Source of the DNA: an uncultured Verrucomicrobia subdivision 3 bacterium
GTDB lineage: Bacteria > Verrucomicrobiota > Verrucomicrobiia > Limisphaerales > UBA11358
Assembly (NCBI GenBank): GCA_903861445.1
Contig: CAIOUK010000215.1
Location: 393 to 64,392, forward strand
DNA: 64,000 bases
Reading direction: 5' to 3'
The notes below the pieces were generated by a model that was not told the origin of the DNA, did no database searches, and saw only the letters and a list, made by a program, of their open reading frames with translations. Both the position numbers and the translations under genes were made by a program. How positions within the stretch are numbered: the stretch's first letter is position 1; each line of letters starts with the position of its first letter. This document shows, in pieces, positions 1 to 64,000 of the stretch.

Positions 1-228
1 AAAGGCACGGCAAGAAGAGTGACTGGAGAATAAAAGCGATGACTAACGCTGCAAAGAGTTGCTTGTAATTCCAACTCTTTGGAACTGCTGGTGTCTGGGC
101 AACATTCATTGGTTTGAGTGTTAACAAAGTCTGACTATCATCGTGATTCGTTAGGTTGGTTAAATTTTCACGTTCCGCTGTGACAAAGTCAATTTCCGCC
201 GTTAAGATGACCGTATAGCGGACACATT

Positions 229-963
229 ATGAAACAGGACAAAACCGTTTCCACCTCGCTCATCAAGGCGCTCGACATCATTTCCTATATGGCCGGCCAT
301 CCGGAAGGCATCCGCCTCGTGGACTTGGTCGCGGGCAGCGGCTTGCCCCGCTCGACGGTCATCCGCATTCTTCAGACGCTTCAAGACTATGGACTGGTGG
401 AAAATTTGGATGCCAGACATTATCAACTTTCCGCGCGCTTCCGGTCGTGGGCGAATCCGGATCGCTACACGGTTTTGCGCAACCGCTACCGTCCGATTTT
501 GCAGGCCATCTCGGCAGAAGTGAAGGAACTCGTCCTGCTTGGCCTGCGGGAGGGAGCGGGCATCATCCACCTTGATTACATTGAATGGGATCACGCCATT
601 CGCGTCGCGCCGACGCCACACACGCGGCATCCGTGGCACAAGCACGCGCTGGGCAAGCTGGCGATGAGTCTTCAGCCCGGCATTCTTGAGCAACTCAAAA
701 ACCACCGACGTCGCGCGGAGATGGCGGAAATTCAGCGCACCGGCGTGGCGTGGAATCGTGAGGAAAGCGAGCCGGGCATGATTGCGCTGGCGACCTGGGG
801 CATGAAGCCGAGTCCGGCAGAACCAATGATTGCGGTGGCGTGGCCGACTTTTCGCTTCACCGAAAAAGCCGCCACGAATGCGATCCGTGTTATTCGCGAA
901 GCTGTGCGGCGAGAAATAAAAACGGCACCGGCTCTCAAGTTGCCAACCGGTAAAGAATTATGA
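229..963 (+). CDS. IclR-family transcriptional regulator
   Basis: ATG at 229. N-terminal winged HTH (LIKALDIISYMAGHPEGIRLVDLVAGSGLPRSTVIRILQTLQDYGLV) followed by a ~170 aa effector-type domain, which is the IclR layout. It converges on the response-regulator gene 6 nt away. Confidence 0.85.
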   Translation: MKQDKTVSTSLIKALDIISYMAGHPEGIRLVDLVAGSGLPRSTVIRILQTLQDYGLVENLDARHYQLSARFRSWANPDRYTVLRNRYRPILQAISAEVKELVLLGLREGAGIIHLDYIEWDHAIRVAPTPHTRHPWHKHALGKLAMSLQPGILEQLKNHRRRAEMAEIQRTGVAWNREESEPGMIALATWGMKPSPAEPMIAVAWPTFRFTEKAATNAIRVIREAVRREIKTAPALKLPTGKEL

Positions 964-969
964 ACGAAA

Positions 970-2334
970 TTATTCGTTTATAATAAACCCGCTATTCCGG
1001 AAACGCTGGAGCTTGTAGAGCAGCGTGCGGCGGCTGATGCCCAGGGCTTTGGCCGTTTCCGTGCGGTTGAAATGATGCTCTTTTAGGGCGGCCAAAATGG
1101 CATCTCGTTCGATGGCTTCGAGCTGCGGTGTTTCATTTATCGTCGCTGGCGGCTGGCTGATAGCAGTAGTTTGTAGACGAGTTGGCAGGTGTTCCGGCAA
1201 AATCACTTCGCTTCGCGAGACCAGCACGGCTCGTTCGATGACATTGCGCAGCTCGCGCACATTGCCCGGCCAGGCATAATTTTCCAGAATCGCCGTCGTC
1301 GCGGCAGAAAGTTGCGCGTTGCCGGGGGAAAATTCTTTCAGGAACAAATTGGCCAGCGGCAAAATATCTTCGCGCCGTTCGCGCAACGGCGGCACGTTCA
1401 ACTCCACGACATTCAGCCGGTAAAATAAATCTTCACGGAAACGGCCCGCCTTCACCTCGTCTTCGAGATTACGATTGCTGGCGGCGAGCACGCGGGCGTC
1501 GGTGTGGATTTCGCGATTCGAACCAACGCGCTGAAATTTTCCGTCCTGCGTCACCCGCAGCAGCCGCGCCTGTAGGGCAGGGGACATCTCGGCGATTTCA
1601 TCCAGAAAAATCGTGCCGCCCTTGGCCTCTTCAAAACGGCCGATGCGCTGCGCCGTCGCGCCGGTGAACGCGCCTTTTTCGTGCCCGAACAATTCGCTTT
1701 CCAGCAGCGTTTCGGGAATCGCCGCGCAGTTGACTTTGACGAGCGGCCCGTTGGCGCGCGCGCTCCAAGCATGGAGCAGGTCGGCCACTACTTCCTTGCC
1801 CACGCCGCTTTCGCCGGTGATGAACACACGCGTGTCGGACGCCGCGATGAGCGCGATGTCTTGAAACAAAGTTGTCATCAGCGGACTGTGCGCGGCGATG
1901 TGCGGCGGTAGTTTTTTCTCCGCGCCCAAATTCAACGGCGTGGTTGCCGCCAGCCCAGTGGCTTGCCGGACAGTGGCAAGCAATTCATCCAGATCAATCG
2001 GCTTGGCGAGATAGTTCAGCGCGCCGTCGCGCATCGCGCCCACGGCTTCGCGGATGTCGGCGTAGGCGGTGACGAGCAGGACGGGCAGCGTGAAATGCTG
2101 TTCGCGCAGCCGGCGCAACGTTTCCAGGCCGGACAGCCCGGTCATCCGCACGTCAGAAATCATCAGGGAAAATTTCTCCTTCGCCAGCAGCTCCAGCGCG
2201 CGTTCGCCGGAATCCGCCAGCGTGGTGACGAAGCTCTGGCTGCGCAGAAAGGAATCCAGCAGACTGCGCTGGCCGGCGTCATCATCCACGACGAGGATGC
2301 GCGGCGGTGCGGTTTTGCGTTCGTCCAAAGCCAT
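970..2334 (-). CDS. sigma54-dependent response regulator (NtrC/PilR-type enhancer-binding protein)
   Basis: REC domain (ILVVDDD...SDVRMTGLSG). AAA+ sigma54-interaction module with Walker A GESGVGKE and the GAFTGA loop. C-terminal Fis-type HTH (TAKALGISRRTLLYKL). Confidence 0.95.
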   Translation of the reverse strand: MALDERKTAPPRILVVDDDAGQRSLLDSFLRSQSFVTTLADSGERALELLAKEKFSLMISDVRMTGLSGLETLRRLREQHFTLPVLLVTAYADIREAVGAMRDGALNYLAKPIDLDELLATVRQATGLAATTPLNLGAEKKLPPHIAAHSPLMTTLFQDIALIAASDTRVFITGESGVGKEVVADLLHAWSARANGPLVKVNCAAIPETLLESELFGHEKGAFTGATAQRIGRFEEAKGGTIFLDEIAEMSPALQARLLRVTQDGKFQRVGSNREIHTDARVLAASNRNLEDEVKAGRFREDLFYRLNVVELNVPPLRERREDILPLANLFLKEFSPGNAQLSAATTAILENYAWPGNVRELRNVIERAVLVSRSEVILPEHLPTRLQTTAISQPPATINETPQLEAIERDAILAALKEHHFNRTETAKALGISRRTLLYKLQRFRNSGFIINE

Positions 2335-2364
2335 GCGGCAAATTAGCCGAAGCCCCGCGCCGCG

Positions 2365-3921
2365 TCACGCCGCGAGTTTGAGGTGGCTGATGCGGAAAAT
2401 CGCGCCGCGCGGCTCGTTCGGCAGGCACGCGATTTCCCAGCCGTGCAGCAAAACAATTTGCGAAACCACCGCGAGGCCGAGGCCGGTGCCTGTTTGGTTC
2501 GTCGTGAAATAGGGCTTGAAAATTTCCTGCCGTTTGTCCGCCAGCACGCCGGGGCCGTCGTCGCGGATTTCCAGAATCGCCTCCGTGGCGTTCGCGCGAC
2601 GCACTTCGATTTTTATCTGTCCGGCGGTGCCGACCGCGTGCGTGGCGTTGATGAGCAGGTTGAACAGCACTTGCCGCAATAATTGTTCATCGGCTTCAAC
2701 CGCCAGCGGTTCACCGCCGACTTCCACACGTAACTTTTTCTCCTCGATGTCGTAGCCGAGCGTGCGGACGATTTCCGAACAAGCCGCCGTGAGCGCCACC
2801 TTCGTGCGCCGGACTTCGCGCGGCTTGGAATAATTTATGAACTCAGTCAACTGCGCCGTCACCTTGTCGGTTTCGTCCACGATGATTTTTGATTTCTCGC
2901 GCACTTCCGTCGCCGCGTCCGGCAAACGGGCGATTAGCTGCGCCTGCCCGCGAATTAAATTGAGCGGATTGCGCGTTTCGTGCGCGAGACCGGCGGCGGC
3001 GAGGTTCATTTCCTTGAGGTGTGAATTGAGTTCGCTCGCGCGCACGAGGCGGATTTGCAATTCCGCCGTGCGCCGCACATTGCGCCACGCGAGGCCGACG
3101 CCGAGCGCGGAAATGCCGGCGAACAAAACAATGACAGCACGCAGCCACAGATCGCGCGTGCCGATAGCATGGAAATTTTCAGTGGACATCGCCAGCACGA
3201 GGCCGTGCAGCTCGCGCTTGGCGGCGAGCGTCTTGAACTCGGTGTCGGTCATTCCGCGCATCCACGGCGGGCGATGAGTGCCGCCATGCGGGTGTTCGCC
3301 GTCCGGCGGCGGCGCGGGCGCAGCGATTTCTCCGGCAGCATTGGTGGGCGGCGGTAAATTTGTCGGCGGCAATTCCGGCGCGTTGGTGTTCCAAGCGCCG
3401 CGGTCACGCCGGAAAAATTCCCGGCTGCGCTCGGTCCCATTGGTCAACAGGTTGCGAAAGGAAGGCAGCACGACGGTGGCGTTGTTGGTCTCGCCTTCAG
3501 GGGTGACGCTGGCGCCGGCCACCGGCAAAACGAAGGTCACGCCGCCGCCGGACCAGCGTTCGCGGTCGGCGAGCAGTTTGCGGGAAATCAGATTCGTGTC
3601 ACCGGCAATGACGACGGGATCGCCGTCGGTGTTCAGCAGGCCGATGGCGAGCAAGCCGCTGGTGCTGACAAAACTGTTGGTATGACTGCTGACAAGTTCG
3701 TTCAGGACGGGTTCGAGGCGATCCTGAAACAGCGCGCCGCGAAACCGCAGCGCGCGCGTGACGGCGCTTAAGGTGCTGGCGATTTCCCGCGAGCGGTTGC
3801 GGAGGTCGGACTTCGCGGCCTCGACCACGCGCAGATGTTCTTCCACCTGCCAGCCAACGACGAGCAGCCACGCGCCGGCAAGCAGGCCGAAGACCCAGCG
3901 GCGTTGGCGTTGCGTTTCCAT
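2365..3921 (-). CDS. sensor histidine kinase (two TM segments flanking a periplasmic-looking domain)
   Basis: N-terminal TM (VFGLLAGAWLLVVGW), a ~230 aa Pro-rich extracytoplasmic segment and a second TM (AVIVLFAGISALGVGLAW). H-box LAHETRNPLNLI and HATPase boxes NLLINATHA, DDGPGV, GTGLGLAV. Lies 30 nt upstream of the activator gene. Confidence 0.9.
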   Translation of the reverse strand: METQRQRRWVFGLLAGAWLLVVGWQVEEHLRVVEAAKSDLRNRSREIASTLSAVTRALRFRGALFQDRLEPVLNELVSSHTNSFVSTSGLLAIGLLNTDGDPVVIAGDTNLISRKLLADRERWSGGGVTFVLPVAGASVTPEGETNNATVVLPSFRNLLTNGTERSREFFRRDRGAWNTNAPELPPTNLPPPTNAAGEIAAPAPPPDGEHPHGGTHRPPWMRGMTDTEFKTLAAKRELHGLVLAMSTENFHAIGTRDLWLRAVIVLFAGISALGVGLAWRNVRRTAELQIRLVRASELNSHLKEMNLAAAGLAHETRNPLNLIRGQAQLIARLPDAATEVREKSKIIVDETDKVTAQLTEFINYSKPREVRRTKVALTAACSEIVRTLGYDIEEKKLRVEVGGEPLAVEADEQLLRQVLFNLLINATHAVGTAGQIKIEVRRANATEAILEIRDDGPGVLADKRQEIFKPYFTTNQTGTGLGLAVVSQIVLLHGWEIACLPNEPRGAIFRISHLKLAA

Positions 3922-3963
3922 TTTCGGTTTCAGTCTGGCGCGGTTTTGGTGAAAGACAATTTC

Positions 3964-5259
3964 CTAATTTTTCTTCACCGGCAGGCGGTCGAGGAAATGG
4001 TTTAGTTCCAGTTCAGGAATGGAATTGGTGATCATCTGCGACTGGCCGGTTTCGTGGCCGGACAAGGCAGCAAGCTGTTCCGGCGCGCGAACGATATGCG
4101 GCGTGAGAAAAATTAGCAGCTCGCTCTTCGTGCTCGACTTGGCGCTGAACTTAAACAACTGGCCAAGCAACGGGATGTCGCCGAGTAGCGGAATTTTACT
4201 GTCGTTGGACGATTTGTCGCTGCCGATGAGTCCGCCGATGACGACCGGCTGGCCGTCCGGCGTCACGACCACGGTGTTGGCGGAACGCTTGTTGATGTTG
4301 GGCGCATACACGGCGGAAGAAATCACGCTGCCGCCTTCAATCACCTGGCCGGGCGTCGAGTTGTCAATGGACGTGATTTGCGGCTGGAGAATCATTTGCA
4401 CCAGACTGTTCGCACCGATGAATGGTGTCACGTCCAGTTGGATGCCGACATTTTGATAACTGCCGTTGATGGTCGGCACCGTCGTGACGCTGTTGCCAAC
4501 GGTGGTGAAGCTGACGCCGCTCGGCAGATAAATGCTCTGGCCGACGACGATTTCCGCCTGCTGGCCGTCGCGCGCGAGGATGGACGGACGCGACAACACC
4601 TGCGCCTTGCCGGCGGTGGCGAGGGCCTGAATGGTTGCCGTGAAATCGTTGCCGGTAAGTTGCGCAAAACCGCCGGTGCCGGTCGCGCCCGCCAACGCCT
4701 GCGGCAGGCCAAAATTGTTGCCCGCGCTCACGCTGGAATAGACCGGCGTGATGCTGGAAGGCACAACTGCCGCCGTAGCCGTGCCTGGATTTGCAACCGA
4801 AAAATTTGTGGCATACCCGGAGAGCTGCGAAAAATTATTATTCAGCCCGGTGTAATTACCCTGCACGCCGATGGCGGATGCCTTGTTGTCCGTCACCTCG
4901 ACAAAGACCACCTTGATGAGCACCTGTGGCACGGGCGCGTCGAGGTTGGCGATGACGTTGCTGATCTGCTGGCTCGTCTCCTCGTCCGCGATGACGACGA
5001 GATTATGCGTCACTGGATCCACGGAAATGACCGCGTTGCCCACCGTGCCGTTGTTGTTGTATTGGCCGGAGGTGGTGCTGCTACTGCTGCTGCGACTGGA
5101 ACTACTCCCGCCGCCAAAGCCGCCAAACCCACCGAAGCCACCAAACCCGCCGCCGCCGAAACCGCTGCCGCCGCGTGACTGCGCGTGAACCATCAGCGCG
5201 GCACCCAGCCAGAGCGCCAGCACGACTCCGTAATTTTTATTGAAAAGTTTTGTCTTCAT
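3964..5259 (-). CDS. secretin, C-terminal half (own signal peptide, partial N3-type repeat, pore-forming secretin domain)
   Basis: GGAG sits 8 nt before ATG 5259. Signal peptide MKTKLFNKNYGVVLALWLGAALMVHAQ, then a G/F/S low-complexity stretch, then AVISVDPVTHNLVVIADEETSQQISNVIANLD (the beta-beta-alpha of an N-type repeat). The canonical secretin C-domain follows, ending SKIPLLGDIPLLGQLFKF...SELLIFLTPHIV. Confidence 0.85.
   Translation of the reverse strand: MKTKLFNKNYGVVLALWLGAALMVHAQSRGGSGFGGGGFGGFGGFGGFGGGSSSSRSSSSSTTSGQYNNNGTVGNAVISVDPVTHNLVVIADEETSQQISNVIANLDAPVPQVLIKVVFVEVTDNKASAIGVQGNYTGLNNNFSQLSGYATNFSVANPGTATAAVVPSSITPVYSSVSAGNNFGLPQALAGATGTGGFAQLTGNDFTATIQALATAGKAQVLSRPSILARDGQQAEIVVGQSIYLPSGVSFTTVGNSVTTVPTINGSYQNVGIQLDVTPFIGANSLVQMILQPQITSIDNSTPGQVIEGGSVISSAVYAPNINKRSANTVVVTPDGQPVVIGGLIGSDKSSNDSKIPLLGDIPLLGQLFKFSAKSSTKSELLIFLTPHIVRAPEQLAALSGHETGQSQMITNSIPELELNHFLDRLPVKKN
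5107..5172 (-). repeat. GFG-type coding microsatellite (GGSGFGGGGFGGFGGFGGFGGG) at the mature N-terminus of the secretin C-half
   Basis: Plus strand reads ccgccaaagccgccaaacccaccgaagccaccaaacccgccgccgccgaaaccgct, reiterated 9-nt GFG units. A poly-Ser run follows (SSSSRSSSSSTTS). Confidence 0.7.
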
Positions 5260-5286
5260 ATTTTTTTCTCCGGTTGAATGGCCAAA

Positions 5287-6663
5287 TTAAAATTGCGGGC
5301 TGCCACCGTTGCGGCCGCTGCCGCCAATACTCGACGTGCCTGAACTCGTGGTTGTGCCGGTGGCCGTGGTGTTGTTCTGCGCGCGCTGCATCAACGCGCT
5401 GTTCTGCGACGAACTGCTGCCGCTGCTGCGTGAGCCGCTGGTCTGGAACATATTTTGCAGCACCTGTGCCGCCTGCTGCGGGTCGCCGTTGTTCATGTGG
5501 AACACATAAACTTTCTGGTCGCGCGTCGAAGGCACGTCGAGATCGGTCATCATATCCGCGATCTGCTCCATCAATTCCTTTGGCGCGGTCACGATGACCG
5601 CCTGAATGCGCGCATCCGCCACCGCGTTCACCTGCGTCGCTTTTTTGACGCGGTCGCTGGAAGAACTGCCGCCTGACGTTCCGCCCGCCGCCCCGCTCAT
5701 CATCCGTGAAAAGAAACTGCTTCGCCCGCCGCCTTCGCCGCCGCGAAAGCTGATGGGCGACTGCGCGCCGCCGCCGGAACCACCGCCGCTCGGAAACACG
5801 CTTTCGATTTCCGCCGCCACGTCCGTCGGACTGGCGTGCTTGAGCCGGAACACGCGGATTTCCGTCTCCGCCTCCGCGCTGTCGTCAATCGCTTTGATGA
5901 TTTCCGTGAGGTGCCGGATGTTCGCCTGCGTGTCAGTGATGACCACCGAGTTGCCCGCCTCGTTCGCCACGACCGTCGCCTGCGGCGAGACAAACGACGT
6001 CAGATCCGAAACCAGTTGCCGCGCCTCGACAAAGCGGATGGGAATGATCTGCGTCACAATTTCCGCGTTGTTCGGAATATCTTCCGGATTGTTGCCGCTC
6101 TTCACCGGAATATTGCGCGTCTTTGCGTCGTTTTTGTCCACGATGGTCAGCGTGCGGCCGTTGCGGATGGCCGCGTAGCCATTTTTATTCAACACGGCGT
6201 TCAGCAGATTAACCGCTTCGTCGCGCGTCAGGTGTTTGCCGACAACGGACACAGAGCCGTTGACGCGCGTGTCTTGCACGATGACGAACCCCGCCGCGTC
6301 GCTCAAGTAATTCAACACCATTTCCAGCGGCGCATTGCGAAAGTTCAAATCCAAATCATTGCCGTTCGTGCCCGTTGCCTGTGCGGGCGGAACAAAAGTT
6401 GCGCCGACGGCCGGCGCGACAGCGGATTTGCCGCTCGCCGGCAAAATCACCATCGGCCCGGCATTGGTTGAAGTGGGCACCGCTGCGGTTGGCGGAGTTT
6501 GATTACTGCCTGTTTCCGGAAGCGATCCGTCATCCGAGTCAGCAGCCTCGGCGCGCGGTGGCGGTGGCGGATTGTTATCCGTCGGTGGATTTTCTTGGGC
6601 GGTGGCGGCGACCAGCCAGCCCGCAACGCCCAATGCAAATAAGCTTAAGCTTGTGTTTTTCAT
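5287..6663 (-). CDS. secretin, N-terminal half (signal peptide, N0-like domain, two NolW/N1-N2-like repeats, first part of an N3 repeat)
   Basis: Signal peptide MKNTSLSLFALGVAGWLVAATAQ. N0-like LDLNFRNAPLEMVLNYLSDAAGFVIV...RTLTIV. Repeats IIPIRFVEARQLVSDL...VVITDTQANIRHLTEIIKAID and IRVFRLKHASPTDVAAEIESVF...AVIVTAPKELMEQIADMMTDLD. Then VYVFHMNNGDPQQAAQVLQNMF, an S/G/T-rich tail and TAA. Confidence 0.85.
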   Translation of the reverse strand: MKNTSLSLFALGVAGWLVAATAQENPPTDNNPPPPPRAEAADSDDGSLPETGSNQTPPTAAVPTSTNAGPMVILPASGKSAVAPAVGATFVPPAQATGTNGNDLDLNFRNAPLEMVLNYLSDAAGFVIVQDTRVNGSVSVVGKHLTRDEAVNLLNAVLNKNGYAAIRNGRTLTIVDKNDAKTRNIPVKSGNNPEDIPNNAEIVTQIIPIRFVEARQLVSDLTSFVSPQATVVANEAGNSVVITDTQANIRHLTEIIKAIDDSAEAETEIRVFRLKHASPTDVAAEIESVFPSGGGSGGGAQSPISFRGGEGGGRSSFFSRMMSGAAGGTSGGSSSSDRVKKATQVNAVADARIQAVIVTAPKELMEQIADMMTDLDVPSTRDQKVYVFHMNNGDPQQAAQVLQNMFQTSGSRSSGSSSSQNSALMQRAQNNTTATGTTTSSGTSSIGGSGRNGGSPQF

Positions 6664-7268
6664 TGTAATTCCTTTGCTTTTTTTTCCATCAGTCGTTTCA
6701 AAACATCATTCTGCCCCAGCGCCGACGAAGGTGCCGCCACTGGAATTTCCGTGCCGGATGTGCCGCCGGCGACGGGCGCGTTCACACTGGTGCTGGCGGA
6801 GATTTCGTCCGCACCCGCCCATTCCCACTTGCCGTTTTCCTGACGCACCACGTCGCCGACTTTTAATGTCAGCTTGTCGGCCTGATTCGTAGTCTCCAGC
6901 GTCACGCCGCCCGGAGTGATTTTCGTCACCGTGTAACCCGCAATTTTCTGTGCGACGGGCAAAACCTGTTTCAACTCATCACGGTTACCGCTGAAAAAAG
7001 CGAACAACCCTTTTTGATAATTCATCGTGCCGACAAAAGTGAAAGCCGGCGCCGCCGCCGAAACATGTGTGTGCGTCACGCGCGTCCGCGTCCGCGTCGA
7101 GACATAATGCGGCTGGCGATTCGGATCAAAAATATTCCGGTCCGTGACGAACCGGCTGAACGCCGCATAATCCGTCGCGCCGGGAACCCCATTGTTCGTC
7201 TGCGCGAACGCATCACTGACGCCAGCCAACGCGAGTGCCAAAATGATTTTTGCGGGTAGCGGTTTCAT
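6660..7268 (-). CDS. PilP/GspC-like periplasmic secretin-interacting protein
   Basis: Signal peptide MKPLPAKIILALALAGVSDAFAQ and an RNIFDP motif (compare RDPF in PilP/GspC). A small beta domain follows: FTFVGTMNYQKGLFAFFSG...IAGYTVTKITPGGVTLE. 4-nt overlaps with both neighbours. The family assignment is by motif and position only. Confidence 0.55.
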   Translation of the reverse strand: MKPLPAKIILALALAGVSDAFAQTNNGVPGATDYAAFSRFVTDRNIFDPNRQPHYVSTRTRTRVTHTHVSAAAPAFTFVGTMNYQKGLFAFFSGNRDELKQVLPVAQKIAGYTVTKITPGGVTLETTNQADKLTLKVGDVVRQENGKWEWAGADEISASTSVNAPVAGGTSGTEIPVAAPSSALGQNDVLKRLMEKKAKELQ

Positions 7269-7837
7269 TTTTTATCCGGCGGCAGCAGCGCCAGCCCGTT
7301 GATTTCAGTGCTCAAAGTCATTTGCTGACCTTCCTTGTCGCGCGCCGTGAGTTCCAGCGAATCCAGCCGCAGCGCGAGCGGCCCGCGCTCCAGATCGTAA
7401 AGAAACTGGCTCAACGTGCCGAGGGTGCCCGATGTTTCCACACGGCACGTCAGCGTCATATAATTGGTGGACTCATTTTTCCATTGCGGCATCAGGCTCG
7501 TCACTTCCGCGCCGCTGCTGCGCGACCAGCCGTCCACCGCCGTCAGCAATTTTTGCTCCGCGAGCGAGGTGTTCGCCGGCAGCGCATTCACCGTCATGTC
7601 CCGCCAGCGGCTGCGGATGCTGGCTTCACGCTGGAGCAGCCGGTTGCCGTCGGTCACCTTGGTTCGCAAATCCTTGACCTGCGCCTGCCGCGCCGACCAC
7701 CAGCCGCCGAGCGGTGCGAGGACAAAATCTACGCCCACCAGCAACGCAAGCGCTGCGGCGGTCAGCACCACGAGAAATTCCTGACGATTCTTAATTTTCA
7801 CTGCCGCCTCCGTTGTTAAAGTTGAAGCCAAATACAA
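7265..7837 (-). CDS. PilO/GspM-like bitopic inner-membrane assembly protein
   Basis: Single TM (FLVVLTAAALALLVGVDFVLAPL), a coiled-coil-like segment and a ~100 aa periplasmic domain. It sits after the PilM-PilN fusion. An alternative GTG start at 7801 (VKIKNRQEF) would reduce the 47-nt overlap to 11 nt. Confidence 0.55.
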   Translation of the reverse strand: MYLASTLTTEAAVKIKNRQEFLVVLTAAALALLVGVDFVLAPLGGWWSARQAQVKDLRTKVTDGNRLLQREASIRSRWRDMTVNALPANTSLAEQKLLTAVDGWSRSSGAEVTSLMPQWKNESTNYMTLTCRVETSGTLGTLSQFLYDLERGPLALRLDSLELTARDKEGQQMTLSTEINGLALLPPDKK

Positions 7838-9248
7838 ACTGCATCGGCGCCTTGCCGCGAATCTGCTGGAGCTTCACGCCGCTCACACCGTCCGCCGTGC
7901 GCAGTTTGGCTTGCATTGCCAGCAACGCCGCATAATCACGCGCCGTGCCGGAGCAGGTCACCGTGCCGCCATCGCGCACCACAATATTTTTCGCCGTCAC
8001 CGAGCCGTCCTCGGGAAACGCCAGCGACAACTGCCGCAGAATCGAAAGATTTTTGAATGAGCCATCATACCACGGGCGATACTGCCGGATGTTGTTTTGA
8101 ATCGCCGACAACTCGCCGACCTTCACCGCCATGCGCGACCACTGCGAGCGGTAATGCCAGAGTTGAATCTGCTGGAATAAAAATATCGCGAGGAAAATGG
8201 CGGCCACGCCCGCCGCCACCGCGCCCGTCGTCCGAAACCGGCCGGAAGAATATTTGGCGACGAACTGTTCGAGGAAATTCGGCTTCGGCGGCAAAAATTC
8301 AAACGCCAATTTTTGCTCTGCCAAAAAACGCGCCGCCAGACTGAATGCCGGCGACAAAGTCGCTTCCACCGGCAGCGTCACGCCGAATTCCTCCGGCGCG
8401 TAGGCCGCAATGATTTCCACTTTCAAGCCCATCGGCTCGAAGCGCAGATCCAACTCGTCCGTCAACGGCTGCGCCAGTTCGCGCGGGCCAAAGATGCGGA
8501 TGCGCTTCACCGCATCGCGCAATTCGCCCGGTAACTGGCCGAGCGTGACGCGCACTTCGCGCGCCACCACATCCGCGTGCAGCGTGCGCCGCCCCGCTTC
8601 ATCTTCGACCGCGCCGGCGAGCGACCGCAGCGCCGCCATGCCGCCGCCCGCCGTGATTTGCAGGCCGACGTCCGTTTCGCCAATCGCCAGCGCCAGCACG
8701 CCGCCGGATTTTTCCGAGCCGACAAATTGCAGCGCAGAAATTACGGGGGCAAAACTGACCGGCTTCAGTTTTGCCGCCGCCAAAACATTTTCCAGTGCCG
8801 CGAGGTGCGCGCTGGGAATGCCCGCGAACAAAACATTTTTTTTGCCATCCGCCAGCGGCGTCCGTGAATCGCCTATTTGCAACGTTGCCGCGTCCGTGTG
8901 AAAACTTTTTTCCGCTTCGAGTTGCAGCAGGCTCGCCGCGTCCGCGTCCGGCAGCGGCGGCAGCTCGGTCTGCGCCGTCAACACCCATTTCAGCGGCACG
9001 CCGAAAACGCAGTTGCGCTCGCGCACGCCGGCGGCCTCGAGGTGATTGCGGATTTCGCGCCCGACGAGTTCCGGCGCGGCGGTGAGCGGATCCAGCGCGA
9101 GCGTCACGGAAAACTTTTGCAGCACGGCCAGCGAACCGTTCGTGCGCTTGAGCACCACACCCTCCAGTTTGCTGCCGTCCAGCGCGAGGCCGAGCAGCGA
9201 GGTCAGCTTTTTGCCTTGGCCGAATTTAAATTTGAAATCAGGTTTCAT
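7791..9248 (-). CDS. PilM-PilN fusion (GspL-like): cytoplasmic actin-like domain, TM segment, periplasmic PilN-like domain
   Basis: N-terminal PilM-like region (LGLALDGSKLEGVVLKR...LLQLEAEKSFH...LAALENVLAAAKLKPVSFAPVISAL). TM AVAAGVAAIFLAIFLF. C-terminal ~120 aa PilN/GspL-periplasmic-like domain. Confidence 0.65.
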   Translation of the reverse strand: MKPDFKFKFGQGKKLTSLLGLALDGSKLEGVVLKRTNGSLAVLQKFSVTLALDPLTAAPELVGREIRNHLEAAGVRERNCVFGVPLKWVLTAQTELPPLPDADAASLLQLEAEKSFHTDAATLQIGDSRTPLADGKKNVLFAGIPSAHLAALENVLAAAKLKPVSFAPVISALQFVGSEKSGGVLALAIGETDVGLQITAGGGMAALRSLAGAVEDEAGRRTLHADVVAREVRVTLGQLPGELRDAVKRIRIFGPRELAQPLTDELDLRFEPMGLKVEIIAAYAPEEFGVTLPVEATLSPAFSLAARFLAEQKLAFEFLPPKPNFLEQFVAKYSSGRFRTTGAVAAGVAAIFLAIFLFQQIQLWHYRSQWSRMAVKVGELSAIQNNIRQYRPWYDGSFKNLSILRQLSLAFPEDGSVTAKNIVVRDGGTVTCSGTARDYAALLAMQAKLRTADGVSGVKLQQIRGKAPMQFVFGFNFNNGGGSEN

Positions 9249-10612
9249 TGCGTGTTGTTCGCCACCAAACTTTCCCGCGCTTTTTCGCCCAGCGCCCAGC
9301 CAAGCCGGCTCAAGTCCTGACGATATAAGATTTTGGGCGTGCCGTCGCTGACATCGAAAATAAATTTTACCCTCCGGTAGCCGCGCCCGAACGGCCCGAC
9401 CGCCGCGATGTCCGCTGTGAACTGATAGCTGTGCGTGGTCAGCCAGTCGCCCTTCGCCAGCGCTGTGACTACCGGGCTGTTGTTGCCGAGCGCGTCAATG
9501 ACCCAGGCGATGGAGTTGAGATTGTTTGAATTTTGCTGGCGATAGGAAACCAGCGTCTGCGCCGCGCTAATGGCGGTTTGTTCGTCAATGTTCGCGCCCA
9601 TGAACATCGCCGTCAGCACGTCGGAGTTGGCGGTGTTGACGTTCACGCGGTTGCGGATGTAGGTATTGGTTTTTGTCGTCACCCCATTGGCGATGGCGGC
9701 AAAATCATCCGAGCTCAATCCCTGATTTTTGCAGAACAGCGCGAAATCCAGAAGGCCGTTGAAATTTTGCCCCCGTCCGTTTTTCGGATGCAGCCGGTTG
9801 TTGATGGCGGTCCACAACTGGTTTTCGCGGCTGGTGCCGAGATTCTGGAACAGCGATTTGATTTGACCTTCTTTCGCCGTGTTCACATTGGTCAGCGAAG
9901 AGCCGTCGGCATGAAAATTCGGTTCGCGCGTATAGACCGTCACATCTCCGAACAGGCCGGAATCCAGCTCGCCATTGCCGTTGACATCTTTTTCATTGGC
10001 GTCCAGCACGCCGTTGCGGTTCAGATCCTCGCCGGCCAACATATCTTCCGTTGCGCCATAGACGAGTCGCAGTTCGTCCACCGTTTCGAACGGCGCATTT
10101 TTTGCCACATAGCCGAGCGAATTGTAGTCGAGCGACACCACTCCGTTCGTGCCGCGCCAATCCATGATCGCTTCGGCAAAATCGGACGTGATGTTCGGCA
10201 GATACTGGAAAACATTAGTGCTGACATTATTTAAATTCAATTTGCCGCCCTCATCCACCAATCCAAAATACGGCTCGGTGGAATTACCTTCGTTCGGATC
10301 GCGGCCGATAAGCCAAAATTTCGCGTCGCCCACCGGCACGGCCTCGCACTTGAACTGTGAGCTGTCCGGCACCACGCCGTTGGTGGCGTAATTTTGCAGC
10401 ACGAGGCCGACATAGCGCGCCGCGCCCTCGATGGCCTGGTCCGCCGCGACGCCGCTCGCGCGGTTGTCGGCGGCGCGCAGTTCGTAAGTCATCGTGTTTG
10501 CAAAATACAGCGCGATGCTGACAAGGCCGAGGCACACCCACAACACGATTACCAGCACCGACGCGTGTTCGCGCCGGGCGGCAAATCGTTTTGGTTGGAG
10601 CGGCAATTTCAT
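9245..10612 (-). CDS. gspK: GspK-like minor pseudopilin
   Basis: Basic N-terminus plus hydrophobic helix without Glu5 (RREHASVLVIVLWVCLGLVSIALYF). Large globular body with an Asp/Asn-rich Ca-binding-like run (DLNRNGVLDANEKDVNGNGELD) and VNVNTANSDVLTAM. It sits after the G/H/I/J-type genes. Confidence 0.75.
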   Translation of the reverse strand: MKLPLQPKRFAARREHASVLVIVLWVCLGLVSIALYFANTMTYELRAADNRASGVAADQAIEGAARYVGLVLQNYATNGVVPDSSQFKCEAVPVGDAKFWLIGRDPNEGNSTEPYFGLVDEGGKLNLNNVSTNVFQYLPNITSDFAEAIMDWRGTNGVVSLDYNSLGYVAKNAPFETVDELRLVYGATEDMLAGEDLNRNGVLDANEKDVNGNGELDSGLFGDVTVYTREPNFHADGSSLTNVNTAKEGQIKSLFQNLGTSRENQLWTAINNRLHPKNGRGQNFNGLLDFALFCKNQGLSSDDFAAIANGVTTKTNTYIRNRVNVNTANSDVLTAMFMGANIDEQTAISAAQTLVSYRQQNSNNLNSIAWVIDALGNNSPVVTALAKGDWLTTHSYQFTADIAAVGPFGRGYRRVKFIFDVSDGTPKILYRQDLSRLGWALGEKARESLVANNTQ

Positions 10613-10614
10613 TT

Positions 10615-11397
10615 TTAATTTCCCGTCGCGCTGAACAGAACCATGTTCGTCCGTGTCACAGAATCAATCGGCACCACCAGTTGAATCGGCTGCGCCGTCC
10701 GGTTCGCGCCGGCCAGTTGGATTTCCACGCGCACGGCCAGCGGCAGATTCGTGTTCACCGTGGTCGGGTCGGTCGTGTCCCAGACTTCCTGCCATTGTGT
10801 GCCGTCGAAACAGGAAAATTTCACGCTTGCCACGCCGCTCAACAGGAGCTGGTTATCCACAAATGGCGTCGTGGTGGACAACAAATTTCTCAAGACGCTG
10901 CGATACAAATCACGCTGGCCGGAAACCGCGGTGGAATTTTTCAACTCATAGGTCACGCGCTGGATGTCCGCCCACGGCGCGTTCGCGCCCAACGCGCCGG
11001 TCGCCGTGAAAATCTCCGCCACCGCCGGCTCGCTGACGCCGGTGCTGGTGATGCCGGTGCTGGTGATGCCGGTGCCGACGCGGAAGCTGCCGGAGAGAAA
11101 TTTACTCGTGCCGTTGGTGGGCGTGACGACGCATTGCAAATCGCGGCGTAAAAACGTGAAGGCCTGATCCACCGGCGTCGCGGTGTCCACCACGTTGGTC
11201 GTCACCTCGCGCAGGCGCAGCGCGCTGAACAGCACGGCGCTGACCGCGACCAGCACGATGGCCGCCACGCCGATGGCGAGAATCATCTCGACCAGCGTGA
11301 AGGCACATTTCGAACGGCGAATGGCAAATGGCGAATCCGCCGCCACGCCGAGCGCGGCAGCCATTCGTAATTCGTAATTCGTAATTCGTAATTTCAT
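10615..11397 (-). CDS. GspJ-like minor pseudopilin (prepilin-type N-terminal methylation motif)
   Basis: Motif AFTLVEMILAIGVAAIVLVAV. ATG 11397 overlaps the upstream stop as ATGA. An alternative ATG at 11364 would leave the heptamer tract as a 30-nt spacer. The longer ORF in the track (start 11523) overlaps the upstream gene and is not favoured. Confidence 0.7.
   Translation of the reverse strand: MKLRITNYELRMAAALGVAADSPFAIRRSKCAFTLVEMILAIGVAAIVLVAVSAVLFSALRLREVTTNVVDTATPVDQAFTFLRRDLQCVVTPTNGTSKFLSGSFRVGTGITSTGITSTGVSEPAVAEIFTATGALGANAPWADIQRVTYELKNSTAVSGQRDLYRSVLRNLLSTTTPFVDNQLLLSGVASVKFSCFDGTQWQEVWDTTDPTTVNTNLPLAVRVEIQLAGANRTAQPIQLVVPIDSVTRTNMVLFSATGN
11363..11397. repeat. heptanucleotide tandem repeat: attcgta x4 plus one degenerate unit
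   Basis: Plus strand reads attcgtaattcgtaattcgtaattcgtaatttcat. On the coding strand it would encode KLRITNYELR of the prepilin leader if ATG 11397 is used. Confidence 0.95.
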
Positions 11398-11804
11398 TGC
11401 GTCATGTTCAAAGTTGTCGCGCCCGGCAGACTCGCCAGCGTGTCCAGCTTCACCGAATAATCTTTGCCCTGTGCGGAAAATTTCACTTCCGCCGTCACCA
11501 GTTGCATTGCGTCCTGCGGCCACGACTGGCTCGTGAGCGTCCAGCTAAAATTCTGTGCGCCCTCGCTTGTCGTGCCGCTCTGCGTGCCGTTGTTCCAGTT
11601 CGTCAGCACCAAACTCTCGTTCAAAATCCGGTCGGCCACGCGCACCGCCGCGCCCTTGCGCGCCGCGACCTCGCCCGCGAGGCTGGCGACGTGCATGGCT
11701 TCGATCGCCACCGGCACGACGATGGCCAGAAACAACAGCGCCACCATGACCTCGACCAGCGTGAAGGCGGGTGGACGCCTATTTTTCGCGGTCGTTAATC
11801 TCAT
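11394..11804 (-). CDS. GspI-like minor pseudopilin
   Basis: MRLTTAKNRRPPA/FTLVEVMVALLFLAIVVPVAI prepilin motif. The 136 aa size is typical of GspI. It lies between the H-like and J-like genes. Confidence 0.7.
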   Translation of the reverse strand: MRLTTAKNRRPPAFTLVEVMVALLFLAIVVPVAIEAMHVASLAGEVAARKGAAVRVADRILNESLVLTNWNNGTQSGTTSEGAQNFSWTLTSQSWPQDAMQLVTAEVKFSAQGKDYSVKLDTLASLPGATTLNMTQ

Positions 11805-12336
11805 AACCCTGATGGTTGTCCGTTTCTGCCAGCCAGCGGGAAAACCCCGCGCTGTCTGTCAATTTTAACTGCTGCGGGCTGCCTTCATCCACCGCGCCGT
11901 CCGGCAGAAATCGGATGGCCGGCAGATTTCTGAAAGACGTCGCCGTTCCGCTGCCGGTTTTCACCACGGTAAATTTCAAGGTCGGATCCACCGTCAAATT
12001 TTCCGCCTTCGCGTCGCCGTTCTGGCCGCTGGTTTCGGCTTCCGCGCCATACTGGCCGGTTTTTTCATCCAGCCAAAAAATCATCGGCATTCCTTCCGAC
12101 ACCGCGCGGCTTTGCGTGGTGTGTATGAGCGCCAGCATCCGCCGCGCCTCGGAATCCAACGCGCGGCCCTGAATGAAACCGGATATGCGCGGCACCACCA
12201 AGGCGGTCATAACCACCAGTAACGCCAGCACCAAAATCAATTCAATGAGCGTGAAGGCGGAGGCGGATTTCGCGTTGCAAATTTCAAATGACAAATGGCG
12301 ACCGGTCGTTCGCGCTGCCGGCATTCGCAATTTCAT
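11779..12336 (-). CDS. GspH-like minor pseudopilin
   Basis: ATG 12336 lies 2 nt after the gspG stop. Motif SASA/FTLIELILVLALLVVMTALVVPRISGFIQGRALDSEARRML. The ORF-track start at 12462 would overlap gspG and is not favoured. Confidence 0.7.
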   Translation of the reverse strand: MKLRMPAARTTGRHLSFEICNAKSASAFTLIELILVLALLVVMTALVVPRISGFIQGRALDSEARRMLALIHTTQSRAVSEGMPMIFWLDEKTGQYGAEAETSGQNGDAKAENLTVDPTLKFTVVKTGSGTATSFRNLPAIRFLPDGAVDEGSPQQLKLTDSAGFSRWLAETDNHQGYEINDREK

Positions 12337-12338
12337 TT

Positions 12339-12794
12339 TTATTTTGCCCAACTGACAATATCGTCGTCCGTGCCTTCCTTGCCGTCCGGGCCGACGGACA
12401 GCAGGTCGTAGGAACCGGGCGTGTGTTTGCCGGGAAAAGTGTATATGTAAGGATGATGCCACTGGTCCACCGGCAGGCTTTCCAGATACGGCCCGTGCCA
12501 GTCCCGCGCGTTGCTGGGGGGCGTGACCAAATCCTGTAGGCTCTTGGGATACGAACCCATGTCCACTTCATATTGGCCGAGTGCCGACTTGATGCCGCCG
12601 TTGATGTCGGTTGTGGTCGCCGTAATCCGGGCGCGTTCGCTGGAGCCGGCGATCCGGGGAATGACCAGCGCGGCCAGAATGCCGATGATGACCACCACCA
12701 GCAGAATTTCCACAAGGGTGAACGCGCGGCGCAACCGGGATGATTTGGGAACAAGTTTTTTGATTTCGATTTTCATAAACAGTTTGGTTTTCAT
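12339..12794 (-). CDS. gspG: major pseudopilin GspG
   Basis: ATG 12794 overlaps the gspF stop as ATGA. Motif RRA/FTLVEILLVVVIIGILAALVIP. The C-terminal T2SS_G signature DWHGPYLESLPVDQWHHPYIYTFPG...YDLLSVGPDGKEGTDDDIVSW is present. Confidence 0.9.
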   Translation of the reverse strand: MKTKLFMKIEIKKLVPKSSRLRRAFTLVEILLVVVIIGILAALVIPRIAGSSERARITATTTDINGGIKSALGQYEVDMGSYPKSLQDLVTPPSNARDWHGPYLESLPVDQWHHPYIYTFPGKHTPGSYDLLSVGPDGKEGTDDDIVSWAK

Positions 12795-14035
12795 TTGATG
12801 TTTTGGCTCATAGTCAGCACCGGCAGCAGCATGCCGATGAAAATAGTGCCGATGAAACCGGCGATCAGGAACAACATCAGCGGTTCGGCCAGCGCAACGG
12901 CGGTTTTCAAGTTGCGGTCCAAATCGGCCTCCGTGACGACGGCCACCCGGACCAGTTCGGCGTCGAGCTTGCCGCTTTCCTCGGCGACGGAAATCATTTC
13001 CAGCACCGAACCGGAAAAGAGCGCCTTGCAATCGGCCAGGCTCTGGCCGAGCCGTCCGCCCTGCTGCACGCGTTCAATGGCCTGCGCCACGGCATCCACG
13101 AGAATCTGATTGCCAATCGAGCGGCGCGCCACGTTCAAGCCCTGCACCAGCGGCACGCCTGCGCCGATCAAGGTGCCGAGCATCCGGCAGAAACGGGCCA
13201 TGGCAAATTGCGCGATGAGCGGGCCGGCGAGCGGCGTTTTCAAAATTATTCCCTCCCAGACGCGCCGGCCTTTTTCCGAGACCAGCCAGGCGCGCACGAG
13301 AAAAAGTGCCACGACCAGCGCGGCGGCGACGAACAAACCATACGCCCGGATCAAATCGCTTGCGCCGATGATGATTTTCGTGAGCAACGGCAGCGAACCG
13401 TGGATGCTGTTGAACAGGTTCCGCAGCATCGGAATAAAAAAAGTCAGCAGCGCGACGAGCACGCCCACGGCCAGCACCAGCAGGATGCAAGGATACAGCA
13501 TGGCCTGCATCACCTTTGATTTCAGGTCTTTCTCGCGCGCTTGAAATTCCGCGATCTGCGCCAGCACCACGTCCAGAAATCCGCCCGCCTCGCCCGCTTC
13601 GACCATCGCGACATAGACGCGCGGAAAAGTTTCCGGCGATTTCGCCATCGCATTCGCCAGCGACATGCCATCTACCACGAGGTCGTGAATTTGTTTCCAC
13701 TGCGCTTTTGACGCCGGCGACGACGCTTCTTTCTGTAAAATCACCAGCGCGCGGCTCAACGGCACGCCCGCCGCCAGCAGACTGGAAAGCAGCCGGGTAA
13801 AATTTTCTAGTTCCTTCGCGGAAACTTTTTTGGACGCGAAATCGAAAGTGATATTCCCCAATGACGACGGAGCAGCGGAACCTTTTTTGCCGGCGGAATT
13901 TTTCTCCAACAAGTTTACCGGACGCAAGCCGAGCGTTTCCATCTGCCGCAGCGCGTCGGGGCGACCGGCGGCGTCCAACACGCCCACGGCCATTTTGCCG
14001 TCGCGCTGCAAGGCTTTGTAGGCAAAAGTAGGCAT
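12791..14035 (-). CDS. gspF: type II secretion inner-membrane platform protein GspF
   Basis: 414 aa with two T2SSF-type repeats and three TM segments. Characteristic stretches are FTRLLSSLLAAGVPLSRAL and FCRMLGTLIGAGVPLVQGL. Confidence 0.95.
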   Translation of the reverse strand: MPTFAYKALQRDGKMAVGVLDAAGRPDALRQMETLGLRPVNLLEKNSAGKKGSAAPSSLGNITFDFASKKVSAKELENFTRLLSSLLAAGVPLSRALVILQKEASSPASKAQWKQIHDLVVDGMSLANAMAKSPETFPRVYVAMVEAGEAGGFLDVVLAQIAEFQAREKDLKSKVMQAMLYPCILLVLAVGVLVALLTFFIPMLRNLFNSIHGSLPLLTKIIIGASDLIRAYGLFVAAALVVALFLVRAWLVSEKGRRVWEGIILKTPLAGPLIAQFAMARFCRMLGTLIGAGVPLVQGLNVARRSIGNQILVDAVAQAIERVQQGGRLGQSLADCKALFSGSVLEMISVAEESGKLDAELVRVAVVTEADLDRNLKTAVALAEPLMLFLIAGFIGTIFIGMLLPVLTMSQNIK

Positions 14036-14041
14036 GAAAAA

Positions 14042-15766
14042 TTAGCGCGCCACCGCGATGCTCGCGGTGGAATCACCGACCTGGTTTTTTGTCGCGGTCT
14101 CGACTTCCTTCGCCGTGGTGACGCTCAACACTTCTTCCACCGTCGTGACGCCGGCGGCGACCAAACGCCAGCCGTCCTCGGCGAGTGTGCGCATTCCGGC
14201 TTTGCGCGCGGCGGCGCGGATTTGATCCGTCGAGGCGCTTTTCAAAATGAGCTGGCGGATTTCCTCGTCGGTGTTCATCCACTCAAAAATCGCGTGGCGG
14301 CCAAAGAAACCGGTATTGCGGCACTCGCGGCAGCCGACGGATTTGAAAATGGTTTTGTCCGCCGCGATGCCGAGCTTGGCTTTGAAAGATTGCGCCCGCA
14401 CGGAATTATCCGGCTGTTTGCAATGCTTGCAAAGCACGCGCACGAGCCGTTGCGCCAGCACGGCTTCGAGCGACGAGGCGACGAGATACGGCTCGACGCC
14501 CATGTCCACCAGCCGCGTCAGTGCGCCGGGCGCGTCGTTGGTGTGCAACGTGGAAAAAACCAGGTGACCGGTGAGCGACGCCTGCACCGCGATTTGCGCG
14601 GTTTCGGCGTCGCGGATTTCGCCGATGAGAATCACGTCGGGATCGTGGCGCAAAATCGAGCGCAAGCCGCGCGCGAACGTCAGGCCGGATTTTTCGTTGA
14701 CCTGAATCTGGTTGACGCCTTTGAGCTGATATTCCACCGGATCTTCGACCGTGATGATTTTTCGGACGGCGTCGTTGATTTCGTTGAGCGCCGTGTAAAG
14801 CGTGGAAGTTTTGCCGGAGCCGGTCGGGCCGGTGACTAAAATAATTCCGTGCGGCAAACCGAGAACGTGCTGAAAATGTTCCAACTCGCGCTGGTTCATG
14901 CCGATTTCGCCAAGGCCGCGCAGCGTGGAGTTCTGCCGCAGCAGGCGCATCACGACCGCTTCGCCGTGCAGCATCGGGATGATGGAAACGCGAATGTCCA
15001 CCTCGGCCTGATCAATGCGGACCTTGATGCGACCATCCTGTGGCAGGCGTTTTTCCGCGATGTTGAGGTGGCTCAAGATCTTGATGCGCGAAACGATGGC
15101 CGGCTGAAATTGCTTCAATTGCGGCGGCACGGCCGTGTCCTGCAATTCCCCGTCTATGCGGTAGCGGATTTTGAATTCGTCCTCAAATGGCTCCAGATGA
15201 ATATCCGACGCGCGCAGCTCGATGGCGTCTTTCAACACCTGGTTGACGAAACGGATGATGGACGCCTCGTCCTCTTCGCCGGAATCGAGGTCGGTGTTCT
15301 CGGCGTTTTCGTCAACGACCTGGATGGATTTTTCCTCGTCGAGGGTGCCGATGGTGTCGGCGCCGACGCCGAGGCGCTTTTTGATTTCGCGCTGGATGGC
15401 TTCGCTCGTAGAGAGAATCGGTTTGAGGTTCAAGCCGGTCAAAGTTTTCAGCGCGTCAAAACCTTGCGTGGCAAACAGGCGGCTCGTCGCGACTTCGACG
15501 GAACCGTTGGTGCGCTGGAGCGGAAGCAATTCTTCCTTCAGTAAAATGCGCGCGGGAAAAAGGGAGAGAAGCTGACGATCCGGCTCGACGTCTTCGAGCG
15601 TCGTGTAGCCGAGGCCGTATTCGGTCGCAAGCCAGCGGAGAATTTCTTCCTCGCTGGACAAATTCAGTTTCGCGAGCGCGGTGGCATCCAGCGCAGACAG
15701 TTGCCGGGACGCGACCATGCGTTCCAGCAACCCCTTTGATGAATCTTGAACCGTGGTGGCGGCCAT
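14042..15766 (-). CDS. gspE: type II secretion ATPase GspE
   Basis: N-terminal T2SSE_N/MshEN-like domain. Walker A GPTGSGKTST, Asp box, Walker B VILIGEIRD, His box TGHLVFSTLHTN, and a tetracysteine Zn motif CKHC...CRECRNTG. Confidence 0.95.
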   Translation of the reverse strand: MAATTVQDSSKGLLERMVASRQLSALDATALAKLNLSSEEEILRWLATEYGLGYTTLEDVEPDRQLLSLFPARILLKEELLPLQRTNGSVEVATSRLFATQGFDALKTLTGLNLKPILSTSEAIQREIKKRLGVGADTIGTLDEEKSIQVVDENAENTDLDSGEEDEASIIRFVNQVLKDAIELRASDIHLEPFEDEFKIRYRIDGELQDTAVPPQLKQFQPAIVSRIKILSHLNIAEKRLPQDGRIKVRIDQAEVDIRVSIIPMLHGEAVVMRLLRQNSTLRGLGEIGMNQRELEHFQHVLGLPHGIILVTGPTGSGKTSTLYTALNEINDAVRKIITVEDPVEYQLKGVNQIQVNEKSGLTFARGLRSILRHDPDVILIGEIRDAETAQIAVQASLTGHLVFSTLHTNDAPGALTRLVDMGVEPYLVASSLEAVLAQRLVRVLCKHCKQPDNSVRAQSFKAKLGIAADKTIFKSVGCRECRNTGFFGRHAIFEWMNTDEEIRQLILKSASTDQIRAAARKAGMRTLAEDGWRLVAAGVTTVEEVLSVTTAKEVETATKNQVGDSTASIAVAR

Positions 15767-15793
15767 GAATCGTCAGCTTTCGTCTCGGAATTA

Positions 15794-16378
15794 TTAGTTC
15801 ACCAGACCAAGCAGATAAGCCTGCGCTTCCTGTTTCGTCGTGAGCACAGCCTTGAGGTCGGCCTGCGCCGCTTCAAGCTTGGCCTGTTTGACTTTCTGCG
15901 CAGCCTTGTATTTGGCGAGCAAATCCTTGATCTGCGCCGCCGGAGCGTTGTCGTCAATCGCCTTTTGCAAAGCTTCCTGTTCAGGGCTGGCCTGGCCAAA
16001 CATGCTGGTGCGCGAACGATTCCGGTTGCCGGTCTGATCGCCAGCGGCACTATTAGTGGCGCCACGGTTGCGACCGCCGGTAAACATCCGTCCCATGGTG
16101 CCGCTGCTCACCGCGATACGAGCGTCCATGACTTTCTGCACCAGCGGTTTCACGGCGCTCCACTCGGTGTCGTTGGTGAAGCCGAGTTGTTCCTGCACGC
16201 GTTCCATCATGCGTTGTTGCATCTGGGCGGGATCAAAATTTCCGCCGCCGCGTTGGCGGTTCTGACCATTTTGACCACCGCCGTCGTTATTATTGTTGTC
16301 CTGCGCGAGTCCGCTGCTGACGTTGACGACGAGCGTGATGGCCACGGCGCAGCCGGTGATGATACGATTTAGTTTCAT
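15794..16378 (-). CDS. secreted helical protein with an LTxxQ motif (Spy/CpxP-like, tentative); first gene of the secretion block
   Basis: Signal peptide MKLNRIITGCAVAITLVVNVSSGLAQ, an N/G/Q-rich linker, then helical segments and LTTKQEAQ near the C-terminus. It lies 27 nt upstream of gspE on the same strand. Confidence 0.45.
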   Translation of the reverse strand: MKLNRIITGCAVAITLVVNVSSGLAQDNNNNDGGGQNGQNRQRGGGNFDPAQMQQRMMERVQEQLGFTNDTEWSAVKPLVQKVMDARIAVSSGTMGRMFTGGRNRGATNSAAGDQTGNRNRSRTSMFGQASPEQEALQKAIDDNAPAAQIKDLLAKYKAAQKVKQAKLEAAQADLKAVLTTKQEAQAYLLGLVN

Positions 16379-16457
16379 GTCAATTTTTCTTATGATTTTT
16401 TATAGCGTTGATTCCATGGCGGCACCTTTGCGTGACGGTCATGGCCCGACCCACTTA

Positions 16458-16473
16458 CGCAAGGAACATGCCA
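16458..16473 (-). promoter_or_regulatory. sigma54 (-24/-12) promoter candidate
   Basis: The minus strand reads TGGCATGTTCCTTGCG, against consensus TGGCAC-N5-TTGC(A/T), with exact GG-to-GC spacing. It ends 80 nt upstream of ATG 16378. Confidence 0.65.
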
Positions 16474-16514
16474 GCTTAAAAAGCGCCTATATTTGATAAA
16501 ACCGAAATACCGCC

Positions 16515-16529
16515 GCGCAATCCTTGCTC
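16515..16529. promoter_or_regulatory. dyad GCGCA-N5-TGCTC (9/10), candidate enhancer-binding-protein site
   Basis: gcgcaatccttgctc. The centre is about 75 bp upstream of the transcription start implied by the sigma54 element, and 33 bp from the second dyad. Confidence 0.35.
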
Positions 16530-16547
16530 AATTTGCCAATGTTGACC

Positions 16548-16562
16548 GCGCACTATTTGCGC
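16548..16562. promoter_or_regulatory. perfect dyad GCGCA-N5-TGCGC, candidate enhancer-binding-protein site
   Basis: gcgcactatttgcgc. The centre is about 108 bp upstream of the implied sigma54 transcription start, the usual distance for NtrC-type upstream activator sites. Confidence 0.4.
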
Positions 16563-16808
16563 ACACATGTGGCTGGGTCTGATGTTCTCTGGAATGGTAA
16601 AATGCAGCACCCGGCCAGCCAAAAAAGAGGGCTTTCGGTTTGTTATGCTGGTGGAACTCAATCAGACCATCAACACTTGGGGAGAAGAGCATATCATGCG
16701 CGTGGACACCCAATTAAAACCCTGCCTCGCACAACAGGGTAGCTTGCCGACAAGACGAACAAGAATTGACGAAGGAAAAACAAGATTCGTCTGGCATAAA
16801 GCCGCCGG

Positions 16809-17156
16809 ATGGACGATAAGTTTATTGTGAAAGTAGTGCTGGCCATCCTTTGCAGTTTCGTCCTCTTGTGGGGACAGGCACTGGCTTTGTCCGCGCCTAC
16901 TGCCAGTATCAGCATGACAAAACATGACTGCGGCTGTGGCGGCAAGATGAGCTGCTGTCAGGCCGCTTCTGCTGCGCAACCGACCGCCGCCACGGTGCCC
17001 GCCAGTTCGCAACATCAAATGGTCGCTCCGTTGCCGGTGCTTTTGGCTTGGATTTTGGGTGCCACCCCAACCGCACAAATTTCTCCCACCGTTCCCGCTT
17101 CCTTGTCCGCCGCCAGCGCGCCAATCTTCGCGCGCCACTGCGTTTGGCTCATCTGA
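16809..17156 (+). CDS. small exported Cys-rich protein (possible metal-binding accessory protein)
   Basis: N-terminal hydrophobic signal-like segment (KVVLAILCSFVLLWGQALA), then HDCGCGGKMSCCQ, then an Ala/Pro/Ser-rich tail. It lies directly upstream of cusB on the same strand. No recognisable family. Confidence 0.35.
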   Translation: MDDKFIVKVVLAILCSFVLLWGQALALSAPTASISMTKHDCGCGGKMSCCQAASAAQPTAATVPASSQHQMVAPLPVLLAWILGATPTAQISPTVPASLSAASAPIFARHCVWLI

Positions 17157-17317
17157 TTTTTCTCCGCTGAAGCCTGTGGTGTGCCTTGCGCCGATGCGCT
17201 AGGTGTGATTTCAATTTCACCGCCACTTCAGCTCCCAAAAACTTCCGTTGTCCTGCGCGCCGTGAGGTTTCACGTCCGCGCCTGTCCGAAAGAAAAAATT
17301 CAATCGCAAGAAATTTT

Positions 17318-18181
17318 ATGAAGCTAAAAATTGTTTTGATCCTGCTGCTGTCGGCCGGCGGCGGATTCTGGTTTTATCAAAACCGCCCCACCAGTTCAGC
17401 CGCGTCAACGAATCAAAAAACGGAACGCAAAATCCTTTTTTACCAAAGCTCCATGCACCCGTGGATCAAATCGGATAAGCCGGGCAAGTGCCCGATTTGC
17501 GGCATGAATCTCGTGCCGATGTATGAAGGCGATGCGATGGCGACGGGCGATACCAACCTCGTCGCGCTGAATGCCGACAGCGTCAGCGTCATCCATGTGC
17601 AGACAGAAACCGTCCAGCGTCGCGCGGTTACGCACACCATCCACGTCATCGGGCGCATCCAGAAAAATTCCGCAACGGCGGCGTGGTTCGTGTTCGACAT
17701 CTACGAGCGTGATCTGCCGTGGATCCGCACCGGCCAGAAGCTCGACGTGACGCTGCCCGCCGTGCCGGATCGGGTTTATCACGCGCAAATCCGTCAATAC
17801 AGCACCGAGGCATTCGCCGACCGCAATCTGGACGACATGAGCGACAGCACAAAAATCCGTGCGGAGATTTTGAATTCGCCCGTCGTGGTTCCCGGTTTTG
17901 AGGACAAGGCGTATTTCAATAACCTCCACGCCGAATCGCACATCGTCGCGGCCACGCCGGAGGTTTTGGCCGTGCCGCGCAGTGCGGTCATTTCGCGTGG
18001 CACCGGCCCGCTGATTTATTTGGAAAAAAGCCCGGGTTATTACACGCCGAAAGCAATCAGGCTTGGCCGCGTTGGCGACGAATACGCCGAAGTGCTAGCC
18101 GGTCTCGATAATGGCGATCAGGTGGTCATCAACGGAAATTTATTGATTGATGCCGAGGCGCAACTCACTAACGGAAAATAA
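17318..18181 (+). CDS. cusB: efflux RND periplasmic adaptor, CusB-like, with an N-terminal heavy-metal-binding domain
   Basis: ATG 17318 (MKLKIVLILLLSAGGGFWFY). HMBD-type motif YQSSMHPWIKSDKPGKCPICGMNLVP. Beta-barrel/MP-type C-terminal region (GDEYAEVLAGLDNGDQVVINGNLLIDAEAQL). At 287 aa it is short for the family. Confidence 0.8.
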   Translation: MKLKIVLILLLSAGGGFWFYQNRPTSSAASTNQKTERKILFYQSSMHPWIKSDKPGKCPICGMNLVPMYEGDAMATGDTNLVALNADSVSVIHVQTETVQRRAVTHTIHVIGRIQKNSATAAWFVFDIYERDLPWIRTGQKLDVTLPAVPDRVYHAQIRQYSTEAFADRNLDDMSDSTKIRAEILNSPVVVPGFEDKAYFNNLHAESHIVAATPEVLAVPRSAVISRGTGPLIYLEKSPGYYTPKAIRLGRVGDEYAEVLAGLDNGDQVVINGNLLIDAEAQLTNGK

Positions 18182-18185
18182 TTTT

Positions 18186-21100
18186 ATGATCAACCGCATC
18201 ATCAAATGGTCGTTGCGTAACCGCTTCCTTGTCCTCTGCGGCGTGGCGTTGCTTGTTGGTCTTGGCGTGCGCGCGGTTTATCAAACGCCGGTGGACGCGA
18301 TTCCTGACTTGAGCGAAAACCAGGTCGTCGTCTTCGCTGACTGGCCGGGTCGCAGCCCGCAGGAAGTCGAAGACCAAGTCACCTATCCGCTATCGGTGAA
18401 TTTGCAGGGACTTGCCGGCGTGAAAACTGTCCGCGCCAATTCCATGTTTGGCTTCGCGCTCGTCACGATTATTTTTGACGACAAAATTGACAATTATTTC
18501 GCGCGCTCGCGCGTGCTGGAACGGCTGAATTATCTAGGCAGCCAGCTTCCCGCCGGCGTCACGCCGCAACTTGGCCCGGACGCGACCGGCCTCGGCTGGG
18601 TCTATCAATACTACCTCGACGTTGACCCGAAAAAATCTCCGCACGGCGGCTACGACCTCGGCCAGTTGCGCGCCACGCAGGATTGGTTTGTGCGCTATCA
18701 GTTAAATTCCGTTCATGGTGTCGCCGAAATCGCGAGCATCGGCGGCTTCGTGCGGCAATATCAGATTGAAGTTTCCTCGCTGAAAATGCGTGACCGCAAC
18801 GTGTCGCTGCAAACCGTCATGGACGCGGTGAAGCAAAGTAATTTGAACGTCGGTGGCAAAGTGATTGAAGAAAATGGAATGGAATTTGTCGTGCGCGGCA
18901 TCGGCCTCGTGCAGTCGGCAAACGATTTAGAAAACATCGTGCTCCAGCAAAACAGCGGTTTGCCTGTGTATCTAAAGGACATTGCGAATGTGCAAATCGG
19001 CGGCGATTTCCGGCGCGGCGCGCTGGACATTGACGGCCACGAAGCCGTCGGCGGAATCGTCGTTATGCGCACCGGCGAAAACGCCATGCAGGTCATTCGC
19101 GATGTGAAGGCCAAGATCGCGCAGATTTCGCCGAGCCTGCCGCCGGGTGTCAGCATCAAATCTTTTTACGACCGGAGCGAATTGATTTCACGCACGCTCG
19201 ACACGCTCAAGCACGCGCTGACGGAGGAAATCATTTTGGTCACGGCGGTCATCATTATTTTTCTGTTCCACTTTCGCAGCATCCTCATCGTTGCGCTGCC
19301 GCTGCCACTTTCAATTTTGTTCTCGTTCATTTTGATGAACCAGTTCGGTATCACGTCGAACATCATGTCGCTCGCCGGCCTCGCCATCGCCATCGGCGTG
19401 CTGGTGGACGCGGGCATCGTGATGGCCGAAAACGCGATCCGCCACTGCGAAATCGCGGAACGGAAGAAGGGCGCGCGGCTGAACCGGGCGGAATCGCTGC
19501 AAGTCACGCTGGAGGCCGCGCAACAGGTCGGCCGGCCGATTTTCTTTGCGATGGTCATCATCATTCTCGCGTTCGTGCCGGTGTTCGCGCTGAGTGGGCA
19601 GGAGGGAAAATTGTTCCACCCGCTCGCGTTCACCAAAACCTTCGCGATGCTCGGCTCGACGATCCTCGCCATCACGCTGGTGCCGGCGCTGTGCGCGACG
19701 TTCATCCGCGGGCCGTTTCATTCCGAAGATTCCAATCCGCTGATGCGGCTGCTGCTGGCGATTTACAATCCCATTTTGGATTTGGCGCTGCGTTTCAGAA
19801 AGACTGTTCTCAGCTTGGCCTTCATTTGTCTGGTTGTGGCGTTGGCGCTCGCGTTTGGCGTGCCTAAACCTATTGTCGAAAAAATTTCCAGCTTCAACCC
19901 GCAGCTCGCCGCCAAACTGCCGCGCGGCATGGGCAGCGAATTTATGCCGACGCTGAATGAAGGCAGTTTGCTGTTCATGCCGGTGCTGCTGCCGAGCACG
20001 TCGCTGACGGAAGTAAAACGCATTCTGGCGTGGCAGGACGCGGTCATCAAACAGACGCCGGAAGTGGAATCCGTCGGCGGCAAACTCGGCCGCTCGGAAA
20101 CCGCGACCGATCCCGCGCCGGTGGAGATGATCGAAACCACCATCATGCTCAAGCCGGAGGCGCAGTGGCGGCCGGGTATGACGAAGGAAAAACTGATCAC
20201 CGAATTGGAGGAAAAATTGTCGAAACTGCCGGGCTACATCCCGGGATTCTTGCAGCCGATTGAAAACCGCATTTTGATGATCAGCACCGGCATCCGCGCG
20301 CAGGTCGGGATAAAAATTCTCGGCGACAATCTGGACGCGCTGCAAAAGAAGGCGTTCGAGGTCGAGCGCGTGGTGCGCACGATTCCCGGCGCGGTCGGCG
20401 TGGCCGCGTCGCGCACGCAGGGCAAGCCGTATCTCGACATTGAAGCTGACCGCGTGGCGATGGCGCATCACGGTCTGCGCGCGCAGGATATTTTGGACGT
20501 GGTGGAAGCCGGAATCGGCGGCAAAAATGTTTCGATGGCGATTTTCGGACGCGAAAGAATTCCGATTCAAGTGCGCCTTGAGCGCGGCGACCGCGACGAC
20601 ATTGAGCGGCTTGGCGATATTTCGGTTCCCGTTGGCGATGGCAAATTTATTCTGCTCGGACAAGTTGCTAAAATCATGCGCGAGGCAGGGCCAAGTGAAA
20701 TCGCCAGTGAAAACGGGCGTTTGCGCGTGTTCGTGCAGGCGAATGTCGAGGGACGCGACCTTGCGGGCTTTGTGCAGGAAACGCAGTCGCGCATCGCGAA
20801 AGAAGTTTCTTTGCCGCCGGGCATGACAATCGAATGGAGCGGCCAATACGAAAATCAAATCCGCGCGCAGAAGACGTTGCAGATCATCGTGCCGGCGGCG
20901 TTGTTCGTGATTTTCATTTTGCTCTACGTCGTTTATCACAGCGCAAAAGAGGCGGCGCACGTCATTCTCGCGGTGCCGTTCGCGCTCACCGGCGGCGTTT
21001 TTCTGCAATGGTGGCTCGGCTACAATTTCAGCGTGGCGGTTTGGGTCGGCTACATTGCGCTTTTCGGCACAGCCATCCAGACCGGTGTCGTGATGGTCGT

Positions 21101-21434
21101 TTATCTCGACGAGGCAGTGAAAAAGAAAATGGCCGAGCTCGGCGACAAATTTTCCCGAGCCGATTTGATTCAAGCGGTGAAGGACGGCGCACGGCTGCGG
21201 TTGCGCCCGAAAGTCATGACCGTCGCCACCATCGTTGCCGGCCTGCTGCCGATTTTATGGAGTAACCGCACCGGTGCGGAAGTGATGAAGCCGATTGCCG
21301 CGCCCGTCATCGGCGGGATGTTGAGCAGCCTCGTCCACATCCTGATTGTGACGCCGGTGATTTTCTGCTGGCTTCGTGAACATGAAGTGAAAACCCAATG
21401 TCGTGTCAATAGCACCGATATTGTAGCCGCATAA
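18186..21434 (+). CDS. cusA: heavy-metal efflux RND pump, CusA family
   Basis: ATG 18186 lies 4 nt after the cusB stop. 1082 aa with 12 TM segments and two large periplasmic loops. Segments LLFMPV, VEMIETT and ILMISTG line up with the three-methionine Cu(I)/Ag(I) site of E. coli CusA as I recall that sequence. Confidence 0.93.
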   Translation: MINRIIKWSLRNRFLVLCGVALLVGLGVRAVYQTPVDAIPDLSENQVVVFADWPGRSPQEVEDQVTYPLSVNLQGLAGVKTVRANSMFGFALVTIIFDDKIDNYFARSRVLERLNYLGSQLPAGVTPQLGPDATGLGWVYQYYLDVDPKKSPHGGYDLGQLRATQDWFVRYQLNSVHGVAEIASIGGFVRQYQIEVSSLKMRDRNVSLQTVMDAVKQSNLNVGGKVIEENGMEFVVRGIGLVQSANDLENIVLQQNSGLPVYLKDIANVQIGGDFRRGALDIDGHEAVGGIVVMRTGENAMQVIRDVKAKIAQISPSLPPGVSIKSFYDRSELISRTLDTLKHALTEEIILVTAVIIIFLFHFRSILIVALPLPLSILFSFILMNQFGITSNIMSLAGLAIAIGVLVDAGIVMAENAIRHCEIAERKKGARLNRAESLQVTLEAAQQVGRPIFFAMVIIILAFVPVFALSGQEGKLFHPLAFTKTFAMLGSTILAITLVPALCATFIRGPFHSEDSNPLMRLLLAIYNPILDLALRFRKTVLSLAFICLVVALALAFGVPKPIVEKISSFNPQLAAKLPRGMGSEFMPTLNEGSLLFMPVLLPSTSLTEVKRILAWQDAVIKQTPEVESVGGKLGRSETATDPAPVEMIETTIMLKPEAQWRPGMTKEKLITELEEKLSKLPGYIPGFLQPIENRILMISTGIRAQVGIKILGDNLDALQKKAFEVERVVRTIPGAVGVAASRTQGKPYLDIEADRVAMAHHGLRAQDILDVVEAGIGGKNVSMAIFGRERIPIQVRLERGDRDDIERLGDISVPVGDGKFILLGQVAKIMREAGPSEIASENGRLRVFVQANVEGRDLAGFVQETQSRIAKEVSLPPGMTIEWSGQYENQIRAQKTLQIIVPAALFVIFILLYVVYHSAKEAAHVILAVPFALTGGVFLQWWLGYNFSVAVWVGYIALFGTAIQTGVVMVVYLDEAVKKKMAELGDKFSRADLIQAVKDGARLRLRPKVMTVATIVAGLLPILWSNRTGAEVMKPIAAPVIGGMLSSLVHILIVTPVIFCWLREHEVKTQCRVNSTDIVAA

Positions 21435-21891
21435 AAATGACTGAAAATATGAAGTTGGTTGAAAATCAAAAAACACAATTGCTCAATGGGACAAAAAATA
21501 AGTAAGCCCAAAATTCTCCCGCTCATATTTAGCAGGCCAGAGGTTTAGGCAGATTCTCTTGCGTGGCTAACCCCCATTCAGGAACATCGGATGATTGTGA
21601 AAGCGGCAAATTAAGGGGTGCCGCCCGACGGATTGCTGGCGCGTTGAATTTGCCGGTGCGGGTTGTCAAAGCCTTCTTGAACTTGTTGGTGGACATCCAC
21701 AAGGTGGCCAACTTTTTGCAGGCCAGCGATCGGGATATCCATGTGGAATTTGAGAAAATTGGCGACAGGAAGCCTTGTCACCCGACAATTTTTCACCAGT
21801 GCACGGGATTGTCGGTCAGGCTCGCCAATATATTTATCTCAAAATAAATTGAACCTACCAGTCAGGCATGGCACTTTTTACCTAAATCATC

Positions 21892-22425
21892 ATGAAGCAA
21901 AATTCCATGCCTGCGGGAACCGCTCCGGGCCGGAACCATTTTCCACCTTTGAATCCGGTGGAGCGGGAGACGATTCAACTTTTTGTCCAATTGGCCAGAG
22001 TCTTGGGACAAAGACCTTCCTTTGCGGAAATTTATGGGCTGCTTTTTGTTTCCCCGCGGCCTTTGCCACAGGATGATTTCATCAAACGGTTGAACTTGAG
22101 CAAGGGTTCGGCCAGTCAGGGCATCAGCTATCTGTTGGAATTGGGTGCGGTGCGGACGGTGGCGGTGGACGACCGGCGGGTGCATTACGAGGCGGTGGCG
22201 GAACTGCGCAATCTCGCCAGCCGGTTCCTGCGCCAGCAAGTGCTGGCCAATTTTGAGGACAGTGGCGCGCGTCTGGATCGAATCGCCGCCGAGGCCAAAA
22301 AACTTTCCGCTTCGGAGGCCGAATTTGCGCTAAATCGCGTAAAAATGCTCAAGAGCTGGTCTAAAAATACCCGTCGCATATTGCCAGTATTGCTGGCCTT
22401 GCTCGGCAGTCGAAACGGAAAATAA
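21892..22425 (+). CDS. GbsR/MarR-like winged-helix transcriptional regulator
   Basis: SFAEIYGLLFVSPRPLPQDDFIKRLNLSKGSASQGISYLLELGAVRTV...RRVHYEAV matches the GbsR-type (COG1510-like) HTH pattern. Confidence 0.7.
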   Translation: MKQNSMPAGTAPGRNHFPPLNPVERETIQLFVQLARVLGQRPSFAEIYGLLFVSPRPLPQDDFIKRLNLSKGSASQGISYLLELGAVRTVAVDDRRVHYEAVAELRNLASRFLRQQVLANFEDSGARLDRIAAEAKKLSASEAEFALNRVKMLKSWSKNTRRILPVLLALLGSRNGK

Positions 22426-22540
22426 GAGTCGGTGTTCCGACACAGACAATCTGACATACGCCAAGTGGTTTTGGAAAAAAATTTTCCAAACGACCACGGG
22501 CGGCAGCTTGGCTGAACCGGTATCCCGCTTTCACCCAACC

Positions 22541-23872
22541 ATGACCAACCCCGCTCCCATCGCCGTCGTCGGGCTGGGCTATGTCGGGCTGCCTTTGAGT
22601 TTGCAATTCGCCCGCTCCGGCGTGCGAGTGTTGGGCTTGGACATTGATCCCGCCAAGGTGGCCGACCTCAATGCCGGGTGCAGCTACATCAGCCACATTC
22701 CGGCGGCTGAAATTCAGGCGCAGCGCGCGGCGGAACAATTCGAGGCGAGCACGGATTTTTCCCGCGTGCGCGAAACGCAGGCGGTGCTGATCTGCGTGCC
22801 AACGCCGCTGACGAAAAAACGTGAACCCGATTTATCTCACGTCCTCAATACCGCGCGCGCCATCGCGCCGCATCTGCGGCGGGACAAATCGGAAATCGGA
22901 AATCGGAAATCGGAAATTCCTTTGGTTGTGCTCGAATCCACCACCTATCCTGGCACGACCGAAGGCGAATTGCGCCGCGAACTGGAAACCGGCTCCGGGT
23001 TAGTAGCGGGCAAAGATTTTCATCTCGCTTATTCACCGGAACGCGAAGATCCCGGCCAGCCGGAACATCGGCTGGCGGACATTCCGAAAATTGTCGGCGG
23101 CCTCACGCCCGCCTGTCGCGAACGGGCCATAGCGCTTTATCAGCAAGCCATTCGCACGCTGGTGCCGGTTTCCTCGTGCCGCGCCGCCGAAGCCACCAAG
23201 CTGCTCGAAAATGTTTTTCGCAGCGTCAACATCGCCCTCGTCAACGAATTGAAGTCGGTTTACGGCGCGATGGACATTGATATTTGGGAGGTCATCGCCG
23301 CCGCGAAAACCAAGCCGTTTGGCTTCATGCCGTTTTATCCGGGGCCGGGACTCGGCGGTCATTGTCTTCCCATTGATCCGTTTTATCTGGCTTGGAAAGC
23401 GCGTGAATTTGGCCAGCCAACGCGCTTCATCGAACTTGCCGGTGAAATCAACACCGCCATGCCGCAGCAAGTTGTCGGTGTGGCAGTCGCCGCGCTGGCC
23501 GCGCAAAAAAAATCCGTGTCCGGCGCGCGCGTCCTGATTCTTGGTCTGGCTTACAAGGCCGATTTAGACGACGACCGCGAATCACCCGCCTACCGGCTGT
23601 TGGATTTGTTGAGCGAACGCGGCGCGACCGTGGCTTATCACGATCCGTATGTGTCGGTCATTCGCGCCACGCGCGAACATCCGCATCGGGCCGGTCAAGA
23701 ATCAGTGGCGTGGACGCGCGAAAATATTTCCAGCTTTGACGCCGTGGTCGTTGTCACCGCGCATCAGGCGGTCAATTATCAGGAACTCGCCGACTGGTGT
23801 CCGTGTATCGTGGACACGCGGAATGTCATGGCGAAAGTTCACACCCAACCTGGTCAAGTCTGGAAGGCATGA
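22541..23872 (+). CDS. nucleotide-sugar 6-dehydrogenase (UDP-GlcNAc/UDP-ManNAc dehydrogenase family)
   Basis: ATG 22541 (the ORF-track start 22508 is TTG). N-terminal Rossmann motif IAVVGLGYVGLPLSLQFARSG. Catalytic region FYPGPGLGGHCLPIDP. C-terminal UDP-binding domain VLILGLAYKADLDDDRESPA. Contains an in-frame heptamer-derived insert (see repeat 22886-22917). Confidence 0.9.
   Translation: MTNPAPIAVVGLGYVGLPLSLQFARSGVRVLGLDIDPAKVADLNAGCSYISHIPAAEIQAQRAAEQFEASTDFSRVRETQAVLICVPTPLTKKREPDLSHVLNTARAIAPHLRRDKSEIGNRKSEIPLVVLESTTYPGTTEGELRRELETGSGLVAGKDFHLAYSPEREDPGQPEHRLADIPKIVGGLTPACRERAIALYQQAIRTLVPVSSCRAAEATKLLENVFRSVNIALVNELKSVYGAMDIDIWEVIAAAKTKPFGFMPFYPGPGLGGHCLPIDPFYLAWKAREFGQPTRFIELAGEINTAMPQQVVGVAVAALAAQKKSVSGARVLILGLAYKADLDDDRESPAYRLLDLLSERGATVAYHDPYVSVIRATREHPHRAGQESVAWTRENISSFDAVVVVTAHQAVNYQELADWCPCIVDTRNVMAKVHTQPGQVWKA
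22886..22917. repeat. heptanucleotide tandem repeat aaatcgg x4.6 inside the dehydrogenase gene
   Basis: aaatcggaaatcggaaatcggaaatcggaaat. It encodes KSEIGNRKSEI between HLRRD and PLVVLESTTYPGTTE. Confidence 0.95.
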
Positions 23873-23957
23873 CTGGTGGAAAAAGTTGCTCGAATTATTC
23901 CTCTGTTCGCAGGCCAGCAAAGCCATTAGCATAATTTTTAAAGCCTCCATAATTGCC

Positions 23958-25388
<1,431 letters not shown>

Positions 25389-25512
25389 TCCTCGCAATAA
25401 GCTGAAATTCTCAGACCTGAGACCGGAAACGCGACCACTGATTTCCGACATTAAAAACCTCGATTTTGCAGTTTAAGTATTTCAGATTTCATCCTGTTTT
25501 TTTTGATTGTTT

Positions 25513-27942
25513 ATGTTGATTAAACGTTTCCAAATCCTGACCTGCCTCGTCTCAATTGCGGTCGTTGCCCTGCTGGCTTGGCCAACTCATGGCAACGCGG
25601 CGGCGCCAAAGGTCAAAATGCCCAACCCGGATTTCACCAAAGGCGAACCCATCCCGCCGGACGCCAACCATGACTGGAATCTCGGTGCCACCGGCGTGCG
25701 CGGCTGGATGTTCACCGGCCGGACGTTTGCCACCACCGAGGCGCGCCAGATTAAAATCACCAAGGTCGCCAAAGGCTCGCCCGCCGATGGTTTACTCGCG
25801 GTGGGCGACGTAATTCTCGGTGTCGGCGGCAAACCCTTTTCATACGATCCGCGCACGGAGTTTGGTAAGGCGCTCACCGTTGCGGAATCCGAGGCCGCCG
25901 GCGGCAAATTGCGTGTGACCCGCTGGCGGGCCGGTCACACGGAAGAGGTCACCATCAAACTACCGGTGCTCGGCACCTACAGCGCCACCGCGCCGTTTGA
26001 TTGCCCAAAATCGAAACGCATCTTCGAACAAGGCTGTGCGCTGTTGGCCAAACGCGTCGCCGCGCCAACCTATCATCCCGACCCGATCATCCGTTCGTTA
26101 AATGCGCTCGCACTGCTGGCCAGCGGTAAACCGGAATACCTTCCCGTGTTGCGCAAGGAAGCGCAGTGGGCTTCGGGGTTCTCCGCCGAGAGCATGGCCA
26201 CGTGGTATTACGGCTACGTCATGATGTTTCTGGCCGAATACAAAATGGCCACCGGCGATGAATCGGTCATGCCCGGATTGCAGCGGCTGGCGCTGGAGGC
26301 GGCCAAGGGCCAAAGTGCGGTCGGTTCGTGGGGGCACAAATTTGCCCGCCCCGATGGCCGGCTCAATGGCTACGGCATGATGAATTCACCGGGTGAGCCG
26401 TTGACCATCGCCATGGTGATGGCGCGCGCCGCCGGCGTCAACGACCCCAAAGTTGCTCATGCCATCGAAATGAGCGCGCGGCTTTTGAGGTTTTATATTG
26501 GCAAAGGCTGCGTGCCCTACGGCGACCACGCGCCGTGGATGCAGAGTCATGATGACAACGGCAAATGCGGCATGGCCGCCGTGCTGTTCAACTTGTTGGA
26601 TGAACCCGCCGGCGCCGATTTCTTCGCGCACATGAGCCTGTGCTCGTTTGGTCCGGAGCGCGATTGTGGCCACACGGGAAATTATTTCAACATCGTCTGG
26701 GCCATGCCCGGCGTCGCGCTCTCCGGCCCGCAGGCCACGGGCGCGTGGATGAAGGAATTCGGTGAGTGGTATTATGATCTCTCCCGCGAGTGGGATGGCA
26801 GCTTTGCGCATCTGGGGCCGCCGCAGGCAAGCAGAGATAGCTACGGTGGTTGGGACGCCACTGGTGCCACCCTGTTGGCTTATGCCGTGCCGCTGAAAAG
26901 TCTCTGGCTCACCGGCAAGCGCCCCACTCAGGTTCCCCAGCTCAGTGCCAGCGAGGCGGAACAGTTCATCCGCACCGGGCGCGGCTGGTCGCAGGGTGAT
27001 AAATTCAGTTACTACGACAAGTTAAGCGACGACGAATTGATTGCCGATCTCGCCAGTTGGTCGCCCATCGTGCGCGATCGCGCGGGGACTGCGCTGGGTC
27101 GCCGCCAGGAAGCCCCGGTTGCCCGCGTGCTGGCGCTGCTCAATTCTCCGTCCCTCGATGCGCGCCTCGGCGCGTGCCAGGCCATCGTCCAGCTCAAGGA
27201 CCGGGCCGCTGCCGCCGTTCCCGCATTGCGTCAGGCCCTGCATGCGGACGAACTCTGGTTGCGGATCAACGCCGCCGAAGCGCTCGCCGCGATTGGCAAG
27301 CCGGCGATGGTGGCCGTCCCAGATATGCTGGAATTGTTGTCTCAGGTTGACCCGAAACAAGACCCGCGCGGTATGCAGCAGCGCTATTTTACCGGTGCCC
27401 TGTTTGGTGCTCGCAACGGATTGCTGGGACACTCTCTCGAAAATGTGGATCGCAATCAAATCTACGCGGCGGTGCGCGCCGGATTAAAAAACGAAGACGG
27501 CGCTGCTCGGGGCGTCTTTAGCACCGTTTATAAAAACCTTTCCGCAGAGGAGATCAAACCGTTGTTGCCCACCATTCTGCAAGCGGTGGTCGAGTCTGCT
27601 CCCAGCGACGAGATGTTTGCCGATGGCATCCGCCTGGATGGCCTGCGCATTTTGGCCGCCCATCATGTGGCGGAAGGATTGACCGCCGGCGTCAACTATC
27701 TCCGCGACCAAAATCCTTGGGGCAGCGAAAAGCGCACGATTGAATTGACCAAAACCCTGGCCAGTTACGGAGCATCCGCCAAGGTTGTCATTTCCGAACT
27801 CACGCGCATTGCGGATGGCTTTGCGGCCGGCGAACCCAATGCCTCCAAGCAATCGAGCCTCAATAAAGCCGCCACCGTCCGGGCGGCCATCCAAGAAATC
27901 GCCGCCGCCACTGACCACACGAAACTCATCCATATCCAATAA
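25513..27942 (+). CDS. secreted PDZ-like, alpha/alpha-toroid-like and HEAT-repeat protein (paralog 1; resembles DUF6288-type PVC proteins from memory, unverified)
   Basis: Signal peptide MLIKRFQILTCLVSIAVVALLAWPTHGNA. PDZ-like IKITKVAKGSPADGLLAVGDVILGVGGKPF. Central ~350 aa helical-repeat region (SAVGSWGHKF...PYGDHAPWMQSHDDNGKCG...GHTGNYFN). C-terminal HEAT/PBS-lyase-like repeats (DARLGACQAIVQLKDRAAAAVPALRQAL...WLRINAAEALAAIG). Confidence 0.8.
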   Translation: MLIKRFQILTCLVSIAVVALLAWPTHGNAAAPKVKMPNPDFTKGEPIPPDANHDWNLGATGVRGWMFTGRTFATTEARQIKITKVAKGSPADGLLAVGDVILGVGGKPFSYDPRTEFGKALTVAESEAAGGKLRVTRWRAGHTEEVTIKLPVLGTYSATAPFDCPKSKRIFEQGCALLAKRVAAPTYHPDPIIRSLNALALLASGKPEYLPVLRKEAQWASGFSAESMATWYYGYVMMFLAEYKMATGDESVMPGLQRLALEAAKGQSAVGSWGHKFARPDGRLNGYGMMNSPGEPLTIAMVMARAAGVNDPKVAHAIEMSARLLRFYIGKGCVPYGDHAPWMQSHDDNGKCGMAAVLFNLLDEPAGADFFAHMSLCSFGPERDCGHTGNYFNIVWAMPGVALSGPQATGAWMKEFGEWYYDLSREWDGSFAHLGPPQASRDSYGGWDATGATLLAYAVPLKSLWLTGKRPTQVPQLSASEAEQFIRTGRGWSQGDKFSYYDKLSDDELIADLASWSPIVRDRAGTALGRRQEAPVARVLALLNSPSLDARLGACQAIVQLKDRAAAAVPALRQALHADELWLRINAAEALAAIGKPAMVAVPDMLELLSQVDPKQDPRGMQQRYFTGALFGARNGLLGHSLENVDRNQIYAAVRAGLKNEDGAARGVFSTVYKNLSAEEIKPLLPTILQAVVESAPSDEMFADGIRLDGLRILAAHHVAEGLTAGVNYLRDQNPWGSEKRTIELTKTLASYGASAKVVISELTRIADGFAAGEPNASKQSSLNKAATVRAAIQEIAAATDHTKLIHIQ

Positions 27943-28076
27943 CTCCGCCGGACGGCTTTTTCCATAAGGAAGAGCATGAGAGCAATGGGGATGATTTTCA
28001 GGGTTTGCCAATCAGACTACGGATCGCTGACTAATGACTACTGACTTCCGCTTTCAGTCTTTCGTTTTTTAATTTT

Positions 28077-29129
28077 ATGAAAACGCTCCTCGTCACCGGC
28101 TCGTCCGGTCTCATCGGCTCCGAAGTCGTGGAATCCTTCAGTCGCGATGGCTGGCATATTCACGGCGTGGACAACAACATGCGCGCCGATTTCTTTGGCC
28201 CCGGCGGCGACACCCGCTGGAATCAGCAGCGGCTGATCGGCGCGCTTAAAAATTTTTCCCATCACGAGCTGGACATCCGCAATCGGCCCGCCGTGCTGGG
28301 GCTGCTGAATGAACTCAAGCCCACGGCCATCGTTCACACCGCCGCGCAGCCGAGCCACGACCTCGCCGCCAGCCGGCCATTCGATGACTTCGATGTGAAT
28401 GCTAACGGCACGCTCAACATGCTGGAAGCCGCGCGCCTCGCGTGTCCGGAATCACCGTTCGTCCACATGAGCACGAACAAGGTTTATGGCGATGCGCCCA
28501 ATCGCATCCAGCTCAAGGAACTCGCCCAACGCTGGGATTATGATGATGCTACCTACGCCGACGGCATCCGCGAAACTTTCACGATTGATCAAAGCAAGCA
28601 CAGCTTGTTCGGCGCGTCCAAAGTTGCCGCCGACGTGATGGTGCAGGAATACGGCCGTTATTTCGGCATGCCCACCTGCGCGTTGCGCGGCGGCTGTCTG
28701 ACCGGCCCAAATCACAGTGGCGTGGAACTGCACGGTTTCTTGAGCTACCTCATCAAGTGCAATCTCGAAGGCCGCACCTACAAGGTTTTCGGCTACAAAG
28801 GCAAGCAGGTGCGCGACAATATCCACAGCCACGACGTCGTGCAATTCATGCGCCGGTTCATCGAATCACCCCGCAAAGGCGAAGTCTATAACCTCGGCGG
28901 TGGCCGCGCGAATTCGGTTTCTATCCTCGAAGCCTTCGATCTTATTGCCTCCATCTCCGGCAAAAAGATGAGCCACGAATATGTGGATCAAAACCGCGCC
29001 GGCGACCATATCTGCTACATCTCTAACCTCGATAAGTTGAAAGCGCACTATCCCGGCTGGGGCATCACGAAGGATTTGAAGACGACGTTCGTCGAAATTC
29101 ACGATGCGTGGGTGAAAAGGAAAAGCTGA
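28077..29129 (+). CDS. NAD-dependent epimerase/dehydratase (extended SDR)
   Basis: [18 protein letters not shown] Rossmann motif, [17 protein letters not shown] (YxxxK), [12 protein letters not shown]. Overall it resembles the CDP-paratose-2-epimerase-like subgroup. Confidence 0.88.
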
Positions 29130-29187
29130 AATCAATTTCTATTTTCTACTTTCCAAATGTCTGCTTTGTCTTGCGATGTCTGATTTC

Positions 29188-30237
29188 ATGAAAATTCTCA
29201 TCACCGGCGGCGCGGGGTTCGTGGGTTCCAACCTGGCGCTCGCGCTGCGGGCGGATATGTCCGGCGCAGAAGTCGTCTGCATGGACAACTTGTATCGACG
29301 TGGCTCGGAATTGAATGTGCCGCGTTTGGAAAAAGCCGGTGCAACCTTTCATCGCGGCGATGTGCGCGACCCGGCGGCGTTTCCCGCCGGCCCGTTTGAT
29401 TTTCTCATCGAATGTTCCGCCGAACCTTCCGTGCTGGCCGGTCAGGCCGGCTCGCCGGATTATCTGTTTCAGACCAATCTCGTCGGTGCCTACAACTGTC
29501 TGGAAAAAGCCCGGCAATGGCAGAGTAAATTTATTTTTCTCTCCACCAGCCGCGTTTATCCCATCGCCCGGCTCGAAGCCCATCCGTGGCGCGAAGAAAC
29601 CACGCGGTTCGCGTGGGACGACCACGGCACGCCCGGCCTCAGCTCGCGCGGCGTGAGTGAAGCGGTGGATTTAAGCGGCGCGCGGTCACTCTACGGCTAC
29701 ACCAAAATTTCCGCCGAACAACTCATCGAGGAATATCGTGCCGCATTTGGCCTGCGAGCCGTCGTCAACCGCTGCGGTGTTATCGCTGGGCCGTGGCAGT
29801 TCGGCAAGGTGGATCAAGGCGTGGCCTCGCTCTGGGTGCTGGCGCATCATTTTCAGCGACCGTTGAGCTACATCGGCTACGGCGGCACGGGTAAACAAGT
29901 CCGCGATTTTCTGCACGTTGCCGACTTGTGCGATTTGATTCGCGAACAAATCCAGAATTTTGATCACTGGGACGGCTGGCTGGGCAACGTCGCCGGCGGC
30001 CTCGCCCACAGCGCCTCGCTTTGCGAACTGACCACGCTCTGTCGCGAAATTACTGGCCGCGAAACGCCGATCAAATCCATCGCGGAAAATCGTCCGAACG
30101 ATTTGCGGATTTTTGTGGCCGACTGCAACCGCTTGTTTCAACACACCACTTGGCGGCCAAAACGCAACGTGCGTCGTATCGTTCAAGACGCCCATGCGTG
30201 GGTGGTGGAACACGCGGAGCAACTAAAAAAACTCTGA
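29188..30237 (+). CDS. NAD-dependent epimerase/dehydratase (extended SDR), second copy
   Basis: MKILITGGAGFVGSNLA (ATG 29188; an upstream in-frame ATG at 29176 is also possible), LSTSRVY, YGYTKISAE (YxxxK), GKQVRDFLHVAD, RIFVADCNRL. Confidence 0.88.
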   Translation: MKILITGGAGFVGSNLALALRADMSGAEVVCMDNLYRRGSELNVPRLEKAGATFHRGDVRDPAAFPAGPFDFLIECSAEPSVLAGQAGSPDYLFQTNLVGAYNCLEKARQWQSKFIFLSTSRVYPIARLEAHPWREETTRFAWDDHGTPGLSSRGVSEAVDLSGARSLYGYTKISAEQLIEEYRAAFGLRAVVNRCGVIAGPWQFGKVDQGVASLWVLAHHFQRPLSYIGYGGTGKQVRDFLHVADLCDLIREQIQNFDHWDGWLGNVAGGLAHSASLCELTTLCREITGRETPIKSIAENRPNDLRIFVADCNRLFQHTTWRPKRNVRRIVQDAHAWVVEHAEQLKKL

Positions 30238-30274
30238 CCGCAGATTTCAGCTTTCAGAATTTCTGTTTCAACTT

Positions 30275-31120
30275 ATGCATTTGATTCTTGAACCCGGACG
30301 CGCCGAGAAAAATTACTGGCGCGACCTCTGGCGCTATCGCGAGCTGTTCATTATTCTCGCCTGGCGCGACATCACCGTTCGCTACAAGCAAACAGTCATC
30401 GGCGTGGTGTGGGCGGTCATCCGGCCGTTGCTGACGACGATTGTGTTCACGGTGGTGTTTAGCAAGATTGCCAAATTATCCGCGCCGGGTGCCATCCCTT
30501 ATGCGCTGCTGGTGATGGCGGCGAATCTGCCCTGGCAGTTTTTTGCCACCGCCATGAGCGAGTCCAGCAACAGCCTGATCGGCAATGCCAACCTCATCTC
30601 CAAAATCTACTTTCCCCGACTCATCATCCCTGTGGGCTCCGTCATTACTAGCTTCGTGGATTTTTTAATCACCCTCGGTTTGATGGCAGCACTAATGATC
30701 TGGTTTCAGTTTGTTCCTGACTGGCGCTTATTTCTGCTCCCCGCTTTCATGATATTAGCTTTTGCCTCAGCTTTCGGCATCGGCCTGTGGCTGTGCGCGC
30801 TAAACGTGGAATACCGGGACTTTCGTTACATCGTGCCCTTCATTGTGCAATTTGGATTTTTCCTCTCGCCCGTGGGCTTCAGCACCACGCGCGTGCCGGA
30901 ACACTGGCTCTGGCACGGTTTTGATATTCCGGCGCGGTTGATCTACTCGCTTAATCCCATGGTGGGTGTCATTGAAGGCTTCCGCTGGAGCCTGTTGCGC
31001 GGTGAAAGCTCTTTTCAGGTTTCAGCTTTGAGCATTTCAGTTTTTGTGACGGTCGTGCTGTGCGCGAGCGGTATCTGGTATTTCCGAAAAATGGAACGCA
31101 CATTTGCCGACGTCATTTGA
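30275..31120 (+). CDS. wzm: ABC-2-type polysaccharide export permease (Wzm/KpsM/TagG family)
   Basis: N-terminal YRELFIILAWRDITVRYKQTVIGVVWAVIRPLLT signature and six TM segments, 281 aa. Confidence 0.9.
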   Translation: MHLILEPGRAEKNYWRDLWRYRELFIILAWRDITVRYKQTVIGVVWAVIRPLLTTIVFTVVFSKIAKLSAPGAIPYALLVMAANLPWQFFATAMSESSNSLIGNANLISKIYFPRLIIPVGSVITSFVDFLITLGLMAALMIWFQFVPDWRLFLLPAFMILAFASAFGIGLWLCALNVEYRDFRYIVPFIVQFGFFLSPVGFSTTRVPEHWLWHGFDIPARLIYSLNPMVGVIEGFRWSLLRGESSFQVSALSISVFVTVVLCASGIWYFRKMERTFADVI

Positions 31121-31163
31121 AGAACGAAAGTGGAAATCACGAAAAGAGGTGTTGGATTTGAGC

Positions 31164-33095
31164 ATGAATCAAAAGTATCGTCCTGACATTGATGGATTAA
31201 GGGCGCTGGCCATTTTGCCAGTAATCCTTTTTCATGCTGACCTTGGATGCCCCGGCGGATTTGTTGGGGTTGACATCTTTTTTGTTATTTCTGGCTTCCT
31301 GATTACGTCACTCATTTTGAAAGAAATCAATGAAGATTGCTTCAGTTTAGTCACTTTCTGGGAACGACGGATTCGGAGAATCTTGCCAGCCTTGGCCGTG
31401 GTGGTTTTCGCCACGCTCGTTGCGGGGTGGTTTTTATTCATGCCAGCGGACTTTGAGGTGCTTGGCAAATCCGTTATTGCTCAGGTGACATTGCTGTCCA
31501 ATGTTTTCTTTTATCGGCAAAGTCTTGTTGGTGGCGGATACTTTGCTCCTGTTTCGGATACCAAAGCACTGCTGCATACTTGGTCTTTGGCCGTTGAGGA
31601 ACAATTTTATGTGCTCTTTCCGCTGCTGCTGATTTTGCTGGGACGGCAAAAACGCCTTTCAATTGCACAAGCTATTTTATGGTTTGGCATTGGGTCGCTT
31701 TTTTTGAGTGTTGCGGGCAGCTATTACAGACCGGGGGCAACTTTTTACCTGCTACCGACCCGAGCGTGGGAACTGATGATCGGGGCATTTCTCGCTACCA
31801 TCCCCGGAAGGCAGTTGTTGAATCCACGAATAAACGAAGCCGTTGGCTGGTCTGGTCTCGGACTGATTTTTTATTCGATATTCTTTTATACGCGCGAAAC
31901 CCGGTTTCCGGGACTGGCGGCGATTCCTCCTTGTCTGGGTGCCGCATTGATTATTTTTTCAGGCGGGGGAATCAATGTGAAACCAACGCTCATCAACCGG
32001 GGACTGGCTTGGAAACCGGTTGTATTTATCGGCCTCATTTCCTATTCACTTTATCTATGGCATTGGCCGCTTTTGGTTTTCTCAAAAAACTACAACTATT
32101 ACCACTACGGCACGAAAACCCAAAGTTGGCAACTTCGTATCACGCTGTTGATGATCGGCATCGCCCTCGCCGCTGCTTCATTGAAATGGATCGAAGCGCC
32201 CTTTCGGAAGCGCATACTTTGCCCCCGTCGCCCACAAGTGTTTGCACTTGCCGGTTGCACGATGCTAACCCTGCTGATTTTTGGCACCGGTGTTTATTTG
32301 AAACATGGAGTGCGTTCCCGGATTTCCTCCAAAGCGGATATTTTTTTAAACGGCAAGGATTATGTAGCGTTTCGAAATAATATCACGCCACAACAGGCCG
32401 CCGCCGGCCAGTTTCCCGAACTCGGCGCGCAAAGCACCAATCAACCGATTCAAATTCTTCTTTGGGGCGACAGCCACGCCATGCATGTAGCCTCCGCCCT
32501 TGACGAGCTATGCCGAAGGTTTTCAGTGCGTGGCGTTGAGGCGACTCATTCAGACACGGCACCGATGCTTGATTATATCCAAATAGAAAAATATGGTCTG
32601 AATGAAAATGCGCCCGCGTTCTCGCAATCCGTGGTCGAGTTCATTGCCAAACATCACATAAAAACGGTAATTCTTGGCGCGGTCTGGTCGGATTACGGGC
32701 CAACTAATATTGTTGCTGACAAACTGGTGGAAACAGCCCAGACCATCATGGCTACTGGCGCTTCAGTTTATATTCTTAAAGATGTGCCCAAACCAGACTA
32801 TGATGTTCCCATGCAGGCAAGTATTACAGTCAGGCAACATGGTGACCTCGCCCAACTGGAAATACCTCCGGCTAAATACGCCGCCTTGAATGAAAGTTAT
32901 GAACCGGTTTTTAATCGCCTTACAAAAATCGGCGCGACCGTTTTGGACACTTCAAAGTATTTCCTCAACACAAATGGCCGTTACGATGTTATCCGGAATG
33001 GTAGGGTTTTATATTTTGACGCACACCATCTGACAACAGCGGGAGCAAAACTGCTGCTACCCATGTTTGAACCAATATTCCACCAATTAAATTGA
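31164..33095 (+). CDS. membrane acyltransferase family 3 (OafA/YrhL-like) fused to a C-terminal SGNH-type domain
   Basis: ATG 31164. MNQKYRPDIDGLRALAILPVILFHA, ~10 TM segments, HTWSLAVEEQFY, then a soluble ~270 aa domain (ILLWGDSHAMH). Visibly more A+T-rich than wzm and wzt, which it separates. Confidence 0.88.
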   Translation: MNQKYRPDIDGLRALAILPVILFHADLGCPGGFVGVDIFFVISGFLITSLILKEINEDCFSLVTFWERRIRRILPALAVVVFATLVAGWFLFMPADFEVLGKSVIAQVTLLSNVFFYRQSLVGGGYFAPVSDTKALLHTWSLAVEEQFYVLFPLLLILLGRQKRLSIAQAILWFGIGSLFLSVAGSYYRPGATFYLLPTRAWELMIGAFLATIPGRQLLNPRINEAVGWSGLGLIFYSIFFYTRETRFPGLAAIPPCLGAALIIFSGGGINVKPTLINRGLAWKPVVFIGLISYSLYLWHWPLLVFSKNYNYYHYGTKTQSWQLRITLLMIGIALAAASLKWIEAPFRKRILCPRRPQVFALAGCTMLTLLIFGTGVYLKHGVRSRISSKADIFLNGKDYVAFRNNITPQQAAAGQFPELGAQSTNQPIQILLWGDSHAMHVASALDELCRRFSVRGVEATHSDTAPMLDYIQIEKYGLNENAPAFSQSVVEFIAKHHIKTVILGAVWSDYGPTNIVADKLVETAQTIMATGASVYILKDVPKPDYDVPMQASITVRQHGDLAQLEIPPAKYAALNESYEPVFNRLTKIGATVLDTSKYFLNTNGRYDVIRNGRVLYFDAHHLTTAGAKLLLPMFEPIFHQLN

Positions 33096-34378
33096 AAAAC
33101 GACGCGATCATATCAGTCGAAAACCTCGGTAAAAAATACCGCATCAGTCATCAGGCTGAACGGCAGCGCTACACCGCCTTGCGCGACGTGTTGGCCAACA
33201 AGGTCAAAGGCTTATTCCAAAATCGGAAATCGGAAATCGAAAATCAGAAATCGGTGGAGGATTTTTGGGCCTTGCAGGACGTTTCCTTTGAGGTCAAGCG
33301 CGGCGAAGTCGTTGGCATCATCGGGCGGAATGGCGCGGGCAAGAGCACGCTGCTGAAAATTCTGAGCCGCATCACCGAGCCGAGCACCGGCCGCGTGGAT
33401 TTGCGCGGGCGCGTGGCGAGCCTGTTGGAAGTCGGCACCGGATTTCATCCCGAACTGACCGGACGCGAAAATGTCTTTTTGAACGGTGCGATCCTGGGCA
33501 TGAGTCGGGCGGAGATCCGGAGGAAATTTGACGAGATCGTGGCCTTTGCCGAGGTGGAGAAGTTTTTGGACACACCGGTGAAACGCTACAGCAGCGGCAT
33601 GTATGTGCGCCTGGCCTTTGCCGTGGCCGCGCACCTGGAACCGGAAATCTTGATCGTGGACGAAGTGCTGGCGGTAGGTGATGCGCAGTTTCAGAAGAAA
33701 TGCCTAGGCAAGATGCAGGATGTCAGCAAAGGCGGTCGAACCGTGCTCTTTGTCAGTCACAACATGGTGGCCGTGCAAACCCTCTGCCACCGCGCCTTGT
33801 GGTTGCGCGATGGTAAGTTGATTGCGGATAGGGACGTGGCTCCAGTCGTTGCGGATTACCTGCGTGGATTCCACGGCCAAGACGACATCCAGCAATGGGA
33901 CGACCCCAAAACCGCGCCCGGCAACGACGCGCTCCGGATTAGAAGCGTCCGGCTGATTCCCGAAACCAGCGGGGATGACAATCTCATTTCCATGCAGACA
34001 CCGTTCCGGATTGAAACCGAATTCTGGGTGCTGGACGCCAGCCGCCAACTGCACTTCACCTATCATTTGCTCAATGACCAGGGCATCACGGTGTTGACTA
34101 CCGGCTTCCCGATGCAAGTGCATCCAGTGGGTCACCACAAGGCCGTCTGCCATTTGCCCGGCAACCTGCTCAACAGCGGCGGCTACTCCCTGAAATTGCT
34201 CGTGGTGGAGAATGGCAACAAGGTGACTTATATCCGTGAAAGCATTGCCAGTTTTACCGTCGTGGATATTGCGGAAAGAAAAGGTTCTTGGATGGGACGG
34301 GAACCGAGTGTTGTCCGGCCTATCTTAAATTGGAATGTGGAAACTTTAAAAACAAACAGTTCTTCTACGCATAATTAG
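33092..34378 (+). CDS. wzt: polysaccharide export ABC ATPase with a C-terminal glycan-binding-type domain (Wzt/TagH family)
   Basis: TTG start overlaps the upstream stop. Walker A GRNGAGKSTLLK, signature YSSGMYVRLAFA, Walker B ILIVDEVLAVGD, then a ~170 aa beta-rich C-terminal extension. Confidence 0.9.
   Translation: MKNDAIISVENLGKKYRISHQAERQRYTALRDVLANKVKGLFQNRKSEIENQKSVEDFWALQDVSFEVKRGEVVGIIGRNGAGKSTLLKILSRITEPSTGRVDLRGRVASLLEVGTGFHPELTGRENVFLNGAILGMSRAEIRRKFDEIVAFAEVEKFLDTPVKRYSSGMYVRLAFAVAAHLEPEILIVDEVLAVGDAQFQKKCLGKMQDVSKGGRTVLFVSHNMVAVQTLCHRALWLRDGKLIADRDVAPVVADYLRGFHGQDDIQQWDDPKTAPGNDALRIRSVRLIPETSGDDNLISMQTPFRIETEFWVLDASRQLHFTYHLLNDQGITVLTTGFPMQVHPVGHHKAVCHLPGNLLNSGGYSLKLLVVENGNKVTYIRESIASFTVVDIAERKGSWMGREPSVVRPILNWNVETLKTNSSSTHN
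33220..33254. repeat. heptanucleotide tandem repeat (aaatcgg, aaatcgg, aaatcga, aaatcag, aaatcgg) inside wzt
   Basis: It encodes NRKSEIENQKS just upstream of the Walker A region. The unit family is the same as in the dehydrogenase gene. Confidence 0.9.
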
Positions 34379-34384
34379 GCGCTT

Positions 34385-36460
34385 ATGAAACTTGGTATCA
34401 TGCAGCCCTATTTCTTTCCTTACATAGGGTATTTTCAATTGATCAATGCCGTGGATTTGTTTGTTGTCTACGATGACCTTCAGTATATCAGCCGTGGATG
34501 GATTAATCGGAACCGGATTCTTGTCAATGGAAAATCTAGCTACATCACATTGCCAATTCGATCTGCCTCACACCTTACTTCAATCAAAGACTCGTGTTTT
34601 AACGGCAACTTTGCCAAAGAGAAAAACTCGATTCTCCGCCGGATCGAAGGCGCCTACCGCAAAGCGCCGCATTTTTCGGAGACATTTGAATTGATTGAGA
34701 AATGCTTCCAATGCCCTGACCCAAAAGTCTCGGCGTTTGTCTCCCAGACAATTAAGCAATGCTGTCAGCACCTCGGCATTTCAACTCCGTTAAATATCAC
34801 GCCATCACTTCAAATAAATGCCGATTTGCGAGGTCAAGATCGGGCTATTGCTATTACCAAACACCTTGGTTCCGACCATTACCTCAACCCTGTTGGCGGT
34901 ATGGAAATTTACAGCGGGAAAGAATTTCAGCGGCACGGAATTGAGTTGAGCTTTGTCCGGACTAATGAATTCAGCTACAAACAATTTGGCGGCGAATTTG
35001 TTCCGAATCTCTCAATCATTGATGTTTTGATGTTTAATGATCGCGACACCATCCGTGACTATCTGTCAAGATACACTCTCATTTCAAACAGCGATGAAGG
35101 AGCCAAGTTTTCTACTACATCCTCCAACAATGATTTATTGCCTGGATCTCTTAAAGAAAATCTCATTAATCAACGCATAGATTCCAAATGGCGGGTCTTG
35201 GTGTTTCCGGGAGCAACCGAAATTGCCATGGAATTGCGGCAGTCGTTGGCGGGGTGTAAGGACGTATTACTTTTCTCCGCCGGCAGCCAAGTTTCAAATC
35301 ATGCGCCATTTGTATTTGAACGGCATTTCATAATTCCAGAAATTGGTAAACCCAATTGGCTGGATGAATTAGCTGCCGTGGTGGACGCGAACCAAATCAC
35401 CCACATTTTTCCGGCGCATGATGACGTGCTGCTGGCCTTGGCGGAAAACGCCGACACGCTAAAGGCAAAAGTTGTCACGTCACCTCTGGAAACTTGCCGG
35501 ATTGCCCGTTTCAAAATCGCAACTCAGGAGCGGTTGGCGGGCATCGTTCCAACACCAGAGCGGTTTCATACGCCGGAGGCGGTTAAAACCTGGCCCGTAT
35601 TTTTGAAGCCGGATCGGGGAGAAGGTGCGAAGCGAACCGCTCTGGCCAAAAATGCCAGTCATCTTGCCGCCTTGCTGGCAAAGGATGCTGACCGAATCAT
35701 TCTTGAATACCTGCCCGGTTCAGAATTCACGGTGGACTGTTTTTCTGACCGTGACCGTGGTCTGCAATATGTCTGTGGGCGCCAAAGGCGGCGGATCCGT
35801 TCAGGTATTGCCATGGATGCTGTGGTTGTTGAAGATCAGCGATTCTGGGAATATGCGGAAGCGATTTCCAAGGTGCTCAAGTTTCATGGCGCTTGGTTTT
35901 TTCAAGTAAAAGCAGATCAAAATGGCGTGTTGAAAGTGATGGAAGTCGCGCCGCGCATTGGCGGCACTTCGGCATTGAGCCGGGTGCGTGGCGTGAACCT
36001 GCCGCTGTTAAGCCTTTATGAAGCAGAGCGCCTGCCTGTGCAAATCATCCCCGTCGATTATTCGGTCGAAATTGACCGCGCCTTGGTCAACCGCTATCGG
36101 CACAATCTCCGCTACCGGACAATTTATGTGGATTTTGACGACACGCTGGTTATCCGCGGGAAGTTGAATGTCGAACTTATCAAATTACTTTATCAGGGCG
36201 TAAATCGCGGCACTCGTTTGGTGCTACTGACAAGACACAAGGGGGATTTGAAATTGCAACTACGCCAATGGCGGCTAGAGAGCCTTTTCGACGAGGTTAT
36301 CCATCTTGGTCAAACAGATTCAAAAGCGGATTTCATCAAAGAAACGGACGCTATTTTCATAGACGACAGTTTCGCCGAAAGAAAAGCCGTTCACGAAAAA
36401 ACTGGCATTGTGACAATTGATCCGTCCATGGTGGAGTTGTTGTTAGATGATCGCATATGA
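34385..36460 (+). CDS. tri-domain fusion: WbqC-like, ATP-grasp ligase and HAD-type phosphatase
   Basis: N-terminal MKLGIMQPYFFPYIGYFQLINAVDLFVVYDDLQYISRGWINRNRI (WbqC family). Central ATP-grasp-like region (WPVFLKPDRGEGAKRT...IILEYLPGSEFTVDCF...WFFQVK...VMEVAPRIGGTS). C-terminal HAD motifs IYVDFDDTLV and IFIDDS. A+T-rich by eye. Confidence 0.8.
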   Translation: MKLGIMQPYFFPYIGYFQLINAVDLFVVYDDLQYISRGWINRNRILVNGKSSYITLPIRSASHLTSIKDSCFNGNFAKEKNSILRRIEGAYRKAPHFSETFELIEKCFQCPDPKVSAFVSQTIKQCCQHLGISTPLNITPSLQINADLRGQDRAIAITKHLGSDHYLNPVGGMEIYSGKEFQRHGIELSFVRTNEFSYKQFGGEFVPNLSIIDVLMFNDRDTIRDYLSRYTLISNSDEGAKFSTTSSNNDLLPGSLKENLINQRIDSKWRVLVFPGATEIAMELRQSLAGCKDVLLFSAGSQVSNHAPFVFERHFIIPEIGKPNWLDELAAVVDANQITHIFPAHDDVLLALAENADTLKAKVVTSPLETCRIARFKIATQERLAGIVPTPERFHTPEAVKTWPVFLKPDRGEGAKRTALAKNASHLAALLAKDADRIILEYLPGSEFTVDCFSDRDRGLQYVCGRQRRRIRSGIAMDAVVVEDQRFWEYAEAISKVLKFHGAWFFQVKADQNGVLKVMEVAPRIGGTSALSRVRGVNLPLLSLYEAERLPVQIIPVDYSVEIDRALVNRYRHNLRYRTIYVDFDDTLVIRGKLNVELIKLLYQGVNRGTRLVLLTRHKGDLKLQLRQWRLESLFDEVIHLGQTDSKADFIKETDAIFIDDSFAERKAVHEKTGIVTIDPSMVELLLDDRI

Positions 36461-37665
36461 ACCCAGAACATACTCAGCATCAATTAGCCATTCTCGGCGC
36501 TACTCCCTCATTTCCAGAACCATTGCACGTTGGCCGCCCAAACCTCGGCGACCGTGAGACGATGCTGCGCCGGGTAAATGAAATTTTTGACCGCCGCTGG
36601 TTCACCAACGACGGCCCGCTGGTCAAGGAATTTGAAGCCCGCATCCAGCAACTCGTCGGGGTGAAGCATTGCGTGGCTATGTGCAATGCCACCATCGCTC
36701 TGGAGATTGCCATTCGCGCCCTTGAACTGCGCGGCGAGGTCATTGTGCCGGCCTACACCTTCATCGCCACCGCGCACGCGCTGCAATGGCAGGAAATCAC
36801 GCCGGTCTTTGCGGACATGGATCCGGCCACGCATAATATCGCGCCGGAAACCATCGAGCGACTCATCACGCCGCGCACCACCGGCATCATCGGCGTTCAT
36901 GTGTGGGGTCGTCCTTGTAACACGGAAGCCATCGAAGCCATCGCCGCCAAACACCAACTCAAGGTGATGTATGACGCGGCGCATGCCTTTGGCTGTTCGC
37001 ATCGCGGCCGGATGGTCGGCAGTTTTGGGTCGTGCGAAGTATTCAGTTTTCACGCCACCAAATTCATCAACTGCTTTGAAGGTGGCGCGGTGGTCACGAA
37101 TGATGATGCGCTGGCGGCGAAGCTGCGGTTGATGCGCAACTTCGGTTTTGCCGGAGTGGACAAGGTGATTTACCCCGGCACCAACGGCAAGTTGACGGAG
37201 GTTTGCGCGGCGATGGGAATTACCTCGCTGGAGGTCATGGAAGAAATCATCGTCGCCAATCGCCGGAACTATGAGGCTTACTGCGAAGGCTTGAAAAGTC
37301 TGCCGGGCATCGCGCTGAAAGAATATGCTGCGGGCGAGCGTCGCAATTACCAATACATCGTGGTGGAAGTGGATGAAACCAAGTCACCGCTAAACCGGGA
37401 TGAATTGGTGGCGGTGTTGCAGGCGGAAAATGTGTTGGCGCGGAAATATTTCTGGCCGGGCTGCCACCGCATGGAGCCTTACAAATCATTTTTCCCGAAT
37501 GCTCATTTGTTATTGCCGCAGACTGAAAAGCTGGCGGCCCAGATTATGGTTCTGCCCACCGGTCAGTCGGTCGGGGCGGAAGATGTCGGAAAAGTTTGCG
37601 GCCTCATCCACACCGCGTTGTCCCAATCCGCCGTTGTGCGGGCGGCGTTAAGTAAACAAGACTAA
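36457..37665 (+). CDS. DegT/DnrJ/EryC1/StrS-family PLP aminotransferase
   Basis: ATGA overlap with the upstream gene. Motifs FEARIQQLVGVKHCVAMCNATIALEIAIRAL, GVHVWGRPC and FSFHATKFINCFEGGAVV (Schiff-base Lys). Confidence 0.9.
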   Translation: MNPEHTQHQLAILGATPSFPEPLHVGRPNLGDRETMLRRVNEIFDRRWFTNDGPLVKEFEARIQQLVGVKHCVAMCNATIALEIAIRALELRGEVIVPAYTFIATAHALQWQEITPVFADMDPATHNIAPETIERLITPRTTGIIGVHVWGRPCNTEAIEAIAAKHQLKVMYDAAHAFGCSHRGRMVGSFGSCEVFSFHATKFINCFEGGAVVTNDDALAAKLRLMRNFGFAGVDKVIYPGTNGKLTEVCAAMGITSLEVMEEIIVANRRNYEAYCEGLKSLPGIALKEYAAGERRNYQYIVVEVDETKSPLNRDELVAVLQAENVLARKYFWPGCHRMEPYKSFFPNAHLLLPQTEKLAAQIMVLPTGQSVGAEDVGKVCGLIHTALSQSAVVRAALSKQD

Positions 37666-37713
37666 ATTGTATTTGTTTCTGCTTTCTCAATTTTAGATTT
37701 AGCTCTTAAAAAT

Positions 37714-38586
37714 ATGCCCCGCGTTTCCGAGCAAATTTCCTGCGAGAATCCCAAGGTGAGCGTCAAGATGATCACTTACAATCACGAGCCGTTTATTGCG
37801 CAGGCGATAGAAAGTGTGCTCATGCAGGAGACGGATTTTCCGGTGGAATTGATCATTGGCGAGGACTACTCCCCGGACGGCACCCGGGAAATTGTGAAGC
37901 GCTATGCCGCAAAATATCCCAATGTCATCCGGGCGTTGCTGCCGGAGCGCAATCTGGGCATACGAGCCAATAGTGCTGGGGTTTCCAAGGCCTGCCGTGG
38001 CCAATATATAGCTTTCTTGGAAGGGGACGATTACTGGACATCTCCGCATAAAATTAAAAAGCAAGTGGATTTTTTGGATACCCACCTCAACTATTCCGCC
38101 AGCGCTCATCAGACGAAGCAACTGCTGGAAGATGGCACACCCGGAAAAATATTTGGCCAGTTTGACAAGCTTGATGTTGGGGTAGTGGATACGATTGCGC
38201 CTTTATCGCCCTGGCATACCACGTCATTTGTCTGTCGCCGTGAATTTTTTTATCTTCCGGACTGGATTTCCAGCATCATCAGCGTAGATATGGCCATATT
38301 CACGATCGTTGCGAGCAGGGGACCGGTTCGGGTTTTTCCAGAGGTCATGAGTGTTTATCGGAAACATGTGGGGGGTATCACCTCTGATGCTAAAGTAATT
38401 GCTAATTTTCACCAGAACCGCATTGAACTTATGGAGCATCTGGATGATCACTTGAAATACGAGTATCATGACCGTTTTCAGGAAGTTATTCATAGCCATC
38501 GCGCTGCCATCCGGGCTGCAAAGAGCCGGTGGTTTTATCAACTGGCATCCCAGGCAAAGAAAAAACTGCGCAGCCTGTTAAAGTGA
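37714..38586 (+). CDS. glycosyltransferase family 2
   Basis: VSVKMITYNHEPFIAQAIESVLMQETDFPVELIIGEDYSPDGT and FLEGDDYW (DxD). Confidence 0.85.
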   Translation: MPRVSEQISCENPKVSVKMITYNHEPFIAQAIESVLMQETDFPVELIIGEDYSPDGTREIVKRYAAKYPNVIRALLPERNLGIRANSAGVSKACRGQYIAFLEGDDYWTSPHKIKKQVDFLDTHLNYSASAHQTKQLLEDGTPGKIFGQFDKLDVGVVDTIAPLSPWHTTSFVCRREFFYLPDWISSIISVDMAIFTIVASRGPVRVFPEVMSVYRKHVGGITSDAKVIANFHQNRIELMEHLDDHLKYEYHDRFQEVIHSHRAAIRAAKSRWFYQLASQAKKKLRSLLK

Positions 38587-39716
38587 ACCTAGCCATCGCC
38601 TCACCCTCTTCCGCTGTTTATTCGGAAACATTTGTCCGGATGCAGATGGAAGGATTGCCTTGTGTGCTTCGGATACACGGCGGCCCCGTGGCAAGTGAAA
38701 CCATACCGGGTGGCCAGATTCAACCGCTGCGTTCACTTCGCGGCATTCTTGATACGGCCTACTGGTGCGGTTTGAAACACCGGCGATGGGATGGCCCACA
38801 AGCAGCGGAATTAAAAAGGCGGCTCAAAAAATACCGGGTGGAGGTGGTGCTTGCCAATTTTGGTCCCACTGGGGTGGCACTGCTGCCAGTTTGCCAGGAG
38901 CTTTCCATTCCGTTGGTGGTTCACTTTCACGGTTACGATGCACATACGAAAAGCGTGGTGGAGGCACATCGGAGCCATTACCAACGGCTCGGGCGAGAAT
39001 GCGCTGGCATGGTGGTTGTTTCTCACAAGATGCAGGCGGCCTTGGCCAATCTGGGAATGCCCGTGGAAAAAATAACACTGGCGCGATATGGCGTGAACCC
39101 AAATCTTTTTGAAGCCAAAATTGAATTTCCCGACCGACCGGTTTTCTTCGGAATCGGTCGGTTTGTTGACAAAAAGGCGCCTTATCTGACCTTGCTGGCT
39201 TTCCAGAAAGTTCACGAAAAAATTCCGTCTGCCCGTCTCATTCTGGCCGGTGACGGAGTTCTATTCGAAGCCACCCGCAACCTTGCCAAAGTGCAGGGAC
39301 TAGAAACGGCGGTAGAATTTCCCGGCGTGCTCACCCCGAAACAAGTGGCGGCTTATCTGCAAAGCGCCTCCGCATTTGTGCAACATTCCATCACGCCAGA
39401 ATTTGGTTCAGACGCCGGCGATAGCGAGGGAACCCCAGTGGCTATGTTGGAAGCGATGATGTGCGGTCTGCCCGTGATTGGCACCCGTCATGCGGGAATT
39501 GGCGAGGTGGTTGAGCACGGAGTCACCGGCTATGTTGTTGAGGAGCGCGATGTAAATGACATGGCGGCAGCGATGCTGGGCATTGCCGCTTCACCTATGC
39601 TCGCGCGGCAATTAGGTCGAGCAGCTCGTGAGCAAGCCCTGAAAAATAACACTTCAGAAATCTATTTGAATAAGTTGAAAAACATCCTGGCTTCCGCAGT
39701 GCGCAACACGATCTAA
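38583..39716 (+). CDS. glycosyltransferase family 4 (GT-B, EX7E)
   Basis: Probable GTG start in a GTGA overlap with the upstream stop (the ORF-track start 38529 overlaps by 58 nt). Motifs FFGIGRFVDKKAPYL and GDSEGTPVAMLEAMMCGLPVIGTRHAGIGEVV. Confidence 0.85.
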   Translation: MNLAIASPSSAVYSETFVRMQMEGLPCVLRIHGGPVASETIPGGQIQPLRSLRGILDTAYWCGLKHRRWDGPQAAELKRRLKKYRVEVVLANFGPTGVALLPVCQELSIPLVVHFHGYDAHTKSVVEAHRSHYQRLGRECAGMVVVSHKMQAALANLGMPVEKITLARYGVNPNLFEAKIEFPDRPVFFGIGRFVDKKAPYLTLLAFQKVHEKIPSARLILAGDGVLFEATRNLAKVQGLETAVEFPGVLTPKQVAAYLQSASAFVQHSITPEFGSDAGDSEGTPVAMLEAMMCGLPVIGTRHAGIGEVVEHGVTGYVVEERDVNDMAAAMLGIAASPMLARQLGRAAREQALKNNTSEIYLNKLKNILASAVRNTI

Positions 39717-39801
39717 AAAGTGGATTGCCCGTTCGTCAGTTTCATCCTCCCTCCTGCGCCAATGTTGAGCGTTGGGTGGTGGAAGCCATTAGCAAAAGGA
39801 A

Positions 39802-40764
39802 ATGTTGAAACCTGCAATGCCCCAACTCGTCTCCATCCTCATCCCGTGTTTCAATGCTGAACGCTGGGTGGCGCAAGCCATCGAAAGTGCGCTGGCGCAG
39901 ACCTGGCCGGAGAAGGAAGTCATCGTCGTGGACGACGGCTCCAAGGATGGGAGCCTTGAGATCATCAAAAGCTTTGGCCATCGCATCCGCTGGGAATCAG
40001 GGCCAAATCGCGGCGGCAACGCTGCCCGAAACCGGTTGCTAGAGCTGGCACGGGGCGAATGGCTGCAATATCTGGATGCGGACGATCATCTACTGCCGGA
40101 CAAGGTGGCGCAACAGATGGAATTTCTCGCCATCCATCCGGCGACGGATGTGGTGTTTGGTCCGGTGACGCTAGAACATTGTTCGGAGAACGGGACGCGG
40201 CGTGAGTTGCTGCCGATTCCCGAGCCGCACGATTTTTGGATTCTGCTGGCGCGTTGGCATTTGCCGCAAACGGGAGCATCGCTTTGGCGCAAGCCGGCAA
40301 TTCTTGACGTTGGAGGATGGAAATCAGACCAACCTTGTTGTCAGGAGCATGAGTTGTATCTGCGCCTGCTCATGGCGGGCAAACGATTAGATTATTGTCC
40401 CAGCAATGGCGCGATTTATCGCCAATGGACTACGGACAGTGTTTGCCGGCGCGACCCGCGGCAACTGCATCAGAGAACGCTGGAAATTCTCCAAAAAGAG
40501 CGCGCTTTTTTGGACGAACGCGAGGAACTTACCACGGATCGTCTCAATGCTATTAACCAAATGCGCTTCACCATGGCGCGTGGCATTTGGAAATATGACC
40601 GCTGCGCCGCTGCGAAGATAGTTGCCGACGTCAGGCAATTACAACCGGACTTCCGGCCAGATTCCAGAGGGTGTAAGTTGAGTTACAGGATATTGTATCG
40701 TTGTTTTGGGTTCGCCACCGCAGAACAGGTGCGAGCCAGAATTTTAGCTCTTTGCCAACGGTGA
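39802..40764 (+). CDS. glycosyltransferase family 2
   Basis: VSILIPCFNAERWVAQAIESALAQTWPEKEVIVVDDGSKDGS and YLDADDHL. Confidence 0.9.
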   Translation: MLKPAMPQLVSILIPCFNAERWVAQAIESALAQTWPEKEVIVVDDGSKDGSLEIIKSFGHRIRWESGPNRGGNAARNRLLELARGEWLQYLDADDHLLPDKVAQQMEFLAIHPATDVVFGPVTLEHCSENGTRRELLPIPEPHDFWILLARWHLPQTGASLWRKPAILDVGGWKSDQPCCQEHELYLRLLMAGKRLDYCPSNGAIYRQWTTDSVCRRDPRQLHQRTLEILQKERAFLDEREELTTDRLNAINQMRFTMARGIWKYDRCAAAKIVADVRQLQPDFRPDSRGCKLSYRILYRCFGFATAEQVRARILALCQR

Positions 40765-41693
40765 AAATCAGCTGCATCATTCCCACTCTCGGACGAGGGA
40801 AAATCCTTTGCGACACCATCGAGATGCTGCTGGGGCAATCGCATCCCGCGCACGAGATCATCGTGGTGGATCAGACGGCGGCTCCGGATGAGGCGACCTG
40901 CCGGGCGTTGACCGAATGGAATCAGCAGGGGAAAATTCGCTGGCTCCGGCAAACGGAACCGAATGCCTCCAAAGCGCGCAATGCTGGCGCGCTGGCGGCC
41001 ACGGGCGAGGTGGTATTATTTCTCGATGATGACATTCAGGTTAAACCCGATTTTCTGGCGGCGTATGCGGAAACTTTTGAACGAACCCACGCGGCGGCGG
41101 TTTCCGGTCAGGTTCTCGAGGACGACGGCAAAGCGGTGGACGAACTGCCGCCTAAAGCTCTGGATCCGGAAATTGGCTGGCTTTATTTTCCCAAGAATTA
41201 CACCAAGGAATGTGAAACTACATTTATGATGGCGGGCAATGTCGCCATTCGTCGTGACATTTTTTTGGCACTGGGCGGCATGGATGAAAATTACGAAAAA
41301 GGAGCCTTTCGGGAGGAATCGGACTTTGCGATGCGATTTGTGCGTGCCGGGCACCGGTTTTACTATAACCCCCAATGCAGCATCTATCATTTGGGCGCAA
41401 AGTTGGTTCGGGGCGGCGGGGCGCGAAGCTGGTGGCAGGAAAGGCAGTTTTGGTATTTTCATCATTGCGTGGGCGACTGGTATTTTAATCTCCGGTTTGT
41501 GACACTTCGTTTGTTTTTACCGTTTTTGACCAACAGCATCCGTTGTTTTGTGCTCAATCGAGAAAGGTTGAAAAAACCCTGGATCATACCCTTGCATCTC
41601 GTTTTTTGGCTTGCAGGAATGCCGGTGGCAGCCTGGCGGCGGGTGCGAGGGGCTGCCCTGATAGATTCTAAAACACGGAAGGCTACCCCATGA
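40761..41693 (+). CDS. glycosyltransferase family 2
   Basis: GTG 40761 in a GTGA overlap with the upstream stop. Motifs ISCIIPTLGRGKILCDTIEMLLGQSHPAHEIIVVDQT and LFLDDDI. Confidence 0.85.
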   Translation: MKISCIIPTLGRGKILCDTIEMLLGQSHPAHEIIVVDQTAAPDEATCRALTEWNQQGKIRWLRQTEPNASKARNAGALAATGEVVLFLDDDIQVKPDFLAAYAETFERTHAAAVSGQVLEDDGKAVDELPPKALDPEIGWLYFPKNYTKECETTFMMAGNVAIRRDIFLALGGMDENYEKGAFREESDFAMRFVRAGHRFYYNPQCSIYHLGAKLVRGGGARSWWQERQFWYFHHCVGDWYFNLRFVTLRLFLPFLTNSIRCFVLNRERLKKPWIIPLHLVFWLAGMPVAAWRRVRGAALIDSKTRKATP

Positions 41694-42577
41694 ATATCGG
41701 CGTGCTGATTACCAATTATCAGGCTTGGCCAATGACCGAACGGGGCATCCGCGAGGTGTTACGCTGGTCGGGAGATTCTATCTCGAAAATTGTGGTGGTG
41801 GATGATGCATCGGATGCCTCCAAGAAGTTTCCAGAAAGTGACCAAGTCGTTATTTTTCGGAATCCAGAAAATCTAGGTTATGTTCGCAGCGTCAATGTCG
41901 GCATGCGCCTGATCAGTGATGACGTGGTTTTATTTTTTGATTGCGATGCCTATCCGCTGATGGATTTGGTGCCAGCGGTAATTAGGCATTTTGAAAATGA
42001 GCCGCAATTGGGCGCACTGGGCTTTTTTGAAGTGGGCAGCGGCGGCAAGACGCGGATTGCGGGTGATTGCGAGCCGACCTTGATGAACTTTCTTTTGGGG
42101 CAAGCCTTGGGTGATTGGTTTGCCCGGCATGGTTGGTTCGTGGGCAAACACTTTGTGCTGCATTCCTGCTGCATGGCAGTCCGGCGAAAAGCGTTTGAAC
42201 AAATCGGCGGGTTTGATGAAGCGTTTGATTTTCTGGATGCTGACACGGATTTCTCTCTGCGGTTGCAGGATGCCGGTTGGCTCGTCAAGACCGATGCCTC
42301 CCTGAAATGTTTTCACCAAGGCTCCGGCAGCCCGCAGACTACGGCCCGGCGCGTGATGCGCTTTCATCGCAATCGCTGGTTGCTATTGAAAAAACATGGC
42401 AAGGTTCAAGCTCCGTCACTGTGCCGGTTTATCCTCAAGCTGCGGCATCTTTGTGAATTGACACTGCTGTTCTTCGCGAAGTGGTTTCGCCCGCGCCCTG
42501 CCACCCAAATCCAAGATAAAATTGCCGGGCGCAGCCAGCTTTTGCGTTCTGTGGCGCGGGATTATCGCGCCGATTGA
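41690..42577 (+). CDS. glycosyltransferase family 2
   Basis: ATGA overlap with the upstream gene. Motifs IGVLITNYQAWPMT...KIVVVDDASD and FFDCDAYP. Confidence 0.85.
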   Translation: MNIGVLITNYQAWPMTERGIREVLRWSGDSISKIVVVDDASDASKKFPESDQVVIFRNPENLGYVRSVNVGMRLISDDVVLFFDCDAYPLMDLVPAVIRHFENEPQLGALGFFEVGSGGKTRIAGDCEPTLMNFLLGQALGDWFARHGWFVGKHFVLHSCCMAVRRKAFEQIGGFDEAFDFLDADTDFSLRLQDAGWLVKTDASLKCFHQGSGSPQTTARRVMRFHRNRWLLLKKHGKVQAPSLCRFILKLRHLCELTLLFFAKWFRPRPATQIQDKIAGRSQLLRSVARDYRAD

Positions 42578-42611
42578 GCGGTTCAGTGGAACTCAAGACG
42601 AGATTCACAAA

Positions 42612-43634
42612 ATGAAAATCCTTTTGCACACCCGTTTTTATCCCAATGTCGGCGGGATTGAGACCGTGGCGTGGCTGCTGGCTCACGAATGGCAGCGGCA
42701 GGGCGAGCAGGTGACCGTGGTTTCCGATGTCGTTTGCCCACCAGAACAACGCAGAGAATTGCCATTTCCCGTCCATTATCGTCCCTCCATTAGATGCTGG
42801 TTGCAATTGATGCGGTCGGCGGATGTGTTTGTCCACATGAACCTCAGCTTGAAAGCGCTGTGGCCGGTATTGTTGGTGCCTCGGCCCTTGGTGGCGGTGC
42901 ATCATGGCTTCTACGTCGTGGATCGGACCGGGCGGCAGGATTGGCGGGAGCGGCTTAAACTCAAACTGATGGCTCGGGCCGCCAACATCGCAGTCAGCGA
43001 AGCCGTGGCCCGGCGGCTGCCGGTGCCGTGCGCGGTCATTCCCAACCCGGTGGATGTTTCCCTGTTTCAAACTAGCCAGACAACCGTGCGCAACCGGGAT
43101 TTGGTTTTTGTGGGCCGGCTTGTCTCGGACAAAGGTGCTGCTTTACTGGTTCAGGCTTTGGATCGGTTGCGCCAAAACGGATTGACGCCGCAATTGACCA
43201 TCATCGGCGACGGGCCGGAGCGGGCGGTTTTAGAACAACAGGTGGCGGCGTTGAAATTATCCAGCCAGATTCATTTCACCGGTTCGCAGCCGCAAGCGCA
43301 GGTGGCGCAACGGCTGCGGCAACATCAAATTCTGGTGGTGCCCTCGCTTTGGGAGGAACCGTTTGGGGTGGTGGCTTTGGAAGGTGCGGCGTGCGGTTGC
43401 GTGGTGCTGGGTTCGGATGGCGGCGGTTTGCCGGAGGCGATTGGGCCAACGGGAACTACTTTCAAGCGCGGCGAGGTGGATGATTTGGTTTTGAAATTAT
43501 CCCACTTGCTTCGACATCCTGAAGTATGGTCGTCCTATCGCGCAGCGGCTCCGGCGCATTGGGAACGCCATCAACCGGCGTTGATTGCCCGGCGCTATCT
43601 GGAAGTGTTCGGAAAACAAATTCTGGAACGCTGA
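42612..43634 (+). CDS. glycosyltransferase family 4
   Basis: ATG 42612 (MKILLHTRFYPNVGGIETVAWLLAHEW). Motifs VFVGRLVSDKGAALL and EEPFGVVALEGAACGCVVLGSDGGGLPE. Confidence 0.88.
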   Translation: MKILLHTRFYPNVGGIETVAWLLAHEWQRQGEQVTVVSDVVCPPEQRRELPFPVHYRPSIRCWLQLMRSADVFVHMNLSLKALWPVLLVPRPLVAVHHGFYVVDRTGRQDWRERLKLKLMARAANIAVSEAVARRLPVPCAVIPNPVDVSLFQTSQTTVRNRDLVFVGRLVSDKGAALLVQALDRLRQNGLTPQLTIIGDGPERAVLEQQVAALKLSSQIHFTGSQPQAQVAQRLRQHQILVVPSLWEEPFGVVALEGAACGCVVLGSDGGGLPEAIGPTGTTFKRGEVDDLVLKLSHLLRHPEVWSSYRAAAPAHWERHQPALIARRYLEVFGKQILER

Positions 43635-43640
43635 AATAAT

Positions 43641-43703
43641 GAAAGCTTGAGACCTGAGGCGGAAACCTGAAATTGGAAAAATGAAATCGGAAAGTGGATT
43701 AAC
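43641..43703. repeat. nine in-phase heptads in the spacer after the GT4 gene
   Basis: gaaagct tgagacc tgaggcg gaaacct gaaattg gaaaaat gaaatcg gaaagtg gattaac. Strict 7-nt phase with a GAAA-type core. Confidence 0.85.
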
Positions 43704-43750
43704 CCGGTGGTCTGCAGCCGGCGCGGGGTTGTTAAAGTAAAATAAAGCAC

Positions 43751-45136
43751 ATGAATTTGGAACGGAATAAAATTTCAGAACCAGATGAGGCAACCGGCAG
43801 GCGCGGGCGTCCGGTTCAGACCCGGCGGGAGCCGTTGGCCGATGAGAAAATAAAGCTGGCGTGGCTCGTGTTACTGACGGCCTTGGCGATGACGGTGCTG
43901 GAAGGGGCGTTCCGCAAATGGGTGTTCCCCCAGGGCGGAGCGGTTAAGTATCTGCTGTATTTTTCCAAGGACATCATTTTTGCGACCATTCTTTTCCTGC
44001 CCAAACGAAGCCAGCCCTCGCTGGCGTTAGAGAGTTTTTCTAACTGTCTGCTGCCCGGTTGTGTGCTGATCGGGCTGGGGGCGATCGCAAGTTGCCAGCA
44101 TGGGTTCAACCCAGTTGGTTCCATTTTAACCATCCGGGCACTGATCGTGCTGCCGGTCATCGCCTGGCTGGTGGTGCCCCGGTTGGCGGGTTTGCCCCTG
44201 CGCTGGGTGGCTGGGCTGCTGACTGTTTTTGTCCTGCTAAATTTTGCGTTGGGTATGGAGCAAAACCGCCTGCCCAAGGATCATTGGCTGAACCATTATG
44301 CGGATGCTGAAATGGAGGTGGTGGAATTGGAATCCGGGGTGCGCGCCACCGGCACCTTTGCCTACATCGCTGGATTAGGGGTCATTTCCACCGTGGGCAT
44401 TTGGGCGGGACTGGCGTTGATGAGCGTGGCCAGAAGCCAATGGCAGCGTCTGTGGGGGTGGGTGGCTCTGGTTGCGGGCTTTGGCTGCGGACTGGCCTCT
44501 ATCTCCCGTGCACCCATTGTCATCGCCGCCGCCATGGTGGCAGGGTGGCTGGTATCCTTTCGCGACAGTGTTTCGCTGCTGATTCGCGGGTTGGTCATGG
44601 GGCTGGTCTGTCTGGGGCTGGCGTTTGTGCTGGGGCTGGCTCCCGCCTTTTCCCATCTATGGCAGGGTTTGGAGGAACGGGCTAATCAGGGCAGCGATAG
44701 CTTTAACCAGCGGGCGTTTGGATCCTTTGGCGAAACCCTTGTCGCCCTGCAAGCCGCGCCGTTTGGCAATGGTTTTGGCACAGAACAGATCGGTGGGCAA
44801 TACTATGCCACCGGCGCGGCGGGCTTCAACCATTTTGAAAGCACCCTCCCCCGGCTGGTCATGGAAACTGGGCTTTTAGGCTTGATTGGCTATTTTGTCG
44901 TTGCTGCCGGTGTGATCATGGCTCTGCAAACCGCCAAACTCGGCGCGTCACCCGGCGCCAAGTCAGCCCTGCTGGCCACCCAATTATTTTTGGGAGTCAT
45001 GCTGTCCATGGGCGGCGTGATATTCAACCACACGGCTGCGGACTTCGTCTGGATTATTTTTGCGGCGGTCTTGGCAGGAGTGGGCAACGGGGAAAGCAGA
45101 AATTTGGAAAGTAGAAAACAGAGACCTGACCTCTGA
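43751..45136 (+). CDS. O-antigen ligase/polymerase-like (Wzy_C-type) polytopic membrane protein
   Basis: About 11 TM segments with a larger loop containing ISRAPIVIAAAMV and FGNGFGTEQIGG. This is the general layout of WaaL/Wzy-like proteins found in exosortase-linked EPS loci. The C-terminal tail GESRNLESRKQRPDL is read from a heptad tract. Confidence 0.6.
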   Translation: MNLERNKISEPDEATGRRGRPVQTRREPLADEKIKLAWLVLLTALAMTVLEGAFRKWVFPQGGAVKYLLYFSKDIIFATILFLPKRSQPSLALESFSNCLLPGCVLIGLGAIASCQHGFNPVGSILTIRALIVLPVIAWLVVPRLAGLPLRWVAGLLTVFVLLNFALGMEQNRLPKDHWLNHYADAEMEVVELESGVRATGTFAYIAGLGVISTVGIWAGLALMSVARSQWQRLWGWVALVAGFGCGLASISRAPIVIAAAMVAGWLVSFRDSVSLLIRGLVMGLVCLGLAFVLGLAPAFSHLWQGLEERANQGSDSFNQRAFGSFGETLVALQAAPFGNGFGTEQIGGQYYATGAAGFNHFESTLPRLVMETGLLGLIGYFVVAAGVIMALQTAKLGASPGAKSALLATQLFLGVMLSMGGVIFNHTAADFVWIIFAAVLAGVGNGESRNLESRKQRPDL

Positions 45137-45147
45137 CCACTGACCTC
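45092..45147. repeat. eight in-phase heptads spanning the stop codon of the ligase-like gene
   Basis: gaaagca gaaattt ggaaagt agaaaac agagacc tgacctc tgaccac tgacctc. Confidence 0.85.
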
Positions 45148-45161
45148 TCAAGTTTTTTCAT

Positions 45162-46412
45162 ATGAAAAAAACTTCCGTCATCGTTTCCTACAGCGGCGTG
45201 CATCAGGCGTTTCAGATTGCCTTGGCGACGCAGGAGGCCGGATTGCTGGACAGTTTTTATGGTTCCATTTTTGATGCACCCGGTAAATGGGGCCAGAAGT
45301 TGAGCCAAGTCATGGGAAAGGAAGCATTAAGCAACCGTCGGTGTGTCGGGTTGCCTCCAGAAAGATTGGTGGAATATCCGTGGCCGGAATTATTTGCGCG
45401 CCTCAAACGACTCACCGGTTGCGCCCGCCGGGATGAATGGCTTTGGACGGCCCGGCAATTTGACCGGCATGTCGCTCGGCTGATTGCCAAGAAAAACTGC
45501 CGCCTGTTAATCGGCGTTGAAAATTGCGCCGTCGAATCATTCCGTGTGGGCCGCGCGCGGGGCATGAAACTGGTTTATGATTGCCCGGGCTTTAACCCTG
45601 AAGTTTCCGATCAGGCGGCACTGCGCGCGGCCGTCGAGTGGCACTTGCCGCGTCCGCTGCCTTCGGATGCCCCCGCCATCAAGGTCAGCAAGGATCAGGA
45701 GTTGGCGCTGGCGGATTGCGTGCTGGTGTATTCGGAAGTGCATCAGCGGAGCTGGGCGCAACGCGGTGTGCCGACGGAAAAATTCGTCCGCATCCCCTTG
45801 TGGATTGAACCTGATTTGTGGCGGCCAAAGGTGGCAACGAGCAACCACCAAGTTCCATTGCGGGTGCTGTATGCCGGGCGCGGCACGTTGATGAAGGGCG
45901 TGCCTTACTTGTTGGAGGCTGTAAAAAAATGTGGCCGCCGGGTGCAACTGGATTGCGTTGGGAACCTTCAGTTGGAACTTCAGCCGCTGGCGGCGGGATT
46001 GACCAACGTCAAATTTCTCCCACCCGTGCCCAAATCCCAACTCCGAGAGGTTTATTGCAACCATGATGTGCTGGTTTTGCCCTCGCTGGGCGATTCCTTC
46101 GGGTTTGTGGCCTTGGAAGCGATGGCGTGCGGATTGCCGGTGGTGGTGACGGAGAATTGCGGGGTGCCAGTGCCCGATCCGGCGTGGCGTGTGCCCATCA
46201 TGGACAGCGCGGCGATTGCCCAGCGGCTGGAATACTACGCCACGAACCGCGAGGCATTGCAGCATGACGGACAAGTGGCACAACAGTTTGCCCGGCAATT
46301 CACGCCGGAACGCTATCGCGAACAAATCAAAAAGTTGCTAGGGAACCTGTTGAGTAAATCAGAAAGTGGAAAGTGGAAAACAGAAACGGGAATTAAAAAT
46401 ATCGAAAGTTGA
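45162..46412 (+). CDS. glycosyltransferase family 4
   Basis: LYAGRGTLMKGVPYLL and LGDSFGFVALEAMACGLPVVVTENCG. The C-terminal tail SKSESGKWKTETGIKNIES is read from a heptad tract. Confidence 0.85.
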   Translation: MKKTSVIVSYSGVHQAFQIALATQEAGLLDSFYGSIFDAPGKWGQKLSQVMGKEALSNRRCVGLPPERLVEYPWPELFARLKRLTGCARRDEWLWTARQFDRHVARLIAKKNCRLLIGVENCAVESFRVGRARGMKLVYDCPGFNPEVSDQAALRAAVEWHLPRPLPSDAPAIKVSKDQELALADCVLVYSEVHQRSWAQRGVPTEKFVRIPLWIEPDLWRPKVATSNHQVPLRVLYAGRGTLMKGVPYLLEAVKKCGRRVQLDCVGNLQLELQPLAAGLTNVKFLPPVPKSQLREVYCNHDVLVLPSLGDSFGFVALEAMACGLPVVVTENCGVPVPDPAWRVPIMDSAAIAQRLEYYATNREALQHDGQVAQQFARQFTPERYREQIKKLLGNLLSKSESGKWKTETGIKNIES

Positions 46413-46414
46413 AA
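46359..46414. repeat. eight in-phase NNNGAAA heptads spanning the GT4 stop codon
   Basis: tcagaaa gtggaaa gtggaaa acagaaa cgggaat taaaaat atcgaaa gttgaaa. gaaaacagaaa (46376-46386) is the perfect reverse complement of tttctgttttc (46444-46454), just before the next start codon. Confidence 0.9.
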
Positions 46415-46466
46415 CCCGATTCCATCTGCCTTTGTCCTTCATTTTTCTGTTTTCAAAATTTCAGTT

Positions 46467-47477
46467 TTGGCTGCCGTGATCAAAGTCGTTCATTTCCACC
46501 GCCGACCGATGGCCGGTTACACGAGCATCGAAAGGCTTTTTGACGGCCTGCGGCGGGCCATGCCGGAAGGCATCGAATGCCTGATGCATCTCTGTCCCCG
46601 TTTCAGCAAAGGCATCTGGCCGCGCCTGCTGAATATGATGGATGCCGCCCGGCATCAGGGAACGGTCAACCACATCACGGGCGATGTCCATTATCTCGCG
46701 CTGGCGCTGGCCAAGCGGCGCACCTTGCTGACCATTCACGATTGCGCCGCGCTGGAGCGGTTGCGCGGCTGGCGCCGGACGTTGCTGAAATTGTTCTGGT
46801 TCAGCTTGCCCATCTGGCGCTCCCAACTCGTGACGGTGATTTCTGAATCCACCCGCCGGGAATTGCTGCGGCATGTTCGTTGCGATGCCGCCAAAATCCG
46901 GGTGGTGCCCAACTGCGTGGGCGCTGATTTTGTGCCGGTGCCCAAGGCTTTCAATTCGGTGGAGCCGCAGATTCTGCATCTGGGGACAGGTGCCAACAAA
47001 AATCTGGAAAGATTAGCTAGGGCAATTAGTGGTCTGCCCTGCCGTTTGAATATTTTAGGTCAATTGAGTCAAGCACAGGAACAGACTTTGGCGGTAGCCA
47101 AAATTCGTTACACCAACCTGCCTCAGGCGACTGATGCCGAGGTGTTGCGCGCGTATGCCGAGTGCGACTTGGTGGCTTTTGTTTCCACCTACGAAGGGTT
47201 TGGCCTGCCCATCATCGAGGCCCAGGCCACGGGGCGGCCGGTCGTGACGAGTAAAATTTTATCCATGCCGGAAGTAGCCGGGAACGCCGCCTGTCTGGTG
47301 GATCCGTTGGACGTGGAATCCATCCGTCAAGGAATCCTTAAAGTCTGGCACGAGCCGGATTATCGCGCCCAGCTGGTCGCCGCCGGTTTTGAAAATGTAA
47401 AGCGGTTCACGCCCGCCGCCGTGGCGGCCCAATATGGAGCCATCTATCGCGAACTGGCGGATAAAGCCAAAATATGA
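46467..47477 (+). CDS. glycosyltransferase family 4
   Basis: TTG 46467 (or GTG 46476). Motifs ILHLGTGANKNLERL and STYEGFGLPIIEAQATGRPVVTSKILSMPEVAG. Confidence 0.85.
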   Translation: MAAVIKVVHFHRRPMAGYTSIERLFDGLRRAMPEGIECLMHLCPRFSKGIWPRLLNMMDAARHQGTVNHITGDVHYLALALAKRRTLLTIHDCAALERLRGWRRTLLKLFWFSLPIWRSQLVTVISESTRRELLRHVRCDAAKIRVVPNCVGADFVPVPKAFNSVEPQILHLGTGANKNLERLARAISGLPCRLNILGQLSQAQEQTLAVAKIRYTNLPQATDAEVLRAYAECDLVAFVSTYEGFGLPIIEAQATGRPVVTSKILSMPEVAGNAACLVDPLDVESIRQGILKVWHEPDYRAQLVAAGFENVKRFTPAAVAAQYGAIYRELADKAKI

Positions 47478-47480
47478 AAT

Positions 47481-47508
47481 CGGGAAAGTAGAAAGTAGAA
47501 ATGGGGAA
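47481..47508. repeat. four in-phase heptads after the GT4 stop
   Basis: cgggaaa gtagaaa gtagaaa tggggaa. The rest of the 127-nt spacer (to 47604) continues with T-rich units (gtttcag catttca gttttca aaatttt) running up to the next ATG. Confidence 0.85.
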
Positions 47509-47604
47509 TAACTTCCAGGCTGATTTTTTAATTCGGGTTAATTCGTGAAATTCGTGTCAAAGTAGAAATCAGTTTCAGCATTTCAGTTTTCAAAATTTTC
47601 TTTT

Positions 47605-48804
47605 ATGCACATCGCTCACGTTCAGGGAATCTTTTCGCCGGAACACGGCGGGCCCACCCAGTCGTTGAGCAATTATTGCCGGGGGCAGGTGGCGGCAGGT
47701 CATCGCGTGGCCGTTTGGACGTTGGAGGGCTATCCCGGCACTTCCCCGGCCCGCCGGCTGCCGTTGCCGGTGGAGATGCATGTGTTCCCGCTAGCGGCAC
47801 CAGCCCGGCTCGGACGCTCCCCCGCCATGCGCCGGGCATTGGCACAGGTTGAACCACCGGACGTCTATCATCTCCACGGAGCATGGCTGCGAGCCATGGC
47901 CTACGGCGCGAACGCGGCCCGTCAGCAACGGCGACCCTATGTGCTGGAAGTGATGGGTATGTATGAAGACTGGGCGCTCCGCCAAAAATGGCACCAAAAA
48001 CGGCTCGTGCGCTGGTGGTTTCAGGATCGGGTGCTGCGCGAGGCGAATTGTCTGCATGTGAATTCCCAGCAGGAAGCGGATGACTTACGCCGGCTGGGCT
48101 TCAAAGCGCCGGTGGCGGTGATCCCGGTGGGCGTGGATATGGAAAAAATAGAAGACCTGAAATCCGAAATCCGAAATCAGGAGTCAGCCATCGAAGTGCA
48201 ATTAAAGAATCATCCGTTCGTGTTGTTCCTCTCCCGCCTGCATTACAAGAAAGGCCTCGATTTGTTGATTCGGGCTTGGGCGGCAGTCAAAAAGTCAGAT
48301 GTCAGCGGTCAGCGGTCAGAATGGCTGCTGGCCATTGCGGGCACTGGCTCGCCGGAATATGTGCACGAGTGTCGCCAACTAGCCGAACAGTTGGGGATTG
48401 CTAAACAATGCCTTTGGCTGGGTCATGTGGACGAATGGCAAAAGAGTTGGTTGTATGCCCGCGCGCATTGCTACGTCCTGCCCACCAACAGCGAAAATTT
48501 TGGCAACACGGTCGCCGAAGCCCTGGCGCATGGCACGCCGGTCATCACGACCATCCACACTCCGTGGGCGGACTTGGAGAAGCATCGTTGCGGCTGGGTG
48601 GTGAATAATACCGTGGAGGCACTGCAACCAGCCCTGATGCAAGCCCTCGCGCTGGACGCCGCCAGCCGGCGCAACATGGGGGCGGCGGGCCAAAAGTGGG
48701 TGCGTGAGGCTTACTCATTGAAATCCGTGTTGAACAGCGTTGAAAGTGTTTATCATTGGGTGGCCGCCGGCGGGTCGCCGCCGGATTGCGTCCGTCTGGA
48801 TTAG
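47605..48804 (+). CDS. glycosyltransferase family 4
   Basis: [35 protein letters not shown] and [22 protein letters not shown]. Contains two short heptamer tracts in loop regions. Confidence 0.9.
48159..48179. repeat. heptanucleotide repeat gaaatcc x2 plus gaaatca inside the GT4 gene
   Basis: It encodes LKSEIRNQ in the inter-domain linker after VIPVGVD. Confidence 0.85.
48301..48320. repeat. heptanucleotide repeat gtcagcg x2 plus gtcaga inside the GT4 gene
   Basis: It encodes VSGQRSE in a loop before LLAIAGTG. Confidence 0.85.
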
Positions 48805-48826
48805 AATTTTTTTAAACTCTACCACC

Positions 48827-49399
48827 ATGCAAGTTGACCTTTCAAAATTTTCGACCGCCGGCTTTGGCCGCGGCGCTTCCCGTTTCAAAGAAGCGCTCTG
48901 GGTTTTGGTGCGTTGTGTTTTTTTTGCGCCGGTCTGGCCGCTGCCCAGCGTCGTGCGGGTCTTTTGGTTGCGCCGGTTTGGAGCCAAAATCGGCCAAGGC
49001 GTCGTCATCCGTTCCCGCGTGAACATCCATTTCCCCTGGCGGTTGGAAATCGGGGATCACGTCTGGATCGGCGAGGAATGCTGGCTCCTCAATCTGGCAC
49101 CCATCGCCATCGGAAGCCACGTCTGTCTTTCGCAACGCGCCTTTCTCTGCACCGGCAACCATGATTACAAGTCGCCGGACTTCACGCTCATCGTAAAACC
49201 CATTCACGTCGAAACCGGCGCGTGGATTGGCGCAGCGGCATTTGTCGGTCCGGGCGTGCGCGTGGGCAGCCATGCCGTCCTCACCGCTGGCTCGGTAGCC
49301 ACAAAAGATTTGCCACCCTTCGCCATCTGTCAAGGCAACCCGGCCAGCCGCATCAAAGACCGGATTCTATCGCCGGACAACCCGGCGACCACTGCATGA
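48827..49399 (+). CDS. WcaF-like left-handed beta-helix (hexapeptide) acetyltransferase
   Basis: ATG 48827. Motifs [43 protein letters not shown] and [33 protein letters not shown]. Confidence 0.85.
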
Positions 49400-49962
49400 A
49401 ACGCCGGCGTTGGCTGGTCATCGCGGCTGCCGTATTCGGCCTGTTGGTGTTACTGGTGCTGCTTGCCGCTCCATTTCCGAGGCAAATTTTGACGGTGGAT
49501 AACGGTTCGGTAAAGACGGATGTCATGGTGGTGTTGGGCGGTTTTGCCGTAGAACGTCCACAACGCGCTGCGGAATTATTCCAAGCGGGTGAGGCACCCA
49601 AAATCATTCTCAGCGGCAGCGGCGACGGACTCGTCAATCGGCAATTGCTCCAGAAGATTGGCGTGCCAGAAAACGCCATGATACTGGAAGATCGTTCGAT
49701 TTCCACGGTTGAGAACGCCAAATTTTCCATACTCTTGCTTCGCCAGATGGGCGCGCATAAGGTCATCATTGTCACTTCCTGGTATCACTCACGCCGGGCG
49801 CTGGCGACGTTCAAACATTTCGCCCCCGACCTGCAATTTTATTCGCGCCCGGCCTATTTTGGTTACGACACCAAAAACCGCCAAGTGATCAGTGGATTCA
49901 TACATTTGGAATACTTCAAATTAGTCTATCACTGGTTGCGGGATGGCATCTGCCCGTTGTAA
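49396..49962 (+). CDS. DUF218/YdcF/ElyC-family protein with an N-terminal membrane anchor
   Basis: ATGA overlap with the upstream gene. Anchor [23 protein letters not shown], then VMVVLGG...KIILSGSG...STVENAKFS...[14 protein letters not shown]. Confidence 0.8.
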
Positions 49963-49977
49963 ATTAAATCCCCTGCT

Positions 49978-51600
49978 TTGAATTCAGCTTTCAAATCTCA
50001 ATTCGCAGTTTTTCGACTCGCGCTTTGCGCTTTGCCGCTGGTCTGGCTGTGGTGCGTTCTGCTCAATGACCTCCGCGTGGAATGGACCGTCAATCCGCAA
50101 TACGCCTACGGCTGGGCCGTGCCGTTCTTGTGTATTTTTCTCCTGCTCCGAAAAATTTTCCGACCTACAGCTGGAATCACTCCGCCGGCAACGGCCAACT
50201 TCCGGCTATCGCCGATTCTCTGCCAAATCATTTTCGGGTTGCTGGCGTTGCTCTATTTGCCCGCTCGTCTGATTCAGGAAGCCAATCCCGGCTGGCGGCT
50301 CGTGAGCTGGGCGCTGGCCATTTCAGTCATCGGCATCACTCTTTGCGTTCTGCGCTCGGCGCTTGGCGCTTCGCGCCTTCAGGTTTCAGGTTTCAGGTTT
50401 CAGGTTTCGGACTTTGCTTTCCCACTGTTTTTTTTCCTCGTGGCCGTGCCATGGCCGACGCTGATTGAAAATCCGTTGATCCAAACCCTGACTCACTTTG
50501 ATGTCCGCGCGACGTGTGATTTGGCCGGCTGGCTCGGCATTCCAGCCATCCCGCACGCCAACGTCATCGAGGTGGCGACGGGCTTGGTGGGCATCGACGA
50601 AGCGTGCAGCGGCATCCGTTCATTCCAAGCCACGCTGATGATTTCACTGTTCCTCGGTGAGTATTATGCCTTGGGACTTGCCCGTCGGCTATTCTGCGTG
50701 GGGTGCGGATTTTTACTGGCCTTGCTGCTCAATCTCGTCCGATTGCTGGTGCTGGTCTGGGTGGCGGCGCAGCGAGGGATTCCAGCCACGACCCGGTGGC
50801 ACGACCCGACGGGGGTGTTCATTTTGCTCGGTTGCTTCTTTGTGTTATGGGGCATTGGAGTCTGGCTGGCGCCAGCAAAAGCCAAGTTAGAAGTCAGCAG
50901 TCAGCAGCCAGCAACTGGAAGTCAAAACTCAAAACCCTCCGCCTCCGAACTTTCCGTTTTCCGTTTTCCGTTTTCTGCGGTGGCCTTAACCGGCTGGCTG
51001 CTGTGCGTGCAAGTGGGCGTGGAAGGCTGGTATCGGTGGCATGAAACCCGGTTGCCCGCCGCGACGGTTTGGCAAGTGGCGTGGCCGACCAACAATCCCA
51101 CTTTCACCGAGCGCGACATTCCGGTGACTTCGCGGCAAATCCTTCGGTTTGATGACGGGCGCAATGCCGGCTGGCAGGAGGATAATCTAAATTGGCAGGT
51201 GATTTTTCTCCACTGGCAACCCGGCCGTGCGGCCGTGCGGCTGGCGCAGAACCACACGCCCGAAGTTTGTCTGGCGGCCGTCGGCCATCAGCTTACCGGG
51301 GGTAGAGAATTGCAATTCCTCGCGGTCAACGGTTTGAAAATGCCGTTCCGTTTTTATCAACTCACCGATACGCCGCAGCCAGTCTTCGTGGCCTATTGCT
51401 TATGGAACGACCGGGCGGGTTCCCGCAAGTTTGAAACTAGCTCCCTGACGGCCAGCAGTCGAATCGCCGCCGTGCGAGCGGGTCAACGCAACGCCGGCCA
51501 ACGCTCACTGGAAATCGCCCTTACGGGTCTAAGCGATCTTGCTGCGGCCCAAACCGCCGTGCAACAGTTGCTCGAAAAAATCATTGTGCCCGAACGGTGA
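49978..51600 (+). CDS. exosortase fused to a C-terminal EpsI-family domain
   Basis: TTG start (uncertain). Polytopic N-terminal ~300 aa with the exosortase catalytic region GIDEACSGIRSFQATLMISLFLGE and NLVRLLVLVW. A low-complexity linker, then TM SAVALTGWLLCVQVGV and an EpsI-like domain with HTPEVCLAAVGH. Confidence 0.85.
   Translation: MNSAFKSQFAVFRLALCALPLVWLWCVLLNDLRVEWTVNPQYAYGWAVPFLCIFLLLRKIFRPTAGITPPATANFRLSPILCQIIFGLLALLYLPARLIQEANPGWRLVSWALAISVIGITLCVLRSALGASRLQVSGFRFQVSDFAFPLFFFLVAVPWPTLIENPLIQTLTHFDVRATCDLAGWLGIPAIPHANVIEVATGLVGIDEACSGIRSFQATLMISLFLGEYYALGLARRLFCVGCGFLLALLLNLVRLLVLVWVAAQRGIPATTRWHDPTGVFILLGCFFVLWGIGVWLAPAKAKLEVSSQQPATGSQNSKPSASELSVFRFPFSAVALTGWLLCVQVGVEGWYRWHETRLPAATVWQVAWPTNNPTFTERDIPVTSRQILRFDDGRNAGWQEDNLNWQVIFLHWQPGRAAVRLAQNHTPEVCLAAVGHQLTGGRELQFLAVNGLKMPFRFYQLTDTPQPVFVAYCLWNDRAGSRKFETSSLTASSRIAAVRAGQRNAGQRSLEIALTGLSDLAAAQTAVQQLLEKIIVPER
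50378..50410. repeat. heptanucleotide tandem repeat ttcaggt x4 plus a partial unit inside the exosortase gene
   Basis: ttcaggtttcaggtttcaggtttcaggtttcgg. It encodes LQVSGFRFQVSD in a loop before FPLFFFLVAVPWPT. Confidence 0.95.
50893..50976. repeat. block of heptad units forming the exosortase-EpsI linker
   Basis: gtcagca gtcagca gccagca ... gtcaaaa ctcaaaa ... ttccgtt ttccgtt ttccgtt ttctg. It encodes SSQQPATGSQNSKPSASELSVFRFPFS. Confidence 0.85.
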
Positions 51601-51610
51601 ATTCCGCGTC

Positions 51611-51694
51611 GTGAAAATTCTTCTGCTCAACCAGGTTTTTAACCCCGATGCTGTCGCCACCGCGCAACATTTGAGCGATCTAGCGCCGGTGTGA
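51611..51694 (+). pseudogene. 27-codon remnant of a glycosyltransferase 5' end (homologous to the start of the GT4 gene at 52760)
   Basis: GTG 51611 encodes VKILLLNQVFNPDAVATAQHLSDLAPV then a stop. Compare MKILLLNQVFFPDVVSTAQHLSDLATALA at 52760. By my hand count 57 of 72 nt are identical, with most differences at third codon positions. Confidence 0.75.
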
Positions 51695-51755
51695 GTTGGC
51701 TACCTGATAGGTATTTTTTATTAAAACAAATCAAAGATTAGATCGTTTATTATGG

Positions 51756-52763
51756 GTGGATTGCTGCAAGGGTATCTGCATCGTGCTGGTGGTTTTTGGG
51801 TATGTGACAGGCGGCTTGGAGGCGGCAAAGGCTCTCTCCGCCGATTCCATATTTCTGACGTTGCGAACATGGGTTTATCTGTTTCATATGCCGGCCTTTT
51901 TCCTCCTGTCGGGTTTGTTTGCCGGCAAAGCGGTTGGACGGCCATGGCGTGCACTTTTTCAAAACAAGACGAGAACACTGGTCTATCCTTACATCCTATG
52001 GACCGGGATTTATTTAGCCTCGCAAATTCTCTTGGTGCGTTATGTGAATAACCCGCCAAATATCGGCAGGGCGCTCCATTTGCTTTGGGAGCCTTATGGA
52101 TATGGCCTTTGGTTTCTGTATAGCCTCTTTCTGATTTCAATGATGTTCCATCTGTTATTGGTGGCAGGAGTGCGCAAGCAAATCCTGTTGCTGACGGCAG
52201 TCGCGTTCCATCTGGGGGCATGGTTTAATGCGTTTGCTTTTTGGCCCATTTTAAATACCGCGATGCTGAATCTCATTTTCTTTGCCGTAGGGTCTATTTA
52301 TGTGGAAAAAATCTCGGCCAGCTTGCCAAGCGTCAACAGAATGAAATTAATTGCAGCAGGAATGGTGTTACTTGGATTGATGACTATTATATTTGCCATG
52401 CCAAACTACGCGAAGTTGCCACTAGGTTTGACAACTGCGTTGCTGGGAATCGTTGGCATTATTGCTTTGTCTCATGGATTAATCGGTTTGGCAGTAGGTC
52501 GGTTCTTTTCTGTGCTGGGCTTTTACTCTCTGGAAATATATCTGGGACATCCCCTTTGTAGCACCGCAGCGCGGGCTGTTTGGAGCCGTATTGGCATCTC
52601 GTCGGAATTTTTAATGGTGTTGTTTATTGTCTCTGCAGGAGTATTTGTTTCCCTCGCGATAGCCTTGCTTTGCCAAAAGCTGCAATTCCCTTACCTATTC
52701 CGATGGCCGCAGTTTCACCTCAAGCCTAGCATTGAAAGGGAATCCGATCTTTGCACAAAATGA
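51756..52763 (+). CDS. membrane acyltransferase family 3 (no SGNH domain)
   Basis: GTG 51756 is the first canonical start after an in-frame TAG at 51708. Motif DCCKGICIVLVVFGYV...VYLFHMPAFFLLSGLF and ~10 TM segments. The stop overlaps ATG 52760 as ATGA. A+T-rich leader (ttttttattaaaacaaatcaaagattag). Confidence 0.8.
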   Translation: MDCCKGICIVLVVFGYVTGGLEAAKALSADSIFLTLRTWVYLFHMPAFFLLSGLFAGKAVGRPWRALFQNKTRTLVYPYILWTGIYLASQILLVRYVNNPPNIGRALHLLWEPYGYGLWFLYSLFLISMMFHLLLVAGVRKQILLLTAVAFHLGAWFNAFAFWPILNTAMLNLIFFAVGSIYVEKISASLPSVNRMKLIAAGMVLLGLMTIIFAMPNYAKLPLGLTTALLGIVGIIALSHGLIGLAVGRFFSVLGFYSLEIYLGHPLCSTAARAVWSRIGISSEFLMVLFIVSAGVFVSLAIALLCQKLQFPYLFRWPQFHLKPSIERESDLCTK

Positions 52764-53983
52764 AAATCCTCCTGCTCAACCAGGTCTTTTTTCCCGACGT
52801 TGTCTCCACAGCGCAGCATTTAAGCGATTTGGCAACAGCGCTGGCGGCGCGTGGCCATGAAGTGACGGTGGTCAGCAGCCGCAGGGGTTATGATCATCCC
52901 GATATGATCTATCCCGCGTGCGAAACCTGGCGCGGCATCAAAATTCGCCGCGTTTTTTCCACGCGCTTCGGCAAAGGCGCCAAGTGGCGGCGCGCGGCGG
53001 ACTTTGCCAGTTTTCTGATTTGCTGCTGCACCCGGCTCTTGTTCCTGCCGCGTCAAGACGTGGTGCTGGCGCTGACCACGCCGCCGCTCATTTCCTTCAT
53101 CGGGGCGTGGCGGGCAAAATTGTGGCGGGCGCGCTTTTGCTATTGGGTCATGGATTTCAATCCGGACGAGGCCATCGCCGCCGGCTGGCTGCGGGCGGAT
53201 TCGTTTGCGGCAAAATTTCTGGAACGGCTCTCGTGTTTCAGCCTGCGCCGGGCGGAAGGTATCATTGCGCTGGACCGCTTCATGCGCGACCGCATCGTGG
53301 CCAAGGGCATCGCGCCGGAAAAAGTCGCCGTCATTCCGCCGTGGTCACAGGATGATGAAGTTCGCTTTGATGCGGCGGGGCGGGAAAAGTTTCGCACTGC
53401 GCACGCCCTCGCAGGAAAATTCGTCGTAATGTATTCCGGCAATCACAGCCCGGTGCATCCGCTGGATACATTGATGCAGGCGGCAGAGCGGTTGCGCCAG
53501 GAAACGGACATCGTATTTTGTTTTGTTGGCGGTGGCAGCGAATTTGCGCGTGTAAGAAAATGGGCAGCCGCCACCGGCAATCCACAAGTGCTTTGCCTGC
53601 CATATCAGCCGCTGGATCAACTATCCGCCTCGCTCTCGGCGGCAGATGCGCATGTCGTAGTCATGGGCGACGCTATGCTTGGCTTGGTTCACCCCTGTAA
53701 AATCTACAATGTTCTTTCCGTTGGAGCCCCGGTGATTTATATCGGGCCGACAACCAGCCACGTCACGGAAATTCTGGAAGGCTTGCAGCCGCACCATCCG
53801 TGGATTGGCGTGCGGCACGGGGCAGCGGAGGATTTGGCTCGTCAAATTCGAGAAATGCGCACAGCTGGAGTGGCTCATGACCGCCGTCTGCCAGTTGCCG
53901 TGGCGGCGCGCTATTCGCAGGCCATGCTGTTGCCACAATTGTTGGCGGTGTTGGCCGGCAAAGGTAATGCGGCCGCAGACTGA
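52760..53983 (+). CDS. glycosyltransferase family 4
   Basis: MKILLLNQVFFPDVVSTAQHLSDLATALAARGHEVTVVSS (GT4 N-domain) and VMYSGNHSPVHPLDTLMQAA...FCFVGGGSEF. The ORF-track TTG at 52751 is also possible. Confidence 0.88.
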   Translation: MKILLLNQVFFPDVVSTAQHLSDLATALAARGHEVTVVSSRRGYDHPDMIYPACETWRGIKIRRVFSTRFGKGAKWRRAADFASFLICCCTRLLFLPRQDVVLALTTPPLISFIGAWRAKLWRARFCYWVMDFNPDEAIAAGWLRADSFAAKFLERLSCFSLRRAEGIIALDRFMRDRIVAKGIAPEKVAVIPPWSQDDEVRFDAAGREKFRTAHALAGKFVVMYSGNHSPVHPLDTLMQAAERLRQETDIVFCFVGGGSEFARVRKWAAATGNPQVLCLPYQPLDQLSASLSAADAHVVVMGDAMLGLVHPCKIYNVLSVGAPVIYIGPTTSHVTEILEGLQPHHPWIGVRHGAAEDLARQIREMRTAGVAHDRRLPVAVAARYSQAMLLPQLLAVLAGKGNAAAD

Positions 53984-54015
53984 CACTTTCCTGTAATCAT
54001 TTTCCAATTCCATTC

Positions 54016-54054
54016 ATCCCCGCCGGCTTCAGTTGGCGGGGATGTTTGCTTTTT
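54016..54054 (+). terminator. rho-independent terminator candidate closing the polysaccharide operon
   Basis: 9-bp stem atccccgcc / ggcggggat (54016-54024 and 54035-54043) with a 10-nt loop, followed by gtttgcttttt. Confidence 0.6.
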
Positions 54055-54489
54055 GGGAGCATAAGCCTCTGCGCTCGTTCCCCAATGGTTTCAATCATCC
54101 CACAAGGTTTTAGGTTTTTTTCGACTTCAGGAACTATTTGGGGCAGGGGAGGAACTATTTCCAACTCAACTCCAAAATATTAGAAAACTATTATTTTACT
54201 GGAGTTTTTACTAGTGGTGAAAGTTTTGAAACGCACTCGTGAGCACTGCAATTGATCAATGCCTTGTGATATGTTTTACTCTGAAGCGAGCTGGTCGCGG
54301 CTGTTTTTTTCTTGGGAAAACTGCACCGTATCAGGGGTAGTTGTTATGCAAAAAGGTATTGTATTAAGAGGTGTGATTATGGGAAAACCAGTCGACACCA
54401 GCGCAATCATATCATGATTGTCAAAATTGACCGGCTTGCTATGGCTGTTAACCGTTGTCGGGAATCATAATAATAAAACGAAACGAACC

Positions 54490-56913
54490 ATGAAGAAGCT
54501 CATTTGGTATTCACGCGTGCTGGTAATATTCAGTTTAGTGTTGCTAGGCGGAGCCGCCGGCCTTTCAGGTGCTACCGACCAGAAAAAAGCACCACCTGTC
54601 AATCCGGATTTCACTCACGGCGGGCAAAGGGATGATTTTCACGACTGGACGTTGGGGCCGACGGGTTTGCGGGGCTGGATATACGGCAGCAAGTGCGAGA
54701 CGAGCGAGGCGCGCCAAATTCTGGTCACTGCCGTGGCAAAGGGTTCGCCAGCGGATGGCATTTTAACTAATGGGGATGTCATTCTCGGGGTCGGTGGTCA
54801 GCCATTTTCCTGCGATGCCCGCATCAGTTTTGCCAAAGCCATTACCGCTGCTGAAAAAGCGAACTGGTGGAAGGGCGGGAAACTGCAGTTGCTACGCTGG
54901 CGCGCGGGCCAGACTGAAACGGTGGAACTCAAACTCAAGGTCATGGGCACATATAGTGACACCGCGCCGTATGATTGCCCGAAATCAAAAAAGATTTTTG
55001 AGCAGGGCTGCGAGGCGATTGCCAAGCGGGGACTTAACGGTGAATCCATTCCCAATGACATGAACGCGTTGGCGTTGCTGGCCAGCGGCAAGCAGGAATA
55101 CCGGCCCATGCTGGCGGCCTACGCGAAGCAGGTGGCAGAACATCATTTTGATGGTTACCCGAATTGGGATTATGGCTATGCAAATATTTTTCTCGCCGAA
55201 TATGTGCTGACTACGGGTGACCGGTTGGTGTTTGAAGGGTTGAAGCGCATCACCTTGGAGATTGTGCAGAGCCAGAGCGCCGTTGGCACTTGGGGGCATA
55301 ACCCGGCCCGACCGGATGGCAACCTCAACGGCTATGGTTGCATGAACCAGCCGGGGTTGAGTCTGACGATTTCGATGGTGCTGGCGCAGGAGGCTGGGGT
55401 GAATGATCCGGCGCTGGATCGGGCGATAGCGAAGGCGTCCGGCTTCTTGCGCTGGTATGCCAACAAGGGTGCCATTCCTTATGGCGATCATAAGCCGTGG
55501 GACAGCCATGATGATAATGGCAAATCCGGCAGTGCGGCAGTGTTGTTTGATTTGCTGGGCGACCGCGAGGCAGCAGAATTTTTCGCGAAGATGGCTGCCG
55601 CCGGTTACGCCGAGCGCGAGCGCGGGCACACGGGCAATTATTTTAATGTGCTGTGGGCCTTGCCCGGCGTCATCCGTTGCGGACCGCTGACGTCTGGGTC
55701 TTATCTCAAGGAGCAGGCCTGGTATTATGATTTGGCGCGCAGCTGGGATGGTAGCGTTATTTATCAAGGTGAACCACAAGGCGGGGAGGATTTCAGAGAA
55801 TACACCGGGTGGGACTGCACCGGGTCGTATCTGCTGGCCTATGCGGCACCGCAAAAAAGTCTTTATTTGACGGGCAAAAAACCATTTTCGTTTCCCGCGC
55901 TTAATAGCGCTCAAACCGATGAGGTCATTGCGGCGGGTCGTGATTTCACGCCGGCCACCGAGGCGACCTGTTATGATGGACGCTCAACCGAACAGTTGCT
56001 GTCTGGTTTAATGAGCTGGTCGCCGGCCGTGCGACTGCGTTCGGCCCAGTCATTGGCGCAGCGTGAAGGTAACTTTGTGCCGACGCTGCTGAAATTCTTG
56101 GCTAGTCCCAATCAGGACGCCCGCTATGGCGCGTGTTTGGCGCTGGCTAAACTCGGACCAAAGGCCGATCCGGCGGTAGCGCAATTGCGGGCGGCACTCA
56201 AGGATTCCGATCCGTGGGTGCAATACCTTGCCTGTCAGTCCATCGCCGCCCTCAGCCCGGCCGTGCGCGCAACCTGCGTGCCGGATTTATTGAATCTGGC
56301 AATGGCCTCCAATCCCGACGACCCGCGCCATATTGTTCAACGCGCCGTGGGCATGGCATTATTTTCACCTTTTCCTGGCCGGAGCCCCCGGAGCATTCTT
56401 GCAGATTCACTGGTTGGGGTGGATCGCCGTCTGCTCATTCCGGCCATTGAATCCATTTTAAATAACGAAGACGGGGCCGCTCGCGGCAGCGTCGGTGCCA
56501 TTTACGGTAAATTGACCGGCAATGATTTGGCTGTGTTATTGCCATCCATCCTGAAAGCAAGTGAGAAAATGGCACCCAGCGGCGAGATGTTTGCTGAAGG
56601 TATTCGGGTGGAAGGACTGGATTTGTTGTCGCGACTGCATATTCGCGAAGGGATGCCGGTTTGCGTATCGATTAGCGCACCCAAATGGGGGTCGCCCCTC
56701 GCAAAGTGCATGGAATATCTCAAGCGATATGGCGTTCATGCCAAAGAAGTGCTGCCGCAGTTGCGGGAAGTTCGCGGCAAATACGAAGAGCGCCGTGATA
56801 AGGCGGGAGTGGCTCTGATTGACAAGACCATTGCCGAAATTAAGGCCAGCCAGATTGCGCCCCAACTGGTGGGTATTGATGAGTTCACGGCAAAATACAG
56901 GTCGGCGAAGTAA
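54490..56913 (+). CDS. secreted PDZ-like, alpha/alpha-toroid-like and HEAT-repeat protein (paralog 2)
   Basis: ATG 54490 (MKKLIWYSRVLVIFSLVLLGGAAGLSGA). Collinear with 25513-27942 along the whole length. For example VAKGSPADGILTNGDVILGVGGQPF, TAPYDCPKSKKIFEQGC, SAVGTWGHNPARPDGNLNGYG, PYGDHKPWDSHDDNGKSG, GHTGNYFN, and HEAT-like DARYGACLALAKLGPKADPAVAQLRAAL. Confidence 0.8.
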   Translation: MKKLIWYSRVLVIFSLVLLGGAAGLSGATDQKKAPPVNPDFTHGGQRDDFHDWTLGPTGLRGWIYGSKCETSEARQILVTAVAKGSPADGILTNGDVILGVGGQPFSCDARISFAKAITAAEKANWWKGGKLQLLRWRAGQTETVELKLKVMGTYSDTAPYDCPKSKKIFEQGCEAIAKRGLNGESIPNDMNALALLASGKQEYRPMLAAYAKQVAEHHFDGYPNWDYGYANIFLAEYVLTTGDRLVFEGLKRITLEIVQSQSAVGTWGHNPARPDGNLNGYGCMNQPGLSLTISMVLAQEAGVNDPALDRAIAKASGFLRWYANKGAIPYGDHKPWDSHDDNGKSGSAAVLFDLLGDREAAEFFAKMAAAGYAERERGHTGNYFNVLWALPGVIRCGPLTSGSYLKEQAWYYDLARSWDGSVIYQGEPQGGEDFREYTGWDCTGSYLLAYAAPQKSLYLTGKKPFSFPALNSAQTDEVIAAGRDFTPATEATCYDGRSTEQLLSGLMSWSPAVRLRSAQSLAQREGNFVPTLLKFLASPNQDARYGACLALAKLGPKADPAVAQLRAALKDSDPWVQYLACQSIAALSPAVRATCVPDLLNLAMASNPDDPRHIVQRAVGMALFSPFPGRSPRSILADSLVGVDRRLLIPAIESILNNEDGAARGSVGAIYGKLTGNDLAVLLPSILKASEKMAPSGEMFAEGIRVEGLDLLSRLHIREGMPVCVSISAPKWGSPLAKCMEYLKRYGVHAKEVLPQLREVRGKYEERRDKAGVALIDKTIAEIKASQIAPQLVGIDEFTAKYRSAK

Positions 56914-57368
56914 GCTCTAATCCTCAACTCGGCAAGTCCGGTTGCCGCGCCAACGAGTCGTCGGTGGAGTAGGGGGCATGGCCGCCGTGGTTGAGCGTTG
57001 GAACTTGAGCGTCGCTATTTCTATTTTCGCGCGCCGACCCGATTTTCCGATTATGGCGAAGGCACCGTGCGATACTGCTGTTCGCAACAAACTTGGTTGG
57101 TAACAAAATCTGTTTGATGTCCCGCCGACCTCGGCTCACGCTCGCTGCCCACCGGTTAATATGGGAGACCACCTGACTATAATCCCACTCTAAATGAGAA
57201 AAAGGGGGCGCACACCAATTGCAGTGAGTGGGGGCTCCGTGCAGATCAGGGAAACCTGTTGGGCACGCGCCGGCTGTTCTCAGCTAAAAACTGGTATGCC
57301 ACGATGAAGATATCGGGTTCATCAATATAACGAAACAGGGCGAATGCTGGCATTGATTGGCTCCTGAA

Positions 57369-57390
57369 TCTAACCCAAAATTGGGGTAGA
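57369..57390. promoter_or_regulatory. 22-bp near-perfect palindrome TCTAACCCAAAATTGGGGTAGA (operator candidate, copy 1)
   Basis: The arms TCTAACCCAA and TTGGGGTAGA are complementary at 9 of 10 positions around a 2-nt centre. It lies about 230-250 nt upstream of the giant ORF start. A second copy is at 63714-63735. Confidence 0.55.
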
Positions 57391-57544
57391 GTTTAATTGG
57401 GAAATAACTCGCAGCGTGCGATTTGTTGCGGAACATTGAAGTTGTTCTTGTAACTGCCCGGCGGATTAATTTTATTAATCAATAATTTGCGCTGTGGCAG
57501 GAGTAAAGGACTTCCGTTACTTACGCCAACAGAACACGAATCTT

Positions 57545-57572
57545 TACCGTAGCGTTGATACCGTAGCGTTGA
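57545..57572. repeat. perfect 14-bp tandem duplication taccgtagcgttga x2
   Basis: It lies 46 nt upstream of ATG 57618. Confidence 0.9.
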
Positions 57573-57617
57573 AGACGGAAACAGCTGGTTCAAAACTTAT
57601 AAAATTAAGATAAAAAG

Positions 57618-60600
57618 ATGAGGACAGAAATGATCAGAGTAATGGTGAAACGTTTTTCAGTCGCTGTCGCGGCCGGACTGGTGTTCTGTGCGGGTAGTGC
57701 TTTCGCCGATACGATCATCGGCACGGGTGGCACCTATACGATCAACACCACTAACACCACCACCAACGGCACCTTCACGGTGTGGAATGATGCCGGCACG
57801 CTGACGATGTCCAACGGAGCCACCCTGCTGGTTGCGCCCAGCCAGCATCCAGCCACCAATTACAATAACGACGCCATCCTCTTCGCCGGTGGTGCGGGCA
57901 CGAACACCATGAAGTTCAATGACAACGACACCGATTTTCAGATGACCAACTCGGTCAGTTCCACCGCCACCAACGCGCAGACGCTCGCCCTTTATACCGG
58001 CTACCTTGGCAACGGCGACCGCGAAACGGTTACGTTCAGCTCGGGTATCCCGAATGGGACGAGTGGCAATGCTTTGTCACTGGCGGTCTATTTTACTGGC
58101 AATACAGCTGCACAATTAAGTTATGTGAATCTTTATGGGGCCAATACTTTTACTGGCCCAATCACTTTAAAAAAAGTTTCGGGCAGCGGTCTGTTTGGCT
58201 TGACCGTTGGTGGTGAAATTCTTCACCCCAACAGCGCCATCACTGTGATTGGTTCGGGTTCGTTGGGGAACGGAAATTATGCCGGAGCCATTTCCATGGA
58301 TACCAACACATTTTTGAACTTCGCGAGCACGACCGCACAAACGCTCGCCGGCCCCATCTCGGGACCGGGAGCGGTGAAGGTTATCGGCAATGGTGGTTTG
58401 ACTTTGTCCGGCACGAACACTTACACCGGCGGCACCACCATCAGCACGGGTTGCTCGCTGACTTTGGCAACGAATGGCGGATTGAAATTCGTTATTACCG
58501 ATACCAATAACAATACGGTGACGGGCTCCGGCACGGCGTCGGCCACCTTCAATGGCACTTTCACTCTGGATACTTCGGCGGTGACGGTGAACAGCAATTC
58601 CTGGACGTTGGTCAGTGGCATGACTAACAAAATTTATGGCGCCAACTTTGGTTTGACCGGCTTCACCGGTCCCGTGGGCAATCTCTATTCAGGCACGTTT
58701 GGAGGCAGGGCTTGGACGTTCAACAAGACCAACGCGGTATTGCAGATGAATCTACCCGCCCAGATTACGACCTTCAGCACTCTGGGCTATGCCGGCGTCA
58801 TCAACCAGACCAACAAGACGATTTCGTTGACGATTCCCTCCACCAACTCGCTGGCCACGCTGGCACCGACTTACACGCTCACATCGGGAACGTGCAATCA
58901 GCCCAGCGGCTCCGCGCCATCCCCCACTTTTGCGGTGCAAAATCCGGCCATCTACAGCGTGGTGGATGGAACGATCACCAACAACTACACCGTCACCGTC
59001 AATCTATTGGATTTAACTTCCCGGTCGTATTCTGCTTCCTTTTATGTGCTGACCGCAACAAACGGCGCAAACCTGCCGGCTGCAGCCTCGGAAACCAATT
59101 TCCCGATTCTATTGCGGCTGAATGCCAGCAACTTTAATTTCAGTCAGGCCCAGACCAACGGCGCGGACATCCTCTTCACCACCGCCAACAGTAATTCCTT
59201 GCCCTACGAGATCGAGCAGTGGGATGCCGTGAATGGCACGGCCAGCATTTGGGTGCAAATTCCGAGTATCCGGGGCAATACAAACCAGCAACTCCTCATG
59301 TTCTGGGGCAATACCAATGCGATCAGCCAGTCCAGCGGCTCGTCGGTGTTCAACTCAGCCAACGGTTTTGCTTGCGTGCTGCACATGAACGGAACTGCGG
59401 ATTCGACCGGCACGCTGACGCCCACGGACACGGGCACGACGGCGACGAATGGCGCGGTGGGACTGGCGAGGCATTTCAATGGCACCGTGGAGCTGAATTG
59501 CGGAACGAGCATCACTACACTTCCTTCCGGCGGCAACCCGCACACCACCGAAGCTTGGTTCCGAGCCAACGTGTCTCCCGGGACGATGGTGGGGTGGGGA
59601 GTTCAGCAGGGATCGGGCAAAGTGGTCGTGACCGAGGCCAGCCCGCCCCACATTTATGTGGATACCTTTTTTGGCCCCACCTTGAATGGCAATAGCACGC
59701 TATCACTAGCGCAATGGTATCATGTGGCCTATGTTTACACCAACGGAACCGCCAAGGTTTATGTCAATGGTGTGCTGGACGGTTCAATCACGGGCACGCT
59801 GAATATTCCTAATCCGGCGCGAATGGATGTGGGTTTGGGCAGCGCATTTGGTGACGCCGCTTTCATCGGCGATTTGGATGAGGTGCGTATCTCCAGCATG
59901 GCGCGCTCCACCAACTGGCTGTCGCTGGAATATCAAAATCAGAATCCTCTGCAAACGCTGGTGGGCAACCTCGTGCAGCCGGGCACCAACTTTTCTGTTT
60001 CGGCCACGAATGTGACGATGAATGAATCCACCACAACCAATCTGACGGCTCAAGCGGGTGGCGCGGCGAAGGTCTATTGGCTGCTGAAACAAAACGGCCA
60101 GTCAACGGTGCTGGCGGTGGATCAGTTCTTATACACGATTAATGCCGGCCGCGTGACGAGTAACCAATCATTTGTGATTGAATTCAAAGCGGTCTATCCA
60201 GACGGATCGATCCAGACCAATGATATTCCGGTGACGGTGCTGGATACGATTCCCGATCCCATCTTCACGTTAGTCACGTCAACTAATTTGTGGGATGGAC
60301 GTTCGACGTTGACCGTGACGCCGGTGATTTCCAACTGGGCGGCGCTGGTGGTGGCAGGAGCAACCAACCTCAATTACAAATGGAACGTGGCCGGTGTGGC
60401 GGTGACGGCGCAAACGCCGTCCGCGCTGACCGCGCCCGGCGTCTACACGACGACGAATCTAACCTTGTTGCGCGCGCAAGGAAACGGGGTTCTGACCGCG
60501 ACGCTGGCCTTGGATAACGGTGGTGGGGTTAACTCGAATAGTGCCGCTGTGACCGTGCAGCAACCGCTCACCGATGCCTGGGTGGTGCGGACGCCGGGCG

Positions 60601-62501
60601 CCAGTGAAAAGCCGGTAAACAATCAGTTTTATGCGCGGGATAACACCGGCTATGGCACGATTTATTACAACGGCACCATTGGCGGTTCGCCCGACTCGGT
60701 TTTCATGAATATTTATTCCAATGGAGTTCTCTATACCAATATCAGCGTCGTTCCTGCCGGCGGCGTTTATGCTTTGAGTGCGCGGATTCCCTCGGGCTTG
60801 ATTACTTACAGCGTGCAGTTCAGCTCCGTGACCGCTGGCGTGACCAATTTACTGGACACGGAAACCAATCTGGTTTGCGGCGATGCCTACATTATTGAAG
60901 GCCAGTCCAATGCCGAGTCGAAAAACCATTACGGCACGAATAATAACTACTCCATCAACACCTATACCAATCCGTGGATCCGAACCTTTGGCACCCAGGG
61001 CACCAGTGGAGCCACCAATGGCGGGTGGGGCTACGCCGTCGGCGATCCCGGCTCCGGACTTTACGAAATTGGCATCTGGGGTATGTGTCTGGCCAGCAAT
61101 CTGCAGGCGACCTATCAGATTCCCATCTGCATCATGAACGGGGCAGTCGGCGGCACGCTGATTTCCGCGCATCAGGCCAATCCCACCAACCATTACGACG
61201 CGGGTGGCGGCACCTATTCGATTTACGCCAACTTGGTGACCCGCGTGGCGGCGGCCAATCTGACGCATGGCATCCGGGGCGTGCTCTGGCATCAGGGTGA
61301 AAACGACCAGACAGCGGCGGATCCAACTGGCAATTATGACTACGTCAACTACCAGTCCTACTTCATGAATATGTCCGGCGCGTGGAAGACAGATTTCCCG
61401 AACATCCAGCATTATTATATCTTCCAAATCTATCCCAATGCCTGCTCCATCGGTGGCGGATACTGGAGCGATATGATTCGCGAGGTGCAGCGCAACTTAC
61501 CCGGCCTGTATTCCAATATGAGCATCATGTCCACGCTGGCCCAGCCCACAGGCAGCCAGTGTCACTTCTATTCCCCCGACTATTGCCAGTTGGCCTATAA
61601 TATGTTCCCGCTGGTTGCGCGTGACAATTACGGCTTAGTCCCAACGAATGATATCACGGTGCCCAATATCATCAGCGCCGCCTTTACTACCACTAATCGC
61701 AATCAAATTGCGCTGGTGTTCAACCAGAACATGACTTGGAACAACGCCGTCACGGCCAACTTCTATCTCGACCGTCTCGCCGGCTGGGTCGCCGCCGGCA
61801 GTGCCAGCAACAACGTCATCACGCTGACCTTGAGCGGTTCTTCAACGAACCAGACGATTGATTATGTGGTGGATCAATATTGGACTTCAACCAGTGTGAC
61901 CAACTTTTCTGCCATGCTCACCGGCTCCAACGGCCTTGCTGCGCTTACGTTTTATGCGGTGCCGATTGCGCCGCCACCGGCGGTCGCCTCCGCGTCTGCG
62001 CCGCTGATTAACGGCCTGCTGCCGGCCACTGGCCGCACCAATGGCGGAACGGTGGTGACCATCACCGGCACCAACTTTTTGAGCGGTGCGAGTGTGCTGT
62101 TCGGCGGCAACAACGCCACCGGCGTCAGTGTTATCAGTTCAAACCAAATCACGGCGTCGACTCCGGCCAACAGCCCCGGCGCGGTGAATGTTGCGGTGAT
62201 CAACACCAACGGTCTCGCGGTGACGAATTTGAATGCGTTCACCTATATGCTGCCGCCGGTGCAAGTGCCCATTGCCGGCACCGCCGTGCAGCTCGTCGGC
62301 ACCAACCTGATGCTGGTTTGGGCGGGGGCGACCAATCAGTCTTGTGTGCTGCTCATGGCCACGAACATATTGCAACCGCGCAACACTTGGATACCGGTGG
62401 CCACCAATCCCGTCGGGCCGAGTGGAGTTTCGACGAACAGTATTCCCGTCAACACCAGCGGGCCGCAGCGCTATTATCTGCTCTCCATTCCATACAATTG
62501 A
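57618..62501 (+). CDS. giant secreted multidomain protein: beta-strand-repeat (PATR-like) region, DUF2341/LamG module, Ig-like region, SASA/SGNH-type carbohydrate esterase domain, IPT/TIG domain
   Basis: Signal peptide MVKRFSVAVAAGLVFCAGSAFA. ATG 57630 has a GAGGA 6 nt upstream and may be the true start. GT-rich beta repeats (LTLSGTNTYTGGTTIS). NFPILLRLNASNFNFSQAQTNGADILFTT...YEIEQWD (DUF2341-like), then a LamG-like stretch (WYHVAYVYTNGTAKVYVNGVLDG...GDLDEVRIS). Esterase-like CGDAYIIEGQSNAE ... GVLWHQGENDQ. IPT/TIG GRTNGGTVVTITGTNFLSGASVLFGG. Confidence 0.85.
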   Translation: MRTEMIRVMVKRFSVAVAAGLVFCAGSAFADTIIGTGGTYTINTTNTTTNGTFTVWNDAGTLTMSNGATLLVAPSQHPATNYNNDAILFAGGAGTNTMKFNDNDTDFQMTNSVSSTATNAQTLALYTGYLGNGDRETVTFSSGIPNGTSGNALSLAVYFTGNTAAQLSYVNLYGANTFTGPITLKKVSGSGLFGLTVGGEILHPNSAITVIGSGSLGNGNYAGAISMDTNTFLNFASTTAQTLAGPISGPGAVKVIGNGGLTLSGTNTYTGGTTISTGCSLTLATNGGLKFVITDTNNNTVTGSGTASATFNGTFTLDTSAVTVNSNSWTLVSGMTNKIYGANFGLTGFTGPVGNLYSGTFGGRAWTFNKTNAVLQMNLPAQITTFSTLGYAGVINQTNKTISLTIPSTNSLATLAPTYTLTSGTCNQPSGSAPSPTFAVQNPAIYSVVDGTITNNYTVTVNLLDLTSRSYSASFYVLTATNGANLPAAASETNFPILLRLNASNFNFSQAQTNGADILFTTANSNSLPYEIEQWDAVNGTASIWVQIPSIRGNTNQQLLMFWGNTNAISQSSGSSVFNSANGFACVLHMNGTADSTGTLTPTDTGTTATNGAVGLARHFNGTVELNCGTSITTLPSGGNPHTTEAWFRANVSPGTMVGWGVQQGSGKVVVTEASPPHIYVDTFFGPTLNGNSTLSLAQWYHVAYVYTNGTAKVYVNGVLDGSITGTLNIPNPARMDVGLGSAFGDAAFIGDLDEVRISSMARSTNWLSLEYQNQNPLQTLVGNLVQPGTNFSVSATNVTMNESTTTNLTAQAGGAAKVYWLLKQNGQSTVLAVDQFLYTINAGRVTSNQSFVIEFKAVYPDGSIQTNDIPVTVLDTIPDPIFTLVTSTNLWDGRSTLTVTPVISNWAALVVAGATNLNYKWNVAGVAVTAQTPSALTAPGVYTTTNLTLLRAQGNGVLTATLALDNGGGVNSNSAAVTVQQPLTDAWVVRTPGASEKPVNNQFYARDNTGYGTIYYNGTIGGSPDSVFMNIYSNGVLYTNISVVPAGGVYALSARIPSGLITYSVQFSSVTAGVTNLLDTETNLVCGDAYIIEGQSNAESKNHYGTNNNYSINTYTNPWIRTFGTQGTSGATNGGWGYAVGDPGSGLYEIGIWGMCLASNLQATYQIPICIMNGAVGGTLISAHQANPTNHYDAGGGTYSIYANLVTRVAAANLTHGIRGVLWHQGENDQTAADPTGNYDYVNYQSYFMNMSGAWKTDFPNIQHYYIFQIYPNACSIGGGYWSDMIREVQRNLPGLYSNMSIMSTLAQPTGSQCHFYSPDYCQLAYNMFPLVARDNYGLVPTNDITVPNIISAAFTTTNRNQIALVFNQNMTWNNAVTANFYLDRLAGWVAAGSASNNVITLTLSGSSTNQTIDYVVDQYWTSTSVTNFSAMLTGSNGLAALTFYAVPIAPPPAVASASAPLINGLLPATGRTNGGTVVTITGTNFLSGASVLFGGNNATGVSVISSNQITASTPANSPGAVNVAVINTNGLAVTNLNAFTYMLPPVQVPIAGTAVQLVGTNLMLVWAGATNQSCVLLMATNILQPRNTWIPVATNPVGPSGVSTNSIPVNTSGPQRYYLLSIPYN

Positions 62502-62536
62502 GCCGTCGGTGACAGTCCGCCGGCCGTTTGGACAAC

Positions 62537-62564
62537 AGCCTGACTTTTACAGCCTGACTTTTAC
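62537..62564. repeat. perfect 14-bp tandem duplication agcctgacttttac x2
   Basis: It lies 36 nt downstream of the giant ORF stop. The unit is two heptads of the ctgactt family seen in other spacers. Confidence 0.9.
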
Positions 62565-62568
62565 GAAT

Positions 62569-62610
62569 AACCGCACCGTTCTGCTGCAGATCAATCTAAC
62601 GGTCGCGGTT
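62569..62610. terminator. long hairpin between the convergent giant ORF and regulator gene (possible bidirectional terminator)
   Basis: aaccgcaccgtt (62569-62580) pairs with aacggtcgcggtt (62598-62610): 12 bp with one bulged C and a 17-nt loop. There is no clear U-tract on the plus strand. Confidence 0.4.
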
Positions 62611-62634
62611 AGCAACAACCCAGCGATTTCATAT

Positions 62635-63705
62635 TCATTTAGCAACGGGCGGCGGCGCGACCGTGCCTCCGGGGATAAATTTGGCAGGGAAAGCGTGCTG
62701 GCGGAGATCGCGTTTGCCTCGACTTACATGGTTCGCCCAGCGGAGGATGCACCGAACTAATTGACTGAAATCCTGCTGCATGCGGGTGACCGTGGGCACA
62801 CACCACTCAAAAATCGGTTCGTGTCCCAGAAAAATCAATGAGACATCCTGGGGCACGCGCAGTCCCCGTGTCGCGAGAAAATGATTCGTCGCCGCGAACA
62901 ACTCCGGTTCATCCACCAGCAACCCAGTCGGCGCGGTGACTTGAAACAATTTGGCAAGGCATTTTTGAAAGCCTGGCACGCTTTCTTCCCAATCCGGCAG
63001 CACATAAGGCGAAGCCGGGATGCCGTAGGCGGCCAGCGCGGTCAGAAATGCTGTGGGCAGCTGGCCCATGATCGGCTGCCGATGTTGGCGGCGGACCAGC
63101 ATGACGATTCGCCGGTGACCCAGTTTTAGCAGTGATTGGGTGCCTTCTTCGATCGCCGCCATACAGTCTGGGCCGGCGGCAGCGATGGGTTGGCCGCGCC
63201 AGCCCCCAAATAGCGCAAAAGCGGGCGTTTTTTGCTGGGCGAACCATGTGATCACTTCCACTGAACCGCACGCCACCACCCACGCATCTGCCTTGGTGCG
63301 GGCTACCATCTTGGCGATGCGACCCACGTCCATATTCAATTCCAGCAAAGTTTTTGGGGTGTGAAATGAGACGTGTCCTGCCTCCGCCAGCCGATGTTGC
63401 AAGTCCACCACATACGTCCAGGAACGATCTGCCGGTGTCCACACCAGCAAGGCCACCCGCATCGGGGAACCCCCCCCGCCTTTCAACGGAACAATGCGGC
63501 GACTTCGGCGTAAGCCTTGGCTGAGCAACAATCCTTCCTGTTCGAGTTGCCTCATCGCCGCATCCACTGTCTTACGGTTTATCCCCAGTTCCACCGCCAA
63601 CCGATCCGCCCCAGGTATGGTATCTTGCCAACGCCCCCGGATCAAATCGGCGCGCAAATGGGCGGCGACCTGGTTGGCGGACGAAAGCAGAGCAAATGAT
63701 GGCAT
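62635..63705 (-). CDS. transcriptional regulator with a GntR-type HTH and a LacI/periplasmic-binding-protein-type sugar-binding domain
   Basis: ATG 63705 (the ORF-track TTG is at 63711). HTH region IPGADRLAVELGINRKTVDAAMRQLEQEGLL, then a ~270 aa PBP-like domain (RVALLVW..., VVACGSVEV..., RIVMLV..., PTGLLVDEPELF..., VPQDVSLIFLG). Confidence 0.75.
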   Translation of the reverse strand: MPSFALLSSANQVAAHLRADLIRGRWQDTIPGADRLAVELGINRKTVDAAMRQLEQEGLLLSQGLRRSRRIVPLKGGGGSPMRVALLVWTPADRSWTYVVDLQHRLAEAGHVSFHTPKTLLELNMDVGRIAKMVARTKADAWVVACGSVEVITWFAQQKTPAFALFGGWRGQPIAAAGPDCMAAIEEGTQSLLKLGHRRIVMLVRRQHRQPIMGQLPTAFLTALAAYGIPASPYVLPDWEESVPGFQKCLAKLFQVTAPTGLLVDEPELFAATNHFLATRGLRVPQDVSLIFLGHEPIFEWCVPTVTRMQQDFSQLVRCILRWANHVSRGKRDLRQHAFPAKFIPGGTVAPPPVAK

Positions 63706-63713
63706 GGTCAAAA

Positions 63714-63735
63714 TCTAGCCCAAGATTGGGGTAGA
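63714..63735. promoter_or_regulatory. 22-bp near-perfect palindrome TCTAGCCCAAGATTGGGGTAGA (operator candidate, copy 2)
   Basis: It begins 9 nt upstream of the regulator's ATG, in the divergent spacer, and matches copy 1 at 20 of 22 positions. Confidence 0.55.
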
Positions 63736-63760
63736 GCACAAATAATTTATCATTCTTGGC

Positions 63761-64000
63761 ATGAGCCAACAGACAGAAAGACAGATCAAAAATCCTTACG
63801 GCGACCGTTTGGAAAATTTTTGTTCTGGTGCGGTTTATGACTCGCTCTGGGCATTAGGCTTTCCCGACTAATTGCTGCCACAAACGATTCGTCCGCTGAA
63901 CCCGGGCGCGTGCTGGCCGGAAGAGTTTTTACTATAAAGGTCATGTGGATACAACGCTTGATGGCCCCCCTCCGCTGCTAGATTTGCAACGGGCCAACCG
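63761..64000 (+). pseudogene. RraA/aldolase-family gene apparently disrupted by an in-frame TAA and at least one frameshift (runs to the window edge)
   Basis: ATG 63761 gives ...ENFCSGAVYDSLWALGFPD then TAA (63869-63871). The same frame continues LLPQTIRPLNPG. The expected next motif VLAGRVFTIK is in another frame (from 63910). Together these match the RraA-family pattern xDalxxlG...irPlxpg...vxGxaxTv. Confidence 0.35.

Follow-up and report, generated by a model that had tools for sequence, protein, structure and literature searches.

The window analysed here, a 64-kb stretch of DNA from an uncultured bacterium of Verrucomicrobia subdivision 3 (Limisphaerales), contains an EpsH-family exosortase gene in a glycosyltransferase-rich EPS operon and thus carries a locus of the exosortase (EpsH)/PEP-CTERM type. 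The genes upstream include GT2 and GT4 glycosyltransferase (GT) genes, a Wzy_C-like gene and a DegT aminotransferase gene, and along 2.7 kb the order hexapeptide transferase-DUF218-exosortase is shared with the closest relatives, collinear and without an apparent interruption. The exosortase gene is followed by a short open-reading frame, an A+T-rich leader, the frame of an AT3 acyltransferase and an intact GT gene, behind which a terminator-like hairpin probably marks the end of the polysaccharide operon. The coordinates of these features are given in Table 1.

Table 1 Features between the exosortase gene and the end of the operon, with positions counted in the window
Feature	Position	Strand	Description
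Exosortase (EpsH family)	49978..51600	+	Pfam PF09721 Exosortase_EpsH, 111.5 bits; forms the conserved left border of the variable slot
Spacer, exosortase stop to stump GTG	51601..51610	+	10 nt; fits the native exosortase-GT spacing of relatives
GT4 5′ stump	51611..51694	+	GTG start, 27 codons, TGA stop; homologous to GT 5′ ends
Putative illegitimate junction zone	51686..51694	+	CCG GTG TGA; end of GT homology in the register alignment
A+T-rich leader	51695..51719	+	25 nt in front of the AT3 start position, 36% GC
AT3 (PF01757) acyltransferase frame	51720..52763	+	Pfam 69.6 bits; ATT 51720 in place of the homolog's ATG; first canonical start GTG 51756
Tyr codon TAT at the His position of R/K-X10-H, TMH1	51801..51803	+	AT3 alignment
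Intact GT4 (WcaI-like) glycosyltransferase	52760..53983	+	Pfam GT4 domains; homologs up to 84% identical
Terminator-like hairpin	54015..54054	+	13-bp stem, 9 GC pairs, T-run; 31 nt past the GT stop

The short frame, whose translation is VKILLLNQVFNPDAVATAQHLSDLAPV, lies where the initial annotation had placed it, with its GTG 10 nt past the exosortase stop codon (51598-51600) and its own stop at 51692-51694. Ungapped alignment with the sequence from 52760 onward gave 57 of 72 identical nucleotides, exactly the number previously counted by hand, and 62 of 81 over a longer span, while the next-best ungapped match on either strand of the window reached 36 of 72. A repeat search paired 51612-51684 with 52761-52833 at 81% identity, the second copy being the first 25 codons of the intact GT4 gene (52760-52834). 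The initial annotation had proposed a formal alignment of the two copies, and this found the similarity significant, with a blastn E value of 5e-15 within the 64-kb window; tblastn with the peptide in the window gave 2e-10. A paralogous GT elsewhere in the window was rejected as the source of the fragment, since the only other match spans 34 nt (at 42613, E 0.016). Mismatches between the stump, as we call the upstream copy, and the resident GT gene fall 5, 2 and 11 times at codon positions 1, 2 and 3 over 26 codons (chi-square p 0.03), bearing out the remark that the differences are mostly at third positions, and the alignment has no indels over 75 nt at 21% divergence. Homology to genuine GT genes extends through codon 25 (51685), where the orthologs read on as A/T/V-A-L-A-E-R-G-H. 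The identity of the stump with the 5′ ends of 14 orthologous GT genes ranges from 64 to 83%, and the stump peptide matches the GT starts in 14 loci with tblastn E values of about 1e-9. Several GT homologs share 22 of 24 residues with it, and two of its residues, N11 and A14, were unseen at those positions among 110 GT homologs. A complete GT-B fold consists of both Rossmann domains (~400 amino acids); the stump has 27 codons before its stop and homology that ends at codon 25-27. As judged from its sequence, the 27-codon frame is a fragment of a GT gene and not a gene.

The divergence between the two copies was compared with that of true orthologs. Stump and resident GT differ by a pS of 0.65 and a pN of 0.073, and the resulting pN/pS of 0.11 falls in the range of 0.11-0.14 obtained when true orthologs are paired over these codons, although statistics based on 24 codons have low power. 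The resident GT, at 79% identity, is not the closest relative of the stump, which is 83% identical to the GT 5′ end of L031 and 82% identical to that of L004. Because the copies have diverged in the manner of orthologs from different species, they would not be the product of a recent in-situ duplication. They appear instead to be diverged alleles of the GT 5′ end that were brought side by side, in agreement with the initial proposal that a different allele of the GT is present.

The gene between the copies was correctly recognized as an AT3 acyltransferase gene whose stop overlaps the GT start (ATGA, 52760-52763); the Acyl_transf_3 profile is matched at positions 2-325 of 326 with a score of 69.6 bits against a cutoff of 31. 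The frame that starts at a canonical codon, GTG 51756, opens abruptly with V-D-C-C-K-G, and the initial annotation held that there was no room for the usual N-terminal residues. This proved mistaken, as the 15 codons upstream of the GTG are open in frame and encode these residues, and in a codon-by-codon alignment ATT 51720 pairs with the ATG of the closest homolog, L032. The protein, which has the AT3 domain only and no SGNH domain, shares with the acyltransferases of the OafA/OafB/Oac type a full-length domain, the FFxISG-type ("MPAFFLLSGLF") and RxxR ("GRPWR") motifs described for AT3 proteins near TMH2-3 (PMC7448272), and the basic residue with which the R/K-X10-H motif begins. It differs from them in having no canonical codon at the homologous start position and in reading K20-X10-Y31, with Tyr in place of the essential His in TMH1. 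This His is present in 105 of 106 AT3 homologs. The motif has been termed "absolutely conserved" (PMC9833829), both of its residues are essential in OafA (PMC7448272, PMC9833829), and OafA H25A keeps 0.33% of wild-type activity (PMC7448272). Given the Tyr at an essential position that is His in nearly all homologs, the AT3 is probably inactive; with ATT for ATG, it is probably inactive or else poorly expressed. The description as an O-acylation gene thus holds for the family, of which this protein is a member by descent, and not for the predicted activity, as the enzyme is probably catalytically dead and its acyltransferase activity seems to have been lost.

Inactivation of O-acetyltransferase genes is a known route to serotype switching in pneumococci, as in the wcjE, wciG and wciZ variants. 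The AT3 gene described here resembles these variants in being an otherwise intact polysaccharide acyltransferase gene with a single-residue or start-codon lesion; in contrast to them, it is represented by a single allele, shared by the three available assemblies.

The 25-nt leader in front of the AT3 start position is A+T-rich, as first reported, and has no similarity to the sequence upstream of the AT3 gene of L032. No sigma-70-like promoter was matched in 51695-51755, where counts were near shuffle expectation, and Rfam gave 0 matches over the whole window. Between the two copies the GC content is ~46% compared to 57-63% in the flanks, and GC3 of the AT3 gene is 0.51 compared to 0.61-0.69 for the neighbouring genes, so that the comparison of composition suggested in the initial annotation did show a contrast. 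It is no proof of a recent import of foreign DNA, since the AT3 genes of L032 and L033 are likewise lower in GC3 than their adjoining GTs and the low value is therefore a family trait. GC3 of the resident GT is 0.66 and neighbour-like from the first codons, and the exosortase tail shows no discontinuity in GC3. No inverted repeats flank 51695-52760, and the only flanking direct repeat is the 73-nt, 81%-identical GT 5′ end. No transposase-like frame was found in 48-56 kb and no mobile-element genes flank the region. The segment 51695-52760 does not show the hallmarks of a transposon, IS element or integron cassette (inverted repeats or attC, target-site duplication, transposase or integrase). 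No mosaic breakpoint was seen in the resident GT when sliding protein identity was compared with 29 homologs, as shifts of the nearest neighbour stayed within noise.

The slot behind the exosortase was compared among related Verrucomicrobia (subdivision 3, Limisphaerales). An intact GT follows the exosortase stop after 9 nt in L005, 14 nt in the P0243/P0006 contig, 24 nt in L002, 44 nt in L011 and 78 nt in L016, a range into which the 10-nt distance of the stump falls. The search for a locus with the exosortase directly followed by the GT therefore succeeded in these relatives, but not at close range. The closest exosortases (L120, 73% protein identity; L121-L123, 68-69%) have a cytidylyltransferase gene in the slot and not a GT, so a GT in the slot of the immediate ancestor would be indicated only by the stump itself. 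The contigs of P0003 and of P0243/P0006 entered the comparison as gene maps. L004 has a PEP-CTERM-type protein there, judged from its C-terminal sequence. With GT alone, cytidylyltransferase, PEP-CTERM protein, repeats or AT3 as its contents, the slot is a hot spot of accessory-gene turnover. An AT3 gene followed by a GT gene also occurs elsewhere. The pair of L032 is 73% identical to the window over 1460 nt, and its pS against the window is nearly equal for AT3 (0.62) and GT (0.64), which argues that the two genes diverged together; L033 and L034 have the same order and L118 the reverse, GT followed by AT3. By this evidence the pair is a module whose linkage predates the event proposed below. 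L032 itself was rejected as an example of the order exosortase-AT3-GT, because the 38 nt upstream read ...PELFWR before a stop, unlike the C-termini of 120 exosortases, which follow the pattern ...LLEKIIxPxx. No variant of this strain that lacks the insertion was found; L029 and L030 are the same strain, with an identical GT and no differences in the region. Neither a close-range donor nor an empty-site sister turned up, and with identities of no more than 73% for the closest exosortase, 64% for the closest AT3 and 84% for the closest GT, a base-by-base reconstruction of the event is beyond reach. In a metagenome scan with the AT3 alignment, almost all of the matches listed were distant AT3s (≤33% identity), and no donor-like locus was among them.

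The initial annotation had read the locus as a scar of cassette exchange that involved two GT alleles, and this is sustained by the repeat, its ortholog-like divergence, the empty-site position of the GT in relatives and the AT3-GT module elsewhere, to which the motif lesion is added as a further observation; for the mechanism and the direction of transfer we infer the following. The locus is rather probably a chimera in which [exosortase-GT(A)] was joined to [AT3-GT(B)]; the stump would be the non-functional 5′ remnant of GT(A) and AT3-GT(B) the incoming part. The ancestral GT(A) would have followed the exosortase directly, as a GT still does in relatives, and the segment of exosortase, 10 nt and GT(A) codons 1-25/27 would have been joined at 51686-51694 to the segment of 25-nt leader, AT3 and GT(B). 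By the simplest route, DNA carrying AT3-GT(B) would have been taken up from a related lineage, with the right end anchored by homology within the well-conserved GT gene or past it and the left end closed by an illegitimate joint inside the resident GT, that is, by homology-facilitated illegitimate recombination. An equivalent route in two steps would first add AT3-GT(B) behind GT(A) and later delete the redundant GT(A) body. The term homologous replacement or insertion, used at first, is apt for a cassette-exchange scar and not for a purely homologous replacement, which would leave no stump; for this reason at least one illegitimate joint, or a deletion after an additive gain, would be required. 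That the AT3 and the GT would have moved as a unit accords with the linked module elsewhere. After truncation the stump may have decayed by two substitutions at otherwise conserved residues, as the absence of N11 and A14 from the 110 homologs would fit.

The scar is symmetric and would fit the opposite polarity equally, with AT3-GT(B) native, as it may be in L032, and a segment of the exosortase 3′ part and the GT(A) 5′ end incoming, its homologous anchor lying inside the exosortase or upstream of it and its illegitimate joint just upstream of the AT3. The family-wide low GC3 of AT3s, the neighbour-like GC3 of the GT from its first codon and the co-divergence of AT3 and GT with the L032 pair, which indicates a long-standing linkage, are compatible with this direction. 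Nevertheless, we consider it unlikely, as the unbroken 2.7-kb collinearity of hexapeptide transferase, DUF218 and exosortase with the closest relatives, the smooth GC3 of the exosortase tail and the frequency of the order exosortase-then-GT in the clade all speak against it.

An insertion of the AT3 into the resident GT with duplication of a ~80-nt target, followed by decay of the upstream copy, would explain why a direct repeat lies on both sides of the inserted gene and why two conserved residues are substituted in the stump. The near-saturated synonymous divergence (pS 0.65) at a pN/pS of 0.11 is not what such decay would produce. Under a model with one neutral branch ~64% of differences should be non-synonymous and 4 of 15 were (binomial P 0.003), so this model was rejected; 75 nt without indels at 21% divergence, the lack of a transposase, integrase or inverted repeats, and the stump-free AT3-GT module in L032 and L033 also speak against a duplication in place, which is decidedly improbable.

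A functional small gene or leader frame, for example one that couples translation from exosortase to AT3, is very improbable. The frame is intact, its GTG occupies the native position, 25 nt separate its end from the AT3 start position, and L031 has another 5′ stump in the same slot. However, it occurs in this strain only: in keeping with the cassette reading, none of the other AT3 loci examined has the stump and none of the other exosortase loci examined has a second GT 5′ copy. In addition, it departs from 110 GT homologs at conserved residues, has no Rfam element and encodes an incomplete first beta-alpha unit of the GT-B Rossmann domain, and such a unit is not known to fold by itself. A 5′ stump in the slot was seen in two independent lineages, a GT stump here and a cytidylyltransferase stump in L031. 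It is conceivable, though quite doubtful, that the site behind the exosortase is a recurrent exchange slot where a displaced gene preferentially leaves its first 12-27 codons behind as a landing pad or leader; if so, the start region, translationally coupled to the exosortase, of the stump would drive expression of the gene behind it and would be a reusable leader, not junk. A chimeric assembly of two strains is hardly credible: the window comes from assemblies of uncultured organisms and repeats can mislead assemblers, but three independent assemblies (the window, L029 and L030) from different samples and with different record-naming schemes are identical over >9 kb, which argues against an artefact, and there is no shared sequence at the stump-leader joint to cause a mis-join.

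The proposed chimera of [exosortase-GT(A)] and [AT3-GT(B)] has known counterparts. Gene remnants occur at cassette boundaries in capsule, O-antigen and EPS loci, such as pneumococcal cps and the enterobacterial O-antigen and K loci, and the window resembles these in its conserved flanks and variable slot, in the truncated remnant of a displaced gene, in the deviating composition of the inserted gene and in that the variable element is an accessory O-acyltransferase. Unlike capsule and O-antigen loci, it belongs to an uncultured member of Verrucomicrobia subdivision 3 (Limisphaerales) and to an exosortase (PEP-CTERM) type locus, and has no IS elements or H-repeats; also unlike their remnants, the stump appears to be a diverged allele of the very next intact gene, so that it provides an internal measure of the distance between the parental versions of the locus. 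Homology-facilitated illegitimate recombination has been described for naturally transformable Acinetobacter and Streptococcus pneumoniae, where the scar combines one homologous anchor with one illegitimate joint, usually at 3-10 nt of microhomology. It would give the architecture found here, with a homologous end in the conserved GT, an illegitimate end, foreign DNA added and a truncated resident gene, and at this locus it is a mechanism suggested by the architecture. The stump is thus an ordinary, known kind of recombination scar, if an unusually clean one, and the current understanding of how such loci evolve is unchanged.

For annotation, the 27-codon frame should be labelled a pseudogene fragment, the AT3 start at an internal GTG needs a comment, and the His-to-Tyr change in R/K-X10-H calls for marking the AT3 as probably inactive, so that O-acylation of the polymer is not to be assumed. 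For the organism, an uncultured soil or freshwater Verrucomicrobium, the stump would be an internal record that two diverged ends of a polysaccharide locus have recombined.

Pfam matches confirmed the gene order exosortase (Exosortase_EpsH), AT3 acyltransferase (Acyl_transf_3) and GT4 glycosyltransferase at the 3′ end of an exopolysaccharide operon that lies on the plus strand and spans at least 20 kb, in which WbqC/ATP-grasp, DegT aminotransferase, several GT2 and GT4, Wzy_C-like, hexapeptide transferase and DUF218 genes precede the exosortase, a 27-codon stump, AT3 and the GT. The stump opens 10 nt past the exosortase stop and reads VKILLLNQVFNPDAVATAQHLSDLAPV. Its match to the start of the resident GT is far beyond chance, with an E value of 5e-15 by blastn within the window and 36/72 as the next-best ungapped 72-mer match on either strand. 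The 57/72 identical nucleotides counted by hand in the initial annotation were obtained again in the ungapped register (offset 1149), and the whole ORF matches at 62/81. The mismatches are distributed 5/2/11 over codon positions 1/2/3 (chi-square p 0.03), homology ends past codon 25–27, and GC is ~46% between the two copies compared to 57–63% outside.

Positions of features in the window and in contigs of relatives
Feature	Location	Remark
Exosortase peptide duplication	~50390-50450	codons ~140-155; short, internal, tandem (...LQVSGFRFQVSDFAF...)
Exosortase stop	51598-51600	TGA
Stump	51611-51694	GTG start; TGA 51692-51694
Stump/GT match	51612-51684 vs 52761-52833	81% identity
Non-homologous joint	51686-51694	
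AT3 frame open	from 51711	
ATT opposite L032 ATG	51720-51722	
AT3 canonical-start ORF	51756-52763	GTG start
AT3 motif Tyr codon	51801-51803	TAT
Resident GT	52760-53983	
Resident GT codon 11	52790-52792	Phe
Terminator-like hairpin	54015-54054	strong; 31 nt past GT stop; 13-bp stem, 9 GC pairs, T-run
DUF6288/HEAT-repeat gene	54418	40-45% GC intergenic DNA between hairpin and gene
L004 slot protein	9985-10869	PEP-CTERM-type, 295 aa
L010 exosortase-GT spacer	4684-5217	~530 nt, 72% GC, GC-rich repeats
L031 cytidylyltransferase stump	5945-6000	12 codons (MPKKKVFAGGCF)
L035 23S_rRNA_IVP/bAvd-like small gene	8995-9378	adjoins AT3 homolog
L036 23S_rRNA_IVP/bAvd-like small gene	3063-3446	adjoins AT3 homolog
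P0243 contig 23S_rRNA_IVP/bAvd-like small gene	5630-6004	directly 5′ of exosortase
P0122 (L032 AT3) frame shift	~165-180	within T run

Over codons 2–25, divergence between the stump and the resident GT is pS 0.65 and pN 0.073, a pN/pS of 0.11 that is indistinguishable from the 0.11–0.14 of true ortholog pairs over the same codons. Had the stump been duplicated in situ and decayed neutrally since, ~64% of changes would be expected to be non-synonymous, but only 4 of 15 were (binomial P 0.003), and in-situ duplication is disfavoured by this selection signature. By this comparison the two copies are alleles that differ as orthologs do, rather than products of a recent duplication. Against GT 5′ ends from 14 other lineages, the stump is 64–83% identical; those of relatives L031 (83%) and L004 (82%) are nearer to it than that of the resident GT (79%). 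The full-length window and L031 GTs are 81% identical (pS 0.48). Residues N11 and A14 of the stump never occur at those positions in 110 homologs, which have Tyr (108 of 110) and V/L/I/S/M, respectively, indicating the small decay expected after truncation. With both reverted, the stump is of the common '...YPDVVATAQHLSDLA' allele type, as opposed to the 'VVST' type of the resident GT, whose own Phe at codon 11 is the sole case among the homologs. That the stump is a functional small ORF is likewise disfavoured, as it is missing from every other locus and has changes at conserved sites. Insertion by a mobile element is not supported, since no inverted repeats or mobile-element genes were found around AT3; Rfam families were absent from the window. 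Assembly chimerism is excluded, as three independent assemblies from different samples (the window and same-strain contigs L029 and L030) are identical across the stump region.

The slot directly 3′ of the exosortase is variable among the relatives, which are MAGs of Verrucomicrobia subdivision 3/Limisphaerales. In five of them the orthologous GT directly follows the exosortase, with spacers of 9 nt (L005), 14 nt (P0243/P0006 contig), 24 nt (L002), 44 nt (L011) and 78 nt (L016), and the stump begins at this native GT start position. A GTG or TTG start is frequent in the GTs of relatives, too. In other relatives the slot is filled by a cytidylyltransferase-like gene (L003, L120–L123, P0003 contig), by a PEP-CTERM-type protein (L004), by GC-rich repeats (L010) or by a different GT (L009). 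The C-terminus of the L004 protein resembles a PEP-CTERM sorting signal (...PVPELAAWGAISAAGLFSICGIRIWRQQR); this protein, whose gene adjoins that of the exosortase, is probably an exosortase substrate. The L010 spacer can be read as a peptide-like unit (...RRQGRDGVPRRPPATSARNPIPARPG...) repeated several times, a tandem-repeat filler. L031 was considered as a case of exosortase followed directly by GT and was ruled out, because a cytidylyltransferase 5′ stump lies between the two, directly before the GT start. This stump matches the L120 cytidylyltransferase gene at 31/38 nt and is an independent second case of a 5′ stump in the slot, in another lineage. A second GT 5′ copy was not found in any other locus examined. 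The exosortase peptide duplication of the window falls where alignments to relatives (L023, L021) break up. MAGs L003 and L005 are titled 'uncultured Bifidobacteriaceae', probably wrongly; all other carriers are labelled Verrucomicrobia.

The closest AT3 (64% protein identity) lies on contig L032, where it is also followed by the orthologous GT, with 73% nucleotide identity to the window across 1460 nt. Synonymous divergence is equal in the two genes (pS 0.62 for AT3, 0.64 for GT), so the two genes have diverged together and AT3→GT is a pre-existing module. A recent transfer from L032 itself was ruled out, as the window GT resembles that of L031 more closely. Elsewhere the contexts are DUF218-AT3-GT (L033/L034) and GT-AT3 (L118), or AT3 is located elsewhere (L117, L119, L035); no stump is present at any of these loci or in L032. 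GC3 is 0.51 in AT3 and 0.61–0.69 in its neighbours, a contrast that is partly a family trait and no proof of recent import, as the AT3s of L032 (0.56 vs 0.74) and L033 (0.55 vs 0.64) are also below their adjacent GTs. In the L032 AT3, the T-run frame shift, which puts the database protein N-terminus out of frame, reflects either an error in the Logan assembly or the decay of a second AT3 copy.

The window holds a chimeric junction, in which an exosortase-GT(A) arrangement, the source of the stump, is joined at a non-homologous joint to an AT3-GT(B) arrangement, GT(B) being the resident allele; only 25 nt of leader precede the AT3 start position. The homologous replacement of the initial annotation would, if purely homologous, leave no stump. 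One-sided homologous plus illegitimate recombination may have produced the junction, with the GT as a natural homology anchor, since it is the best-conserved gene nearby (~80% nucleotide identity between species, compared to 64–75% for the exosortase). An equivalent route would be additive gain, after which the redundant GT(A) body was deleted; the simple deletion stump in L031 points to this alternative. Either side of the junction could be the incoming half, and the GT shows no mosaic breakpoint.

The AT3 gene had been described as beginning abruptly at D-C-C-K-G, which would leave no space for the usual N-terminus. The canonical-start ORF does begin there, but the frame is open farther upstream, where V-F-F-I-K-T-N-Q-R-L-D-R-L-L-W precedes V-D-C-C-K-G and includes an Arg kept in at least 90% of homologs. 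In the codon alignment with the L032 AT3 (MNLIQNNHRLSWVDCSKG...), an ATT in this stretch stands opposite the ATG and is thus either a mutated ATG or a rare start in use; a start at the GTG is possible, given that 5 of 106 homolog gene calls likewise begin at M/V-D-x-x-K-G. The R/K-X10-H motif of TMH1, described as absolutely conserved, is K20-X10-Y31 here, while 105 of the 106 homologs with a locatable motif have the His; OafA mutants R14A and H25A keep 0.07% and 0.33% of wild-type activity (PMC7448272, PMC9833829). Other conserved features (FFLLSG, RPWR and the remaining invariant residues of the AT3 homolog alignment) are intact. The sequence predicts that the acyltransferase probably lacks activity or has become a pseudogene very recently.

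Capsule and O-antigen loci are well known for displaced-gene remnants at cassette boundaries and for accessory O-acyltransferases that are gained, lost or inactivated. The present case is a clean instance in an exosortase-type locus of an uncultured Verrucomicrobium. Less expected are the His-to-Tyr lesion in AT3 and the fact that 5′ stumps recur at one slot in two lineages.

Follow-up and report, generated by a model that had tools for sequence, protein, structure and literature searches.

A 22-bp palindrome in the promoter region of a GntR/LacI-type regulator gene and its near-identical copy upstream of a giant PATR-repeat protein gene in Verrucomicrobia

Two nearly identical 22-bp palindromes occur in the 64-kb stretch of Verrucomicrobia DNA analysed here (the window). 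One of these (copy 2) is embedded in the promoter region of a gene for a regulator that combines a GntR-type DNA-binding domain with a LacI-type effector domain, while the other (copy 1) lies between a giant ORF and the remains of a second regulator gene. We think it reasonably probable that the palindrome is the operator of the adjacent regulator, and that copy 1 is the same operator, left from a former divergent regulator/giant gene pair.

Results

The two copies, TCTAACCCAAAATTGGGGTAGA at positions 57369-57390 (copy 1) and TCTAGCCCAAGATTGGGGTAGA at 63714-63735 (copy 2), neither with an assigned strand, are identical at 20 of 22 positions. Each consists of 10-nt arms, complementary at 9 of 10 positions, around a 2-nt centre. 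The single arm mismatch falls at the same position in both, and the differences between the copies are confined to the centre and to this already non-palindromic arm position. A preliminary description of this DNA had reported the 22-mers with these coordinates, match and symmetry, all of which were confirmed on the sequence. It had also seen the motif nowhere else in the window, and a scan of the 64 kb allowing up to 3 mismatches indeed returned these two sites only. The same scan of 100 dinucleotide shuffles gave 0 sites, and scans of the window with the relaxed core CCCAANNTTGGG and with half-sites yielded no further full or paired sites. A dispersed repeat (REP/MITE-like), an alternative named in that description, can be rejected: besides there being only two sites in 64 kb, a search of 185,579 reference genomes with the 22-mer gave 9 scattered single matches in unrelated phyla, about the chance expectation. 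Both copies are located at regulator-type 5' regions. Their flanks, previously taken to be unrelated, are not wholly so: on the regulator-proximal side the copies have ATGCCAnCATTyGCyCTGyTT in common (17 of 21 positions identical), and a regulator-gene relic adjoins copy 1. The flanks on the -35 side cannot be aligned.

The regulator gene (62635-63705, minus strand) encodes a 356-residue protein for which there is an exact record (P0001). Its N-terminus matches PF00392 (residues 10-63, 36.8 bits against a cut-off of 27), which places it in the GntR family of winged helix-turn-helix (HTH) proteins, and the family profile matches HTH structures of the GntR/YtrA/HutC type. The C-terminal part is a LacI-type, periplasmic-binding-like effector domain (PF13377, 60.8 bits against a cut-off of 26.5, together with PF00532), and the structures of LacI, PurR and CcpA match residues ~170-350, with best PDB E values of 4e-11 to 1e-9. 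The protein has the chimeric architecture of the AraR type, i.e., a GntR HTH joined to a LacI/GalR periplasmic-binding fold. Judging from the LacI-type domain, the effector is probably a small molecule of the sugar class. Candidate effectors are fucose, rhamnose, sialic acid and O-acetylated sugars, in view of the SASA esterase domain of the giant protein (below) and of a fucosidase/rhaM cluster beside the 86% ortholog of the regulator. A literature search for this regulator family, or for leaderless promoters of Verrucomicrobia, found nothing specific.

Between copy 2 and the regulator's ATG there are 8 nt: the palindrome starts 9 nt from the A (63705, minus strand), in agreement with the preliminary description. 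On the minus strand, a putative promoter spans 63712-63741 and comprises a -35-like element (TTGTGC, 63736-63741) and a -10-like element (TAGATT, 63712-63717). As read from the sequence, copy 2 fills the spacer between these and overlaps the -10-like element, and the start codon follows ~7 nt past the latter. Given this placement of the site between the two elements and of the start codon so close to the -10, the mRNAs of such promoters, including that of the regulator gene itself, are probably leaderless. Within the regulator family, for which there were 481 confirmed hits, 28 of 71 unique loci have a palindrome (score of at least 5) whose end lies 4-12 nt upstream of the start codon, compared with 0 of 71 in a control window (-120..-81, same offset). 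A -35-like pentamer peaks at -36 and falls within -45..-33 in 45 of the 71 loci, GTT is conserved at about -10..-8 in the family consensus, and a Shine-Dalgarno motif is absent from this consensus upstream of the start (71 loci). The elements that flank the operator, -35-like TTGACA and -10-like nAGGTT/TAGATT, are, like the promoter elements in general, assigned at the level of the consensus.

Regulator orthologs at two loci (L012 and L014) have a palindrome in the equivalent position, and in orthologs at 86% and 77% identity a diverged palindrome lies 8-9 nt from the ATG, with TTGACC before it. Many relatives that are 45-55% identical carry a locus-specific palindrome in the same promoter-embedded position. 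One further locus (L010) is 100% identical to the window and for this reason says nothing about constraint on the palindrome. Since relatives carry their own version at the same place, copy 2 is very probably the binding site of the regulator. In partial Mantel tests, where shared ancestry may inflate the association, operator distance correlated with HTH distance after controlling for C-terminal (effector-domain) distance (partial r 0.31, p ~2e-4), and the converse partial correlation was null (r = -0.05, p = 0.75). A promoter-embedded position that is kept among relatives, together with co-variation between HTH and operator, is the pattern of an autoregulated repressor. Autoregulation, part of the simplest reading offered in the preliminary description, is strongly supported by these comparisons, and copy 2 would very probably serve as the autoregulatory operator of the GntR-HTH/LacI-type regulator.

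The candidate target is a giant ORF on the plus strand (57618-62501) of 1627 aa, or 1623 aa when counted from ATG 57630, the start used by public gene calls. The protein has a signal-peptide-like N-terminus, PATR-like repeats, DUF2341, LamG, a SASA carbohydrate esterase domain and TIG, and homologs from Verrucomicrobia go by the names DUF2341 or autotransporter-associated beta strand protein. The ORF converges on the minus-strand regulator gene, as was noted earlier, and the gap between the two is 133 nt. The distance of about 240 nt previously given from copy 1 to the ORF holds as well, being 227 nt to ATG 57618 and 239 nt to ATG 57630.

On its other side, copy 1 adjoins the remains of a GntR/PBP regulator paralog (57068-57368 on the minus strand; tblastn E = 1.85e-12), a relic that the preliminary description had missed. 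Pieces of the relic match family residues about 155-166 (alternatively, the N-terminal 7 codons), 264-286 and 300-350; it carries a frameshift and stops, and the HTH is missing. The 5' piece agrees with regulator N-termini at 17 of 21 positions and with the internal PMPAFALF motif at 19 of 21. The relic is closer to the paralogs P0015 and P0017 (50-73%) than to the clade of the intact regulator (38-44%). A recent duplication of the intact regulator was rejected as its origin, the C-terminal part being nearer to other paralogs, and so was a split paralog with its N-terminal half to the right of copy 2, where there is no family similarity.

Three close orthologs of the regulator (P0004, P0006, and P0007) are each encoded divergently from a giant PATR protein, which includes SASA in the case of P0006. 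In the two of these three loci for which there is DNA, the palindrome lies 208 nt (L014) and ~250 nt (L099) from the start of the giant gene, compared with 227-239 nt at copy 1; the L099 value is an estimate from the right half-site (4157-4166) and the giant start (3907), and this ortholog locus retains half of the palindrome only. The giants beside the orthologous regulators resemble that of the window in their PATR-repeat regions only, and are therefore members of the same protein class rather than its orthologs. When the spacer between copy 1 and the giant gene is compared with the regions between the divergent genes at L014 and L099, the palindrome region alone aligns. Together, the relic, the distance to the giant gene and the divergent ortholog pairs favour a reading of copy 1 as what was once the operator of a divergent regulator/giant pair. 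Since it differs from the autoregulatory site at 2 of 22 positions only, copy 1 should be recognised by the surviving regulator as well.

The preliminary description had further proposed that the regulator controls the giant gene. This part of the proposal keeps the support of the near-identical site, the three divergent pairs of ortholog and giant PATR gene and the similar spacing in two of them, and is weakened by the dead regulator beside copy 1, by the fact that no sigma-70-like rightward promoter was found there, and by a related genome, GCA_021778915.1, which has orthologs of both the regulator and the giant gene. Within 3.7 kb upstream of the giant ortholog (78%) in this genome, its version of the palindrome is absent, and no regulator adjoins. 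Four other contexts of the giant family are without such a neighbouring regulator. We found no extra half-sites between copy 1 and the giant gene and no second operator copies in the ortholog loci L012, L014, and L018, and a search of the L014 and L099 intergenic regions for further half-sites gave none either. Second sites appear to be uncommon, since of 24 distinct family palindromes only 1 (that of L032) recurs within +-4 kb. Regulation of the giant gene by this regulator is a plausible candidate interaction, one that is not conserved in GCA_021778915.1.

It is a lesser but real possibility that copy 2 is autoregulatory while copy 1, whether bound or not, is a mere fossil (the remaining promoter/operator of the destroyed regulator gene) or a rearrangement junction that leaves the giant gene, on an independent promoter, unaffected. 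The decayed regulator gene next to copy 1 would fit, as would the distance of ~230 nt from copy 1 to the giant start, the absence of a promoter match beside copy 1, the giant ortholog without such a site in the related genome, and the observation that giants of the same family usually have no neighbouring regulator. Stranded promoter-operator duplicates do exist: L032 has three copies, two of which precede truncated ORFs. Moreover, the 20/22 identity of the palindromes is not significantly above the 17/21 in the adjoining relic codons, so that selective constraint on the palindrome is not demonstrable. However, the palindromes are 91% identical next to -35 side flanks that cannot be aligned, the geometry at copy 1 matches that of living divergent regulator/giant pairs, and pairing with giant PATR genes is seen for three close regulator orthologs, all of which argues against a mere fossil.

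We consider it very improbable that the palindromes are not operators but mark the ends of a 6.4-kb two-gene segment that was rearranged or is mobile, or serve it as recombination sites. The copies do bracket exactly the giant gene and the regulator (57369-63735), and copy 1 is at the truncation point of the paralog relic. In addition, the DUF6288 gene and the giant homolog of locus L102 are 59 nt apart, so that the relic-containing region of the window looks inserted. Yet neither the segment nor the DNA beside it encodes a recombinase or transposase, there is no other half of a split paralog to the right of copy 2 and no enrichment of the motif above chance in other genomes, and the promoter-embedded palindromes that differ across the family explain copy 2 without mobility. 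Least credible of all are RNA hairpins, terminators or stability elements: each copy can fold an 8-bp interrupted stem and TTTT follows copy 2 on the minus strand, but the folds are of low stability (free energy -8.5 to -11.4 kcal/mol, with z-scores from -0.8 to -2.4), a terminator scan calls neither copy, there is no Rfam match, the copies lie at gene 5' ends (copy 2 at 8 nt before the start codon), and the arms change among relatives with retention of the DNA symmetry and the link to the -35/-10-like elements, so an intrinsic terminator or structured RNA was rejected.

Discussion

In the reading we favour, with the palindrome as operator of the adjacent regulator, a regulator dimer on copy 2 would block RNA polymerase and so cause negative autoregulation, and a small molecule, probably a sugar, would bind to the LacI-type domain and relieve repression. 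In an earlier arrangement, a regulator gene of the same operator class would have been divergent from the giant PATR/DUF2341/SASA gene. This divergent gene would since have been destroyed, leaving a relic fused to, or part of, a paralog, and the intact downstream regulator, having the same specificity, could bind in trans at copy 1. There is nothing unconventional in a single repressor with two sites, an ordinary bacterial gene switch, and an AraR-like architecture is already known.

AraR of Bacillus subtilis, a characterised precedent, consists of a GntR winged HTH and a LacI/GalR-type effector domain; it has a single box at its own promoter, for autoregulation, and further boxes at target promoters, is released by sugar, and recognises an ara box with the 16-bp consensus ATTTGTACGTACAAAT (PMC1950556). 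The window regulator shares the chimeric build, and it has a palindromic site at its own promoter plus a second site. By contrast, its putative operator is 22 bp long (TCTACCCCAA-NN-TTGGGGTAGA) and has no similarity to the ara box, and it occupies the spacer of a promoter that seems to be leaderless, in Verrucomicrobia rather than Firmicutes. In the palindrome the left arm contains AC and the right arm GT, which reverses the order of the GntR-family signature, (N)x-GT-N(0-15)-AC-(N)x. Whether the single sequence or the family profile is used, there are no AraR chains among the best 60 of 86 PDB matches (E <= 1), and the AraR model in NCBIfam does not match the regulator. The GntR/LacI-type fusion described here may be independent of AraR, or very diverged from it.

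LacI/GalR repressors are dimeric proteins that bind palindromic operators; they often regulate their own genes and act on neighbouring carbohydrate genes. The effector domain of the window regulator is homologous to that of LacI, PurR, and CcpA, but the protein has a GntR winged helix instead of the LacI HTH and hinge helix, and its operator is unrelated to LacI-type sites. Divergent repressor/target pairs with a common intergenic operator are also well known, e.g., TetR-tetA. The close regulator orthologs likewise share an intergenic region with a divergent giant gene, and the palindrome lies within that region, a layout that copy 1 keeps. In the window, however, the regulator copy in the divergent position is dead, and the one that works lies downstream of its candidate target and converges with it. 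Promoter overlap is not evident either, because over 200 nt separate the putative operator from the start codon of the giant gene.

A more speculative extension, which we regard as unlikely, is that the family's paralogs have private palindromes in leaderless promoters, and that such compact promoter-operator modules, copied or retained apart from their regulator, have rewired genes for giant glycan-processing surface proteins to a regulator that survived. The modules cited for independent copying or retention are the three copies of L032 and the orphaned copy 1. If this extension were true, the window would capture a regulatory takeover after the death of a paralog, and the co-variation of HTH and operator would constitute a recognition code that can be read to reconstruct regulons throughout the phylum.

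Verrucomicrobia are a major group among the degraders of complex polysaccharides, and to our knowledge their transcriptional regulation is almost unstudied. If correct, our assignment of the palindrome to the adjacent regulator would give one regulator of a hugely expanded, uncharacterised Verrucomicrobia family its concrete operator. It would also provide an operator-finding rule, namely a palindrome between -35 and -10 that ends ~7 nt before a probably leaderless start, and such a rule would make the regulons of giant PATR/DUF2341/SASA surface proteins and of glycan-utilisation genes predictable from sequence.

A palindrome pair brackets a giant gene and a regulator gene

Two 22-bp palindromes, copy 1 (TCTAACCCAAAATTGGGGTAGA, 57369-57390) and copy 2 (TCTAGCCCAAGATTGGGGTAGA, 63714-63735), bracket a segment of approximately 6.4 kb that holds a giant ORF and a regulator gene. 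The copies agree at 20 of 22 positions, and each has 10-nt arms, complementary at 9 of 10 positions, around a 2-nt centre. One of the two differences between them lies in the centre, and the other at the arm position that is non-complementary in both. Allowing up to 3 mismatches, copies 1 and 2 are the sole matches to the 22-mer in the 64-kb window, and 100 dinucleotide-preserving shuffles gave none; relaxed-core and half-site scans of the window revealed no extra paired sites. Sequence, scan, and shuffles thus bear out the pair as it was first described. A widespread or dispersed repeat, the possibility initially raised against an operator, is ruled out: a scan with TCTANCCCAANNTTGGGNTAGA (18 specified bases) of one genome per species for 185,579 species (596 Gb; the source species is apparently outside the collection) returned nine single matches in unrelated phyla, roughly the chance expectation for 596 Gb.

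The regulator (356 aa; 62635-63705, minus strand) belongs to a very large family and joins a GntR winged HTH (PF00392) to a LacI-type periplasmic-binding-like effector domain (PF13377, PF00532; Pfam) that matches the structures of LacI, PurR, and CcpA. These domains would point to a response to sugars, as proposed previously. In L012 (4218-14160), its 86% ortholog has MtaB/B12-binding methyltransferase genes as neighbours, along with a gene cluster that comprises two alpha-L-fucosidases, rhaM, an SSF transporter, and a sugar-phosphate isomerase-like gene, a possible hint of a fucose- or rhamnose-type effector. The giant ORF (57618-62501, plus strand; start at 57630 in public calls) encodes PATR-like repeats, DUF2341, LamG, a SASA carbohydrate esterase domain, and TIG; its homologs in Verrucomicrobia are named DUF2341 or autotransporter-associated beta strand proteins. 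The two genes converge, separated by 133 nt.

Copy 2 is very probably an autoregulatory operator

Copy 2 lies 8 nt from the regulator ATG, and we consider it very probably the operator through which the regulator controls its own gene, based on the palindromes found in place in orthologs and across the family, the promoter pattern around them, and their co-variation with the HTH. In the 86% (L012) and 77% (L014-L018) orthologs, an equivalently placed palindrome ends 8-9 nt upstream of the ATG. These palindromes have diverged in sequence (CTACCCCGAATTTGGGGGTAGA and CTACCCTCACTTAGAGTGTAGA), and TTGACC directly precedes each of them; in a third ortholog (L099), only the start-proximal half is present. 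A metagenome scan with the family alignment yielded 80 loci at 45-55% identity, most of which have a locus-specific palindrome just before the start codon. After de-duplication, palindromes scoring at least 5 and ending 4-12 nt from the start were present in 28 of 71 loci, compared to none of 71 in a control window of the same genes (-120 to -81, equal offset).

Across these 71 loci, a -35-like pentamer (TTGAC, TCGAC, or similar) is most frequent at -36, and in 45 of them its first base falls within -45 to -33; no Shine-Dalgarno motif was found. The start-proximal arm in family loci contains a conserved nAGGTT/TAGATT at about -13 to -8. The resulting family pattern (L019-L098 and window 63706-63741) comprises a -35-like TTGACA near -36, a paralog-specific palindrome in the spacer, and a start codon approximately 7 nt past a -10-like element. 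The simplest reading of these consensus positions would be a sigma-70-type promoter with the operator as its spacer and a leaderless transcript starting at or next to the start codon.

In 35 loci whose palindromes are clear, the distance between operator half-sites tracks HTH distance when effector-domain divergence is controlled for (partial Mantel r = 0.31, permutation p about 2e-4), and no correlation remains in the reverse partial test (r = -0.05, p = 0.75). Tests of this kind can be inflated by shared ancestry, but the direction is the one that a cognate protein-site pair predicts. Judged by eye, CTAC-type sites pair with PGxDRLA...QGxRRxR, ACCTGGCC with NNK, AACCTCACC with NSK, and AACCATTCCC with NHK. 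At the level of sequence comparison, the autoregulation suggested in the preliminary description is therefore well supported by the family-wide positioned palindromes and the HTH co-variation.

AraR of Bacillus subtilis is a characterised regulator of chimeric GntR-HTH/LacI-type build that binds palindromic boxes: through a single one it controls its own gene, and others lie at the promoters of its targets (PMC1950556). The window regulator is alike in architecture and, by analogy, probably shares this logic. Close kinship is not shown, since AraR is absent from the best structural-sequence matches of the regulator and NCBIfam gave no AraR match. Moreover, the window operator differs from that of AraR in length, sequence, and polarity (AC...GT versus GT...AC).

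A decayed regulator gene adjoins copy 1

A second gene of the same regulator family, decayed and previously overlooked, directly abuts copy 1 on its left (57068-57368, minus strand). Residues 264-286 and 300-350 of the intact regulator match 57326-57068 (tblastn, 43% identity, E = 2e-12); the pieces are broken by a frameshift and stops, and the relic has no HTH. It is 50-73% identical to the database proteins P0015 and P0017, compared to 38-44% for the clade of the intact regulator, and being nearer to other family members it represents an old paralog rather than a fresh copy. The piece touching the palindrome (FRSQSMPAFALF), whose ATG is 15 nt from it, is ambiguous in origin: of its 21 nt, 17 agree with the true N-terminal codons of the regulator clade and 19 with the family-invariant internal motif PMPAFALF, so that either could be the source. 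Its spacer (TAGATTCAGG) resembles those of regulator orthologs. Under both origins, copy 1 marks the former start or truncation point of a regulator gene. Public gene calls include a 35-aa ORF (MPAFALFRYIDEPDIF...; 57246-57353, minus strand) that is the front part of the relic; AGGAG, a good ribosome-binding site, lies 7 nt before it.

In the window (54418-57617), 704 nt separate a DUF6288/HEAT gene from the giant gene that follows it, and the relic lies within this gap; in a comparison locus (L102 1-6001), the gap between a DUF6288-containing giant and a 53% giant homolog is only 59 nt. This suggests that the relic-plus-palindrome region may have been inserted between two once-adjacent genes. 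Locus L032 carries three sets of the regulator's promoter, palindrome, and first codons (MPEG...), at 381-403, 3765-3787, and about 3972-3994; two of them are followed by truncated ORFs, showing that promoter-operator modules can be duplicated and stranded. The inserted appearance, together with the flanking of giant and regulator by the two copies, would also fit a 6.4-kb segment, mobile or rearranged, with the palindromes as its ends, but there is no recombinase in or beside it, no second half of a split gene lies to the right of copy 2, and the motif does not recur beyond chance in the species collection. An RNA hairpin or terminator is improbable, given weak stems (-8.5 to -11.4 kcal/mol, z-scores -0.8 to -2.4), locations at the 5' ends of genes, no call in a terminator scan, and no Rfam match.

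Copy 1 as a candidate operator of the giant gene

One half-site of copy 1 is perfect and identical to that of copy 2, and the other differs solely where copy 2 is itself imperfect; a regulator that binds copy 2 should therefore bind copy 1 too. The close regulator orthologs P0004, P0006, and P0007 are all divergent from giant PATR proteins (for P0006, a 3,081-aa protein with PATR and SASA domains), and the distance from palindrome to giant start codon is 208 nt in L014 and roughly 250 nt in L099, compared to 227-239 nt for copy 1. Half-sites, divergent orthologs, and similar spacing argue that copy 1 may be an operator preserved from the intergenic region of a regulator/giant pair that was once divergent. 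The regulator gene of that pair would since have decayed, and the intact downstream regulator could act on copy 1 in trans.

Such control of the giant is plausible but unproven. It is not conserved in GCA_021778915.1, which holds orthologs of both the regulator (L017, 77%) and the giant (L101, 78%): the latter has no palindrome of that genome within 3.7 kb and no regulator nearby, and four further giant-family contexts likewise lack such a regulator. Between copy 1 and the giant we found no promoter-like site or additional half-site, and no block besides the palindrome aligns with the orthologs' intergenic regions. Only 1 of 24 distinct palindromes, that of L032, has extra copies at its own locus. 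Finally, the 20/22 agreement between copies is statistically indistinct from that in the adjacent codons of the relic (17/21), so that constraint on the palindrome is not demonstrable. Overall, we consider it about as likely as not that copy 1 modulates the giant gene.

At 57545-57572, approximately 45-70 nt upstream of the giant start codon, two perfect copies of a 14-nt unit (TACCGTAGCGTTGA) stand in tandem; this duplication could be the binding site of another factor or a recent slippage event. In GCA_021778915.1 (L101 936-8613), three genes with prepilin-type N-terminal methylation domains are directly upstream of the giant ortholog and a gene of more than 989 aa is downstream, which hints at an operon joining giants to pseudopilin-like proteins.

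Implications for the regulator family

Our literature search found no description of this regulator family or of leaderless promoters in Verrucomicrobia. The family promoter pattern suggests that regulator mRNAs in this phylum may be leaderless, and the more useful by-product of the analysis is a family-wide rule that would locate the operator of each paralog.
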